This document shows, piece after piece, positions 1-64,000 of a DNA stretch of 64,000 bases. Numbering within the stretch: the first letter of the stretch is position 1; every line of letters begins with the position of its first letter. A program made the position numbers and the translations under genes. The notes beneath the pieces were generated by a model. It was not told where the DNA came from and did no database searches. It saw only the letters and a list, made by a program, of their open reading frames with translations. The stretch comes from Sphyrna mokarran. Its lineage: Eukaryota. The stretch lies in contig JAGIQG010000004.1 in the NCBI GenBank assembly GCA_024679065.1, forward strand, positions 111,166,001 to 111,230,000. Reading direction: 5' to 3'.

Positions 1-112
1 CTTCTGAAGGGTGGTGTGCACGAAAATGCTGAGGATGCCAGACTGCGGGGGTTGGAATCCCAAAGTGGGATTCCACTCACTTTTCTATCCTTACCAGATC
101 ACTCACTGAGCC

Positions 113-376
113 TAAAGTTTTTTATTAGCCACAAGTCAGGTTTATGTTAACGCTGCAATGAAATTACTGTGAAATTCCACTAGTCACCACACTCCAGTAC
201 CTATTTGGGTCAATGCATCTAACCAGAACATCTTTCAGAATGTGGGAGGAAACCAGAACAAACCCATGCAGGCACATGGAGAAAGTACAAACTTCACGCA
301 GACAGTGAGCCAAGCTGGGAATTGAACCTGGGTCCCTGACACTGTAAGGCAGCAGTGCTAATCACCATGTCATCCG
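113..376 (-). mobile_element. tRNA-derived V-type SINE, 'type B' tail (…TTTCACAGTAA…TACTTGTGACTAATAAA…AAACTTTA)
   Basis: The reverse complement shows a tRNA-like head (B box GGTTCAATTCC), the conserved TGTCTG…TTTG…TCTCC…GGTTTCCTCCCAC core and the tail shared with about 10 other copies in the window. Confidence 0.85.
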
Positions 377-696
377 AACCTCTTGGGGGGGGAACAGAGT
401 CCAGATTCAAGGGACCACACTTCTGCCTTCCACTCCCTCAGCCACTTCCAGTCCCATTCATTTGCTTTAAGAAACTGGCCTCACCACCTATGAGAGACTA
501 TATTTCATTGCAGTTCCTGACAGACTACAGCAGGCTCTCAAGGTAGAATTAGAGACTCAGAGGGCTTGGAATGAGATATGGGGGAGGAAAGAGAAACCTT
601 TCCACATCTCATTTCCATTTGAGTAGCTGCTGAAACGCAGGGAAAAAATGTAGAATCCAATCTCTAACCTTTACCAAGCTACCTTCAATATGCAGT

Positions 697-1032
697 ATGA
701 TGCATGGTGGTTGGTATTGCTGCCTCATAGCATCAGGGACCGAGGTTCAATTCCAGCCTTGGATGATTGTGTGGAGTTTGCATGGTCTTTCCATTTCTGT
801 GAGGTTTCCTCCAGGTGCTCCAGTTTCCTCCCATAGTCCAAGATGGTGTAGGTTAGGTGGATTCGCTACACCAAATTGCCTGTTGGCATTCAAAGTTGTG
901 TAGGTTAAACCGATTAGCCATGTTAAATGCACCATGTTTGCAGAGTAATGGACCTGATTAAGATGCTCTTTCAAAGAGTCAGTGCATACTTGATAATGGC
1001 CTCCTTCCTCATAGGAATTCTACGGTTCTATA
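697..1032 (+). mobile_element. HE1-type tRNA/V-SINE with CR1-like tail
   Basis: Head with GGTTCAATTCC B box, V-core TGTGTGGAGTTTGCA…CTCCAGTTTCCTCCCA, and 3' end ATGGCCTCCTTC…TTCTACGGTTCTATA. Confidence 0.8.
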
Positions 1033-1777
1033 GATGCACTTGTGAACAATCAGGAAACCCAAAGTATAGTGTCAATGACTTGGCTCTGCTGAAGAGACAC
1101 AGTGTAGCCTACATCTAACTACTCTCCCTGGAGCCATGGCTGAACTACGATTCACCCATCACCCTGCCCACCATCCCCCACTCACCATTACTGTGAGTGT
1201 GTCTATTTCAATAATATCCTACCCATCTCTCTGTGGATGATATTTGATCCATTGAGTGTTTCAGGTATTTTCTGTTTTTATTTTCGATCTATAACACTTG
1301 CAATAATTTTTTCCTTGTGTATTATTTTCAAGTTGTGTTAGTTTTTGATGAAGCCTGTTGAAACATCAGACATTCTACATCTAAAAAGTACGCTCTTCTT
1401 GTGCTCGAGAAACCATCCAACTTCAAATAAATTAGCAGCAAAACCATCTCACAGGCTGAATGATGGAGTGCTGCAGTAACACTGTGAGAGCCAGCTGCAG
1501 CACATGTGCTTATATTTTAATGCAACATTGAGATTGTGGTTACAAGAAGAACATGTTCAGAAGGCAGATTAACTTCAGTTTTGTTTTTCGTAGCCTTGCA
1601 GTTTCCTTTCTAAATGTGTTGTGGTTTCCAAAAAATGAATGACAGGAGCTGGTAGAGACTGGTTCAGCTGAAAGGGCTGTTTTTGTGCTGTATTTTGTAT
1701 ATAGCTCTTTGACAATATCTGCTGAGCTTCACTGCCCCATCCAGCAGCTAAAATTGAAATAACAGTGCCTAACAGAT

Positions 1778-2645
1778 CACTGATGACTGCACAATGTTCA
1801 GCACCATTTGTGACTCTTCAGATACTGAAGCAGTCTTTGTCCAAATGCAGAAAGACCTGGACAATATACAAGCTTGGGCTGTTAAGTGGCAAGTGACATT
1901 TGTGCCACACAACAGCTGGGCAATGATTATCTCCAAAGAGACGGGTTATAATTATTTTCTCTTGACATTAACATCACTGAATTCCCAGTATCAACATCCT
2001 GAGGGCTATCATTCATCAAAAACTGAACTGGACTAGCTATATAAATATTGTGGCTACAAGAGCGGGTCAGAAACTGGGAACTCCATGAGAAGTAACTGAC
2101 CTCCTGACTCCCCAAAGTCTATCCATGATCTACATGACACAAGTCAGGAGTGCAATGGAATTTTTCCAACTTGCCCTGGATGAGTGCAGTTCCAACAATA
2201 ATCAAAAAGCTCGGTACCATCCAGGACAAAGCAGCCCTGCTTGATTGACACCCCATTCACCATCTTCAGTATTCACTCCCTCCACCACCAATGCACAGTG
2301 GCAAAAGAGATGATGTACACGATACACAGCAATAACTCAACAAGACTCTTTCAATAAACCTTCCAACTCCGTGCCCTCTATCACTTAGAAGGATAAAGGC
2401 AGCAGATTCAAGGGAACATCATCACCCTTAAGTTTCCCTCCAAGCCACATATCATCTTGAACTGGAACTACCTCATGATTCCTTCACTATCACTGAGTTA
2501 AAATCTTGGAACTTCCTCCTTGACTGTGGGTGTACCTATAGCACGTGCTCTGCAGCAGTTCAAGAAGGCAACTCAACTCTATCTTCTCAAAGGTAATTAG
2601 GAATTGGCAATTAATGCACACATGGCCAGTGATACCCATTTAGTG
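1778..2645 (+). mobile_element. Old CR1-group LINE, 5'-truncated RT C-terminus and 3' tail (same family as 28247-30747)
   Basis: ORF 1794-2036 encodes MFSTICDSSDTEAVFVQMQKDLDNIQAWAVKWQVTFVPH. The tail TCTCAAAGGTAATTAGG…GCCAGTGATACCCAT matches the family tail. Confidence 0.85.
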
Positions 2646-3027
2646 TGAAAAGTAGTTTAAGCCCTATTACTAATTTGTAGCCATTATGTGTACAAAGTAT
2701 GATTTTGTCAAATGAAAGTAGGAATTGTGCTAATCTCAGGATGTTTCATGTAGAGTTGTTGGATCCCTAGGGCATAAAAAGAAACCCAAGACTTCATTAT
2801 TTTGGCATTTAAAATGAAATTGATTTGCTGCAGAACCGAAAAAAGGTTGTCACATGACCATAGGGTTGGCTCTTTGTCCTGTTAGCTGCCATCAGGAGTT
2901 ACAAAACCAAAATGACACTTTTCTCAGTTTGTAGGATCTCATACCACATTGGACAGACTACAAAGAGTCATAAAAATCAAGAGACTCGCACATCCTAACT
3001 CGTTATACTTGTAGAGTTGCTAATAGA

Positions 3028-3196
3028 NNNNNNNNNNNNNNNNNNNNNNNNNNNNNNNNNNNNNNNNNNNNNNNNNNNNNNNNNNNNNNNNNNNNNNNNN
3101 NNNNNNNNNNNNNNNNNNNNNNNNNNNNNNNNNNNNNNNNNNNNNNNNNNNNNNNNNNNNNNNNNNNNNNNNNNNNNNNNNNNNNNNNNNNNNNNN
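3028..3196. other. Assembly gap (169 N)
   Basis: Run of N in the sequence. Confidence 1.
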
Positions 3197-4342
3197 AGTT
3201 GTGAACACTCACCTCTCAAGTTCCCAGGCTTTTGAATGTGGAATAAACTAACCTTCTGAGTAACTCATTGCGTGAGCGTGCCGCAAAGCTGAGGTCAATT
3301 GAATCATGCAAACCAAAAAATTCAAAAATCATAGCTTGGTATACCTTAAAACAAAATTCAAAACACTCCCTGCTTCTAACAGGTAGTCAAAGGAAATTAG
3401 TACAGTTTGCCTCTCTCTCTCGTGTCCATCACATAATATAACCTAATTGGCATGACAACATTCAGTTAAGTGCATCAAACAATAGTCTCTATCCTAATGC
3501 TCTCTGCTTCCTGCAGATAAGAGGTACAATAATAACTGACTCCTTTAAAACATAAACATTGAAAAACTGGCACAGATCCATGCTGAGTCCAACGTTTTCT
3601 AAACCTGCTGTTGAAGATTATTGAAATGGGAGATATGACATTGATCGGAAAGAGGCTGGCAGTAAGCTAAAACATAATATTGAAATTATCAATGAAGTTT
3701 ACCATCAAAGGAGTGGATAGATGGCAAAGGGTGGATTGAGGGAGGGAAGCTGGGGAGGGCTGAGGGAGTGCATGGGGAGTACCTGTCTTTCACTCGATAA
3801 AGCACATGTGTATTTTTAAAGCTGGCTTGGTTTCTACAACTTTGAATAATCACTGAATCATCCCACGATGGGACTGGCCAACTTCCCTGTTAACACAACC
3901 CAACTGACTCAGTAACAGCTGAAGCGTCTGTAATGCAAAATAAGCAAGAAAGGCCATAGACTAAATTTTAGCCTGAGGGGCAAGGGTTATTCTGGGATAT
4001 AGTGGGATGAGGAGGAGGATATAGTGAAATGAGTCTTCGTGTCAGATAAGGGGACTTACAAGAAAGACTTTTTTCAACGTTACCCAGAATTAGCAGTTGG
4101 GCTGCTATAAATTTGTTTCTGAGAAGTTCCCACCCAGAGGCAGCCTGAATAGCAAGAAATTTGGGCAAAAAAAGAACTTTTCATAAAACCAAAGCTTAGG
4201 AGTGCAGGTAAATTAGGGAAGTGGCAGAGGCTACAAGGACGGGGATGGGTGGAAAATGCGGGGGTGCATGCTGATATTAGATAGGGAGGACAGGAGGGCA
4301 AGACTATTTAAAGATTCTGGTTGTTGTCTATGGTCTGCTAGT

Positions 4343-4816
4343 CATGATATGGAGATGCCAGCGTTGGACTGGGGTAAACACAATAAGAAGTCTCACAACG
4401 CCAGGTTAAAATCCAACAGGTTTATTTGGTAGCAAAAGGCACTAGCTTTCAGAGCGCTGCCCCTTTGTCAGGTGAGTGGGAGTTCTGTTCACAAACAGGG
4501 TATGTAAAGACACAAACTCAACTTACAGAATAATGATTGGAATGCAAGTCTTTACAACTAGTCAAGTCTTAAAAATACAGACAACATGAGTGGCGTGAGC
4601 ATTAAGCACAAGTTAAAGAGATGTTGTTGTCTCCAGACAGGATAGCAAGTCCAGGCAAATCATGGGGGTTACAAATAGTGTAACAAGAACACAAGATCCT
4701 GGTTGAGGCCGTCCTCATGTGTGCAGAACTTGGCTATCAGTCTCTGCTCGGCGATTCTGCATTGTCGTGTATCATGAAGACAGCCTTGGAGAACACTTAC
4801 CCAAAGATCAGAGGCC
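4343..4816 (-). mobile_element. Penelope-like element 3' fragment (GIY-YIG C-terminus and pLTR with degenerate hammerhead motif)
   Basis: The minus strand encodes ASDLWVSVLQGCLHDTRQCRIAEQRLIAKFCTHEDGLNQDL, followed by pLTR CCTGACAAAGGGGCAGCGCTCTGAAAGCTAG…AATAAACC…CCAGTCCAACGCTGGCATCTCC. Confidence 0.85.
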
Positions 4817-5214
4817 TGGTAGTTATGGAAACAAGTTTCCAATAGTGGTCAGGGAAATTGCAGGGGAGGTGGGAGATGTTGGTCAGTGATCATGAGATTC
4901 TGATGGCGGTTATGGGCTAGTACAGTGGTCAGAGGAGATGGATTGCGTGGTGGGCTTCACTGAGTAGAATGTTGGGTTCTCCACTACCACCTGACTCATA
5001 AACAATGTTGTTCATTCACCTTATAGATTCAGCCCTTCTCATTGCCTCTTAGGTGCCAAGTTTCTCAAAGTCCAGGAAACCGACAGCCAAGATTTAAAAA
5101 TAGAACGATTGTTAAAATGAAGAGGCACAGCCTCTTTATAACATTTAAATGATCTGTCTGCTACCTGTGAATGGATTGCTCACTCACCCCTTGTCTAGCT
5201 TCTGTTGAAACCAA

Positions 5215-5342
5215 GGGGTTAATTTTCCCATTCAGCCCGCTGTGGGAATTGTAGCAAGTGAGGGGCGGACCATGAAAAGATCTGTTGACCTCAGATGGGA
5301 CTTTCCGGTTTCGGGGTGAGCACAGTCAGAAAACCCCGCCCC
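5215..5342. mobile_element. About 125-bp MITE (PIF/Harbinger-type termini)
   Basis: Ends GGGGTTAATTTTCCC…AGAAAACCCCGCCCC. The internal sequence is shared with copies at 19733, 24452, 24626, 37727 and 56787. Confidence 0.7.
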
Positions 5343-5519
5343 AGAAATGGGCATGTTCAAATTGAGCCCAGTTCCTTTTTCAGCTTTTGTGGATTTTAAC
5401 TTCTGGCATGATCCCAAGACTCCTTCCCTCTGCTATCTGCCCCTCCTCCCAACAATCCAGATTCAGCCCAATATTTGTAGACTATTCATATTTGAACTTT
5501 CTCATGTCTCATATTTCAG

Positions 5520-5646
5520 AATATCCCAAAGCACATTTGCTGATGAAGCGCTTTTGAAGTTTAGTCACTGTTGTAATGTAGGAAATGCCACAGTTAGTTC
5601 CCACATGACAAAGTTTCACAAGCAGCAATGACGTAATAATCAGATA
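5520..5646 (-). mobile_element. Deu/SacSINE1-like SINE 3' fragment
   Basis: CCCAAAGCAC…CTTTTGAAGT…GTCACTGTTGTAATGTAGGAAA…CACAAGCAGCAATG resembles the reverse complement of the shark DeuSINE 3' part. Confidence 0.6.
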
Positions 5647-5647
5647 A

Positions 5648-6264
5648 TGGCTGAAATCTCTGGCTCTTACATCCCACTTGAAAGCTTAGGGGGTGAGACT
5701 GCCTCCACAATGTCAGGAAAACCCAATTTGATTTAACTGGCTCAGGACGAAACTTGCACCGCCATCTTAGAAAAAAGTTCCACCTCTGAGACCTGTAGAC
5801 CAATCAGATGGCTAGCAGTTCTCCAGCCCCAGCAGCACTACTAGGGGTGCTGGCCATTGCTGGGGCAGTCCCCAGTGAGGATCTTCACCAGAACTGAATG
5901 CCAATGTGAGTAGGATGGTTTCTCCAGACAGATCAAGAAAGTATCAGTGAAGTTGGGGGAGGGATATGCCGCGATTTGGAAGGTGGGGAACTGAGCTTAG
6001 GGGAGAAGCAAGGCTATGCTTCTCTGGGTAGAGCGCTATGGGTAGAGGGGTGCATAGTGTGCTCAAACAGGAGGGAGCCTATGGTATACTTCAGTTAGCC
6101 CACAGATGAGTGAACAGCCTCTGCCACTGCTGGTAACAACCTCCCTTCCACCATACTACCCTACCTTATGCCAGGTCACTCCTGGGTGGAGGAAGGGTGG
6201 GGATACAGAGTGGAATTCCAGCCATTGTATTTCAGTGATTCAGGCTCCAGGACAAATACTAGCC
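5648..6264. mobile_element. Non-autonomous DNA transposon remnant (Harbinger-like), about 620 bp
   Basis: Degenerate terminal inverted repeats TGGCTGAAATCTCTGG / CCAGGACAAATACTAGCCA around a GC-rich interior with a CCAATCAGA…GCTAGCAG motif. Confidence 0.5.
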
Positions 6265-6444
6265 ATGAATTTGGGGCCAAAACTCTTGCTCCTGGCTCAG
6301 AGAGTTATTGAAGGTAAAAGTTTCAAAACTCACACAGACATTTGCTATAATGGCATTTTATTTTCTTAAAAGGAACTCAACCAAAGGTTCACAATATCCC
6401 AGGATCCTCTATTCCTCTCTAATTTCACTGGACAATGCATAAAG

Positions 6445-6890
6445 GTAAAGTTCCCACAGTCCCAGGTGACCATAGGATGCTTTCCCCATTTGAGGCGGAG
6501 AACTGACTTGTGGTGATGTCAAACTGAGAATGACACTTCAAGTAAAGAGCAAGGTTGAGACGGTGGGCCTGTCAGGGGGATTTGCAGGGTAAATGTGTGG
6601 GGTTATGCAAATAGGGCCCTGTTGGGACCCTGGTCCCTGCCAGTGATGCTGCTGGGATTGGAGAACTGCTAGCCATCTGATTGGTCTACAGGTCTCAGAA
6701 GTGGAACTATTTCCTAAGATGGTGGTGAAAGTCTCGACCTGAGCCAGTTAACAGGCAGAATCGATGGACCAAATGGCCTCCTTCTGTACCGTAGGGATTC
6801 TATGATTCTATAATTCATGATTAACCTCAGCCAGTATGGGTATTGAACCCATGCCTTTGGCGTCTGATAAAACCAATCCCCATTTAGAAG
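6445..6890 (-). mobile_element. Third tRNA-derived SINE family, interrupted by an HE1 3' fragment (about 6570-6812, + strand)
   Basis: Minus-strand B box GGGTTCAATACC near 6838-6850 and tail …CCTATGGTCACCTGGGACTGTGGGAACTTTACC. The HE1 tail ATGGCCTCCTTCTGTACCGTAGGGATTCTATGATTCTA lies inside it. Confidence 0.6.
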
Positions 6891-7784
6891 TCTCATTTAT
6901 TTTCATTTACTTAGTTCTAACAATTGATATTGTCAGCCAGAAGCTGGAGTTTAAACTACCAAACAAGCCTCAAGTGTGGGAGATTTTGTTTGGACCCGGA
7001 GCCCGCAAGCAAAGTACGCAATGAGAAGTTTGGTTGAATGAATCAAGGCTCAACCGACCTTGTCTTCCACCTTCCTCAGTGTTGATTGACTGTTTACCAA
7101 TGGCCACTGTCCAACTTCCCCTTCAAATATGGCTTCCGGTTGGCAGACACTGCTGTTAATCTTCTGTCTTCACCCAGAGGCTGATTTCCCTCTGCCTCCC
7201 AGATTAGTCACAAGAATAATTTAGAGAAAGTCATAATGTTAATCTACCCCATCACCATTCATAATTTAACCCCAGTAACTCACCTACATTGCTCCCAATG
7301 TCTCCTATAAATTACAACTACCACCACTACCCACAATTATTTCATAAACATTTTACCTTCATAGCTGCCCTCAGAACAATTTGTTTTCTGCTGAATTTTC
7401 CCACAAACAGTTCAGTGAGTGTAAATTCCATTGCTTAGGGAAGGCAATTTCTCCAAATTTTAGTTCTGGATTCCCAAGAATTTAAATGTTTTGGATAATA
7501 ATCAGTGAAAAAAGTGACTATAGTTTCAGAGGGAGTTCTGAATGGTAGTTTTAAAGGTATAGGACAAATGTCCACAGTTTGATTATTGTATCAGTCTCTG
7601 TCTATTCTTGAACTTGAACCATAATAAGTCAATCCTCCAATGATACTGGGTCCTGCTTTGCTGTCTCCAAAGGAGGAGAAACAGCTTCTTAGCATCTATC
7701 TTGTCAAATAATCTATTAATGTTAAAGGTTCCACTGAGATCACCTCTCAATCTTCGAAATTCCAAAAAGTATATGTATATTTAT

Positions 7785-9025
7785 TTATTCACTTACAGGA
7801 TATAAACTTCACTGTTAGGTCAGCATTTATTGTCTCTCTCTAATTATCCATGGGAAAGTGGTTGTCATCTGCCTTCTTAAATTGTTGTAGCCCATGTGGA
7901 ATAGGTATACACACAGTACTCTTAAGGATGGAGTTCCAGGATCTTAATCCAGTGACAGCGAAGGAATGACAATATATTTACGAGTCCGGCTGGTGAGTGA
8001 CTCAGACATTCAGAGTGTCTGCTGCCCTTGTCCTAGATGGGGGTAATTGTGGGTTTGGACGGTCTGAGGAATCTTGATGAGTAGCCTCAATGCATCTCGT
8101 AGATTATATACACTGCTGTCACTGTGGCCAGAATTTTACCGATTGGCCCACTGCAGGAATCAGTGGGAATATTTTTAATTCTTTCATGAAATGTGGTTAT
8201 CTCTGGCAAGGTCAGCATTTAAGTATCCATCCTAAATTTCCCCTGAACAAATTGTGATGAGCTGTCCTCTTGGACTCTGCAATCTGTGCGGTGTAAGTAC
8301 ACCAACAATGCTGCTAAGGAAGGTGTTGACCCAGGAACGATGAAGGAATGGTGATAAATTTCTAAATCAGGATGGGACGTGCCTTAGATGGAAATGTGAA
8401 AGTGGTGGTCTGTCTATGCACCCCCTGTCCTTCAAGATGGCTCTGGTCACAGTTTTAGAAGATGTTGTCAAAGGACTCTTGGGGAGTCATTGCAATGCAT
8501 CTTGCAGATGGTGCATGCTGCAGCCAATGTTACAGGGAGTGAATGCCATATCATCCAGTAGCTTTAGCAGTCAAGTGGATTGTTTTGACAACCTTGAATA
8601 GAGCTACATGTAGCATTTTGTGGAAAGTACATCACCATATTCCTGACTTGTGCCTTGTAGATGGTGGAAAGGGTTGGAAAGTGGGGTATTTTCAAAAGAA
8701 TTGCAGACTCTGACCTGTTTTTCCAGCCACATTGTTTACATAGCTGGTCCAGTCAAGTTTCTGGTCAATGATAACCCTCCTTCCCCAAGATGTATATGGT
8801 GGGGAATTCCGTGATCACAATGGTTTTCAATGTCAATAGGAGATGGATAAATGCTCTCGTTGGAGAGGATCATTGCTTGACACTTGTTACTTGCACTTAT
8901 TGGTCTAAGTTTCAATGTGGTCCAGATTTTGCTGCATGTCAGAACAGACTGCTTCATTATGTGAAAGATGCAAATGAATGCAATAATTCATGAATATCCC
9001 ATCTTTTGATCTTATGATGAATCTT
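7785..9025 (-). mobile_element. Two tandem 3' fragments of the old CR1-group LINE
   Basis: Two reverse-complemented tails (…CAGCATTTATTG…CTAATT…) at about 7790 and 8180. RT-region similarity continues to about 9020 (ORF 8736-8957). Confidence 0.75.
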
Positions 9026-9091
9026 ATCATTGATTACCCTTTGTGGAGTTCAAAACTTTAACTTACTAACTCTTGTGAGAAATATTTTCAG

Positions 9092-9366
9092 TTAAAGTTT
9101 ATTTATTGGTCACAAGTAAGGCTTACATTAACACTGCAATGAAGTTACTGTGAAATTCCTCTAGTTGTCACACTCCAGGGCTTGCTCGAGTCAATGCACC
9201 CAACCTGCATATCTTTCAGATTGTGGGAGGAAACCGGAGCACCCTGAGGAAACTCATGCAGACACAGGGGGAATGTGCAAACTCAACACAGACAGTAATC
9301 CAAGCCAGAGATCAAAATCTGGTGCTGTGAGGCAGCAATGCTAAGCACTGTGCCACCATGTCACCC
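9092..9366 (-). mobile_element. V-type SINE, type B tail, full length
   Basis: Complete head, core and tail, collinear with 113-376 and 36790-37051. Confidence 0.9.
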
Positions 9367-10110
9367 AATGGTTCCTGCTATGATATTCCTGTGTGAGCAA
9401 GAATTGATGACATAAGAGATCAAATGAAGGGAAAGTATCATGATATTCCTTTGTTATTAGGTCACCAGTAATCAGAATATATCAAGGTTTCACTTGTCTT
9501 TATTAAAACAACAATCCCTTTTGCATCGATGTATTGCATATTTAGACTGCAATGTCTCTACTTGTGAGGAGAAATCATCACTGGGAATTTAAATTACATG
9601 GAGACCTCTAATTGTTCATGATGTAGTGTGACTCTGCCCTTTTAGTCATGTGAAATTGACAAGACCTTCTCCTGTCTGATGAACTCAAAACCATCAGTCA
9701 ATGAAACAGACAGAGAATGGGAACAATTATTTCACTTGGCTTGCTAAATTGTGTAGGTCATTATTCAGGACTCATCTGGGGCTTTGCTTGTTTTTCACTT
9801 ATGTACAAATAATTTCCATAGACACAACAGGAGTGATATTCAAGGGCTAAGCTGAGGGTTGTTTCCGGTGAGTCAACTGGTCCAAACAGGTGTTTCCAAA
9901 TCTGGTGATCTGCCCCATAGTGTGTAACAGGCTCGTGCGGCTCAACAGTAACTTTGCAGTTAGGCCTGGAGCCCAATTTGAGACAAGCTTTCAGCACACC
10001 AGTTTCTGACTATTCTCTGTCTGAAAATGATTGAAGCTGATTTCTAGCCCTTCAAGTACAAAATACAGGAGAATCTAGTCATTCAGTTCAAATCAAAAGG
10101 GATAATATTG

Positions 10111-10338
10111 TGGGGCATGGTGGCACAGTGGTTAGTACTGCTACCTCACAGTGCCAGGGACCCTGGTCCAATTCCGACCTCAGGTCACTGACTGTGCAGA
10201 GTTTGCACATTCTCCCTGTGTCTGCGTGAAATTCCTCCCAGTGCTCCAGTTTCCTCCCACAGTCTAAAGACATGCTAGTAAGGTGTATTGACTCAAACAG
10301 GCACTGGAGTGTGGTGACTATGGGAATTTCACAATAAC
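10111..10338 (+). mobile_element. V-type SINE, type B, 3'-truncated
   Basis: GGCATGGTGGCACAGTGGTTAG A box and V-core. It ends inside the tail at GGAATTTCACAATAAC. Confidence 0.85.
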
Positions 10339-11019
10339 AAATGATTCTTTGGTCCCCTGGGTTGTACCAACACCAATGATTCCTATAAAGTAAGAGACTT
10401 AGAAGCAAATGAGGGAATGATGGATTCCTCTAAGCCTGAGAAATTAACAGGCTTAGAGGAATTTTGTACCAGACTCACATTAAAACTCAGTGGTACCTCC
10501 TAACTCCCCATATCAATTTAAAAATAAAGAGAAAGTAACGAGGGATAAGTTTAATTTTAAAACACAGTCAACAGGATGTGTAATATTTGACATAATGTTG
10601 GTTTATAAAACTCTGACACTTGCAATGTAGTTTCAAGAGTACTTCCAGTTTTAACAGTCTGTGAAATTTACATTACTCCATCAATTCCTTTTCAGAGACA
10701 GCATGATTCTTTACTGATGGTCCTAATCACATTTTAACACATTTACTGTGCTTGATCTGTACCTGACTGAAAGTAATTTTCCCTTCCTCACTGTACTTTC
10801 TATAAGGAGCACATGCTGTGGTTTTCCTGTCTGGTTATACTTTTCTGAGAAATATGCATTACTTGGCCCTCCTCAAATGCAATTGAATTTAGGGTAATTT
10901 CTGTGGATAGATTTCCTCACTGATGCTTTCTAGGCAGACATTCATACAGAAAATTCTGATACTCCATTCCTAATCATTAGAATGCAAGTTTCTTTGTATC
11001 AACAAGGAAAACAATTGCA

Positions 11020-12165
11020 GCTGGACTCATTATTCATAAAATAGTGGGTTCAAGCCCAACTGTGGACCTGAATGCATAATCTAGGCCATTTCTGCATTAG
11101 TAAGAGAGCGTTGCATTGTCAGAGGTTCTGTCTTTCAGATTATGATTTAAACTTGTCAGCCTGAACAGGTAGACATCAAGATTCCTTGGTGCTATTTGAA
11201 GGAAAGCGAGGGAACACACGTATAGTAGGTCATTTAGATATTCACCTGTTCCACCATTCAGCAAGACCAAGGCTAATCCTTAACCTATCTTCATTAGCCT
11301 CCTCACCGCCAGGCCATTTCATACCACTGATAAACAATGATCTATCAATCTAGATTTAAAATTGTTGATTGAACTAACACCTGCTTTTTGTGAGAGAGAG
11401 TTCCACTTTCTACAACTCTTTGCATGAAAAGATGCTGCCTGACTTCTGTCCTAATCAATTTTTTAAATTAATGGTGCCTTATCCAAGACCCCTCCACTAT
11501 CCACTATAGCCTGTACTATCAATTAATTATTTTGCTAATCCTAAACACCTCAATCAAATTACCTCTTGAGCTTGCTATATTTCAGGGGATATAAGCCTTG
11601 CTTATGTAATCTCATTTCATAACATCATTAACTAACTAATCTTGGAATTTTGAGAGCATTCCGCTGAAGATGTGCTGCACTTTCAAAACAAAAACATTCC
11701 CCCTGATGCCTTGGCAGTTAGAATGTCACCAATGCTCGCATTGGATCTTTTATACTGTGACCAATGGTAACATGCTATAAAGATCTGCTGACCCAGTAAA
11801 CTATGTAACTAATGACAAAATGATGTGGTGGTCAGCTGACCAGCTGATTCAGTATAAATAAAAATCTACTGGGTTAATGGGAGCTTGGAATGGTCAAGGA
11901 TGAGGGCTCAAGTGTTGGACCAATAAAGTTTCTTTATTAAACATTCTTTAATTTATAAGTTGGAATAAATTGTGTTTTATTTTATTGCCTACAACTGAAG
12001 AATGGATCAACATTGGTTACCATTTATGCATCAACTGACACCACCAAAATACGTTGGTATAGCTTCTTTCTTGTTTGGGGATATTGCTGTGAGAAGATTT
12101 GTGCACTTGACCATACTGAGGAGGTGAAAGATGCTACATAAATGCAAGCTCTATTATCTTGCTTT
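11020..12165 (+). mobile_element. Deu/SacSINE1-like SINE split by a CR1 3' fragment (about 11225-11750, -) and a putative solo LTR
   Basis: GGGTTCAAGCCC B box and Deu-like TGCATTGTCAGAGGTTCTGTCTTTCAGAT at 11045-11200. The tail GAGGTGAAAGATGCTACATAAATGCAAG is at about 12121-12148. Confidence 0.55.
11756..12022 (+). mobile_element. Putative solo LTR (267 bp)
   Basis: TG…CA termini forming an imperfect inverted repeat (TGTGACCAATG / CATTGGTTACCA), an internal TATAAATA and a downstream AATAAA. No clear TSD. Confidence 0.5.
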
Positions 12166-13964
12166 TCTTCCTGTATAACACTAGGTTTTGAACAATAAAA
12201 GCCTATCATTCAAATGGATCATTTTATTGCTGTCAGCAGGAACTAGATGTATACACTTTACACTTGGGCCAATAAAGTATAAACTCAACCAGCAACAAGT
12301 CACCTCTCACCTATCCATGAAAGGCTTCCTGATATCATCTTTAAAATCTTAGAATCCCCACTAAAGTGCAGCAATTGAAAATAATTAATTGCATCTACTG
12401 TTGACACTGTGGCAATATTGTTGAATGATAACTAGTCTCTGAGAATACTATATGCATAAGCATTCTACTTCTTTGTTCAACTCAAAATAATTCAATGTGA
12501 TGGAAATATTAATCTGAAATGATCCCCTTTCATGCTGGATGTTCAACTAAGCCAAAATATCATTCTAATTATGGTGGTTTAATTAGTGAAGTGATATGAG
12601 ATGGTTCAGGAGGGTAAAATACTGAAATAGTCATCTGTCCCCAAATGTATGCTATCATTTCCCTTAAGTCTGTGGGAAGCTTGGTCAACATCACAAGATT
12701 GCTGTTTGGCTGTAATTGGCAGAATTGCCAGTTACTGAACATCTGCACATATTTATTGAAGAATGATTGTAAAGCCCAAAATAATAAACCACTCATCTAA
12801 AAAGCATATGGTTGGCAACCTTCCATTGTTTTGAAGTTAATACTGATGTACATGTTGTCTTCTATTTATGATTATAATTTATCAGCAAAGTGTCGAAGAA
12901 CATTTGGGGATTTCAGTCAGTGAATTGTGGCCTGTCAATAAAATGAAATATGTCAAATGACATCAACTTTGTTCTCAAGAATGATTCTTCAATTTATTTC
13001 ATAGGATTGAAGTTCCGACCTTGAAATATCTAAGTAGATACATTGTTTCAACAGCTGCTTCATGCTTTGAGGAATGTAGTAAGGTTTTTGGAGCTCGTGG
13101 GCATATTTTATATATGACTCTACAGATGGATTCTATAAACTTCAGACAAAGTTAGTTAGTCTGCAGTGTGTACTGCAAACCATTTTATCATCAACTGAAC
13201 AATATTAAACAAAAAGAGACTGAAAATACCGTTGTACATCAAACTCATTAGGTCCCCTGAAGTGCTCTGGTGTTCCTCAATGAACATTGTATATAATATA
13301 TGTAAACACAAGTCTTTACGCATGAATCAGCCAGTCTCTAAAATGTGAGGGGGTTTGATTTAGCACAGCAGAATTGTAGATTCAGTAGACAAATTGAGAT
13401 GAAGGCAATTATCTGAATAATTGCCTTTAATAGTCTATTTTACTTTATTGTGACTATTGTGAAGAATCATTCTAGATTGTAAGAGATGTGATGAATGTTT
13501 ACAGACATATCAAGGAAAGGGATTCAAAAGCATAATAAAGAAAGAATTTTTCTTGAATGGTGGAGGAATGGATATATGTATGTGGATTGTTGCCAATTGA
13601 TTTTACTTCACTTCAACATAGATGTGGTCATCTTCAGAGGGAGAAATTGGTATCACAAGGAATTGTTGTCATGCAGGAAGAGGTTTTAATTAGTCAGTTC
13701 TGACATACTGTTGAAAGCACTGAGCATTATTTTTAATGATCATGTTACAAAGCATCATGCCTACTTCAAAGAAGAAAAACAACATGTTAGTGACATGATT
13801 TACGGCATTCTACAAATAGCATTGACTCATCCCAAACATTTCCTAACAAATTAGTCATTTAGCTTTTAATGTGCATTCACTCCCATCAACCATTAGTGGC
13901 CATTCACCTTTCTGGTTCAGTGCCTCTTGCCTTGTCACATTTCAACCCAGCTCAAAAACTCTAG

Positions 13965-14845
13965 TAACCCGAAGTACCATGTTAAGGTTTGGACGTATCT
14001 CCAAGAGGATAGATTGATCTTGAAAGAGACATGGTGCAAATTATCACAGAGTAATGCTGGGATTAAAAATGTGAAGTTAGATTAGGTTGCCTAGACTAGT
14101 CTATTCTCTTGAGCATAAAAGAATGAGGGGTAATAGAATTGAGGTGATTTAGTGATTTGATAGGTTAGATAAAGAGAAATTATTGCCTTTGGTGGGTGAG
14201 TCCAGAACAAAGGACAACACATTAAAATTAGAGCTAGACTATTAAGGGGTAATGTCAGGAAGCCTTTCATCACAACAAGGATTGTGGAAATATGTACTTT
14301 GCCCAAAATCTCTCAAAGCAAGGCCAGTTGAAAAGTTCAAAGCTGAGATTCATTGGCTTTTGTTTTTAAGGAATATGGACTCAGGATGAGTAAATAAAAA
14401 CAAAGAAAACTATGGCACAGGAACAGACCCTTCAGCCCTCTAAGCCTGCACTGACCATGCTACCAAATGAACTAAAACCCCTACCCTTCTGGAGACCATA
14501 TCCTCTATTCCCATCCCATTCGTGTATTTGTCAAGATGCCCCTTAAAACTCACTACCATATCTGCTTCCACTACCTCCCCTAGCAATGAGTTCCAGGCAC
14601 CCATCATCCTCTATGTAAAAGACTAGCCTTGTACATCTCCTTTAAACCTTGCCCCTCACACCTTACTCCCCCTTGTCAATGACTCTTCCAAGCTGGGAAA
14701 AAGCTTCTGACTATCCATTCTGTCCATGCCCCTCACAATCTTGTAGACCCTATCAGTTCACCCTCTCAACCTCTGTCATCTTGGAGTTAAGATGGAATCA
14801 TTCAGAATCTAACTGAATAGTGGAATAGACTCAAGGTGGTAAATG
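13965..14845. mobile_element. Nested CR1 fragments: an old + strand 3' end interrupted by a younger - strand CR1 3' end (14397-14778)
   Basis: The + strand shows RTKDNTLKL-like CR1 C-terminal similarity and a tail AAATGGTCTACTCCTGTGCC. The insert begins with the reverse-complemented CR1 tail ACAAAGAAAAC…GCACAGGAACAGACCCTTCAGCCC. Confidence 0.7.
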
Positions 14846-15149
14846 GTCTACTCCTGTGCCTAAAGCCTATCCCTTTGACTGTCCTTCTAGCCACTTTCCT
14901 CAAGTCCTTTCCTACTTCTGCTATATGTCTGGTCTCCCCAGTGAAAGTGATTTGGACAGTTTTTTATGTTAAAGATGCTATTTAAGTTTTTTTTATCAGT
15001 ATGGTTGGAAAAACAGTTATAGTTTGATAGTTCAAGATCAATAATTCATTCAATGCCACTAGGAATAGATGTTTCAGGGATGGGCAATGATCTGACTTGG
15101 ATGGCCACAGCCACACTTTTAAGCTGTTCCTCATGTTCCACTTGTGAAA

Positions 15150-15715
15150 CAAAGGGCTACATCTTCCCTGGCTTATCCTTGTGCAATTGAGGAGTTTCCT
15201 CATTTTCTGTGACAGGGTGAGACCTGGGACTTCACTATTCAAATCAGTTATCAGGTTGTGGTTGCCGATGTTTGATAACAATCAAAAGCTGTGCCATTGA
15301 GAGGTAGGCAATCATCAGTTAGTAAGGTGTGAAGAGTGTTCCAGTCAGAGATTTCAGATGGTTGTCGGGGTTTTGTTTGAGGTCCTTGTCAATGGATGTG
15401 CTTCATTAACTGACAGTTGCTGTTGTTTTTTGAGGAATATATTTTCTCTGTGGACATCAGGGGGCTGTTTAACTTCTCAAACTGGCAGTCACCAAAGTTG
15501 CTCCCCTAGGGGCTTTGAAAAAACCTTGACTCCCTTCTGGACCCCAGAAAGTAAACTGTCCCAGAGAAAAATGGTGAAAACTAAGACCCCAATGCGGCAA
15601 CAGAACTTGAGAACCTTGACGAAGGGCACCTCATAAGATGGTGGGAAACAGTGCAGAAGATTGACTTCATGCACTCAAGTTGAAGGGTGTTGAACATTTG
15701 AGGGGGAAAACAGAT
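15150..15715 (+). mobile_element. Decayed Vingi/Ingi-clade non-LTR retrotransposon fragment (endonuclease-RT linker)
   Basis: Frameshifted translation gives PRGFEKTLTPFWTPESKL and ELENLDEGHLIRWWETVQKIDFMHSS. These resemble the IPRGxRKxYIPCW and WxETVExxDFTHSSRKAW motifs of Ingi/Vingi ORFs. Confidence 0.6.
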
Positions 15716-16024
15716 CTTTTAATAAGCTATTCTTCAATATGGGTTGGAAAGTTTTGTTGCTTCAGATAAATAAACGTGTTCCATTGTGCTGGTAAAGGTA
15801 AATACTACATATTATTAAGTACTATTGAACTGTTGTAATCATGAAAAATATGCACCAAAACATTACTTCTAAAAATAAGTGAGTCATAGTTCTTAAACTT
15901 GGACAGGGACATTTCCTGATCAAATTCTGTGAATTCCTGTTTCCTGTCAAAATTTATTGCTGATTGTGGCTTGATGAAGTTATCTCAAATAACCTTTAAA
16001 TATGAAATTTACTGAAATACTGCT

Positions 16025-16845
16025 GCTACTAGAGCAGATTAGAGGCTGGGTATTCTGCACTGAGTAACTCCTGTCTTGACTCCCAAGAGCCCGTCCACCA
16101 TCTACAAGGCTCAAGTTAGGAGAGTGATGATATATTCGTCATTTAGCTGGATGTTCCAGAAACGCTCATGATATTTGAGACTATTCAAGACAAAAGAGCT
16201 ACCCAAATGGAAACATTTACTCTAACATTGTTATGTGATGGCCACATGATTCATGACAGCAAATAGCCAAGGTTCACTAACAGCATGCCCTGGACATACA
16301 GTCTCTACCAATTAGAAAGCTAAAGCACTAGATGCATGGGAACACTGCAAATTCCTCTCCAAGTCACACAATATCCTAACTGTGAAATATATCACCATTC
16401 CTTCTCTGTCTGTTGGTCAAAATCCTGGAAATCACTACTTAATAGCGCTGTGGATAGAATTCCTCCTGTGCAGAAGGAAGCCATTTGGCTCATTGAGCAT
16501 ACATTGGCAACAATTGCACCCAGGCTCGATCCCCATAACCCCACATATTTACTCTGCTAATCCTCTGATACTAATGGACAATTTAGCATGGCCAATCAAC
16601 TTCTTAACCTGTCCCCTAGGAGGAAACCGGAGCACCCAGAGGAAAGCTATGCAAATACGGAGAGAGCATTCAAACTCCACACAAACAGTCACCGAGGCTG
16701 GAATTGAACCCAAATCCTGGGTCACAGCAGTGCTAATGGTTCAAGCTGCAATGGTTCAATAAAGCATATCACCATCATCCTTTCAAAAGCAATTAGGAAT
16801 AAGCAATAAATGCCTTGTTAGAGATGCCAACATCCATGAATGTAT
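16025..16845 (+). mobile_element. Old CR1-group LINE 3' end, interrupted by an HE1 SINE (about 16450-16740, -)
   Basis: CCACCATCTACAAGGCTCAAGTTAGG RT C-terminus and family tail CAAAAGCAATTAGGAATAAGCAATAAATGC. The SINE core is in reverse orientation in the middle. Confidence 0.75.
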
Positions 16846-18224
16846 TAAATTTAAAAAATAAAGAAGTAAATGAATAAAAGCATTGGACAGTTCTAATCGT
16901 TCTGCACTCAGTCAGAGTCCTGGATGTACGTGTTTGCAATTTTGAATCTCATAGTAACTCAAATTTTGAATGTATGGCTCTAATTGCAATTTTACAAGAT
17001 TAAACAAGATTAAATAGACATGGTTTATTTTGAAAATTAAGCCATTTGAAATAAGTTGTATATTTCTGCCATATTTTGTTGTTTGTAAATTTCTGTATCT
17101 ATCCCATTCCTTGCCTCAGCACTGGCACAAGTTTGGCTTCAAAATGTAATGCAGATAGTTTGAAGTTCAGTGCTACACTGTTGTCAGAAAATAATTTTTC
17201 CCAATGCACAAGGTCAGAGTTTCAGAATCATTCCAATTTATGAAAATATCATTTTACTTACCTGTTATAATCAAAGTTTTGGAAGGTGAGAGAGAACATT
17301 AGGAATGTGGTTTGTGTATTTATGCTGCTGACCTCTACTCATTATCCTGGCTCTGCTATTGGCAGCAGTTAACCCCATGTATTACACACAAATTGTATAG
17401 ACACAACTCTTTGGACTGAAATCCATTGGAATATCTAAACATATTTTGCTTAACAAGACTAGCCATCAAAGCAGAAAACTTGCAACCCATCTCAGAAACG
17501 AAAGGACACATCCTCATTTTCTAACTGCTATACAGCATTACTCTGAGATGACTATATGGTGCATTTTTTTTCCATATTTAGGCTTCAGAAAGCACAATTC
17601 AAGAACAAAACGCAAGCATCAGTCCCCAGTTCCTCCAAGTGTGGAAAATATCATTGTCATATGATGCTGAATTAAGTGGGCTGGTTGATTACTGACAAGT
17701 TTCAACCAAAGATTCCAGAGATTCAAGCATTGGTTGCGAGTCAAATGATCAACCACTTCAGCCAACAAACCACATCTTCCTTTCTTTGGTTCGAGAAAGA
17801 AACACTATGATACAGGGTAATTTTGATGGGGGTGAGTTGGCTAAAGGGCAGCAGTTAAACTCTGCAAAAACCCTTCTTGTGCTTTACATCGCAAAGGGTT
17901 CTTGAAAATCAATACTTTTTATGATATTGGATGCATGTAATGAAATATTGCTTCAAGAGACAATGATTTAATGAGGAAATTGAAACTGTTCTACATTACT
18001 GCTGGTAAACCTGAACAACCTTTTAATAAACTATTAGTCACTATAACATCTCACAGTCTACTATTTTTAGAGATGAACGTTTCCATTAACGTCCTCATTC
18101 TTCAAACCAGGAGCTTTGTAACATTGATGTTCTGCGGTTTGATCAAAGTCTATTTTTACTTTGATTTATCAACCGGAAGGTGAGTTTAATGAGAAAAAAA
18201 TTTTTATCTCAGAACAATTAACCT

Positions 18225-18958
18225 AGCCAACTCCCACTCTATCAGCTTCCTTCCAATCATCAGTAAAGTGATGAAATGAGTCATCAAGTAATATCATCAA
18301 GTGACACCTACTCACCAACGAATTGCTCATTGACATTCAGTTTTGGTTGTGTCTGAACACACAGCTTCAGACTTCATCGCAGCTTTGATGAGAACAGGAA
18401 TGCAAAGATCAAATATCCAAGCTGATGTGACAACAGCTGCCCTTGACATCAAGACAAATCAAGTCTGGGTCTACCAAAGCTCTACCAAAGCTGAAGTCAA
18501 TGGGAATCCATGGAAAACCCTCCACAGTTTGGAGACATCCCTGGCATAAAGAATGTTGGTTATGGTTCTCGCAGGCCAATCATTTTTGCAGGAGCTTTGT
18601 TCAACAATCTAGTGGTATTGCCCATTTCATAAGGTTAAAGTTGGACCTATCTGCTGGCCACCCACAGTGTTCAACTTCATTCACAATTCCTCCACTGACA
18701 AAGCTATGAATGCCAGCCTATAGCAGGTCGGACCAAGCCAACATTCAAGGTTGAGTTGATACGTGGTCAATAATATTTGCACTGCATAAGTGCCAAACAA
18801 TGGGCACCTTGGTCAAATGAAAGTCCAGCAGACACATCTTTCTAGTACCACAATCATTTCATCTTTCATCATGAACATTTTGGGGTTATCACTGACCAGA
18901 GGTTTAATTGTACTAATCAAATCTAGACATAGAAATGAGGCTGGGCAATGTCTGTTCA
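18225..18958 (+). mobile_element. Old CR1-group LINE RT fragment, truncated by an inverted duplication
   Basis: Similarity to the YRPISLLxIISKVME and TALDIK RT regions. It stops abruptly at 18958. Confidence 0.7.
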
Positions 18959-20853
18959 GTGTCATCAGCAAACTTGAAAATCAAGATGGTGGGGAATTTG
19001 GCCACACAGTCATAGGCATATAAGAAGTATAGAAGGGGGCTGAGATCATCAATTACACTGCCCTCATCTATACAACTGTTACCTCCTTGAAAATCTTGAC
19101 ACGTTTGTTTGATATAAAGATGTTTGCAAATGTGGGGAGTTCCAGTCAATTCAAACTGTATTTCTATTGTGCTTAGAGATAGTGAAAATGTGAAAAATAA
19201 ACACATTTGGAAAAGTAAAAATGGTTGCTAAATAACCAGGGGCACTTTTCTGATTATTTTTTTTAAAGTAATTCATAGCATTTGGTTACAGAAATCTCCT
19301 TCTTAGCTTTACAAGAAGGACAATGATGCCAAGGGGTAATAGTTAAGAACTCAAGAGCAGAAATCGAAAGTGCAACTAGTAAATGAAATGAGAAAAATAA
19401 AGAGAAATTTCCAAGAATTCTGAGTAGAATTGAAAGAGTAGAGGAAGCAGGGTCTAGAATAGGATACTGTTCAGTAGAGGCATTTGGGTAGTCATTGCTG
19501 ACAACCCAAACCTATAAGTCTATTAACAAGGCTGAAGTCAAGATTTTGATAGAGTACCAAACATTTGTTTTGATCCCTATATCAGTGTTACAATCTCAGT
19601 TACTGCTGCACAGAAAGTTCACAGAATGGAACTCTGGCTCAGAAGATTGTCATGTTTTACTATTTTACAAAAATGTGGAGGAAAATTACAGGGCTGTTAA
19701 TTAGTTTTTAAACAACAAAAAAACACAAAGCATGGGATTTTCTGGCCACGCTTGCCCCAAAGCCGGAAAATCCCTTGCATGATCAAGAGATCTTTGCATG
19801 GTCCACTTTCTATGATTCCTGTGGTTGGCAGGACGGGAAAATACTCCCCCAAAATGTTTGATTATAATACAATACTCCTTTAATACCCCCGCTTAGCTTC
19901 ACAAATATATACTGTTTTCAAAAATAACACCCCATTTGGAAACCAAATGGCTGATGCCACTTAACCAATTTTCCATGGATTTCTGTCAAATTCCTCACAG
20001 ATGATTGTCATATAAGTGCTTCCAAACTCCATTCCCAAAAAAACACACTTTAAACTCTTCTTTCAAACAATGTTTTAATCAGCTGTTTTCATCAAGAATC
20101 TCACTTCAGGTTTTCCAACTGTCTTTTCAGGTAAAGCTTCTGGTCCATTGTTTTAACAATGAATCCAGACCCAGGTTTTCCACCTTTCCTTTCAGTCGTC
20201 CTTTGTCTTAAATGCTTTTGCACAAACTCCAGCCACCAATTTCCATAATAATTTAAAATAATATTTCACAAACTGTAGGAAGATATCATAAAACTTATAA
20301 TTATTTCAGGTATTTTTCTGGCCTCTCATGATCAATTCCTTTTCAGCTGCCTACCTCTACTGAACAGTATCCTATTCTAGACCCTGCTTCCTCTACTCTT
20401 TCAACTTCAAAATTCTTGGAAACTTCTCTTTATTTTTCTCATTTCATTAACTAGTTGCACTTTCGATTTCTGCTCTTGAGTTCTTAACCATTACCCCTTG
20501 GCATCATTGTCCTTCTAGCAAAGCTGAGAAAGAGATTTCTGTAACCAAATGCTATAAATTACTTTTAAAAAAATAATCAGAAAAGTGCCCCTGGTTATTT
20601 TTACTTTTCCAAATGTGTTTATTTTTCACAATCTCTAAGCACAATAGAAATATAGTTTGAATTGACTGGAACTCCCCACATTTGTAAACATCTTTATATC
20701 AAACAAACGTGTCAAGATTTTCAAGGAGGTAACCAGTTGTATAGATGAGGGCAGTGTAATTGACGACCTCAGCTCCCTTCTATACTTCTTATATGCCTAT
20801 GACTGTGTGGCCAAATTCCCCACCAACTTGATTTTCAAGTTTGCTGATGACAC
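18959..20853. repeat. Long inverted repeat: arms 18959-19480 and 20354-20853, 873-bp spacer
   Basis: The arms are reverse complements at roughly 93-95% identity by eye with a few short indels, e.g. GTGTCATCAGCAAACTTGAAAATCAAG / CTTGATTTTCAAGTTTGCTGATGACAC. Confidence 0.95.
19733..19850. mobile_element. MITE (same family as 5215-5342)
   Basis: TGGGATTTTCTGGCC…GGGAAAATACTCCCCC. Confidence 0.65.
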
Positions 20854-21676
20854 CACCGTAGTGGATCGGATCTCAAAGAATGATAAGACAGAGTACAGGA
20901 ATGAGACAGAGAATCTGGTGAACTGGTGCAGAAACAATAATCTCTCCCTCAATGTCAACAAGACAAAGAAGATCATCATCATCTTCAGGAAGTCTGGAGG
21001 AGAACATGCTCCTGTCTACATCAATGGGAATGAAATAGAAAGGGTCAAGTGTTTCAAGTTTTTAGTGTCAGATCACCAACAACCTGTCCTGCTTCTTTCT
21101 AACACTATAGTTAAGAAAACCCACCAACGCCTCTACTTTCTGAGAAGATTAAGGAAATTTGGAATGTCAGTTACGACTCTCACCAACTTTTAAAGATGCA
21201 CCATAGAAAGCATTCTTTCTGGCTATATCACAGCTTAGTATGATCCCTGCTCTACCCAAGACTGCAAGAAATTACGAAAGATCATGATTGTAGCCCAATC
21301 CCATGCAAACTCACCTCACATCCATTTACTTTGTCTATGCTTCCCAGTGCCTCAGCAAAGCAGCCAATATAATTAAGGACCCCACACAGCCCAAACATTT
21401 TCTCTTCCAGCTTCTTCCATCAAGGAACAGATACAAAAGTTTGAGGTTATGTACCAACCAACTCAAGAACAGCTTTTTCCCTGCTGCTGTCAGACTTTTG
21501 AATAGACCTTTAAGTTGATCTTTCGCTACACCCTAGCTATGACTGTAACACTACTTCTGCACTCTCGTTTCCTTCTCCATGAACAGTATGATCTGTCTGA
21601 AGAGCATGCAAGAAACAATGCCTTTCACTGTATGCTAAATGCATCTGAAAATAATAAATCAAATCAAATCAAATAA
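20765..21676 (+). mobile_element. Rex1/Babar-clade LINE, 5'-truncated
   Basis: ORFs contain IFKFADDTTVV…LVNWCRNNNLSLNVNKTK…QRLYFLRRLRKFG and NSFFPAAVRLLN. The tail is CTTTCACTG…AATAATAAATCAAATCAAATCAAAT. Confidence 0.9.
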
Positions 21677-21824
21677 ACAGGGCAAAATAGAAGCTTCTTC
21701 TTTAGAAGTATTTGATCCATTGTTCACAGAGCTGGAACACTCAATTTCAATGTGCAAAATACAAGATATTGGGAACAGGTACTGGGTGGAGGCATGTGAG
21801 AAGAGTGTTAAAAATGTTCAGTTC

Positions 21825-21925
21825 GAAAACTGTACATGCTGGCAATCTGAAATAAAAACAGAAATTTTTTGGGAATACTCAGCAGATCTGGATTCATCTG
21901 TGGAGATAGAAACAGACTTAATGTA
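21825..21925 (-). mobile_element. Penelope pLTR fragment
   Basis: ATGCTGGCAATCTGAAATAAAAACAGAAA…CTCAGCAGATCTGG…ATCTGTGGAGA matches the pLTR seen at 40184-40305 and 41000-41088. Confidence 0.6.
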
Positions 21926-22021
21926 AGTAGAACATTGTTGCAGTTGTTGCAGAAACCAGAAACAACAAATGTAAAAAGATAACACCAATATTACCTCAAT
22001 GCATTATTTTTGAGGCCCATT

Positions 22022-22745
22022 GTATTTGGAGGTACATGTTTCCTGTGATCCATGACCCTTTTAACTCATGCTTCATGGGTCACATGACTGGACAGGAGCC
22101 AATGGGACAGGAACACATGAACCTGGGCCAACGGGAATGAGGATAAGCATTTCTGGGGCTGAAAGACTTTAGAACATAGAACATAGAACATAGAACATTA
22201 CAGCACAGAACAGGCCCTTCGGCCCTCGATGTTGTGCCGACCAAAAAAAAGCAATGCCCCTCCAAACTAAACCATTCCCTTCTCTTCCATATACTTATCA
22301 ATTAACCTCTTAAACGCCACCAAACTTGGCGCATCTACAACAACTGCAGGCAGGGCATTCCACTCCCTAATCACTCTTTGAGTAAAGGACCTACCTCTGA
22401 TATCCGTCCTATAACTCATACCCTTAATTTAAAGCTGTGTCCCCTCGTGCTAGCTTTCTCCATCCTAGGAAAAAGGCTATCACTGTCCACCCTATCTAAA
22501 CCTCTAATCATCTTATATGCTTCAATAAGATCCCCTCTTAGCCGCCTCCTTTCTAACGAAAACAACCTCAAATCCTTCAACCTCTCTTCATAGGACCTGC
22601 CCTCCATACCAGGCAACATCCTGGTAAACCTTTAGTTGGAGTCAAGGTATTGCTAGGAGTAGACCAGTACTGTTGTCTGTTAAACCCTTCATTGTATATA
22701 GTTCTTCTTATTAATAAATCCTTTAGATAGTTATTTGCCACATTA
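22022..22745 (+). mobile_element. Putative solo LTR, split by a young CR1 insertion
   Basis: TG start, GGTCACATGAC/CCAAT promoter-like block, and AATAAA near the end. The sequence rejoins across the CTTTAG duplication. Confidence 0.4.
22173..22631 (-). mobile_element. Young CR1 (HER1-like) LINE, short 5'-truncated copy
   Basis: ORF MLPGMEGRSYEERLKDLRLFSLERRRLRGDLIEAYK, a (TGTTCTA)n tail, and flanking CTTTAG at 22167-22172 and 22630-22635 (possible TSD). Confidence 0.95.
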
Positions 22746-23357
22746 ACTCACCTCAAGTTATGACACCTATTTCCCTTAGCCTCCACCCCAATGCACAGGC
22801 CCTTTACCAACTTTTTTGTGTCGCTGATGCACATGAGACAATTTATTTTTCTGCAGACCTGCAGTGTGTGGAGAGTTTCAGAAAATAGTGCACCCTCAAG
22901 GAATGAATCTTTCCCCAATAGAAGTAACACCTGCTTAAGTCAGCACTGATTCCTTGCCAGTTCTGCAAATGAATTGTGTATATGTAAACATGTGATTGAC
23001 TGAGATGTATTGATTATTGGATAAAGTCCAGCAATAAAGTTGTTGCTACATGACTATGACGAGGGTTGCACCACTTGCTTGTCAATTTTCTCCCCTTTCT
23101 GTTTGCCGCCTCTGATTGTTGCTGGGGTGTAGTTCTGTGCGTGTCGATATTTTGTACAGATGGCCTACTTACGTAAACATTGGTAGTAAATGTCAGGTAG
23201 CATTTCAACAATTAACAGACACAATAGCCAAACTTGACCTACATCGCCAAGTGTAGCTATTGATGTCCTGCCACAATCTGCTAATTCAACACAGATTTGA
23301 AATTTCATCTGTAATTGTCCTGCATTTTTCAATGATTTTGGTCTCGAGATTCTCCCA

Positions 23358-23629
23358 GGGGGATGTGCAGTGGTTAGCCCTGCTGCCTCATTTCACCAGG
23401 ACCTGAGTTCAATTCATGGCTTGGGTTATTGTCTGTGCAGATTCTGCACGTTCTTCTTGTGGCTGTGTGGGTTTCCTCCAGGTTCTTCAAAGATGTGCAT
23501 TGGCCATACTAAATTTTCTCTCAGTATACCTGAACAGGTGCCAGATTGTGGTAACTAGGGGATTTTTACAGTAACTTCATTGCAGTGCTACTGTAAGTCT
23601 ACATGTGATTAATAAAAAGATAAACTTTA
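23358..23629 (+). mobile_element. V-type SINE, type B tail
   Basis: Head, core and TTTTACAGTAACTTCATTGCAGTG…TACATGTGATTAATAAA…TAAACTTTA tail. Confidence 0.85.
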
Positions 23630-23659
23630 GAAACAACTATTCAATGAATCCATTCGATT

Positions 23660-24000
23660 CCCGTAGCATTACAATTTTTTGGTTCTCAATCTAACCTATT
23701 ACCTTTTCAGAGTAACTGTTGGACCCGATTCCACAACCCTTCCAGGCAGCACGTTCTGGATTAAAATAACTTGCTTTGTTAAAAAAAAGCCTTCTCATAG
23801 CTCTCTCTAATTCATTTGCCAATTTATCTCAAATCTGTGTCCCTTAGTTATCAACTCATCTTCCATTAGAAACAGTTCTCTACTAATTTTAAACACCTCT
23901 ATTAAATTTCTCTTTAACCTTCCCTGATTTATAAAGAACAATTCTAGCTCTAGTATTCTCTGTCCAAAACTGGGGTCCCTCATCTCTGATACCATTCTGT
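23660..24000 (-). mobile_element. Old CR1 3' fragment
   Basis: ORF 23807-23995 contains GRLKRNLIEVFKI…TKGHRFEI. Confidence 0.7.
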
Positions 24001-24451
24001 ATACAAGAAATATTCATCAGATAGAAGGGCTAATTTTATTTGCTACATCAACATGTGACTTGTGAAATGACAACAAAAGAGTCGCCGATTATTGTATTTA
24101 CTTACTGGTAATCATTCAAGATAGTGCATGGAGTTAGCTCTGACTAACATATTTATATGTTACTCAGAGTTTATCCTGACTCAAAACATTAGCTTTATTC
24201 TCTCTCCAAAGTTGTCAGCAGACCTGCTGAGATTTTCCAAATGCTGGAATTATTTGAGATTTTTAAGAACTAAGAAAATAATAGTTTCTTTTTGAAACTA
24301 TTTGTGATTTTTGCTTACGTATAATCTTTGCATCATAAACAAAAATACATTGGATCTTAGAGACAAGCAACTTCAATGTCTGTGGCAAAGTCACTGTTAA
24401 ATTAATGGCCAAAATATGAAAAAGAATAATGTTGATTTATCTGACTTGATG

Positions 24452-24751
24452 AGTGGGATTCTCCCGCCACACTCGCCCCGAGACTGGAAAATCCTGCCGA
24501 AATCCTTTCCACAGTCCCTCTCTTGTCCACTATGATTCCTGTGATGGGCAGAATGGGCACATTAACCCCATTAAATTAGACTTTATCAGGTCTGACAAAC
24601 CAGGTCAGTTTGGACTTGAAATGTTGGCCAGAATTTCCTGGCCATTCACATCCTGCCAGCAAGTACAGGGAATTTGATGCTTAGCCAAATCTGCATTCAC
24701 CGCACTGGGACTGGAGAATCCCAGCCACGGTGAGGTCAAAAAATCCAACCC
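24452..24751. mobile_element. Two adjacent MITE copies (24452-24569 and 24626-24751)
   Basis: Termini of the GTGGGATTCTCCC and GGCCAGAATTTCC type, with the shared internal family sequence. Confidence 0.6.
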
Positions 24752-26104
24752 ACCAGCTGTTTCTCTCTGCACAGATGCTGCACCAGATCTACTGTTATTT
24801 TCCTGCATTTTTAGTTTTATTTCACATAGAATTATTTCTGTTTATATATATTGCACCTAGGAAAAGCTGCTACTTATAAATCAATTATCAAATACTGTCA
24901 AGTCCACTTAAATAAATAACTGATAACAACAGAGTAAAATGTTTGGAGAATTACCTGATGATAATTTCCTAATAAAATCCATTTTCTACCTTTTTGAAAA
25001 TTATCTAACATTATTAAGTAAATAGAATGGTTAAATTAATGATGTAAGCATTAAATCTTTTCTCCTAATCAATATGTGGATCATAATGTCTTCCTCAGAG
25101 GCAAATTTGGAGGTGGTGGGAGGGTGTAGAGTGGTGTCCCACTGTCCTCTGATGGAGTTCAGGGTGTAGAGATTCAGGGAGTACTTTCCCTCCCTGATGC
25201 CAACAGTACAGAAGCTTCATTCAGTCTATCGGGTTCACGCCGACTCTCTAACAGAGTTTCTTACCCAGATCCGCTGCCCATCCTATCCCCGTAACCCTAC
25301 ACATTTATCATAGCCAATCCATCTAACTTGGCTAATGTTAGTATGGCCAATCCACCTAACCTGCACATCTTTAGATGGGAAATTACTGCCCACTGAAAGA
25401 CCTAATTCCATTAAACTAATATTTACATAGGATGCTCAAAAAGCAACGCCCATTGGATTTGCTGTGAGGGATAGAGGAACAGAATTGCTTCTTCTCAGGC
25501 AACTAGCGCCTGATCAAGGCACCTAAGATTGGAGGATCAAGTATCTGCTGTGAATGATCCCCTTCCTTTCATTCACCTTTGCTGTTCTATCCAGCCTCAC
25601 CCAGCTTGTAAACCTCTTTCCTGTAAGCCCCATCCTGTGGCCTGGCCCCCTCACTCATCCTGGGACTATGGTGTACACAATCCCATCAGTTGCTGCCAAT
25701 TCCCCTTTGGCACTCACCACAAAGAGGATTTGCCAGCCTCTGATTAGCTGGCAGCTGTTGGGAGTGGTGGGGGGAAGGTGGTGGTAGTTAGATTTCTACT
25801 CCTGGGGTCTTAGGAAGACCACTCAAGTGTTGGCTGGCAATTAAGATAGGGGGTTTTCCCCAAAGGAGATGATACAGGACTCTCGCTGGCCCTCCAGTCA
25901 GCAAGTAAGATCTCTGCTGTGTGGATTTTTGTTTAAATGCAAATGCTCTCCATATTCCATCACGAACTAGGGTGCAAATATTTTGGCCTCAACGTAACAG
26001 ACACCAACTCCACAACCTGGCACAAACAGCAATTTTAATACAACCAATTTATCATCATTTCATCCCTCATTTCCTATCCAATTAGATGTGTTGCAATTTC
26101 AAGC

Positions 26105-26460
26105 CCAGTATTCCAGAAGAATTGTAGCTGGATTTGTAATTCAGAATCCAGCACTAATTTTCTAGAAACCAAGGTTAAATCTCAACCCAGCATTTGGGGC
26201 TATTTAAATTAAATTAGTTTATAAGTCAGGAATAAAGAGCTTGCCACAGTAATGATAGTCATGAAATTACTGGAATATCATAAAAAACCCAGCTCATTCA
26301 CTAATGTCCTTTAGAGTAGGAAATTTGTCATTCTTACCTGATCTGCCTGATAGGTGATTCTACGTCCACAACAAAGTTATTGACTCCTAACAACCTCTGG
26401 GAGAACCACTCACTTGCCACAATCACCAACTTGATGACAATTAAGGATGCTAGCTTGCCT
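26105..26460 (+). mobile_element. Degenerate SINE of the tRNA-head/CR1-group-tail family
   Basis: CCCAGCTCATTCACTAATGTCCTTTAGAGTAGGAAATTTGTCATTCTTACCTG matches 28415-28470. Confidence 0.65.
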
Positions 26461-27620
26461 ACATAGAACATAGAACATTACAGCACAGAACAGGCCCTTC
26501 GGCCTTCGATGTTGCGCCGACCAATATAAAAAGCAATGCCCCTCCAAACTAAACCATTCCCTTCTCTTCCATATACTTATCAACTAACCTCTTAAACGCC
26601 ACCAAACTTGGCGCATCTACAACTGCTGCAGGCAGGGCATTCCACTCCCGAACCACCCTTTGGGTAAAGAACCTACCTCTGATATCCGTCCTATAACTAT
26701 CACCCCTTAATTTAAAGCTGTGTCCCCTCGTGCTAGCTTTCTCCATCCTAGGAAAAAGGCTATCACTGTCCACCCTATCTAAACCTCTAATCATCTTATA
26801 TGTTTCAATAAGGTCCCCTCTTAGCCGCCTCCTTTCTAACGAAAACAACCTCAAATCCCTCAGCCTCTCTTCATAAGACCTGCCCTCCATACCAGGCAAC
26901 ATCCTGGTAAACCTCCTCTGTACCCTCTCCAATGCCTCCACATCTTTCTTATAATGTGGGGACCAGAACTGCACACAATACTCCAAGTGCGGCCGCACTA
27001 GAGTTTTGTACAGTTGCAACATGACGTTGCGGCTCCGAAATTCAATCCCCCTACCAATAAAAGCTAAGACTCCATATGCCTTCTTAACAACCTTCTCGAC
27101 TTGACTGCCTACTTTCAGGGATCTATGCACATACACACCAAGATCCCTCTGTTCATCAAGACTACTAAGAATCCTACCATTAGCCCTATACTCTACACAT
27201 TTATTATTCCTGCCATAGTGCATTACCTCACACTTTTCCACATTAAACTCCATTTGCCACCTCTCGGCCCAGCTCTGCAACTTGTCCAAGTCCCTCTGCA
27301 AACTATAACACCCCTCTTCACTATCTACCACTCCACCGACTTTAGTGTCATCTGCAAATTTACTAATCCATCCTTCAATACCCTCATCCAGATCATTTAT
27401 AAAAATTACAAACAGCAGGGGCCCCAAAACAGACCCCTGAGGTACACCACTTGTCACCGAACTCCAAGATGAATATCTCCCATCAACCACCACCCTCTGT
27501 CTTCTATCTGCTAGCCAATTCCTAACCCAATTAGCTAAATCACCCTCTATCCCATACATCTGCATTTTCTGCAGAAGTCTTCCATGGGCCACCTAATCAA
27601 ATGCCTTACTAAAGTCCATA
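26461..27620 (-). mobile_element. Young CR1 (HER1-like) LINE, 5'-truncated, 1.16 kb
   Basis: (TGTTCTA)n tail and an uninterrupted ORF2 fragment. Near-identical to 22173-22631 and 60074-60829. Confidence 0.97.
26549..27592 (-). CDS. CR1 ORF2 reverse transcriptase C-terminal fragment (347 aa, open but truncated; probably not expressed)
   Basis: GVPQGSVLGPLLF, SKFADDTK, LVRPHLEYCVQFWSP and LERRRLRGDLIE motifs. Confidence 0.9.
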   Translation of the reverse strand: MAHGRLLQKMQMYGIEGDLANWVRNWLADRRQRVVVDGRYSSWSSVTSGVPQGSVLGPLLFVIFINDLDEGIEGWISKFADDTKVGGVVDSEEGCYSLQRDLDKLQSWAERWQMEFNVEKCEVMHYGRNNKCVEYRANGRILSSLDEQRDLGVYVHRSLKVGSQVEKVVKKAYGVLAFIGRGIEFRSRNVMLQLYKTLVRPHLEYCVQFWSPHYKKDVEALERVQRRFTRMLPGMEGRSYEERLRDLRLFSLERRRLRGDLIETYKMIRGLDRVDSDSLFPRMEKASTRGHSFKLRGDSYRTDIRGRFFTQRVVREWNALPAAVVDAPSLVAFKRLVDKYMEEKGMV

Positions 27621-29056
27621 AAAGTACATTCTATGAATAAATAAAATCAACTTTTTAAAAAAAGATTAGCAATATACTTCAGAATACTAGCAGCTGAATT
27701 CTCACTTCCAAGGTATCTCACGATGGGGAAAGGTTCTGGTTCACTCTGGTCCAGACCCACTCTGATGAAAAGGATTCTTTCACATAAAATTCTTGCTTCA
27801 AGATAGCAGGGGCAGAACCAAGTAAAGCCTGATGACCCCAGAAGCAGATTGGACGTAACAATGGAAGTGGATGAATGTCAAGGCAGGCTGTTTGGAAGGC
27901 TAGCCTCAGTTCCTGGGACTTTGTCTCAATTATATCAAAAGTTACTCAGCCCTCAAGCTGTCATTCCCCACACGGCCACCATTCGCCATGTTTCTTCCCT
28001 CCATCCATGCTGGTTCCATTCCAGCTCATGCTCCCATGTCACTTTATAGACTATGTCAACTTGTAATCTCATGACACCTTCATAGTTACTCACCAGCGTC
28101 TATGATGAGCAGACCATGGCAGCCATGTGGGGATGACAAGGTATTTTAACAACTGAATAGGATTCATACATATATCATGCCCATGCAGCTGTACTCATGG
28201 AGTTATGGAAAATTTACATATTTTGTTTAAAAACAAAATGGAAAATGGACAGTAGTGAAGTGGTATTGTCACTGGACTAATAATCCAGGCACACAGGGAC
28301 TGGGGCCTAGGTTCAAACTCCACCATGGTAGATGGTGAAACTTTGATTCAATAAAAATCTGGAATTAAAAGTCTATTGATGACCATGACAATTGTCAATT
28401 GTTGGAAAAAATCTATCTGGTTCACTAATGTTCTTTAGGGAAGGAAATCTGTCATCCTTACTTGTTCTGGCCTACGCGTGACGCCAGATCCACAGCAATG
28501 ACTGTTAAATGCCCTCTGAAATAGTTGGACAAGACATTCAGTTACATAAATCACTAAAAAGTCTAAAAGGAATGGAACCCAGTGGGGCACCTGGCATCGC
28601 TCGAGGTGCAGAACACGACAACTGAAGACTGAGACCTATCAGATCTGCAAACAACTCCTTACTAACGTCTGAGGACTTGTGCCAAAATTGGGAGTTACCT
28701 CACAGACAGGTCATAGTCTTAAAACACCACCTTACAGAAAATGTCACAGACATCACTGTAACCATCCCTGAGCATGTCCTGTCCCATTGGCAGGATAAAC
28801 TCAGCAGAGGCGGTGGCATGGAGGCATACAGTGGGGAGGCAGCTACTCAACATTGTTTCATGACATCAGGTCACATGGGGCAAGGAAACCTCCTGTTGAT
28901 TTCTACATACCCATAGACTGACTCCCGTCTTCACTCCCATTCCCCACAATGTTGAACACTATTGGGGGAAAGCACTGTGTAGTTGGGGGACTTCAATGTC
29001 CATCACCAAAAGTACCTTAGCAACAGCACTACTGACTGAACTGGCCATGTCCTTCA

Positions 29057-29210
29057 GTGAGAAGTCTCACAACACCAGGCTACAGTCCAAAAGGTTTATT
29101 TGGTAGCACAAGCCACAAGCTTTTGGAGTGCTGTTCCTTCGTCAGGCCAGTGGGAGTTCTGTTCACAAACAGGGCATATAAAGACGTAAACTCAATTTAC
29201 AAAACAATAA
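29057..29210 (-). mobile_element. Penelope pLTR fragment inserted in the LINE (hammerhead motif CTGACGA…AAAAGCTT)
   Basis: Matches 4380-4530 and sits at the point of a large internal deletion of the host LINE. Confidence 0.8.
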
Positions 29211-29777
29211 TGTACAGAAAAATAATGTCCTTTGAGACATAGTTAGCAACGGCCACTCAGCTCCTGACCTCATTACAGCCTTGGTTCAAACACGGATAAA
29301 AAAAAGCTGAACTCTAGACACGAGCTGAGAATGATTATACTTAACATCAAGGCAGCATTTGACTGAGGGTGGTAACAAGGAAGCCAAGCATTTGGAATCA
29401 GAGGAGAAACTCTCCATTGGCTGGTGTTCAGAAAGGAAGGTTGTTGTTGTTGGAAGTCAATCACCTCAGTAACCACCACTGCAGCTGTTCCCCAAGGTCA
29501 TGTCCTCAGCTTAACCATCTCCATCTGGATCACCAATGACCTTCTTTCCATCATAAAGTCAGAAGTTTTAGCTGATGATTGCACAATATTCAGCATCTTC
29601 GTAACTCCTCAGATCGTATCCAAAAGCAACAAAACCCCGACAACATCCAGGCTTGGGCTGACAAATGATACATCACTTTTTCGCCACACAAGTGCTAGGC
29701 AATGATCATCTCCAACAAGAGGAAAACTAACTGTTGCCCCTTGACATTCAAAGGCATCACTAAATCCCCTACGATCA

Positions 29778-30052
29778 ATAGAGAAACATAGAATCTCTAC
29801 AGTGCAGAAAGAGGCCAATCAACCTATAATGTCTGCACTAATTCTCTGAAAGAGCATCCCACAAGGTTCTCCTTTTCCTCCTATCCTCATAACCCTGCAC
29901 AATTCCCATGGCTAACCCACTTAACCTACAAACCTTTGGATTGGGGGAGGAAACTGGAGCACTCAGAGAAAACCCACAGGGAGAACATGCAAACTCCTCA
30001 CAGATAATTACCAAATGGTCTATGAGGCAACAGTGCCGAGCATTGTGCCACT
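29778..30052 (-). mobile_element. HE1-type SINE inserted in the LINE RT region
   Basis: Reverse-complemented tail CATAGAATCTCTACAGTGCAGAAAGAGGCC and V-core. The host RT resumes at about 30053. Confidence 0.8.
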
Positions 30053-31697
30053 CCACATCCTGAGGTTCACCATTGATCAAAACTTGAACTGAAGTGTTCA
30101 TATAAATACTGTGATTATCAGAACAGTTCAAAGGCTCGGAATCCTGCATTGAGTATATCACCTCTTCTCTTCCAAATGCCTGCCCACCATCTATAAGGCA
30201 CAAGTCAGGAGTGTGATCGAATGCTCTCCACTTGCCATCATGAGTGCAGCTCCAACATCACTCAGGAAGCTTGACACCATCCAAGGCAAATCAGCTCGCT
30301 TTATTGGCATGCCATTGATAAATATCCACTCCCTCCACCAGAGGTACACAGCGGTAATATTAAGTAGCAATGAGTACTAGTTATAAAATGCATTTCAGCA
30401 ACTAACAAGGCTTCTTAAACAATACTTTCAAATCCTGTCCACTACTGTCTAGAAGGACATGGATATCAGACACATTGGAATACCAGCTACTGGAAGTTCC
30501 TTTCCAAGCCAGTCATCGGTTTGACTTAGAAATATATCTCCGTTCCTTCACTGTTCTTTCTCTAATGCTGGCACAAAATTCCAGAATTCCTTCCTTAACA
30601 GCACTGTGAGTGTATCTGTACCGCATGGAAAGCAGCGATTAAAGAAAGTGGCTCACCATCACCTTCTCAAGGGCAATTAGGGTCAGGAAATGAATGCTGG
30701 CCAAGTCAGTGATGCCCACATCCCACAGATGAATAATAAAAAAAAACAAACAAAATGGAATTGAGAGGTTAGGTGACCTCATTTAATTTCTGCCAACATA
30801 AATGGAACTGCACAAGATGTGAAATTGGCTTACTTGTCTGGCAGGACATTAAAATGCAAATGAGCTTTGAAAACATTTCACTGAGAAGACATTAAAATGC
30901 AACTGGCATTTAATGTGGAATTAATGGCTACCACTGTCCAAATACCTGCAATGGCCTTACAGGCTTCTTGGCAATGGAATTGAATTCAGCAGAATAACAA
31001 TGAAGATAAACCCATTCTATCACAGGTAGGTGCAAGTGGATGAAGCACAAGCACTATAGCGTTTTATTGCCCAAGTCATCAGAAACCATCTGTATAGACA
31101 ATGGTAAACAAATACTCTGCTCACCAGAGAGAAACCAGGCTGTGAAAAGAAATGTTTATTTAAACAGACATTTGGAGACTCACTCAGTCAATGGGGTTGC
31201 ACGGACAGATGGAGACAAGGAAAAAAAGAAGCACCCTGCCTAAAATCCATCAGAAGGCAGTGAATTGTGGCTATCTTAATCTGTCAACTTGAAGGACCAA
31301 AGCAATTGTTCACCAGAGGGTTACAACTGCACCTTGACTGAGTTAAACTTGAAAACTCGCTGCTTTAAGTTGTAACCCACGACAAATTCATTAACATAGG
31401 GCCCTACTTTACCATTTTCATTCCAAGTGTAGGTCAACTTGAAACTGAGAGTGGAGTTTTAGGCCCATTCTGAGATGCCCCCGTACACACTCTGCCTGAA
31501 AAAATATCAGCAACTCTGAATCACACTGCAGAAGCCTGTGGATGGGGTTTAACCAAGAAGATCAGTGGCCTCATTAGGGCAATAAGGATGAGTGATTAAC
31601 CCCATCCAGCTTTGCCCAAATCTCCCCAGATCCTCCCATCCCCAGCAGCCTGCATGTTCCCTTGACCCCCAAGCACCTTTGTCTTACATTAGCTGCT

Positions 31698-31724
31698 ACC
31701 ACCACCACCACCACCACCACCACC
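31698..31724 (+). repeat. (ACC)n microsatellite
   Basis: Nine ACC units. Confidence 0.95.
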
Positions 31725-32059
31725 CCAACAGCCAAGAGTAACATTGCACTTGCCTTTTAAGGGCCACCACCTGATAGTCTGCAGGAATCATGCCACCATT
31801 TCTTTCATGGCTCCTTCAGCCCCCACAGGAGAACACTAACGATAACACCAAAGAGGCAAAGACAGGGGGGTGGTGAGCCAGACCTTTGGATTCTCACTCC
31901 TTTGAAGAGCGGGCGCTATAGCTGTCCAGAGAAGGGAAGATGAGGGCTGTCAGTGACAGCATGGTTGGGCTGGAGTCAAGATATGAACACCTCTCAATCT
32001 TCCGGTCAATTTGAGGCAACTTCTCGGGAGCATGTTGAATGTGAGGTGAGAGGAGCAAG

Positions 32060-32302
32060 GAGATTTTAGAGGCATGTTTATTTGCATGGACATGGTGGTG
32101 CCTGGAACTCAATGCCAGAGGAGATTGTGAAGACAGATATGAGAGTGACTTTACAGCTATGTGAATGGGATGGGAATAAAGGCATATGGTCCCCAGAAGG
32201 GTAGGAGTTACAATTCAGATGGGCAGCCTGGTCACTGCAGGTTTGGAGGGCCAAAGGGCCTGTTCCAATGATGTAATCTTCTTTGTGCTTTGTTTGATGT
32301 TC
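32060..32302 (+). mobile_element. CR1 3' fragment in the ORF1 intron
   Basis: GTGGTGCCTGGAACTCAATGCC…GGAGGGCCAAAGGGCCTGTTCC…TCTTTG tail. Confidence 0.75.
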
Positions 32303-32947
32303 AGTGGAGAAATGTGAATCAAGTTTTTTGCATCCCACGTTCCTTTCCCTTCCTTGCACTTAACTTTGTGCCCTGTGTTGCAGGGACACATCCAGATACC
32401 CCAGGGCCTTCTGACATTGTGGCCCTGACTGCGGCCCCTGACCATCATGCTCCAGGTATCTCAGACAAATCCTTGGAGGATACGGCTGAAGGGACTTCCA
32501 AGGGCGGCACCGGTTTGGTGTCAGCATCCACCCCGCAGTTCACCACCTCAGATACTGACACAGTGGTGGCTCCAGTTAATGGTGAGGCCTCTGGGTCACA
32601 ATGTGGTGAACATGACACATCTGCTGATGTACATTGGGTGGAACGTCCAAGGCCTCTGGCATGCAGGGGCCTACCGGAGGCGAGGACTCAACTGGCCCCA
32701 GGCTACATGCTGGGCCTCTGAAATCACTTCTCCCTCAACTGCTGGAGATGCAGCAACAGGGCCAGAGAATGCAGGAGGAGCTGATGGCCTCACTGGACTG
32801 ACTATGAGGCTTTTGGGAGGAGTCCCAAAGCTTTCAGGCAGAGCAGCTATTGCTTGGGTTCCCAGGCCAACACTGCAAGGGCGGTGTCTGCGGTGGAAAG
32901 TCTTGGGCAGGAAATACTCACCATGAGTGGCAGGCTCCAAGCGATGG

Positions 32948-33053
32948 CTGAGTCACAGCAGGCCACAGTAGAGTCCCAGAGGGGCACGACTGAGATGCAC
33001 CAGGCCACAGCAGAGTCCCAGAGGGGCATGGCTGAGATGCACCATGCCACAGC
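32948..33053 (+). repeat. 42-bp (2 x 21) coding tandem repeat encoding heptads
   Basis: AESQQATVESQRGT-TEMHQATAESQRGM-AEMHHATA. Confidence 0.9.
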
Positions 33054-34284
33054 TGGGGAACTCAGAATTTTCAAAGTCGTGCTGCCTATGACTGAGAGAC
33101 TCAAGTGCTTGCATGACATCCAGCAGGACAGAGATGGGAAACTAAAGCCTCATAGCCAAGTAGCAGAGAGTCATGGCTGAGGTGTTACAGAGTGTGGCCC
33201 ACTCTCAGAAGACACTTGCTGCGGCCTTGGCATGTGGTCCCCATCTCAGGTGACAATCGCAGAGGACTCGACCACGATGGGTAGGGCATTGATGATTCCC
33301 CCAGGACTAGTAAAGCCAGCCAACACCAGGGCTTCTAGAACTCACTGCAGAAGGACTGTTGCCCCATGGAATGACCCAGGGGCCCATAAGAACCCTAAAG
33401 GAGGAAGAAGGGCTCGAGACTATGCTGGGGCCTTCCAGCCAGGAGACTGTGGCTGTGGCTCTGACTCCCCTCTTCCTTACATGGGGCATCTCAGGGACAG
33501 CGGGATGAAGAGGGTATCATGAAAATATCCCAGACACCTGGAAGCTGGCCAAGGCTCTGACGGTGCAGGGCCTCCAGAGGATGCCTGGCTAGCACATCAG
33601 AAGCCATGGGGCAATGTAGGCAACTGTCTCCCTCCACCTCTGATTTAATTCTCAGTAGATACTGAGACATAGGCCACATAAGGTTAGGAAGTTATAACTG
33701 CACTAAAATGGCACGGGTGAAGGGCTGCACTTGTTAGATAGGTCTTTAAGCACCTTAATGTTTTCCATTCACATGTTCTTATGTTATAATTATTATTTAA
33801 ACATCCTCATGTTTATCATTAAACGTTTTTTCACCACTTACCTGTGACTAAATTGTTTCTGATTTGTCGTGAACAGGAATCCGCTTCCATTGACGATCGT
33901 TGGAGGGATGCTTCATTAATGGGGAGGCCTCTCAGTGCTAGACTGAGAAAGGAAACTATTGGTTCCCCAGAACTCACAAGTGACTCAAACTCTTGACCCA
34001 CCCAACCTGCCGCAGGGCCCTGTACAGGGTTTTCAGATCCCTTAACCACTGCACAGGTATGGGTCCAGGTGCCAGCATGCATGTGGAGCTCAGGTAGAAG
34101 TCAGACTAACTTGCACCAGGGCATCATCGTAATGGTGCTTAGCGAGTCATCATCCCCTCCTGTCTGCCAAAGAAATTCACTCATACGGCGTACCCAGGTC
34201 CACCGCTCTGGTGTGACAATGTTACAAGAGACAGGAAGACTTTGGGGAGGGGGTGGGGAATGGAACCCAGGTGTATAGATACAG

Positions 34285-35410
34285 TGACTGAACCGCCTGG
34301 TGATCGGGGCCTCCCTCGCCGCCCTCCATGCTTCATTCGAGCTGCCAGGCCATCAGTGCGTGGGTGGTGTTTCTCAGGGTCCTCCTCCTTTTCTTCCTCC
34401 TCCTGCTGGGCAGCCTACTCCCCAGCAGCACCCCTCCTCCTCCAATATGTCACCTCTCTGCTGAGCGAGGTTGTGCAGGGCCCAGCACACGACCACAATG
34501 CAGGAAGAGATTAGGGGGTTGCATTGTAAGGCCCCACCAGAGTGGTCCAGACTCTGTAATTGCATTTTGAGGAGCTCTATGCACCTTTTCCACTATAGAG
34601 CAGGCAGCTACATGAGCCTCATTACAGTAAGTCTCCGCCTCAGTCACAGGCCTCTGCACAGGTGTTATCAGCAATGTCCGAAGCGGGTAAGGCATATCAC
34701 CCACGAGCCACCCCCGCAGCCTGGGCTCCTCCTCGAATACCTCCGGGATTTCAGAGCTCCTGAGAGTGCAGTTGTTATACACACTGCCTGGTGTCACACG
34801 CAGCCATGCATAATGTACATATTGTGGTCACATTCAGCGAGTGGAACTCTTTCCTGTTGATGAATCTTCATGGATTCTGCAGCAGGACCTTGAGAGTGAC
34901 ATGGGCTCATTTGATGGCCCCCTGTTCATTAGGTATCCCCACAGTGGCTGCGAAACCTTCAGCCCGGGCTTCCTGCTGGGCCTGTCCAAGTTAAATTTGA
35001 TGTTCTGCTCAGCCCGGACATACAGGGATTCCATGACCTGCTTGACACAGATGTGCACAGCTAACTGGGAAATGCCGCATTCATCTCCGCTATGGGTTTG
35101 GAAGGAGTCAGTTGCATAAAGGTTCAGAGTGGCCGTCAGTTTGAAAGTCACTGAGAATGGCTGCCCACCCCTTCCCCCTCCCCCACCCCCCATCCCGAGG
35201 TGCCAGATCCAGCAACAGATGGCACAGGTGTTGCACTGTCTCCTCTGGGTGAATGACGGACTCCCGCCTATAGTGGTTGTTCCTCTTTACTCCTGCAAGT
35301 GGTGAGGCTTGGGCCTCCTGTATCCACAACTCACCCTCCTGCTCCTCCCCCTCAGCTCCAGCAGCAACCAAAAGAAGGGCAAGATTGATCAGTTGCATCG
35401 CAAATGCCAT
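34285..35410 (-). pseudogene. Harbinger (HARBI1-like) DDE transposase, frameshifted
   Basis: LNLYATDSFQ…GDECGISQLAVH, FINRKEFHSLNV, PGSV…GWLVGDMPYPLRTLLITPV…NEAH, and IVVVCWALHNLA. The ATG at 35410 follows a CCCTTCAG acceptor. Confidence 0.92.
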
Positions 35411-35520
35411 CTCTGAAGGGTGGACGGTTAAAGAAGCAGAGGGACACATGTAGAGGTTAAAGAATGCTGCTTGCTCTTAGCCCAGCAACACACACTGTCC
35501 ATATTGCCCATTCCCCCACC

Positions 35521-35927
35521 ATTATAGACTCATTTCCCCACTCACATGTTCCCCAGCATCACAGACCCCTCATTCCCCCACTCACATGTTCTGCAGAATC
35601 ACAAACTCTTCATTGCCCCATCCACATGCTCCCTAGAATCACAGACCCCCCATTTCCTCACCCATGTGTGTCCCAGCGCCACAGACCACCCAATCCCCAA
35701 CCACATGCTCCGTAGAATCACGGAGCCCCCAATTCCCAGCCACATGCTCTATAGAATCATAGACCCTTCTTTCCCTACCCACATGCTCTCCAACATCACA
35801 GACCCCTCCCAGTCCCCACCCGCCTACTCCCCAGAATCACGGCCCACCCCTCTCCATTCCACCTCTCACATGCTCCTTAAAATCACAGACCCACAATTTC
35901 CCCAGCCACTTGCTCCCCAAAATCACA
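35521..35927. repeat. About 40-bp C-rich minisatellite (about 10 diverged units) in the putative 5' intron of the transposase
   Basis: The CACATGCT…AGAATCACAGACCCC unit recurs (CTCACATGTT at 35541 and 35581). Confidence 0.9.
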
Positions 35928-36405
35928 CTGTGTACTACCTCTGCACTAACCCTCACTGATGGAGCGCCTGAATCAGACTTTGATGGAGCGTGTCTGTTTC
36001 ACGCCAATTCCAGATTGGTGAATGTGGTGGTAAAGGAGGAAATATCTGTAAAGTTGGGCATGTAGCCCATTAAGTGGTTTGAAATGCATACGAGTACATA
36101 TAAATGGCCATCAGGACTGCTTTGAGTGTTGTCCTGATGGTGGCCATTTTTGGCTCTTGATAAAGGTGGAATTGGCACAGAAGTGGGCACGGATCACACT
36201 ACTCGCCTCACGCCCAACTTTACCAATTTTTTGTGCCTGAAAACGGGCACAATGTGATGGTAAAATCATCTGCCTTAAACTTCCAATCTCTATTTCTTTC
36301 GTGAATAAAAAAGAAATCATCAAACCTCAAGAAAGTCAAATATAATATCGTATTCTGACTGTTAAGACATAAGTGCATGCTACCTCTTCTGTAATTATCT
36401 TTTCT

Positions 36406-36460
36406 TATGTGTGTGCATGTATGTGTATGTGTGTGAGGATTTGTGTGTATGAGTGGGTGC
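36406..36460. repeat. Imperfect (TG)n microsatellite
   Basis: TATGTGTGTGCATGTATGTGTATGTGTGTG…. Confidence 0.8.
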
Positions 36461-36789
36461 TATTGTGAATGCACTTGTTTTTTGAGGAGTAAGCATGTAT
36501 CCTCTTTTTTGGGGGGGGTTGGGTGGGGAAAGCGTGCAGAAAATCCCAGCCTATATGTCTCATGTCTATTGATTCACAAACTAGTTTCCAGCTCCAGCCT
36601 ACTATGCAGCCCTTGAGAAACCAGCAATACATGGGGCATAATTAGTTTAGTGTCAACCTGGTTAACATCTCCACTCTATATAGTATGGATAGTTTATGTT
36701 TCCAAATAATTGTACATTGAGATAGAAGACAATGAGAACATACTAGGATATCTATTGGGTGCTGAGCAGTTGGCATTTTTATGCCAGGA

Positions 36790-37051
36790 AGGAACAGTGG
36801 TTAGCATTGATACCTCACAGCTCCAGGGATCTCGGTTCAGTTACCGGCTTGGGTCACTGTCTGCGTGGAGTTTGCACGTTCTCCTTTTGCTTGTGTGGGT
36901 TTCCTCCAGTGTCCTCCCGCAATCCAAAAGATGTGCTGGTTAGGTGCGTTGACCCGAACTAGCGTTGGAGTGTGGCGACTAGGGGAATTTCACAGTAACT
37001 TCATCGCAATGTTAATATAAGCCTTACTTGTGACTAATACATAAACTTTAC
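36790..37051 (+). mobile_element. V-type SINE, type B tail
   Basis: Head, core and the complete GGAATTTCACAGTAAC…TACTTGTGACTAATACATAAACTTTA tail. Confidence 0.9.
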
Positions 37052-37589
37052 TCATAATCAATCTGGAGATCACCTGTGGGTGAGGTAATTATAGAGGGCA
37101 TCCACCCAATCAGTTCTTACAGTGCAGCAGAACTGAAAACAATTTTACCAAAGCCTGATACATTCAGGGAGCGCTCAGCTGCACATTTTAAGAAACCATC
37201 AGTTTAAGTTATCTATGAGTCAGCGCTTTGTCATTTCCTATTTTTAACCAGCTTAAAACATTTCCAGCTCATATTAGTTAAAATATCATTATTATAAAAA
37301 CTGCGGGGTCAGAAAAGGGTAACCAGTCATTTTAGATATCAATGACTTGCCCGTGAAATGCTCAATTAGCCACAAATTTATGCGCGGCACAGAATATAAA
37401 TATAGCAACTTTCAGTAATAGTTTCCTCCTTCTGAGGGCCAAGTATAAACAAAGGACAAATAGGAGAATCGGTTAAAATGAGTACACTGAACTTCTGTCG
37501 CCATAGTCTGGATGGGAATGTAGCCCACACTGCTGGGTTAAGACTCGTTTTGTTTTTGATAAATTTAAGAATGATTTCTAAACAAGGGA

Positions 37590-38110
37590 AATGGTGGCTT
37601 AGTGATAATATCCCTCGAGTAGAAATCTAGAAAGTCCTAATTACATCTTCGAGGGACATGGGCTCAGACTCATCCCAGCAGCTGGTGGGATTCAAATTCA
37701 ATTAATAATGTTTGGAATTGAAATCTGGACCAGAATTTTCTCATCCTGCCTGCCATGGAAATCAAAGGGAGGGAGAAGTGTTGCGGGGGGAAGTTGCAGT
37801 GGACTATGCAAGGTGCAGTGACCTTGGGAGGCATTTTCCAGTGTGGGAGTGAGTGCAGCCAGAAAATCCTGCCCCTAATCTCAGTAAAGTTGATGATGAA
37901 ACAAACATTGATTGTCCAAAAAAAATCTACCTGGCTCACTAATGTCCTTCAAGGAAGGAAGTCTGCCTGTTCTGGTATTCAAGTAACTTCAGATCTATAG
38001 CAATGACTCTAAACTGTCCCCTCCTGAAGTGACCCAGCAAGCTATTCAGTTTAAAAGCAGTTAGTAACAAATGCTGGCCAGTAATGCTCACATTCCTTGA
38101 AAGAACAAAT
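37590..38110 (+). mobile_element. SINE of the tRNA-head/CR1-group-tail family, with a MITE inserted at 37727-37875
   Basis: Head TGGTGGCTTAGTG and core CTCACTAATGTCCTTCAAGGAAGGAAGTCTGCC. The junction CAAGCTATTCAGTT|TAAAAGCAGTTAG leads into the LINE tail. Confidence 0.75.
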
Positions 38111-38389
38111 TCAAAGAAATACTGGATAACTCCAAATATTTACTGCAGTTGAAGAATCAGTTTTTGAGTTATCACCATGTTTTTTGTCTATTAGAAAGTG
38201 CAATGCTTTGATATATCTATTTTGTTGAAAAGGGCAGGTCTCTGCAGTAGACTATATGTAGTTTCCAGCAAGCATAACTTGCGAGTCCTATGATAATATT
38301 AAATTGGTGACTAGTATAATTTTTAATCTATTTGAGATAATGGCTATACAGAATCAAATGAAATGTTAGACAGTTCTTAAGTTTTGCAA

Positions 38390-38828
38390 GTGCAGGGTGG
38401 CTGTGTACAGTCAGTAATCAGTGAAGAGCTAAGGTTTGTGCTGTTTGATACAACCTGCCAGTTGCTGGACATACGACCTATGTACTGGCATAGTAGCAAC
38501 TGTGAAAGTCATCTACCACATTACGCATTTGTAGAGCTCATAGGTAGAACTTCTTTTGGGCCTGAAGAGAACATTCTGTTAGTAGAAAACATCACTCGTA
38601 TTGTGACTGCATCATACAGCCTGAAAAGACTTGTTTCATCTGTTGCTCAAATTTTTGAGACGCTTCACCCATCCAGCATAATTTACTATCTGAAAGCAGT
38701 GACCTTAGACTTATTTGTGTGATCAATGATCTGATTAAAGTAGCCATTATCTCACAGCATCAGGCTTGACCACGTAACTTAGGCCCTGTTCACAAGATTA
38801 TTGATAAGACTACTGTTATAGCGCATTT
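38390..38828 (-). mobile_element. Penelope-like element RT-thumb/GIY-YIG fragment
   Basis: The minus strand gives NLVNRA, DNGY.NQII, SQKFEQQMKQ and a NVV…VGR GIY-YIG-like segment. Confidence 0.7.
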
Positions 38829-38990
38829 TGACTTGATTTAATTTATTATTGTCACATATATTAGTATGTAGTGAAAAGTATTGTTTCTTGCATGCTGTAC
38901 AGATAAAGAATACCATACATAGAGAAGGAAACAAAAGTGCAGAATGTAATGTTACAGTCATAGCTAGGCTGCAGAGACAGATAATTAAAG
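38828..38990 (-). mobile_element. Rex1/Babar LINE 3' tail
   Basis: Reverse complement of GCATGCAAGAAACAATACTTTTCAC…TGTGACAATAATAAATTAAATC, matching 21540-21670. Confidence 0.8.
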
Positions 38991-39084
38991 CATTGTTACA
39001 AAGTGTAAAAGAATTAGAATACAGTTTTAAAACTATAGAATGAGAGTAAAGGATAGATTAAAAGATATGCTGGACACAGCTTGT

Positions 39085-39370
39085 AAAGTTAAAGTTTTAT
39101 TTATTAGTCACAAGTAAGTCTTACATTAACACTACTATATAGTTACTGTAAAATTTCCCTAGTCACCACAGTCTGGTACCTGTTCATGTCAATGCACCTA
39201 ACCAGCACGTCTTTCAGAATGTGGGAGGAAACCAGAGCACCCAGAAGAAACCCAGCAGACGTGGGGAGAAGATGCAAACTCCACAGGGACAGTGACTCAA
39301 GCCAGGAATCAAACCCAGATCCCTGGTGCTTTGAAGCAGCAGTGCTAACCACTGTGCTACTGTGCCACCC
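39085..39370 (-). mobile_element. V-type SINE, type B tail
   Basis: Full-length reverse-complement copy. Confidence 0.9.
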
Positions 39371-39764
39371 TAGACATTGTCACACACTCTGGCACCATCT
39401 TATATAATTGGATTTATGAACAGCACGAGGAATGTTTTCTTGGCAATTCTATAGTTTTCTGTTCCTTTTACTGGTGGTAGGATTTTATTTAACTGAATCC
39501 AAATAATGGTTTCTGAATTCAGATAGGTTTTAATCCTTTCAGCTGGGTTATTGGTCCAGTAGCATAACCTTAATACTATCACAGCACTGTTCTAATTATA
39601 TGGAGCTGTTTTTTTTAAATCAATTTACACTTTTGCTAAAACTCTGGCTGGAGGAATGTCAGGTGAGCCTTTGTCTGCTCATGTTCAAAGTGGTCATTTC
39701 TGAGCTTTATGCTTTCCTTCTTGTATCCTTCCCATACTCCATTTATCATTTCAAGGCTACTATA

Positions 39765-39877
39765 ACCCGGGTTTGATTCTGTGTGGAGTTTGCGTGTTCT
39801 CCCCATGTCTACTGGGCTTCATCCGGCTTCCTTCCACAGTCTTAAAGATGTGCTAGGTGCATTGACCCGACAATACT
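39765..39877 (+). mobile_element. Truncated V-type SINE whose 3' end is replaced by the inverted duplication arm
   Basis: V-core up to GGTGCATTGACCCGAC, then a switch at TACTTGTGAC into the duplicated segment. Confidence 0.7.
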
Positions 39878-40183
39878 TGTGACAATAATAAATGAAATCA
39901 AGTCAAAATGTGCTACAAGATTAGCCTTATCAGCAATTTTGTGAATAGAGCCTGAGTTATGTGGCCAAGCTTGATCCTGCAACAGAGTTCATCAAAGCCA
40001 ACCTGCAAGATAATGGCTATTTTGATCAGATCATTGATCACTGTGTATCCTGCATACTCACAAATGGGTCAAATTTAGAACTGAGCACAGATATTTTCCT
40101 TTGAGGATTTTAAGAATATGAATTTAAAATAATTTAACCCAAATAATTTGTACCCAAAAGAGTCAACAAATCATGAGTAAATA

Positions 40184-41088
40184 GGAATGTGAAATAAAGA
40201 CAGTAAGTTCTGGAAAATCTCAGCAGATCTGATAACATCTGTAGGGAGAGAATAGAGCCAATGTTTCGAGTCTAGATGACCCTTTGTCAGAGCTAAGGGC
40301 AAAGTGGGTGGACAGGGGTGTGAAATTGATGGGTGGGGAGGGGTGTGGAATTGATGGGTGGGGAGGGGTGTGGAATTGGGCAAAGGAGATGTAAATGGGG
40401 ATACAGAAGGCTGGGAAGCTGCTAAGAGCGTCCATTAAATAATCAGAATGTGAAAATGGCAGCACAGAGATACAGTTTGTTAAAGATCTGTCTGAGGAAT
40501 GAGGCATTTGCCCTGAAGGTGGTGGGGGGTGGAGAGGGTTGGGGGGGAAGAGGGGATGGTAGCGGGGTGAAAAGAAGGAGAATTTCAATGGAGAAGTGGG
40601 AAAATAGAAATGAAAAAGGATGATAAAATGGATGAGTTAGATGAAATGAAATGGTATAAAATAAATGGAAATGGGGTAAAGGTGGAGGGGAGAGTCCATG
40701 CTCTGAAGTTACTGGATTCAACGTTCAGTCCAGAAGGCTATAACGTGCCCAGTCGGAAAATGAGGTGCTGTTCCTCCAGTTTGCATTGGGCTTCACCAGA
40801 CCTTTGCAAAAGGCCAAAGACGGATATTTGGACAGGACAGAAGGGTGATGTGTTGAAGACATCTCTTCCGTCCAATTCCACAACTCATCTACCCCACCCC
40901 ACCCCCAACACCCGAATAGCATAAATCTCTGCTGATTCCCTTTGCTCTTCGCTCTGACAAAGGATCATCTAGACTCAAAACACTGGCTCTATTCTCTCCC
41001 CACAGATGCTGTCAGACCTGCTGAGCTTTTCCAGCATTTTCTGTTTCTGTTTCAGATTCCAGCATCTGCAGTATTTTACTTTTATTTA
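40184..41088. mobile_element. Penelope-like element with inverted pLTRs and GIY-YIG C-terminus
   Basis: Minus-strand pLTR 40184-40305 and plus-strand pLTR about 40940-41088 (CTCTGACAAAGG.TCATCTAGACTC.AAACA). The minus strand at about 40700-40790 encodes CKLEEQHLIFRLGTL.PSGLNVE. Confidence 0.88.
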
Positions 41089-41892
41089 AATGGTAATGTG
41101 CTTACAGTCTTTTTTTTAATTTTGTTTTATTTTATCTGTTATTTCTTTTGCTAGGTCTGTAGGAATTCCAGTGTGTACATTGATCACTGAAAGTAGGCTT
41201 GTGGTAGACAGTAGCAGTGATTAGCATATTTCTAACGCATTGAGAAAAAGGGACTCAAACTGCTCCATTTTAAATTTGAATGTGGGATGGATTGCATTAT
41301 GGCGCAGAAGGAAATTCATTCTATGCAGCCGAAACCTACAACTTATTCTTGCTCCTGTATCTATAACGTTTGAGTCAAAAACAGTTTTTTCACAATCCTA
41401 TAGCAATCTCTCCCTCCTTTACCTTCTGAAGTACCTAACACATTCTTTCTATAAATTGCTGTCTAAATCCTCTGTCGGACTTCTATAATGGCAAAATATT
41501 TCCTTCTTTCTCCACTGATTGTATTTGAGAAAGATGAAATGATTCGAATGCTTCTCTGGTGGATAAGTGGATAATATATACCAGCTCATTGCTTTCTGAT
41601 GCTTGAAACAAAAAGTGGGAGGCAAGTCAATATAATTTTAGGGAGTTTGTCAAAAGAGAAATGTATTTTCATTGAGGGATTCAGGGAGAATCAGTAAATC
41701 CAGCTCTGCAGCAAGACATTTCAGAAATTCAATTGCTTGTGTCTGATGGTGAGAAAATCAGCCTCATATAGGGTGACAAAACTTACACCCAATTCTCTAT
41801 TCTCATCACTTGTCAAAGAGAAGTCAGTTTCCTCTGAACAACAAAGTAGATCTCAGCAATATTTAACTATATACATAGCTACATATTTATTA

Positions 41893-41935
41893 GCTCTCAG
41901 TCCTCTCTCTCTCTCTCCTCTCTTTCTCTCTCTCC
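41893..41935. repeat. (CT)n microsatellite
   Basis: CTCTCTCTCTCTCTCCTCTCTTTCTCTCTCTCC. Confidence 0.9.
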
Positions 41936-42154
41936 ACAATTTGGTCAAAAGCAGTTTCGGAGTTTATTCAGGGTCTTCCGTGATGATGCCACATTTTACT
42001 TTCACACATAGAGAAACTTCCCCTTTCACGGTGAGATTAGAATGCAATCTTCTGTTGTTGATGCAACAATGTTAATTCTTTTTCTCCCTCCACCCATACT
42101 GCCTGAATGCTGCGTCCTTTCAGCATTTTTTGATTTTATTCCACATTCACACAG

Positions 42155-43640
42155 TGCTTTTCACAAAGTAACAAATCCCAAGGTGCTTCAGAGGAGCATG
42201 AGCAAGTGACATGTAACGTTGGTTCACATAAAGTCATGGAGTCATAGAGGTTTACAGGTGGAAATAGGCCCTTCAGCCCAACTTCTCCATGCTACCCCTT
42301 TGTTTTTAACCATTAAGCTTGTCCCAATTGCCCGCTTTTGGCCTATATCCCTCTATAGCCATCTTACCCATGTAACTGACTAAACAATTTTTAAAAGACA
42401 AAATTGTACCTGCCTCTTCTATTGCCTCTGGCAGCTTGTTCCAAACACTCACCACTCTCTAAGTGAAAAAATTGCCCCTCTTGGACCCTTTTCTTCCCTC
42501 TCACCTTAAACCTATGCCCTCTAGTTTTAGATTCTCCTACATTTTGGAAAAGATATTGACGATCTAGCTGATCTGTGCCCCTGATTATTTTATAGACCTC
42601 TAGAAGATCGTCCCTAAGTCTCTTGTGCTCCAGAGAAAAAAAATCCCATGCTATCCAGCCCCTCCTTATAATTCAAACCATCAAGTCCCAGTAACACCCT
42701 AGTAAATCTTTTCTGCATTCTTTCTAGTTTAATTATACCCTATAATAGGGTGACTAAAGCTGTCCAAAGTATTCTAAGTGTGGCCTTACCAATGTCATGC
42801 ACAACTTTAACAAGACATCCCAAATCCTGTATTCAATGTTCTGACTAATGAAACTAAACATGCTGAATGCCTCCTTCACTTTCAAGGAGCTATGAACCTT
42901 GACCCCTAGATTTCTTTGCTCTGTAACTCTCTCCAACACCCTACCATTAACTGAGTAAGTAGTGTTCTGGTTTGGTTTTCCAAAATGCATCACATCACAA
43001 TTATCTAAATTAAACTCTATCTGCCATTTGTCAGCCTACTGGCCCAATTGATCAAGATCCCCATGCAATGCTTAATGACCCTCCCCACTGTCCACTATTC
43101 CACCACATAAGGAGATGTTAGAACAGCTGGTGTTATAAAGAAGTGAGATAGAGAAGTAAAGTGAGTTGATAGAAGGTAAAGCGCTGGACCCAGACAGCTT
43201 GAGGCATGACCGCCAGTGGTGCAGCAATTAAAACTGGTCAAGAGGCTAGAATGAGGAGTACAGGACTATAAATCTGAAGAAACGAGAGAGGTAGGGAGGG
43301 GAAAGATCATGGATGGATTTCAAAACAAGAGTGAATATTTCAAAATTGAGATATTGCTGCACCAGGAACCAGAATGTAGATCAACAAGCACCGATGTCAT
43401 GGATGAGTACAGATTGGTGTGTGTGGAAATAAGGACAGCAGAATTTTGCAGGAGCTCAAGGCTATGAAGAATGAAAGATGAAAGGCCAGTCATCAGATTT
43501 GAGATAATAAGGGACTGGGTTTCATCGGCAAATAGCTGAAGAGCTGATCAGATGATGAGATTGAGGCGGAAGTAGATGGTTTTGACATTGCAGGCAAATG
43601 CTCAGAGCTTCCACTCTGTGTCAATTATCACACCAAAGCT
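42155..43640 (-). mobile_element. Old L2-type LINE 3' region, interrupted by a CR1 insertion
   Basis: CCCAAGGTGCTTCAGAGGAG…CACATAAGGAGATGTTAG… is collinear with the copy at 56560-57370. Confidence 0.6.
42232..43103 (-). mobile_element. CR1 LINE 3' fragment with 7-bp TSD CACATAA
   Basis: ORF 42754-42993 (LVRPHLEY). CACATAA at 42225-42231 and 43104-43110. Confidence 0.9.
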
Positions 43641-44004
43641 GTGAAGGCATCTTTAGCTATATCACTATGTTATTTTGAAGAAAAAGGTAAATATGTTACA
43701 AAAATATAGCTAGCAGTATCTTCAAGGGATGGGCGTAGCTGTACAAAGACTGCAGATAGATTCTCTGAGGAAATACAAATTTAAGAACTTGCGTTAGACT
43801 TTTCACGGAAGTAAAGTGGTGCTGGCCCCCATTATAAATAGTTCAAGTCACCACCAGCATTCTCTTCAGAAAAACAAGATGCCCACCGGGTGGGAAAACG
43901 GGAGAATTTCTCACTCTTTTTTTTTGAGCGTATTTACCTGAACAAATCTCCAACACTTCATGATCACAGAGTGCCCATCCCCCCCAAAGAAGGGGCCAAG
44001 AGTC

Positions 44005-44322
44005 ATTGGTTCAAATCTTACAATGAAATTGGCGGAATTTGAATTCAGTTAATGAAATTTGAAATGTAGAAATGTCTCAATAATGGTGAAACTACCATTG
44101 GTTGTTGTCAAAAGCCCATACGGTTCATTAATGTCCTTTATGGGACCAAATTTGCTGTTGTTACCTGGTCTGCTAACATGTGACTCCAGACACACAGCAA
44201 AATGATTGATTCTTGACTAGCCTCTGAAATGAATAGACAAGCCACTCATTTCAAGGGCAAATAGGGCTGGACAATAAATGCTTGTCTTGTCAGTGGTGCC
44301 CAAATCCCATGAAAGAAAAAGA
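44005..44322 (+). mobile_element. SINE of the tRNA-head/CR1-group-tail family
   Basis: GGTTCAAATC B box and core. The junction GACAAGCCACTCATT|TCAAGGGCAAATAGGG at 44250/44251 joins directly to the LINE tail. Confidence 0.8.
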
Positions 44323-45327
44323 ATCACGTTTAGATCTTAGGACCTATGTTGAGCCCTAGTTACAATTTTACTATTCTGGCTCCTTCTGCACTCTTTTAAC
44401 TTGTGATCACTGCGGCAAGACAATTTTTATGAGCAGACCAAGACCCCATTGACATTTTCTCATTCTTCCATGAGATGTGTGCATTGCGGGCAAGGCCACC
44501 CTTCACTGTCTATCAATAATTGCCTGTGATCAGGTCATAGTGAGACTCTTTCTAAACGTATCCCTTTGAAATGCTGTAAGCAAAGTATGTAGGATGTCTC
44601 TCAAAGTTTTCTAGTCTATCTGGAGGGCAATAATTATCACACTGTGAGTTCAATATGCTCATTCTTATACAAATAACCTTATTTTACCAGCTGAATAACA
44701 TACATTCACAGACACAAGTGAGATAACAAAAAAGATAATGCTAGCCTTAGGCAATATCTAAACTGACAGTTTGAATCTGATTGACATTGAGCCGCCGTTA
44801 GTCATTGCATGTGGTTAAGGTGGTGTCAAGTGAGACCAGGAACCACAATACATTTTCTCACTTCTATACTATATTTGCTCTGATACTAAGAGTGGACAGG
44901 TTCACAGATCAAGCAACTAATTTTTTACAACTTAGGACAAATAATGCCTGCTTGTTACACATGGCAGCAATTGAAACAATGGCTGTTGTCTTCTAAGCCT
45001 GCTGTGCTGCTCGAATAGCACAGCAAGCTTTTATTGGAACTTGTGATTGGCATTCAGCTGAGTGCAAATCTCCGAGGTCCGTTTTTACAGCATAATCAAT
45101 TCCTCCCAAGCAATTTCCATATGTTAAGTATCTTCCTGCCTCCCCTCTCCCCCCACCTTTGCTGGGGGAGATTCCCATCAGCAGGGTTTACAACTGCTCC
45201 CCACTAACAGGGAAGAGACTTCCTCACCCAGCTGTTAGGGATAGAGGCCATTAAGGGCCCCCTGGGAAGTCAGGGGCACAGGTTGCCCCGAGCCAGCCTG
45301 ACACCCTGCTACTGCCCTGAGCACTGA

Positions 45328-46020
45328 GCGTACATGTCCACTGATCACTGAAAGTGGCAAAACAGGTGAATAAGGTAGTCAAGAAAACACATGCATGCTT
45401 GTCTTCATCATTTGGGACATTGAATATAAAATTGGCAGGTCATGCTGCAGCTGTACAGAAGCTTAGTATAGCCTCATTTAGAATATTGTGTACAATGCTG
45501 GTCGCCACACTACCAGAAGAATGTGGACGCTTTGGAGAGGGTAAGAAGAGGTTTACTAGTGTGTTGCCTAGTCTGGAGGGTATTAGCCATGAAAGGAAGT
45601 TAGATAAATTTGATTTGCTGTCACTGTAATGATGGAAGTTGACGGGTGACCTGATGGAAGTTTATAAGATTATAAGCAGCATGGACAGAGTGGATAATCA
45701 CTTGCTCTTTCCTAGGGTAGGAAAGTCAAGTACTAGGGGACATAGGTTAAGTGCATGGGGAAAAGATATGCGAGGCAAGTTTTTTTTACACAGGGGGTGG
45801 TAAATGTCTGCAACCCGCTGTCTGGGGAAATGGTGGCAGTAGGTATGTTGGTGGCATCTAAAGAGCAACTAGACAAATACATGGATAGGATGGGAATGGA
45901 AGGATATGGACTCCGTAAGTGCATACAGTTTAGTTTAGGCAAGCATCATGATCAGTGAAGGCTTGGAGGGCCAAAGGGCCTGTTCCTGTGCTGTACTTTC
46001 CTTTGTTCTTTGTTCTTTAT
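45328..46020 (+). mobile_element. CR1 LINE 3' fragment
   Basis: KQVNKVVKK…RFTSVLPSLEGISHERKL, with tail GGAGGGCCAAAGGGCCTGTTCCTGTGCTG…TTTGTTCTTTG. Confidence 0.85.
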
Positions 46021-46849
46021 TCTTGAGGTTGCAAGCTCAGTGACATTATCACTATGCCATCATCATCACTCCTCACTACCCCCACCTCCTCATCCCTCTG
46101 CCACACTAACTAAAACAAGAAGACATTGCTGATCTGCCATTATTACAGTTGTATCTAGTAATACAACTATTACTAGATAGTTATAATGCACCCTGTGTCT
46201 GACTTGAAAGATGGACAGCAAAATACTGAAAAATAGCAGATGAATTGACAGGTGTCACAAAAGTGTGAATGTTCTGCAATTCACATTGAAATCTGAGTAC
46301 TTAAAAACAATGTGCAATATGGGTGGTTATCTTGTGCCTAAATGCCTATTGTGTCTGTACATAGTAAAGTAAGAAGGCAGACAGGAAATAGTACTCAGAT
46401 ACAGACATAAAGGTACAGAATGTAAGGGCAGGACATCAAAACAAAAGATATAAAGATAGCAGGACTCAGAATATGTTGTATTAGCATTTTTTGAATTAAG
46501 TTGAATTTACATTTCTTTGATGTAATGTGAATGGTAGCTTTATAGTGTGTCACAATACAAGTATATCATTATCATCAATATTAGTTAGTTGGATCTTTTG
46601 GATGTTTGTTAGATAATCTCAGAACAAATTTGATTAATCTTTGCTGCAAACCACAAAGATTGCTGCTGTATAAACTTTGAAGAAAAGGGTTGCCTCGTTG
46701 AAGTTTCATTGTGCTTTCTCATAGACTCCTGCTCATTTTCCTGTATACTTATCTGATTGTTTTTATTCTTTGTATAACTGACACCAGTCTTTTCTTTTAC
46801 TACTCGAAACAAGCTAGCTTTCAGGTTACTTTCGTTGATATTGTCAACA

Positions 46850-47043
46850 ACAGCTCAGTGGTACAGCGGTTAGCACTGCTGCTTCACAGCACCAGGGACC
46901 TGGGTTTGATTCCTGTCTTGGATCACTGTCTAAATGGAGTTTGCACATTCTCCCTGTATTGGCATGTATTTCCTCTGGGTGCTCTGGTTTCTTCCCACAG
47001 TCTGAAAGACATGTTGGTTAGGTGCATAATAAATTAACTTTAA
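46850..47043 (+). mobile_element. V-type SINE, internally deleted
   Basis: Head and core followed directly by AATAAATTAACTTTAA. Confidence 0.8.
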
Positions 47044-47169
47044 CCTCACATTCCAACCTGGAATTTTTTTTAAAGAAACAACAATAGAAATAATACATAT
47101 TTTACTGGAAGAGAAAAGGAATCAGAGAGGAGGAAAAGTTAAAGAAATGACAAACACAAAGGGTCAAAA

Positions 47170-47432
47170 GTTCAAGGTAAGGCGGGGGGCAAGGTTCAAT
47201 ACAGATATGTGGTGGGGGGGAGGTGTATTTTATACAGAGCATAGTGGGAGCCTGGAATGCTCTATCGAGCAAGGTTGTTGAGGAGACACGCTGGATCACT
47301 TAGGACTTATCTAGATAGCCACATGAACAGACTGGAAATAGAGGAATACAAATGGATGGTCTAGTTAGGAATATATAATCAATGCAGGCTTGGAGGGCTG
47401 TTCCTGTGCTATCTTGCTCGTTGTTCTTAGTT
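47170..47432 (+). mobile_element. CR1 3' fragment
   Basis: GTGGGAGCCTGGAATGCTC…GGCTTGGAGGGCTGTTCCTGTGC tail. Confidence 0.75.
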
Positions 47433-48196
47433 TTTTGTACTGGTAACTGTAGGAAAAGGTAATGCTATGGAAGCATTTAATGACAATTTGGAATCATGGA
47501 GTGACTATGAAGAGAGATTTCAGTATTACCTTGCTGCAAACAGGATACCTGCTGATATTAAAGGAGCAACTTTCTTGAGCGTAATAGGGTGGAAAATCCT
47601 CACTCTGTTACAAAGTCTTGTCCATTCTGCTAATCCTGGAGAAAATATTTATGAAGAATTGACCAGGACATTTGAAGAACACTTCTCAGCCAAACCTTTA
47701 ATCATAGCGGAAAGATTCCGATTTCATCAACAGAGTGAAGAAGAAATGGAAAATATTCCACAATTTGTAGCCATACTTTGGAAACCAGCAATACGTTGTG
47801 AGTTGGATTGACCTTCGAAGGTAGTCCACAAGACAGACTTGTTTGTGGACTTTGAAATGAAGCAATTCAAAAACAATTGCTCACCGAAAAGTCTGACATT
47901 AAACCTTTCTGTTGGGTTCATAACGTCCATGGAATATGCCATGAAAGAAGCTTTTCAAATCAGATATAACTAACATACACAAAATGAATACTGAGATAAG
48001 AAAGTCGAACAATACGCAAGGATGTGCAAGTGTTTGGTGTTGAGAAAACAAATGCTGTAATTGTGGCAAGAAATGTCACATAACCAGGGCATGTTGGACC
48101 AATCAGAATTCCCAAACCTCAGAAAGGTAAATGTAGAAATCAACCCAATTTGTACATAACACTATAGAATAACTGAGGACACTGAAGTTTCACCAT

Positions 48197-49252
48197 GGGG
48201 ACAATTTTACCATTTTTGTCTAAGTTCTAGGTGGATTTGAAACTGGGAAAGTTTCAGATTCATCTTCTGGGCATGTTTTCAGATCTCCCCCATAAGCACT
48301 CTGCCTGCAATATTTTGAGTAAGCTAGTGCTTGCTGTAGAAGCCTGTGAGCATGCCCGAAAGCCTGCAAAGAGAGGTAGTGCGCATGTGCAAGCCTCTGA
48401 TGCTGCACATGTGCATTAGATGTAGCAGGGGTCTGGCAGACAAAGGGAAAGCTGTCAGACCCCTGCTACTGCAGGTAGCCTGAAGCAGCTCCCTCCTCTG
48501 CAATTGTGGGAGCCCGCAGCCATAGATACAGCCCCATCAACCATCCCCCCATACCAATCACCGACCCCCTCCTTCCCCCACTGATCACTGACTCCACTGT
48601 CCTCCCCCAGCTGATCGCTGCAGAGTGGCAGTGGACTCCACCCCCAATAGACCCTCCCCATTAGCCCTGTCCCCACTGGCTTCTCCTCATTAGTCCCGCC
48701 ACACTGTCCCTGCCCCTACTTGCTCCTGCTTCCATTAGCCCATCCTGACTAGTCCTCCCCATTATTCCTGCCCCCTCGCTGCGCACAGTGGGCACAGCCC
48801 AGGTGCCAGACTGCCATTGCCCAGGGGCTAGGGTGGCGTTGCCAGTCTGGCAACCATAGGGCTACCCTATCTTGCATTTGGCTTCCTGGGGGCCTCAATG
48901 GCCCCCAGTTCCATCGGTGAGGCCAAGTTGATTGTTTTCTGTTCATGGGAAGCCTGTCTATTCCTCACCAGCGAGAACCTTTCCTGGCGAGGTCATAAAG
49001 AGGGGCTGAGTCTGGACGATTGAACGCCACTCTTGCTAAGCAGATGTTAAACAGCATTTAAATAAATTGAAATACATTAACCTACATCTCAGCCATTTCT
49101 AGTGAGAGGCTGAACATGCCAGAAGTCCAGCACTCATAAAATGGTGCCAGTCTCAAAAACCAGCATCAATCATGCTAATCACTTTACGCCCCACTTTACC
49201 ACTGCGTCGCACCCAAAAATAGGTGCAGCATTATGATGGTAAAATCACACCT
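48197..49252. mobile_element. Non-autonomous Harbinger derivative (1.06 kb) inserted in the Gypsy element
   Basis: TIRs GGGGACAATTTTACCAT / ATGGTAAAATCACACCT. The first about 150 bp and last about 70 bp align with the ends of 31399-36274. Confidence 0.85.
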
Positions 49253-49261
49253 AATGTCTAC

Positions 49262-50165
49262 ATAGATCATAAGAGCATAAGACATAAAAGCAGAATTAGG
49301 TCACTCAGCCCATTGAGTCTGCGCTGCCATTCAAACATGGCTGATATATTTCTCATCCCCATTCTCCTGCCTTTTCCCCATAATCCCTAATCCCTTTATT
49401 CATCAAGAACCATATCTATCTCTGTCTTAAAGACACTCAATGATCTGACTTCCACAGCTTTCTGCAGCAAAGAGTTCCACAAATTCATCACTCTCTGGCT
49501 GAAGACATTTCCCTCCAGCTCTGTTTTAAAGATCATCCCTTTAGCTTGAGGTTGTGCCCTTTGGTCCCAGCTTTTCCTACTAATGGAAACATCTTCTCCA
49601 TGACCACTCTATCCAGGCCTCTCAGTATTCTGTAATGTCCATCCTCATCCTTTAAAACTCCAACAGACTTAGAATCCTCAATTGCTCCCCAAACAAGTCC
49701 TTCATTCCAGGTTTCATTCTTGTAAATCTCCTCTGGACTCTTTCCAAGGCCAGCACATCCTTCCTTTGATACTGGGCCCAAAACTGCTCACAATACTCCA
49801 AATGGGGTCTGATCAGAGCGTTATCCAGCCTCAGGGGTACATCCCTGCTCTTGTATTCTAGCTCTCATCGTCATGAATGCTAACATTGCATTTGCCTTCC
49901 TAACTGCTGACTGAATCTGCACATTAATCTTTAGAGAATTTTGACCAAGGATTCCCAAATCTCTTTGTGTTTCTGATTCCCTAAGTATTTCCCCATCTAG
50001 AAAGTAGTCTATGTCTCCATTTCTCTTTTCAAAATGCATTACCTCATACTTTTCCACATTATATTCCATCTGCCACTTCTTTTGCCACTCTCCTAACCTG
50101 TCCAAGTCCTTCCTGCTTCCTCAGTACGACCTGTCCCTCTACATATCTTTGTATCATCTGCAAAA
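49262..50165 (-). mobile_element. CR1 LINE 3' fragment inside Gypsy
   Basis: ORFs 49821-50105 (DRLGEWQKKWQMEYNVEKYEVMHF) and 49533-49781. Confidence 0.9.
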
Positions 50166-51234
50166 TAATTGAGTGCTAAAACTTGCTGTTGTATCAATGC
50201 AACTAGAGTTTATCCAGAACTGAATGGGAATGAAACTAAAATGGAAGTAGACATAGGAGCCGGGAGAATTGTGAACATCTCTTATTTCTGAAAATATCAG
50301 CGAAAGCTCAGGAGTGTACCATTAAAGCCTTTGAATATAATAGTGCAAATTTATCCAGAAGAAGTGGTTCCAGTGATAGGTCAATTTCAAAACTGGTCAA
50401 TTTCAAAAATTACCATGACATGTTGAAGGAAATTTTCCTGTTCTTGAGATAGAACATGAAAAGTCAATCAAAGGTGGAGTAATTGAGTCCAAACTCATGA
50501 GTGACTGGGCAACTCCAAGCATTCCTGTCATTAAACTCGATGGTTCCAAAGGATTTGCATGAGTTCAAAATGGCGACAAATCCAGTGCTATGTGTCAACC
50601 ATAACTCCTTAACATGAACTGAGAATCTGTTCCATGGATTGTCTGCTGATAACGTATTCAAGACTTATTCCAAGCATACCTTAAATGAAGGTGAACTGAG
50701 TTGTAACCACTGCTAATGATCATTACTCATAAAGGTTTTTTTCAATATAAATGCCTACTGTTTGAAATAACGTCAGCGGTGTCTTTATTCCAAAAATCAA
50801 TGGATCAAATCCTAAGTGGCCTCGATAGCGTCCATTGTTATGTGGATAACATTGTAATCACTGGCAAAGATGAACATGGATACTTATGCAACTTAGGAGG
50901 AAATCCAGAAAATTAACAGAAGCACGATCTTCTTGTGAAGAAAATCATGCTAATGTTTCAAGCTGTCAATAAGGTATCTAGACCATGTAATTGATAAAGC
51001 TGTACTTCACAAAGAATCTAAGAAGATGACTGCAATTTTAGATGCTCCTAGACCACAGAATCAATCACCATGAATATCCTTTACAGGATTCATCAGTTAT
51101 TATGGAAAATGTATTCCAAATCTCGCTAGCATATTAAAACCACTTCATACATTATTATTACAAACCAACAATGGACTTGGATAAAAGACTGCAAAAAAGC
51201 TTACAATTAAGCCAAAACTTTGCAAATGAAATTG

Positions 51235-51720
51235 GAATAGAAATATAAATAGAATAGAACATAATATATAATAAAAAGAATATAAAGATAAGGAAGTATT
51301 GTTGCAACTATACAAGGCATTGGTGATGCTGCACGTGGAGTATTATACATATTGTCCCCTTATTTGAGGAAAGATGTCGTTGCATTGGAGACAGTTCAGA
51401 GGAGATTCATTTGATTGATTCCAGTGATGAGGGGGTTTGTCACATGAGAAGAGAGTGAACAGTTTAGGCCTATACTCTCTGGAATTTAGAAGAATGAGAG
51501 ATCAAATTGAGATATACAAGATGATAAAAGGCATGGATAAAGTAGGCGTGGAGGGAATGCTTCCTCTTGTGGGACATTCTGGGACAAGAGGTCACAGTCT
51601 TAGGATAAGGGGTAGCAAATTTAAACTAGAGTTGAGGAGAAGCTACTTCTCCCAAAGGATTGTATATCTGTGGATTTCACTGCCCCAAAAGTGCAGTGGA
51701 TGCTGAGACAGTGGGTAAAT
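51235..51720 (+). mobile_element. CR1 fragment, followed by a type B SINE 3' half (51720-51898)
   Basis: ORF 51437-51706 (LGLYSLEFRRMRDQIEIYKMIKG). Confidence 0.85.
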
Positions 51721-52019
51721 TCTGTTTTCCTCCCACAGTCTGAAAGATGTGGTGTTAGGTGCACTGGCTAAACTAAATTCTTCTTCAGTGAACCCAAACA
51801 GGTGCCAGAGTGTGGCAACCAGGGGATTTTCAAAGTGAGCTCATTGCCATGTTAACATAAGCCTACTTGCGACATTAAAAATTAAACTTAAACTTAAAAC
51901 ACAGGCCTTTAACAACAATTTTTGTCTCTAGTTGTGAGTTGTTTGCAGAGATGGTCCCTCATTTAATCAGTGCATAATTACAAGAAGATACAGAAAATAT
52001 GAGCGATATGAACATTGAG

Positions 52020-53275
52020 GGGAAATCATTCTTGATAAATCTGTTGTAAGTCTTTGAAGATGTAACTAGTAGAGCTGATAAGGGGGAGCCAGTAAGTGTA
52101 GTATATTTGGGCTTTCAGAAAACATTTGACAAAAGTCCTGCACAAGAGATTATCATGCAAGATTAAAGTGCAAGAAGTATACTGAGATGGATAGAAAACT
52201 GATTGGCAGAGAGGAAAGAAAGAGTAGGATTTAATGGGTCCTTTTCAAATTGGCAGGCAGCAACTCATGGAGTTCCATAGGATCGGTGCTGGGACCCCAG
52301 CTAGTCACAATGTATATCAAATGATCTGGATGAGGGAACAAAATGTAACATCTCCAAGTTTGCAGATGATAGTTGAATGGGAGAGTGAACTGTGATGAGG
52401 ATGCAGAGATCCTTCAGCATAATCTGGACAGGTTGGATGAGTGAGCAAATCAACGGTAAATGCAATATAATTTGGATACAGGCGAGGTTATTCATTTTGG
52501 AGCAAAAACAAGAAGACAAATTACTACATGAATGGCTGTAAATTGGGAAAGGGGAGTGTGAACCGGAACCTGGTTGTCTTTGTGCACCAGTCACTGAAGG
52601 TAAGCATGCAGGTGCAGCAGATGGTAAAGAAAGCAAATTGTATGTTAGCCTTCATCATGACAGGTTTTGAGTACAGGACAGGGGTGTGTTGCTGCAATTA
52701 TACAGGGTCTTAGTGAGGCCACACTTAGCGTACTGTGTGCAGTTTTGGTCTTTTCTGAGGAAGGATGTTTTTGCTCTTGAGGGAGTGCAGCAAAGTCTTA
52801 CCAGATTGATTCCAGAGATGGCGGGACTGATATATGAGGAGGCATTGACTAGATTAGATTGTTTTTGCTGGAGTTCAGATGAATGAGGGAGGATCTCATA
52901 GAGACTTAGAAAATTCTAACATGATAAGACAGGTAGATGCAGAGAGGATGTCCCCGATGGAGAGTGTGTCTAGAACTAAGGGTCACAGTCTGAGGATTTG
53001 GGATTGACCATTTAGGACAGTGTTGAGGAGACATTTCTTCACCCAACAAGTGGTGAGCCTGTGGAATTCATTATCAGAGGAAGTAGTTGATGCCAAAACA
53101 TTGACTGTATTCAAGAGGTGGCTGTATAGAACTTGGGATGAATGGGATCAAAGGTTATGGGGAGAAAGCAGGATTAGACTATTGAATTGGACAATCAGCC
53201 ATGATTGTGATGAATGACACAGCAGGCTTGAAGGGCCAAATGGCCTCCTCCTGCTCCTATCTTCTATGTTTCTAT
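52020..53275 (+). mobile_element. CR1 LINE, 5'-truncated RT region and tail
   Basis: SKFADD, LVRPHLAYCVQFWS, and tail GGGCCAAATGGCCTCCTCCTGCTCCTATCTTCTATGTTTCTAT. Confidence 0.9.
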
Positions 53276-53336
53276 AATGCTCTATCATGTCTACCAATAC
53301 AGAACCACAGGACAACTATATGAACATTTTGTACTG

Positions 53337-54015
53337 CATCTGTAAGGAGAGAAAAGACTGAACAGTTCGAGGCCAGATGACCCTTTGTCAAAGCTAAAAG
53401 AAAGTTGGAGATATTTATACTGGAGGGTTATTATATTCCAGTAAAGCTCAACACAAACTGGAGGAACAGCACCTCATCTTCCACATAGGCACTTTATAAA
53501 CTTCCAGTCTCAACATTGAATTCAACAATTTCAGATGATCAACTGTACCCCATCTCAACCCCTTTATTTTCATTTTATTTAGTTTTTTAATTTTTAATTA
53601 TCTTTCCTTATTTTTCTTCCCCCCTCTACTCTTTCCCCCTATTTTGTCTCCCCCTTCCTTACCTTTTCTCCCTTTTGCTTCCCCTTCCCCCCTTTTCTCA
53701 ATTTTACCTCGCTCCCACCTATTGCCCACTCCTCAAATCTTCATCCCTGTCAGCTTACTCTCTAATTTCAGCTTCTCTGCTGTTTGGTCAAGCAGACCTT
53801 CTATTTTCTCTATGGACAGCTATTAGCAGCCCTTTCCCCTTACTTTTATGGTTATTACTCATCTTTCATTTCCTCACCCTGCAGTATAATATCTCCCACT
53901 TTCTATGCTTTGTAGCTTTGAAAAGAATCATCCAGACTCGAAAGTCAACTTTTTTCTTTCCTTACAGATGTTGCCAAAGATTCCCCAAGTACTTTCTGTT
54001 TTGGCTTTCTGATTC
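53337..54015. mobile_element. Penelope-like element with inverted 5' pLTR, GIY-YIG C-terminus and 3' pLTR
   Basis: Minus-strand pLTR 53337-53425. The plus strand encodes KAQHKLEEQHLIFHIGTL…LNIEFNNFR*, followed by the plus-strand pLTR at about 53880-54015. Confidence 0.85.
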
Positions 54016-55118
54016 TAAACTGAATCCAAACCACTAAATTTGAACACTTGAAATTACCCTGTTTAATCACAGAACTCAATTTTCGCACATCAACTTTGAA
54101 GTGTTACTATTCAAGTGTAGTTACTAGGCAGCAGTCTGCTCACCCCCAAAGAGTAGAGATAAATTCGTTCTTATAGAAAAGGTGCTGGAAATCCCCTATG
54201 TTCAGCAGCTGTGTAAAGGAAATGTGTTAGATGCATACTGCTATAGAAATCATTACTGTTTGACACCTTTATGAGCGGTTTGACACTTTTGCATGAGCCA
54301 AATAATGAAATATAACTTTAAATGTCATGAATACATTTATTAACTTACATTTTCCACTGCAAAATAACCGGTTCTGGAAGAAGTGAAACAAATGTAAACT
54401 AACCATAGTTCGACAGTTTCTTTCAGGTTTGAATTATTTAATGCCGTTATGAACAGTGTGCGGGCATGTATAAAATGACTTTATATGAAATCTCAAACTC
54501 ATTTTATCTTAAGCTATATACATTGGTATTTTGATTCTGTTTATGTATTGAAACAATGATATTAAGATTCAATATAGCCATTTTTATCCATCAAAATCAG
54601 TGGATGGAGGGAGGGAAGGAGGAAGGGTCTTCATGTAAATCCCTGACTTGACATTTTTCATTCTAGGAGCTACTTTGGATTTGTAAGAGAAGAATGAGCT
54701 ACTGTAACATGTCTTTATAGTATCATGTCTAAATTGTCTACACCTTACTAAATGTTTAAGTTATGTCAATCGCAAAATTCAATCTATAACCATTTTATTT
54801 CCAAAATTTATTAGTGCTGTGTAGAATCATGGAAGTTAAAGCAAATAAGGTGGCCACTTTGCTGATTGTATCTGTCTCAGTTATTCAGTAATGGAGCTGT
54901 CTACATTAATCCCATCCATGTACATCTTCTCTATTATATTCATTCTTTTTGAACAAATATGTGTTTGATTCACTCATGTAGGACACCGCAGTAAACTGTG
55001 GGCCATGCATGTACATGTATACCTTCACATTCAGTAAATCGCTGATCTCAGATCACTTTCTTCAGGATAACTAAGGATGGACAATGAATGCTGCCTTGGC
55101 TCAGCAATGCTCACAGTA

Positions 55119-55135
55119 TGCCACCAGAGGGAGAC
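55119..55135 (+). promoter_or_regulatory. CTCF-like core motif
   Basis: TGCCACCAGAGGGAGAC resembles the CTCF consensus CCACYAGRKGGCRC. Confidence 0.4.
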
Positions 55136-55484
55136 ACCGAGGCAAGGTCAAGTACATCCTTATAGGAGAGGAGAATAAGTTGGAGGTAAGTCACTTTGCA
55201 CAGCTCAGCCTGACCTGATCATTTATCCGAAATAGTACCTGTGATAGAAGTGTTGGTGGAGGATCAACTCAGGTACGTGATTATCCTGTGCAGATCCTAA
55301 AGTAAGCCATTTAACAGTGGATTTAATAAGAATTGATGTTGTAATCAATGTAAAATTTTCAGCATTTGTAAAATTGAAGGACTGGTTGACACAATTCATT
55401 TTGCAGTGTAAATTAGTCAATGGCTTTCGCCCTGCTGCCTGAAAAGGAAGTGCAGTAAAAGTTCAATGACAACATTGTCATACG

Positions 55485-56228
55485 AAAAGGGATTGGATCA
55501 ACTGGGCCTGTGCTCACTGAAGTTTAGAAGAATGAGACAGGATCTCATTGAAACAGATAAACTTCTGATGAGGGGTGGATGAATGGATGTTACTTCCTCT
55601 GGCTGGGGAATATAGAACAAGGGGTCACAGTCTCCAGGTGGGTCATTTAGGACTCAGATAAGAGGAATCTTCTTTACTCTTTACTGGAGTAGCACGGTGG
55701 CACAGTGATTAGCATTGCTGCTTCACAACTCCAGAGACCTGGATTTGATTCTGGCTTTGGGTCACTGTGTCGAGATTGCATGTCCTCCCCGTGTCTGCAT
55801 GGGTTTCCTCCAGGTGCTCTGGTTTCCTCCAATAGTTCAAAGATATGCAGTTAGGTTGATTGGCCGTGCTAAGTTGATTTTTAGTGTCTGAGGGTTAGCA
55901 GTGTAAATAAGTGGGGTTATGGGGATAGGGCCTGGGTGGGATTGTGGCCAATGCAGATTCAATGGGCCAAATGGTATCCTTCTGCACTCTATGATTCTAC
56001 GATTTATTCAGAAGGTTGTGAACCTGTGGAATTCCATACCACCGAAGGCTGTGAAGGCCAAGTCATTGAATATATTTAAGAAGGAAATGGATAGATTTCT
56101 AGGCTGCAATGGCATCAAGAGGTATGTGGAGGGCACAGGACATAAAGGATTAGCCATGGTTATATTTGATAGCCATACAGACTCAAAGGGCTGAATGGCC
56201 TACTCCTGTTCCTAACTTTATGCTTCTA
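55485..56228 (+). mobile_element. CR1 3' fragment split by a full HE1 SINE (55686-56000)
   Basis: LGLCSLKFRRMRQDLIET before the SINE and QKVVNLWNSIP after it. The SINE has A/B boxes, V-core and the CR1-like TTCTGCACTCTATGATTCTAC tail. Confidence 0.85.
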
Positions 56229-56559
56229 AAAAGAAGAAAATCAACATACAATGTTCACGAATGATGTCCATTGCCGCATCAGGTATCCCTTAGCAGCTGT
56301 TCAGCACACCAAGTATTGGTCATACTGAAATCTAATTGGGATATACATCAGCACAATAAACTGGATTTAATCTATTAGTTGCTATATTACACTACCATTG
56401 TAATTTCTGTTCCGTTTTATTGCAGGGTGATAAATTGTCTCCAAAGAGAACTGCATGATTTGAGCTTGAGTATACAGATGTGTGAACCATGTCAAAGGTC
56501 ATTCGTGGCACCAAGTTCCCTAAAGCAAATAAACTGCATATATATAGTTTCTCTGACGC

Positions 56560-57370
56560 GGTAAAATATCTTAAGGCACACCACAGGAGCAGTACCAATT
56601 CAAAGTTGATAATGAGTCACACAGAGAGATGTTGGGACAGGTGACCAAAAGAGGAAAGTTTTAAAAAAGTCTTGTAAAGGTTTTAGAAGTTTTAAAGGAG
56701 GAAATGTGTACAGAGGAGGGAATTTCAGAATTTAGAATCTAGGTGACTGAATGCTCGACAGCCAATGGTGGAGAGACTTAAAAAAAGGAGCAGAATTTTC
56801 CTGTCCTGCCCGCCATGGGAATTGTAGCAAACAAGACACAGATCACACAAAGTCTGTTGACCTCGTGTGGGATTTTCTGGCCAAATCCCACCCAGGATGC
56901 TCAAGAGGCCAGAATTTCAGGAGACAGAAATTTGGTGGCATGTAAGGCTGGAGTAGGTTGCACAGAGGAAGACGTAGCAAGGCTGTGGAGGGATTTGAAA
57001 ATAAAGATGAATATTGTAAAATTGAAGCATTGATGGAACAGCAGTGATACGTCAACCAGCAAAGAAGCAGTGGCTGAATGGCACTTAGTAGTGACTTGTT
57101 GCTACCTATTTCCTTTCAGCTGGGGTGTAGGCAGCAGAGTTTTGAAAGCATTTAGTGCAGGATAGGACAGCCTTAGAATTACAAGCCTTGAGGTAACAAA
57201 GAATGGATGAGAGATATAGCAGCAGATGCACTGAGGCAGGGAAGAGACAGAACATGTTATGCGCATGGAGCTGGACATCCTTGTAATGTGTGCAAGTTAG
57301 GGGCTGAATCTGTAACATGAAAGAACGCATTGCTTGGCTTTTGAGACCACCAAATTGAAGCATCCACTTC
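56560..57370 (-). mobile_element. Old L2-type LINE 3' region with a MITE inserted (56787-56921)
   Basis: Collinear with 42155-43640. MITE termini GGAGCAGAATTTTCC…GCCAGAATTTCAG. Confidence 0.6.
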
Positions 57371-57687
57371 TTTGTTACAGAGGAAGGAACTTAAAATAAT
57401 ATATGTCTCATTGTACTGGAATAACCTTTTGAACATTCTTTGGAAAATCATCCCTTCAATTAGTCCTGGGTAGCATGCAACATGTCTCAGAAACAGTACA
57501 ATTTTCAAACAGGATTAAGGATTCCAGTTAGATGTTTGATTTAGTGCAAGTTAGTAACTTCGAGCAATCCCCTATTTTTTGTTTCAGTGCAAGATAACAT
57601 CATTAACTCTCTTGATTGGGCAATAAATTTTGCCCATTCAGTCCACAGATCTCTGGATTGGTGACAAAATGTCGTCAAGAAAAAAAA

Positions 57688-57768
57688 ATGCTTTGTCTGT
57701 ACAGCGCTTAAGAAACAATACTTTTCACTGTATGCTAATACATGTGACAATAATAAATCAAATCAAAG
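57688..57768 (+). mobile_element. Rex1/Babar LINE 3' tail
   Basis: AAGAAACAATACTTTTCACTGTATGCTAATACATGTGACAATAATAAATCAAATCAAA. Confidence 0.85.
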
Positions 57769-58489
57769 CATTGCCAATAAATAGCATTTTGAACACTGTG
57801 AGACGTGAGGTGCTGTGAAGGAAAAATCTGATTACATTTCTAGTTATTATTTTCCTCACTTGATGAGAAAATTCATCTTCTTGAGTAATGAAATAGTGTG
57901 AACTGTGTCTCTGAGACTGCTTTGGCAAACCAATTGTATATATAAGGATGGAAATAGATGGTGCAGAAAAAGATGGATGTGTTGACTCGCTGTCAGTGAA
58001 CACTGGATCAGAAAAAAAGTAAAGAGCATTTTCATCAATGACTTTGCATATTCTATATATTATTCACTATAGTTAATTAATAGTGAAAATTATTTCATGA
58101 AAAAAACTCAACTTTGAGAAGTGTGTGCCTTTGTGATTTATAGCTGTCTTATGCAAGGACATTCTCACATTTTGGCTGCCTATGGCAGTTATATCTAACC
58201 TGTGTGAGACCCAAAGCACTTTCCAGGTCCCTCAAACTGGAAATAGAAGGTAGCAGGGATGTACAGATTGACCATCTATCTGTCGTAGGCAATGAGTGTT
58301 GAAATGAAGTCAACCATATCGAAGGCAGGCAAACAAAGAAGTGACTCTTGTGAACCAGGAAACTGTTGTCAGAGTATTTTCATTTTTAACTTTGTCCTCC
58401 TTGGATGATTTGGGACTTGGATGTTTGGAAAGAATTGTATATAGCCCTGCAATGGTCTCGTAATTAGCCATCTACATCAGCAACTAGCA

Positions 58490-58805
58490 GGCAGCACAGT
58501 AGCACAGTGGTTAATGCTGCTGCCTTACAGCTCCAAGGACCAGGTTCAATTTCTAGTTTGGGTCACTGCCTGTGTGGAGTTTGCACATTCTCCCCATGTC
58601 TGCATGGATTTTCTCCCAGTCCTCCTCCCATAGTTAGGTTGATTGGCTATGCTAAATTACCCCTTAGTTACCTAGGATGTGTAGGTTAGAGGGATTAGTG
58701 GAGTAAATTTGTAGGGGTTAGGGTCTGGGGTGGGATTGCTGTAGGTGCAGACTCAATGGGCTGAATGGCTTCCTTCTCCACTGTAGGGTTTCTATGATTT
58801 CTATA
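58490..58805 (+). mobile_element. HE1-type SINE, full length
   Basis: GGCAGCACAGTAGCACAGTGGTTA head, V-core and CR1-like tail ATGGCTTCCTTCTCCACTGTAGGGTTTCTATGATTTCTAT. Confidence 0.88.
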
Positions 58806-59663
58806 ACATTAACTTATACATTATCATCAAGTTCTGTTTGTTTTAGCAGTTTGAGATGCACACACAATAATGGTGCAAGGTTTAATACTTCACACAAATC
58901 TCTCCAGTCTCAAAGGATTACAGCACTGTAATTCTAGATGACAAAATCATGCACAATAGGATATTACTGTTGATTCTGCAATGACGGATTAAAAGATGTA
59001 CCCATCGCGTCTTGAATATTCTCCTGCTCCATGCAAGATTCAGGAATGTTGACCTTAGCTTCTACAGAACAATTAGCCTGTCCCTTTTTGTGCATGTCCA
59101 TGCAAGTTGCTGGGTCCTTGCATGACTGCTATGACTCATTGTTTCTCTTTGTTTGATCTCTGTTTTCCCTCTCATTGTTAACTGTTCCAAGCTCATTCAC
59201 CATTTATGAATATTTTTAAAAGGATGCCCTGACATCTGAAAGGAGAAAAACAGGAACTCTCACCTGTACACTTAGAAACCCGCCCCCCTCCCTCCCCCAC
59301 AACACCCATTTACACGGGCACACTCCCACCCCCACCCACTTATACTGTTGCACCCCCACCCTCACCCCATGTCCACACCATTCCATTAGCCCTCCCCCCA
59401 CCATGGACACAGGGGAACAGCACCATGGATAAGGGGAACACCCTCTATGGAACTTCCCAGAGGCCTCCCACCGGCACTTGCTGCTGCCAAAAGGCAGTAT
59501 CGGGGTGCCAGAGAGCAGTGCTGAGGAGATATCAGGCCAGTGCTGAGGGACTGCTATGGTAGAGCCAGAGGGCAATGCCAGGTTGTTGCCCAGGCATACA
59601 CCTCTCTCTCTCTCTCTCTTGCCCCAGGAGTTATATTTACTTATGTGTCCCCAGTCGGTTGAC

Positions 59664-59890
59664 ATAAGGAGCGTCTGAGGACACTGGATCTGTACTCAAT
59701 GGAGTTTAGAAGGATGAGGGGGGATCTCATTGAAACTCATCAGATAGTTTCTTGATTGGTAAACGGATCAAAGGTTGTGAGGAAAAAGCGGGAGAATAGG
59801 GTTTAGAAACTTACCAGCCATGATTGAATGGTGGAACAGACTTAATGGGCCAAATGACCTAATCCTGCTCCTATATGTTGTAGTCCTATG
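59664..59890 (+). mobile_element. CR1 3' fragment with internal deletion, inside a GC-rich DNA-transposon-like remnant (about 59130-60055)
   Basis: YKERLRTLDLYSMEFRRMRGDLIET followed by the tail. Confidence 0.75.
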
Positions 59891-60073
59891 GGTTCCCTCT
59901 GTCTGGTTCCCGTTTTACCTATTATAAACCTCACCGATGTAACCTCACATCAGCGAGGAAGAGATTCCAATGTGGGGGTACAATACACTGGGGAAACCCT
60001 TTAATTAATTATAATTTGTCTTGATGAGCTGCCTGATCATTTTGGGTGAGGTCTTCAGGAACAATAAATTCCT

Positions 60074-60829
60074 GGCAGGAACAATAAATGTGTAGAGTAT
60101 AGGGCTAATGGTAGGGCTCTTAATAGTGTTGAGGAACAGAAGGATTTTGGTGTATGTGTCAATAGATCCCTAAAAGTAGGCAGTCAAGTGGATAAAGTTG
60201 TTAAGAAGGCATATGGAGTCTTAGCTTTTATTGGTAGGGGGATTGAATTTCGGAGCCGCAGCATCATGTTGCAACTGTACAAAACTCTAGTGCTGCCGCA
60301 CTTGGAGTATTGTGTGCAGTTCTGGTCGCCACATTATAAGAAAGATGTGGAGGCATTGGAGAGGGTACAGAGGAGGTTTACCAGGATGTTGCCTGGTATG
60401 GAGGGCAGGTCCTATGAAGAGCGGTTGAAGGATTTGAGGTTGTTTTCGTTAGAAAGGAGGCGGCTAAGAGGGGATCTTATTGAAGCATATAAGAGGATTA
60501 GAGGTTTAGATAGGGTGGACAGTGATAGCCTTTTTCCTAGGATGGAGAAAGCTAGCACGAGGGGACACAGCTTTAAATTAAGGTGTATGAGTTATAGGAC
60601 GGATATCAGAGGTAGGTTCTTTACTCAAAGAGGGATTAGGGAGTGGAATGCCCTGCCTGCAGCTGTTGTAGATGCGCAAAGTTTGGTGGCATTTAAGAGG
60701 TTAATTGATAAGTATATGGAAGAGAAGGGAATGGTTTAGTTTGGAGGGGCATTGCTTTTTATTTTGGTCGGCACAACATTGAAGGCCGAAGGGCCTGTTC
60801 TGTGCTGTAATGTTCTATGTTCTATGTTC
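60074..60829 (+). mobile_element. Young CR1 (HER1-like) LINE, 5'-truncated
   Basis: ORF 60188-60739 (183 aa) is nearly identical to the C-terminus of 26549-27592, with a (TGTTCTA)n tail. Confidence 0.95.
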
Positions 60830-61015
60830 ATTATGTCGTTCTTAGGAAAGGATAGAGGTTGAAGTGGTTGTTCTCAGTGAGGTTTTTGTTTTCTGACTCT
60901 TGTGGAATTTTGCATCCACATTGTCATTTGTGGCCATGGAGGAAACGGGCACAAAATCCCAGCCTGTGAATGCTTTCATTTGCTGTGTCCGCTTTCTCCT
61001 TGGTCCTTTCACATT

Positions 61016-61358
61016 CGTGATGTAGAGATGCCGGTGTTGGACTGGGGTAAACTCAGTAAGAGGTCTGACAACACCAATTTTAAATCCAACCGATTTATTT
61101 GATAGTAAACTTGCAAGCTTTCGGCCTTTGGAGCCTTTGTCAGGCGAACGAGGTATTCTGGTCTGCAATAGCACACATATCAGCACAGACAGTTTACAGA
61201 TTGCTGATTAGCTGTTCCCTGTCTGTGCTGATATGTGTGCTATTGCAGACCAGAACACCTCATTCGCCTGACGAAGACTACAAAGGCCAGAAGCTTCCAA
61301 GTTTACTATCAAATAAATTGGTTGGATTTAAAAATGGTGTTGTCAGACCTCTTACTGA
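61016..61358. mobile_element. Palindromic Penelope pLTR pair (arms 61053-61192 and 61219-61358)
   Basis: The arms are reverse complements with the inner 37 bp perfect. Each arm carries a hammerhead-like motif. The left arm alone continues into the pLTR 3' extension shared with 4343-4380. Confidence 0.9.
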
Positions 61359-62434
61359 CCTTTCACATTCAGCAGCAATGTTCAAGTCCTCCTCAACGTT
61401 ATTTACAGGCAGGACGGAAGCTGTTACCATTAAGCAAAAAGGAAACTCTTCCCATTCTTGGCCTACAATTCAAGTGCTATAATAAACCCTGGGATACTAA
61501 AACAGAGTTTAAAAAGCTGGTGGCACTTGCTGAAAAATCAGGCTGGCTTTTAGCAGCTTTGTAAGGGTGGGTAGCAAGCAAGCGTCATATAAAATAGTGT
61601 GGGAAGCTAGAAGGGTGGAGGGCAATAGGAAGGGAGGTGGAGGATGGACCTCCCAGTCATGGGCCAGTTGCATCACTTATGCAGATACTCAAAGGCCTCT
61701 TCCCACCAATCGCTGGCATTTTGTCGGTGATAAGTGGGCCTCTGCCATGTGGGCAGATGGCCTGGTGAATCCTGCCACCCTCCAAGTGGGTTTAATAGAG
61801 TTGGAGAGCAGAAAGAATCCTATTCAGGCACTCTGTGGTCTAAAGAGGGGCTTACAGAGGAAATGGGCACTAGACCCCACTGGCATCACCCTACCTCCCA
61901 TTTTCACCAGCCATGCCTCCCCTTGCCAGGCCTGCCTGAATGGCAACACAGACTACCCAGTATCCTCGTAACTCGGTGTAGTCCCAGAGGAGACCACCTC
62001 TCCTGGTGGCGCTGCTCAGACTGAAGAGCTCTCTGATTCGTTCACAACTTTCTGAGGCGGGAGTCTGACTTTTATAGGGATGGCTTGAAGGGCCTAAAAT
62101 GTAATTCAGGGGGCTCAAATCGGTCATGGTCAGGATGCCTCTGAGTCTGTGGCTTATTGTGGTGGCCTCTGCTCCTTGGACTAAGTTGGATGTTGTAGTG
62201 TTACATCTCAAAGCAACACTGTCATTTTACAAGTGGTTGAACTTGATCCAGAGTGATGAAAGTGCAGCAGTGTGGATTAGATGTAAGTGAATGTCAAAGG
62301 CCTGAGCATTCAGATTTCCTAAGTTGAGTGCATTTTGGAAGCAGACTGTTCACATATAAATCTGGCATGACAGCCTTTTGAGCTGCTTGTTCAGTGCTCT
62401 CAGACATAAAGTATTGGCAAAAAATTTTATGTTT

Positions 62435-62620
62435 TTGGCACTCTAACCTTGCCATTCCAGAGACTTGAGTAGAAAAATTTAGGCTGACACTCTCGTCTAC
62501 TACTGACAGAGGGTTAGACTGTCAGGGGTCTATCTTGCAAATAAGGCTCCATTTAACCTCTCAGCTTGGCACAAACTGGGTACTTTTCCAGATCCCATGA
62601 AGGATGGTTTAATGAAGGAT
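62435..62620 (+). mobile_element. Deu/SacSINE1-like SINE fragment
   Basis: CCAGAGACTTGAG…TAGGCTGACACTC…TACTGA…GATCCCATG. Confidence 0.6.
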
Positions 62621-62624
62621 TTTA

Positions 62625-62930
62625 TTTAAAGTTTATTTTATCAGTGTCACAAGTCAGCTTACATTAACAGCGCATTGAAGTTACTGTGAAAATCCCCCAG
62701 TTGTTAGCATTCTGGTGCCTGTTCAGGTATATTGAGGGAGAATTTAGCACAACCAATGCACCTAACCAGCACATCTTTTGGAATGTGGAGAAAAACCGGA
62801 GAACTCAGAGGAAACTCTTGCAGACAGAGAAAGAACGTGCAGACTCCACACAGACAATGACCCAAGCGGGGAATTGAACTCAGATACCTAGCGCTGCAAG
62901 GCAGTAGTGCTAACCACTGTGCCACAGTGG
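62625..62930 (-). mobile_element. V-type SINE, type B tail
   Basis: Full-length reverse-complement copy. Confidence 0.88.
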
Positions 62931-63466
62931 CTGAGGAAGTAGTGGAAAATCCCATTGGGACAGTTCCTCAATGTTTTCCCGCCACGAGCAATTCCCGGGG
63001 TAAACTGTAAATGGAATCAGCAATCTGATTGCTAGAGATGGACAGCAATCAAACATAATTCAAAGCCACAATTAGCAGCCATCTTTGATGATGGAGGCAA
63101 GTTTGTCAGCTTTCCATAGGCCTTCACCCTGCCCCCCAGTCCGGGTGCCTTAGAAACATGGTTATGATAATGGGGCACATAACTTAATGCTCGCCCTGCT
63201 GCACAATTCACCAGGAAAACACCACCTATATATAATTAATGGACTGAACATTGCACAATTTGGCAGGTTTGCCCACTAGGGTCTACCACAGGAACTCCTC
63301 CATCATAGGATTTAGGCCTGTAGTGGAAAATTCCAGTCATTATATTTTACTGAGACAAAATGATCCTGCTCATCTGTGTGCCATTGACTTAAATTTCCTA
63401 TTGGAGCTCATGTTAAAAACAGGCTGAAGACACAAATGAAGGATTTCATTAAATAGAATTTTAGGC

Positions 63467-63989
63467 AGGGCAGCACAATGGTTAGCACTGCTGCTTCATA
63501 CATCCAGGGACCCAGGTTCAATTCTCGGCACGGTCTGTATGTTTTTGTGTCAGTGTGGGTTTTCTCCAGAAGGCTATTGGACCCCATTATGTGCGTCCAC
63601 TCTTTATAGAAAAAATCACTTAGTGCCATTCTCCGATCTTCTCTCCATAGCCAAGCACATTCTCCCTTTTCAGATAACACAGTTTGTTGCAATGGTGGCA
63701 CAATGGTTAGTATTGCTGCCTCACAGCCAAGGACCCGGGTTCGATTCCCAGCTCGGGTCACTGTCTATGTGGGGTTTGCACATTCTCCCCATCTCTACAT
63801 GGGTTTCCTTCGGGTGCTCCAGTTTCCTTCCACAATCCAAAAGATGTGCTGGTTAGCATGAATTGGCCTGCTACATTTTCCTTCAGTGTACCTGAACAGG
63901 CTCTGGAATGTGGAGACTGGGGGATTTTCACAGTAACTTCATTGCAGTGTTAATGCAAGCCTACTTGTGATACTAATAAATAAACTTTT
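63467..63989 (+). mobile_element. Two V-type SINEs: truncated (63467-63590) and full type B (63692-63989)
   Basis: B boxes GGTTCAATTCT and GGTTCGATTCC. The second copy ends TTTTCACAGTAACTTCATTGCAGTGTTAATGCAAGCCTACTTGTGATACTAATAAATAAACTTT. Confidence 0.9.
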
Positions 63990-64000
63990 CCATTTAAAAT

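Follow-up and report, generated by a model that had tools for sequence, protein, structure and literature searches.

A tRNA-like head on an elasmobranch Zenon LINE and its probable transcription by Pol III

By the textbook division, SINEs are non-coding and are transcribed by Pol III, and LINEs are transcribed by Pol II or by Pol I read-through. Pol III normally makes only short non-coding RNAs, and the element described here, to judge from its sequence, was likely a protein-coding element that it transcribed. The nearest described systems, as given in the available parts of the cited reports, each share some features with this locus. Zenon has been reported from five elasmobranchs, hagfish, and coelacanth, in all cases without ORF1 and with a poly-A tail (PMC13343379). 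A tRNA-like LINE head has one precedent in the sources available, RTE-1_DAn together with related elements, in which a LINE carries tRNA-like sequence matching many tRNA-SINEs, but these belong to the RTE clade and not to Zenon (PMC5786205). In Lepidoptera, Zenon likewise has a short, internally deleted partner, Persaeus, built from the two ends of the LINE, 5′ and 3′, and bearing a poly-A tail, but Persaeus is described as having no homology with tRNA, 5S, or 7SL and no Pol III promoter, whereas the long and short shark forms both have A and B boxes (PMC6740152). The tRNA-SINEs mobilized by CR1-Zenon in bivalves (PMC11481361) and the shark elements SacSINE1 and HE1 (PMC5499810, PMC4824008) likewise consist of tRNA head, body, and LINE-derived tail, the tail of SacSINE1 having been described as L2 (PMC5499810); as reported, these SINEs are non-coding and have only the tail in common with their partner LINE, unlike the shark Zenon pair. 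Finally, Cassandra, Helenus, and Ajax are non-SINE retrotransposons with a small-RNA-derived Pol III promoter, as is predicted here, but they are short, non-autonomous LTR elements without an ORF, unlike Zenon (PMC10886601).

The present study analyzes one element in a window of 64,000 nucleotides from Sphyrna mokarran (contig JAGIQG010000004.1), "the window" being this whole stretch of DNA. The focal element, 28231..30760, can be identified from its sequence as a decayed, 5′-complete copy of the elasmobranch Zenon LINE, a family already catalogued in PMC13343379, where the tRNA-like head goes unremarked in the available text. Words from the window were found in the elasmobranch Zenon rows (one in 7/7, another in 5/7), and the focal copy was colinear by eye with these consensuses across their first 400 nt (head, body, spacer, and endonuclease start), which places it in the family. 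It is like the consensuses in this 5′ region, in having no ORF1, and in its A-rich tail (30733-30746), and unlike them in having lost approximately 1.1 kb and received two later insertions. The sequence-only reading had considered a missing ORF1 unusual for the CR1 group, a premise that does not survive its absence from every Zenon sequence surveyed in the available parts of PMC13343379; the focal copy likewise has none, with only about 420 nt between the target-site duplication (TSD) and endonuclease motif I. Canonical CR1, an esterase-ORF1 lineage with no poly-A tail, does not describe the focal copy, and the SINE class, being short and non-coding, does not describe the long form with its endonuclease and reverse transcriptase (RT) remnants. 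The features are as follows.

26106..26460, + strand: short SINE, second copy, more decayed, found by alignment to head and body
28231..28243, + strand: 5′ TSD, 13 bp, exact repeat
28244..28330, + strand: tRNA-like head, with A box (28253-28263), anticodon-type arm (28272-28288), long extra arm, and B box (28310-28320)
28331..28545, + strand: conserved body common to the short SINE form, aligning with three SINE copies of the window and with the Zenon consensuses
28546..28663, + strand: LINE-only spacer, colinear by eye with the consensuses and covered by contigs in 4/4 runs
28640..29054, + strand: AP-endonuclease remnant with frameshifts and stops (tblastn to P0029 residues 50-187; Pfam PF14529)
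29055..29232, strand unassigned: later insertion of another repeat, 178 bp, 84% identical to window 4386-4537
29250..29254, + strand: site of the ~1.1-kb deletion, at which the end of the endonuclease, the linker, and RT domains 0-2 were lost
29252..29772, + strand: reverse transcriptase remnant, domains 3-7 (Pfam RVT_1; tblastn)
29775..30056, - strand: reversed SINE with CR1-type tail, a later insertion of ~280 bp that interrupts the RT frame
30057..30680, + strand: C-terminal part of the single ORF, through its stop, a single frame of 208 codons broken by 7 stops
30681..30747, + strand: short 3′ UTR and A-rich tail, common to the SINE form
30748..30760, + strand: 3′ TSD, 13 bp, exact repeat
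37600..38110, + strand: short SINE, third copy, interrupted by ~160 nt of other sequence
43960..44323, + strand: short SINE, best copy, with head and body running straight into the LINE's final ~70 nt

The endonuclease and RT motifs noticed earlier appear weak on Pfam alone, where the matches to Exo_endo_phos_2 (E 0.013) and RVT_1 (E 0.003) are both below curated cut-offs, but they are real remnants, since tblastn with an intact 962-aa relative, P0029, gave E 2e-13 to 4e-4 and covered residues 50-187 and 586-862. A further Pfam match to an enterotoxin model (E 0.098) lay in the wrong frame and was dismissed as chance. Behind the 178-bp insert, which has its own 8-bp duplication (29047-29054 and 29225-29232) and was without cover at 29101-29200 in run X16, the endonuclease resumes for a few codons (29233-29250). 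There the P0029 residues jump from ~190 to ~565, i.e. approximately 375 codons are missing. In 4/4 runs, 349-440 contigs per run continue upstream with RT domain-2 sequence at 29251-29254, indicating that this loss is specific to the focal copy and not to the family. The reversed SINE, putatively of HE1/V-SINE type, has many partial matches elsewhere in the window. The C-terminal 208 codons matched 155 relatives at E<=0.001, the best values being 1e-24 to 4e-27; one of these relatives carries the name of whale shark and another that of amphioxus, and the closest are short fragments, the whale shark one included. Word-index protein searches returned nothing with a read-through query and, with a clean fragment, just exonized fragments and one distant RT, with no intact shark ORF; there was no relative of the element among viral contigs. 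L121, an invertebrate relative with an intact open frame of 1,004 codons, was the one full-length element out of 17 related loci in metagenomes; it did not match the head, and a tRNA scan of 14 of the 17, L121 included, called none.

Head, body, and ORF are shown by the flanks of the insertion to have been retrotransposed as a single unit. The 13-mer proposed earlier at both ends is exact, adjoins the first base of the head, cannot be extended, and occurs just twice in the window with both strands searched. Among 3,045 control window pairs at equal distance the longest shared word was 12, and 0/3,045 reached 13. Together with consensuses carrying the same junction, these controls support the proposal that head and LINE body moved together, if not the picture of one continuous unit, as the copy is now broken by the 178-bp insert, the reversed SINE, and the ~375-codon deletion. 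One contig of run X1, possibly the source sample, spans 28435-29078 with one difference, so that the join of head, spacer, and endonuclease cannot be put down to misassembly.

The positions given earlier for the A box, the arm, and the B box were all confirmed in the sequence. The anticodon-type arm reads CTGGA-7 nt-TCCAG, and the A-to-B distance of 46 nt is long on account of the extra arm. There were three pairs of A and B boxes at 20-60 nt spacing in the window, as against 0.085 per shuffle, with at least one pair in 16/200 shuffles. ARAGORN called no tRNA in the window and Rfam none at the decayed head, both tests applying to the decayed focal copy rather than to the published consensuses. 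The motif formed by the end of the D-loop and the arm lay inside an ARAGORN tRNA in 54/60 viral loci (the first 60 of 120 fetched), so the head looks tRNA-derived, and because these loci are spread over seven isotypes a parent tRNA cannot be named. Folding of the head was no better than that of shuffles (z 0.38), and the body likewise showed nothing beyond shuffles. At its 5′ end the focal copy thus has the A and B boxes expected of a type 2 Pol III head.

The join of head, body, and ORF is shown to be the same in sharks and a ray, family-wide. We compared the first 400 nt of each of 1,003 vertebrate CR1-group consensuses from Table S2 of PMC13343379, and the same head, body, and spacer stood at the start of 7/7 elasmobranch Zenon consensuses in that supplement (CarCar_Zenon-1, ScyCan_Zenon-1, RhiTyp_Zenon-1, SquAca_Zenon-1/2/3, and HypSab_Zenon-1), representing five species, i.e. 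white shark, whale shark, catshark, dogfish (three consensuses), and stingray, with the endonuclease start visible within 400 nt in two of the seven. A junction unique to this locus, which would have counted against the earlier proposal, is thus not what was found. Six B-box 10-mers yielded 6 matches among the 1,003 consensus 5′ ends, all of them in elasmobranch Zenon; the stingray B box is one base short and was hence missed. The three Zenon 5′ ends from hagfish and coelacanth showed no such head by eye, and T4+ runs were present in them. Full consensus lengths are 2,886-3,314 nt and the best genomic copies 2,870-4,347 nt (Table S3 of PMC13343379), with 59-2,313 copies per family in the six families with counts, a figure whose denominator is undefined in the source. 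Intact ORFs were nearly absent in the same table (0/2313, 1/1419, 3/612, 1/294, 0/59, and 0/396), the few intact copies including one from whale shark, three from stingray, and some from dogfish, so autonomy of the headed form is something that we infer. The available text of PMC13343379 and of its preprint, searched for "tRNA", "promoter", and "polymerase (III)", contained no mention of them, and there was no description of the shark Zenon head in the literature searched, which underrepresents subscription journals and Repbase Reports. What is new relative to the catalogue is the conserved tRNA-like head, together with signs in the sequence that Pol III terminators were selected against.

A short SINE, by alignment, shares both ends with the Zenon LINE and is its non-autonomous partner. 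It is about 370 nt long and non-coding, as expected of a SINE, and its joint of head and body to the LINE end (28540 to 30667) occurs also in a contig of run X16. It may have given its head to the LINE by template switch or may be a product of internal deletion. The earlier figure of 110 bp from head to endonuclease holds if counted from the end of the SINE-shared sequence but not from the B box, which is followed by about 225 nt of SINE-shared body and about 120 nt of spacer before endonuclease motif I at 28664. DNA patterns derived from the body matched nothing in contigs from metagenomes, viruses, or genomes, and motif searches of published texts and of the available supplements of PMC4824008 (2/3 files) and PMC11481361 (8 files) turned up no SINE domain that contains this body. 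Within its first 450 nt the focal copy has eight ATGs. One of these, at 28572 in the spacer, is also in the consensuses; relative to the endonuclease it lies out of frame in the focal copy and, by eye, in the stingray consensus, and in frame in one gappy dogfish consensus. The endonuclease frame across the spacer of the focal copy is basic and without an ATG.

If Pol III reads through the element, runs of T on the sense strand should be rare, and the depletion that the sequence-only reading had predicted was found, with three controls. The 17 pieces of Zenon origin in the window, which total 5,062 nt with insertions excluded, had 6 sense T4+ runs against 14.9 expected from dinucleotide shuffles (0/500 shuffles as low), these pooled pieces being homologous decayed copies that cover ~2.0 kb of the ~3.3-kb element, with ~1.1 kb outside. 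A4+ runs in the same pieces were as expected (33 vs 33.4), and there was no depletion of T4+ either in ten pieces of CR1 from this window (36 vs 35.8 expected) or in the headless, intact L121 (9 vs 7.65). Five of the six T4+ runs are private to one copy where other copies cover the site, and at the sixth the family contigs in 4/4 runs have an extra G; the ancestor therefore probably had no T4+ in the ~2.0 kb covered. The focal copy alone, with 2 runs vs 4.9 expected, is not significantly depleted (94/1,000 shuffles as low). By eye there is no T4 in the first 400 nt of the seven elasmobranch Zenon consensuses.

The focal copy thus belongs to a Zenon family that encodes endonuclease and RT in a single ORF, begins at its 5′ end with a tRNA-like head bearing A and B boxes, and was probably transcribed by Pol III from that head, the combination of a tRNA-like promoter and avoidance of T-runs making Pol III transcription of a coding element likely. 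TFIIIC and Pol III would start ~8-10 nt upstream of the A box, and Pol III would read ~3.3 kb without a terminator and stop, as for Alu, at the first T4 in the flank, which for this copy is at 31062. The uncapped RNA would be translated cap-independently, which is the step with the least support, and, with the target nicked, the ORF protein would start reverse transcription by priming on the A tail, creating the 13-bp duplication. Priming on an A tail is standard for target-primed reverse transcription. With gene-internal Pol III promoters, reporter RNA was translated and removal of TTTT approximately doubled output, as described in the available part of PMC8223928, where the reporter measured ~0.5 kb, as against 3.3 kb here, and type-2 promoters were weak in the absence of infection. 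A broader scenario is plausible but falls a little short of an even chance in our judgment: in sharks and rays, since before their split, an abundant autonomous LINE would have had a tRNA promoter swapped in and terminators purged from its ~3-kb coding strand, would make its enzyme from an uncapped Pol III transcript, and would thus be a natural Pol III protein-coding gene, and one half of a SINE-LINE pair sharing both ends.

An alternative explanation, unlikely in our view, could be a division of labor in which Pol III supplies the template RNA and the protein comes from Pol II transcripts of genic copies or of a headless Zenon master, so that the headed form is not autonomous in cis. This would account for both the head and the depletion of T-runs with no need for cap-free translation. 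Also in its favor are the out-of-frame position of the conserved ATG and the intronic location of about 30% of such repeats in whale shark, or 39% for CR1-Zenon, in the available part of bioRxiv 10.1101/443036; it fits poorly with the fact that 7/7 elasmobranch Zenon consensuses are headed, with no headless full-length form reported in the available parts of PMC13343379, and that their RT coverage is still near-complete and their endonuclease coverage mostly complete, for which a passenger would have no use. It is also conceivable, if rather unlikely, that the head is fixed in the family but is not a promoter, the RNA being made by Pol II from a promoter in the body or by host read-through and its 5′ end being set by the tRNA-like fold, e.g. 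by an RNase P-type cut. Ribozymes set the 5′ ends of R2 and RTE elements; a search for ribozyme families gave no match for either the head or the L121 5′ end. That a coding RNA requires translation suits Pol II, the consensus 5′ ends, 5-10 nt before the A box by eye, would also fit the 5′ end of a mature tRNA, and special 5′-end processing is described as frequent in single-ORF clades (available part of PMC5786205). Transcription by Pol II, however, does not predict a strand-specific loss of T4+ that is absent from the CR1 and L121 controls, and the A and B boxes of the published consensuses match the Pol III consensus.

There could instead have been a one-off event at this locus, i.e. a single template switch or the landing of a SINE next to a truncated LINE, the 13-mer being a coincidence. 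Such an event would be compatible with the presence of three SINE copies within the window and with a head far commoner than the spacer in contigs of the runs compared. We regard it as extremely improbable, because the order of head, spacer, and endonuclease is identical in the 7 consensuses from 5 species, there is no SINE tail between body and spacer, the TSD lies beyond all controls, and single genomic copies of consensus length, as tabulated in the catalogue, argue against mis-extended consensuses.

If the preferred reading of Pol III transcription from the head is true, a LINE whose long copies number in the hundreds to thousands per genome has kept a tRNA promoter and lost its T-runs, breaking the polymerase rule, and Pol III sustains a 3-kb coding RNA in the vertebrate germ line. 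As the long and short forms have head, body, and tail in common, the pair would also offer a direct case for the origin of SINE bodies.

In a C-terminal tree of 16 rows, which contained no named Zenon protein, the focal copy grouped with shark fragments and invertebrate relatives and the CR1 copies of the window were separate from it, both with weak support. No empty insertion site was seen among contigs of the runs compared, whose depths were not taken as copy numbers. On the left flank, contigs of runs X3 and X9 align at about 87-89% identity as far as the first bases of the element, which suggests an old insertion common to related species.

Besides the focal copy, the window holds four Zenon fragments belonging to its family, each derived from the 3′ part of the element, and several other repeats:

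1780-2638, +, Zenon fragment, 3′ part
7787-8887, -, Zenon fragment, 3′ part
16015-16835, +, Zenon fragment, 3′ part
44462-44553, -, Zenon fragment, 3′ part
26549-27592, -, young canonical CR1 copy, 347-codon open RT frame retained
60068-60739, +, young canonical CR1 copy
22190-22631, -, young canonical CR1 copy
20666-21193, +, RT fragment of another LINE, 175 codons
29055-29232, short repeat, inserted in the focal Zenon copy
4386-4537, short repeat
61053-61358, short repeat
58500-58549, +, A+B box pair
63696-63744, +, A+B box pair

The three young CR1 copies, 94-95% similar to one another, were among the canonical CR1 copies used as the control for sense-strand T4+ runs. The other LINE is presumably Rex1-like, and the two A+B box pairs are likely the heads of the window's other SINE family. 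The short repeat inside the focal copy was found in contigs of three of the four sequencing runs and was without cover in run X16; the copies near 61 kb are oriented toward each other, and by resemblance we take the repeat to be possibly a Penelope-like element end. GC content is 51-54% across 32001-36000 vs a 40% background, and this stretch contains two open frames of 150-165 codons.

The invertebrate relative at metagenome locus L121 (421-3720) is an intact element whose open frame runs to 1,004 codons. Its 5′ region is GC-rich, and neither a tRNA nor an Rfam match was found there; its 3′ end is (TAA)n, not poly-A. Pieces of the Zenon ORF also occur, C-terminally or internally, in annotated shark protein isoforms (P0067, P0164-P0166) of nucleophosmin 1b, JmjC8, prostacyclin receptor and CAT4, and represent either exonised repeats or annotation noise.
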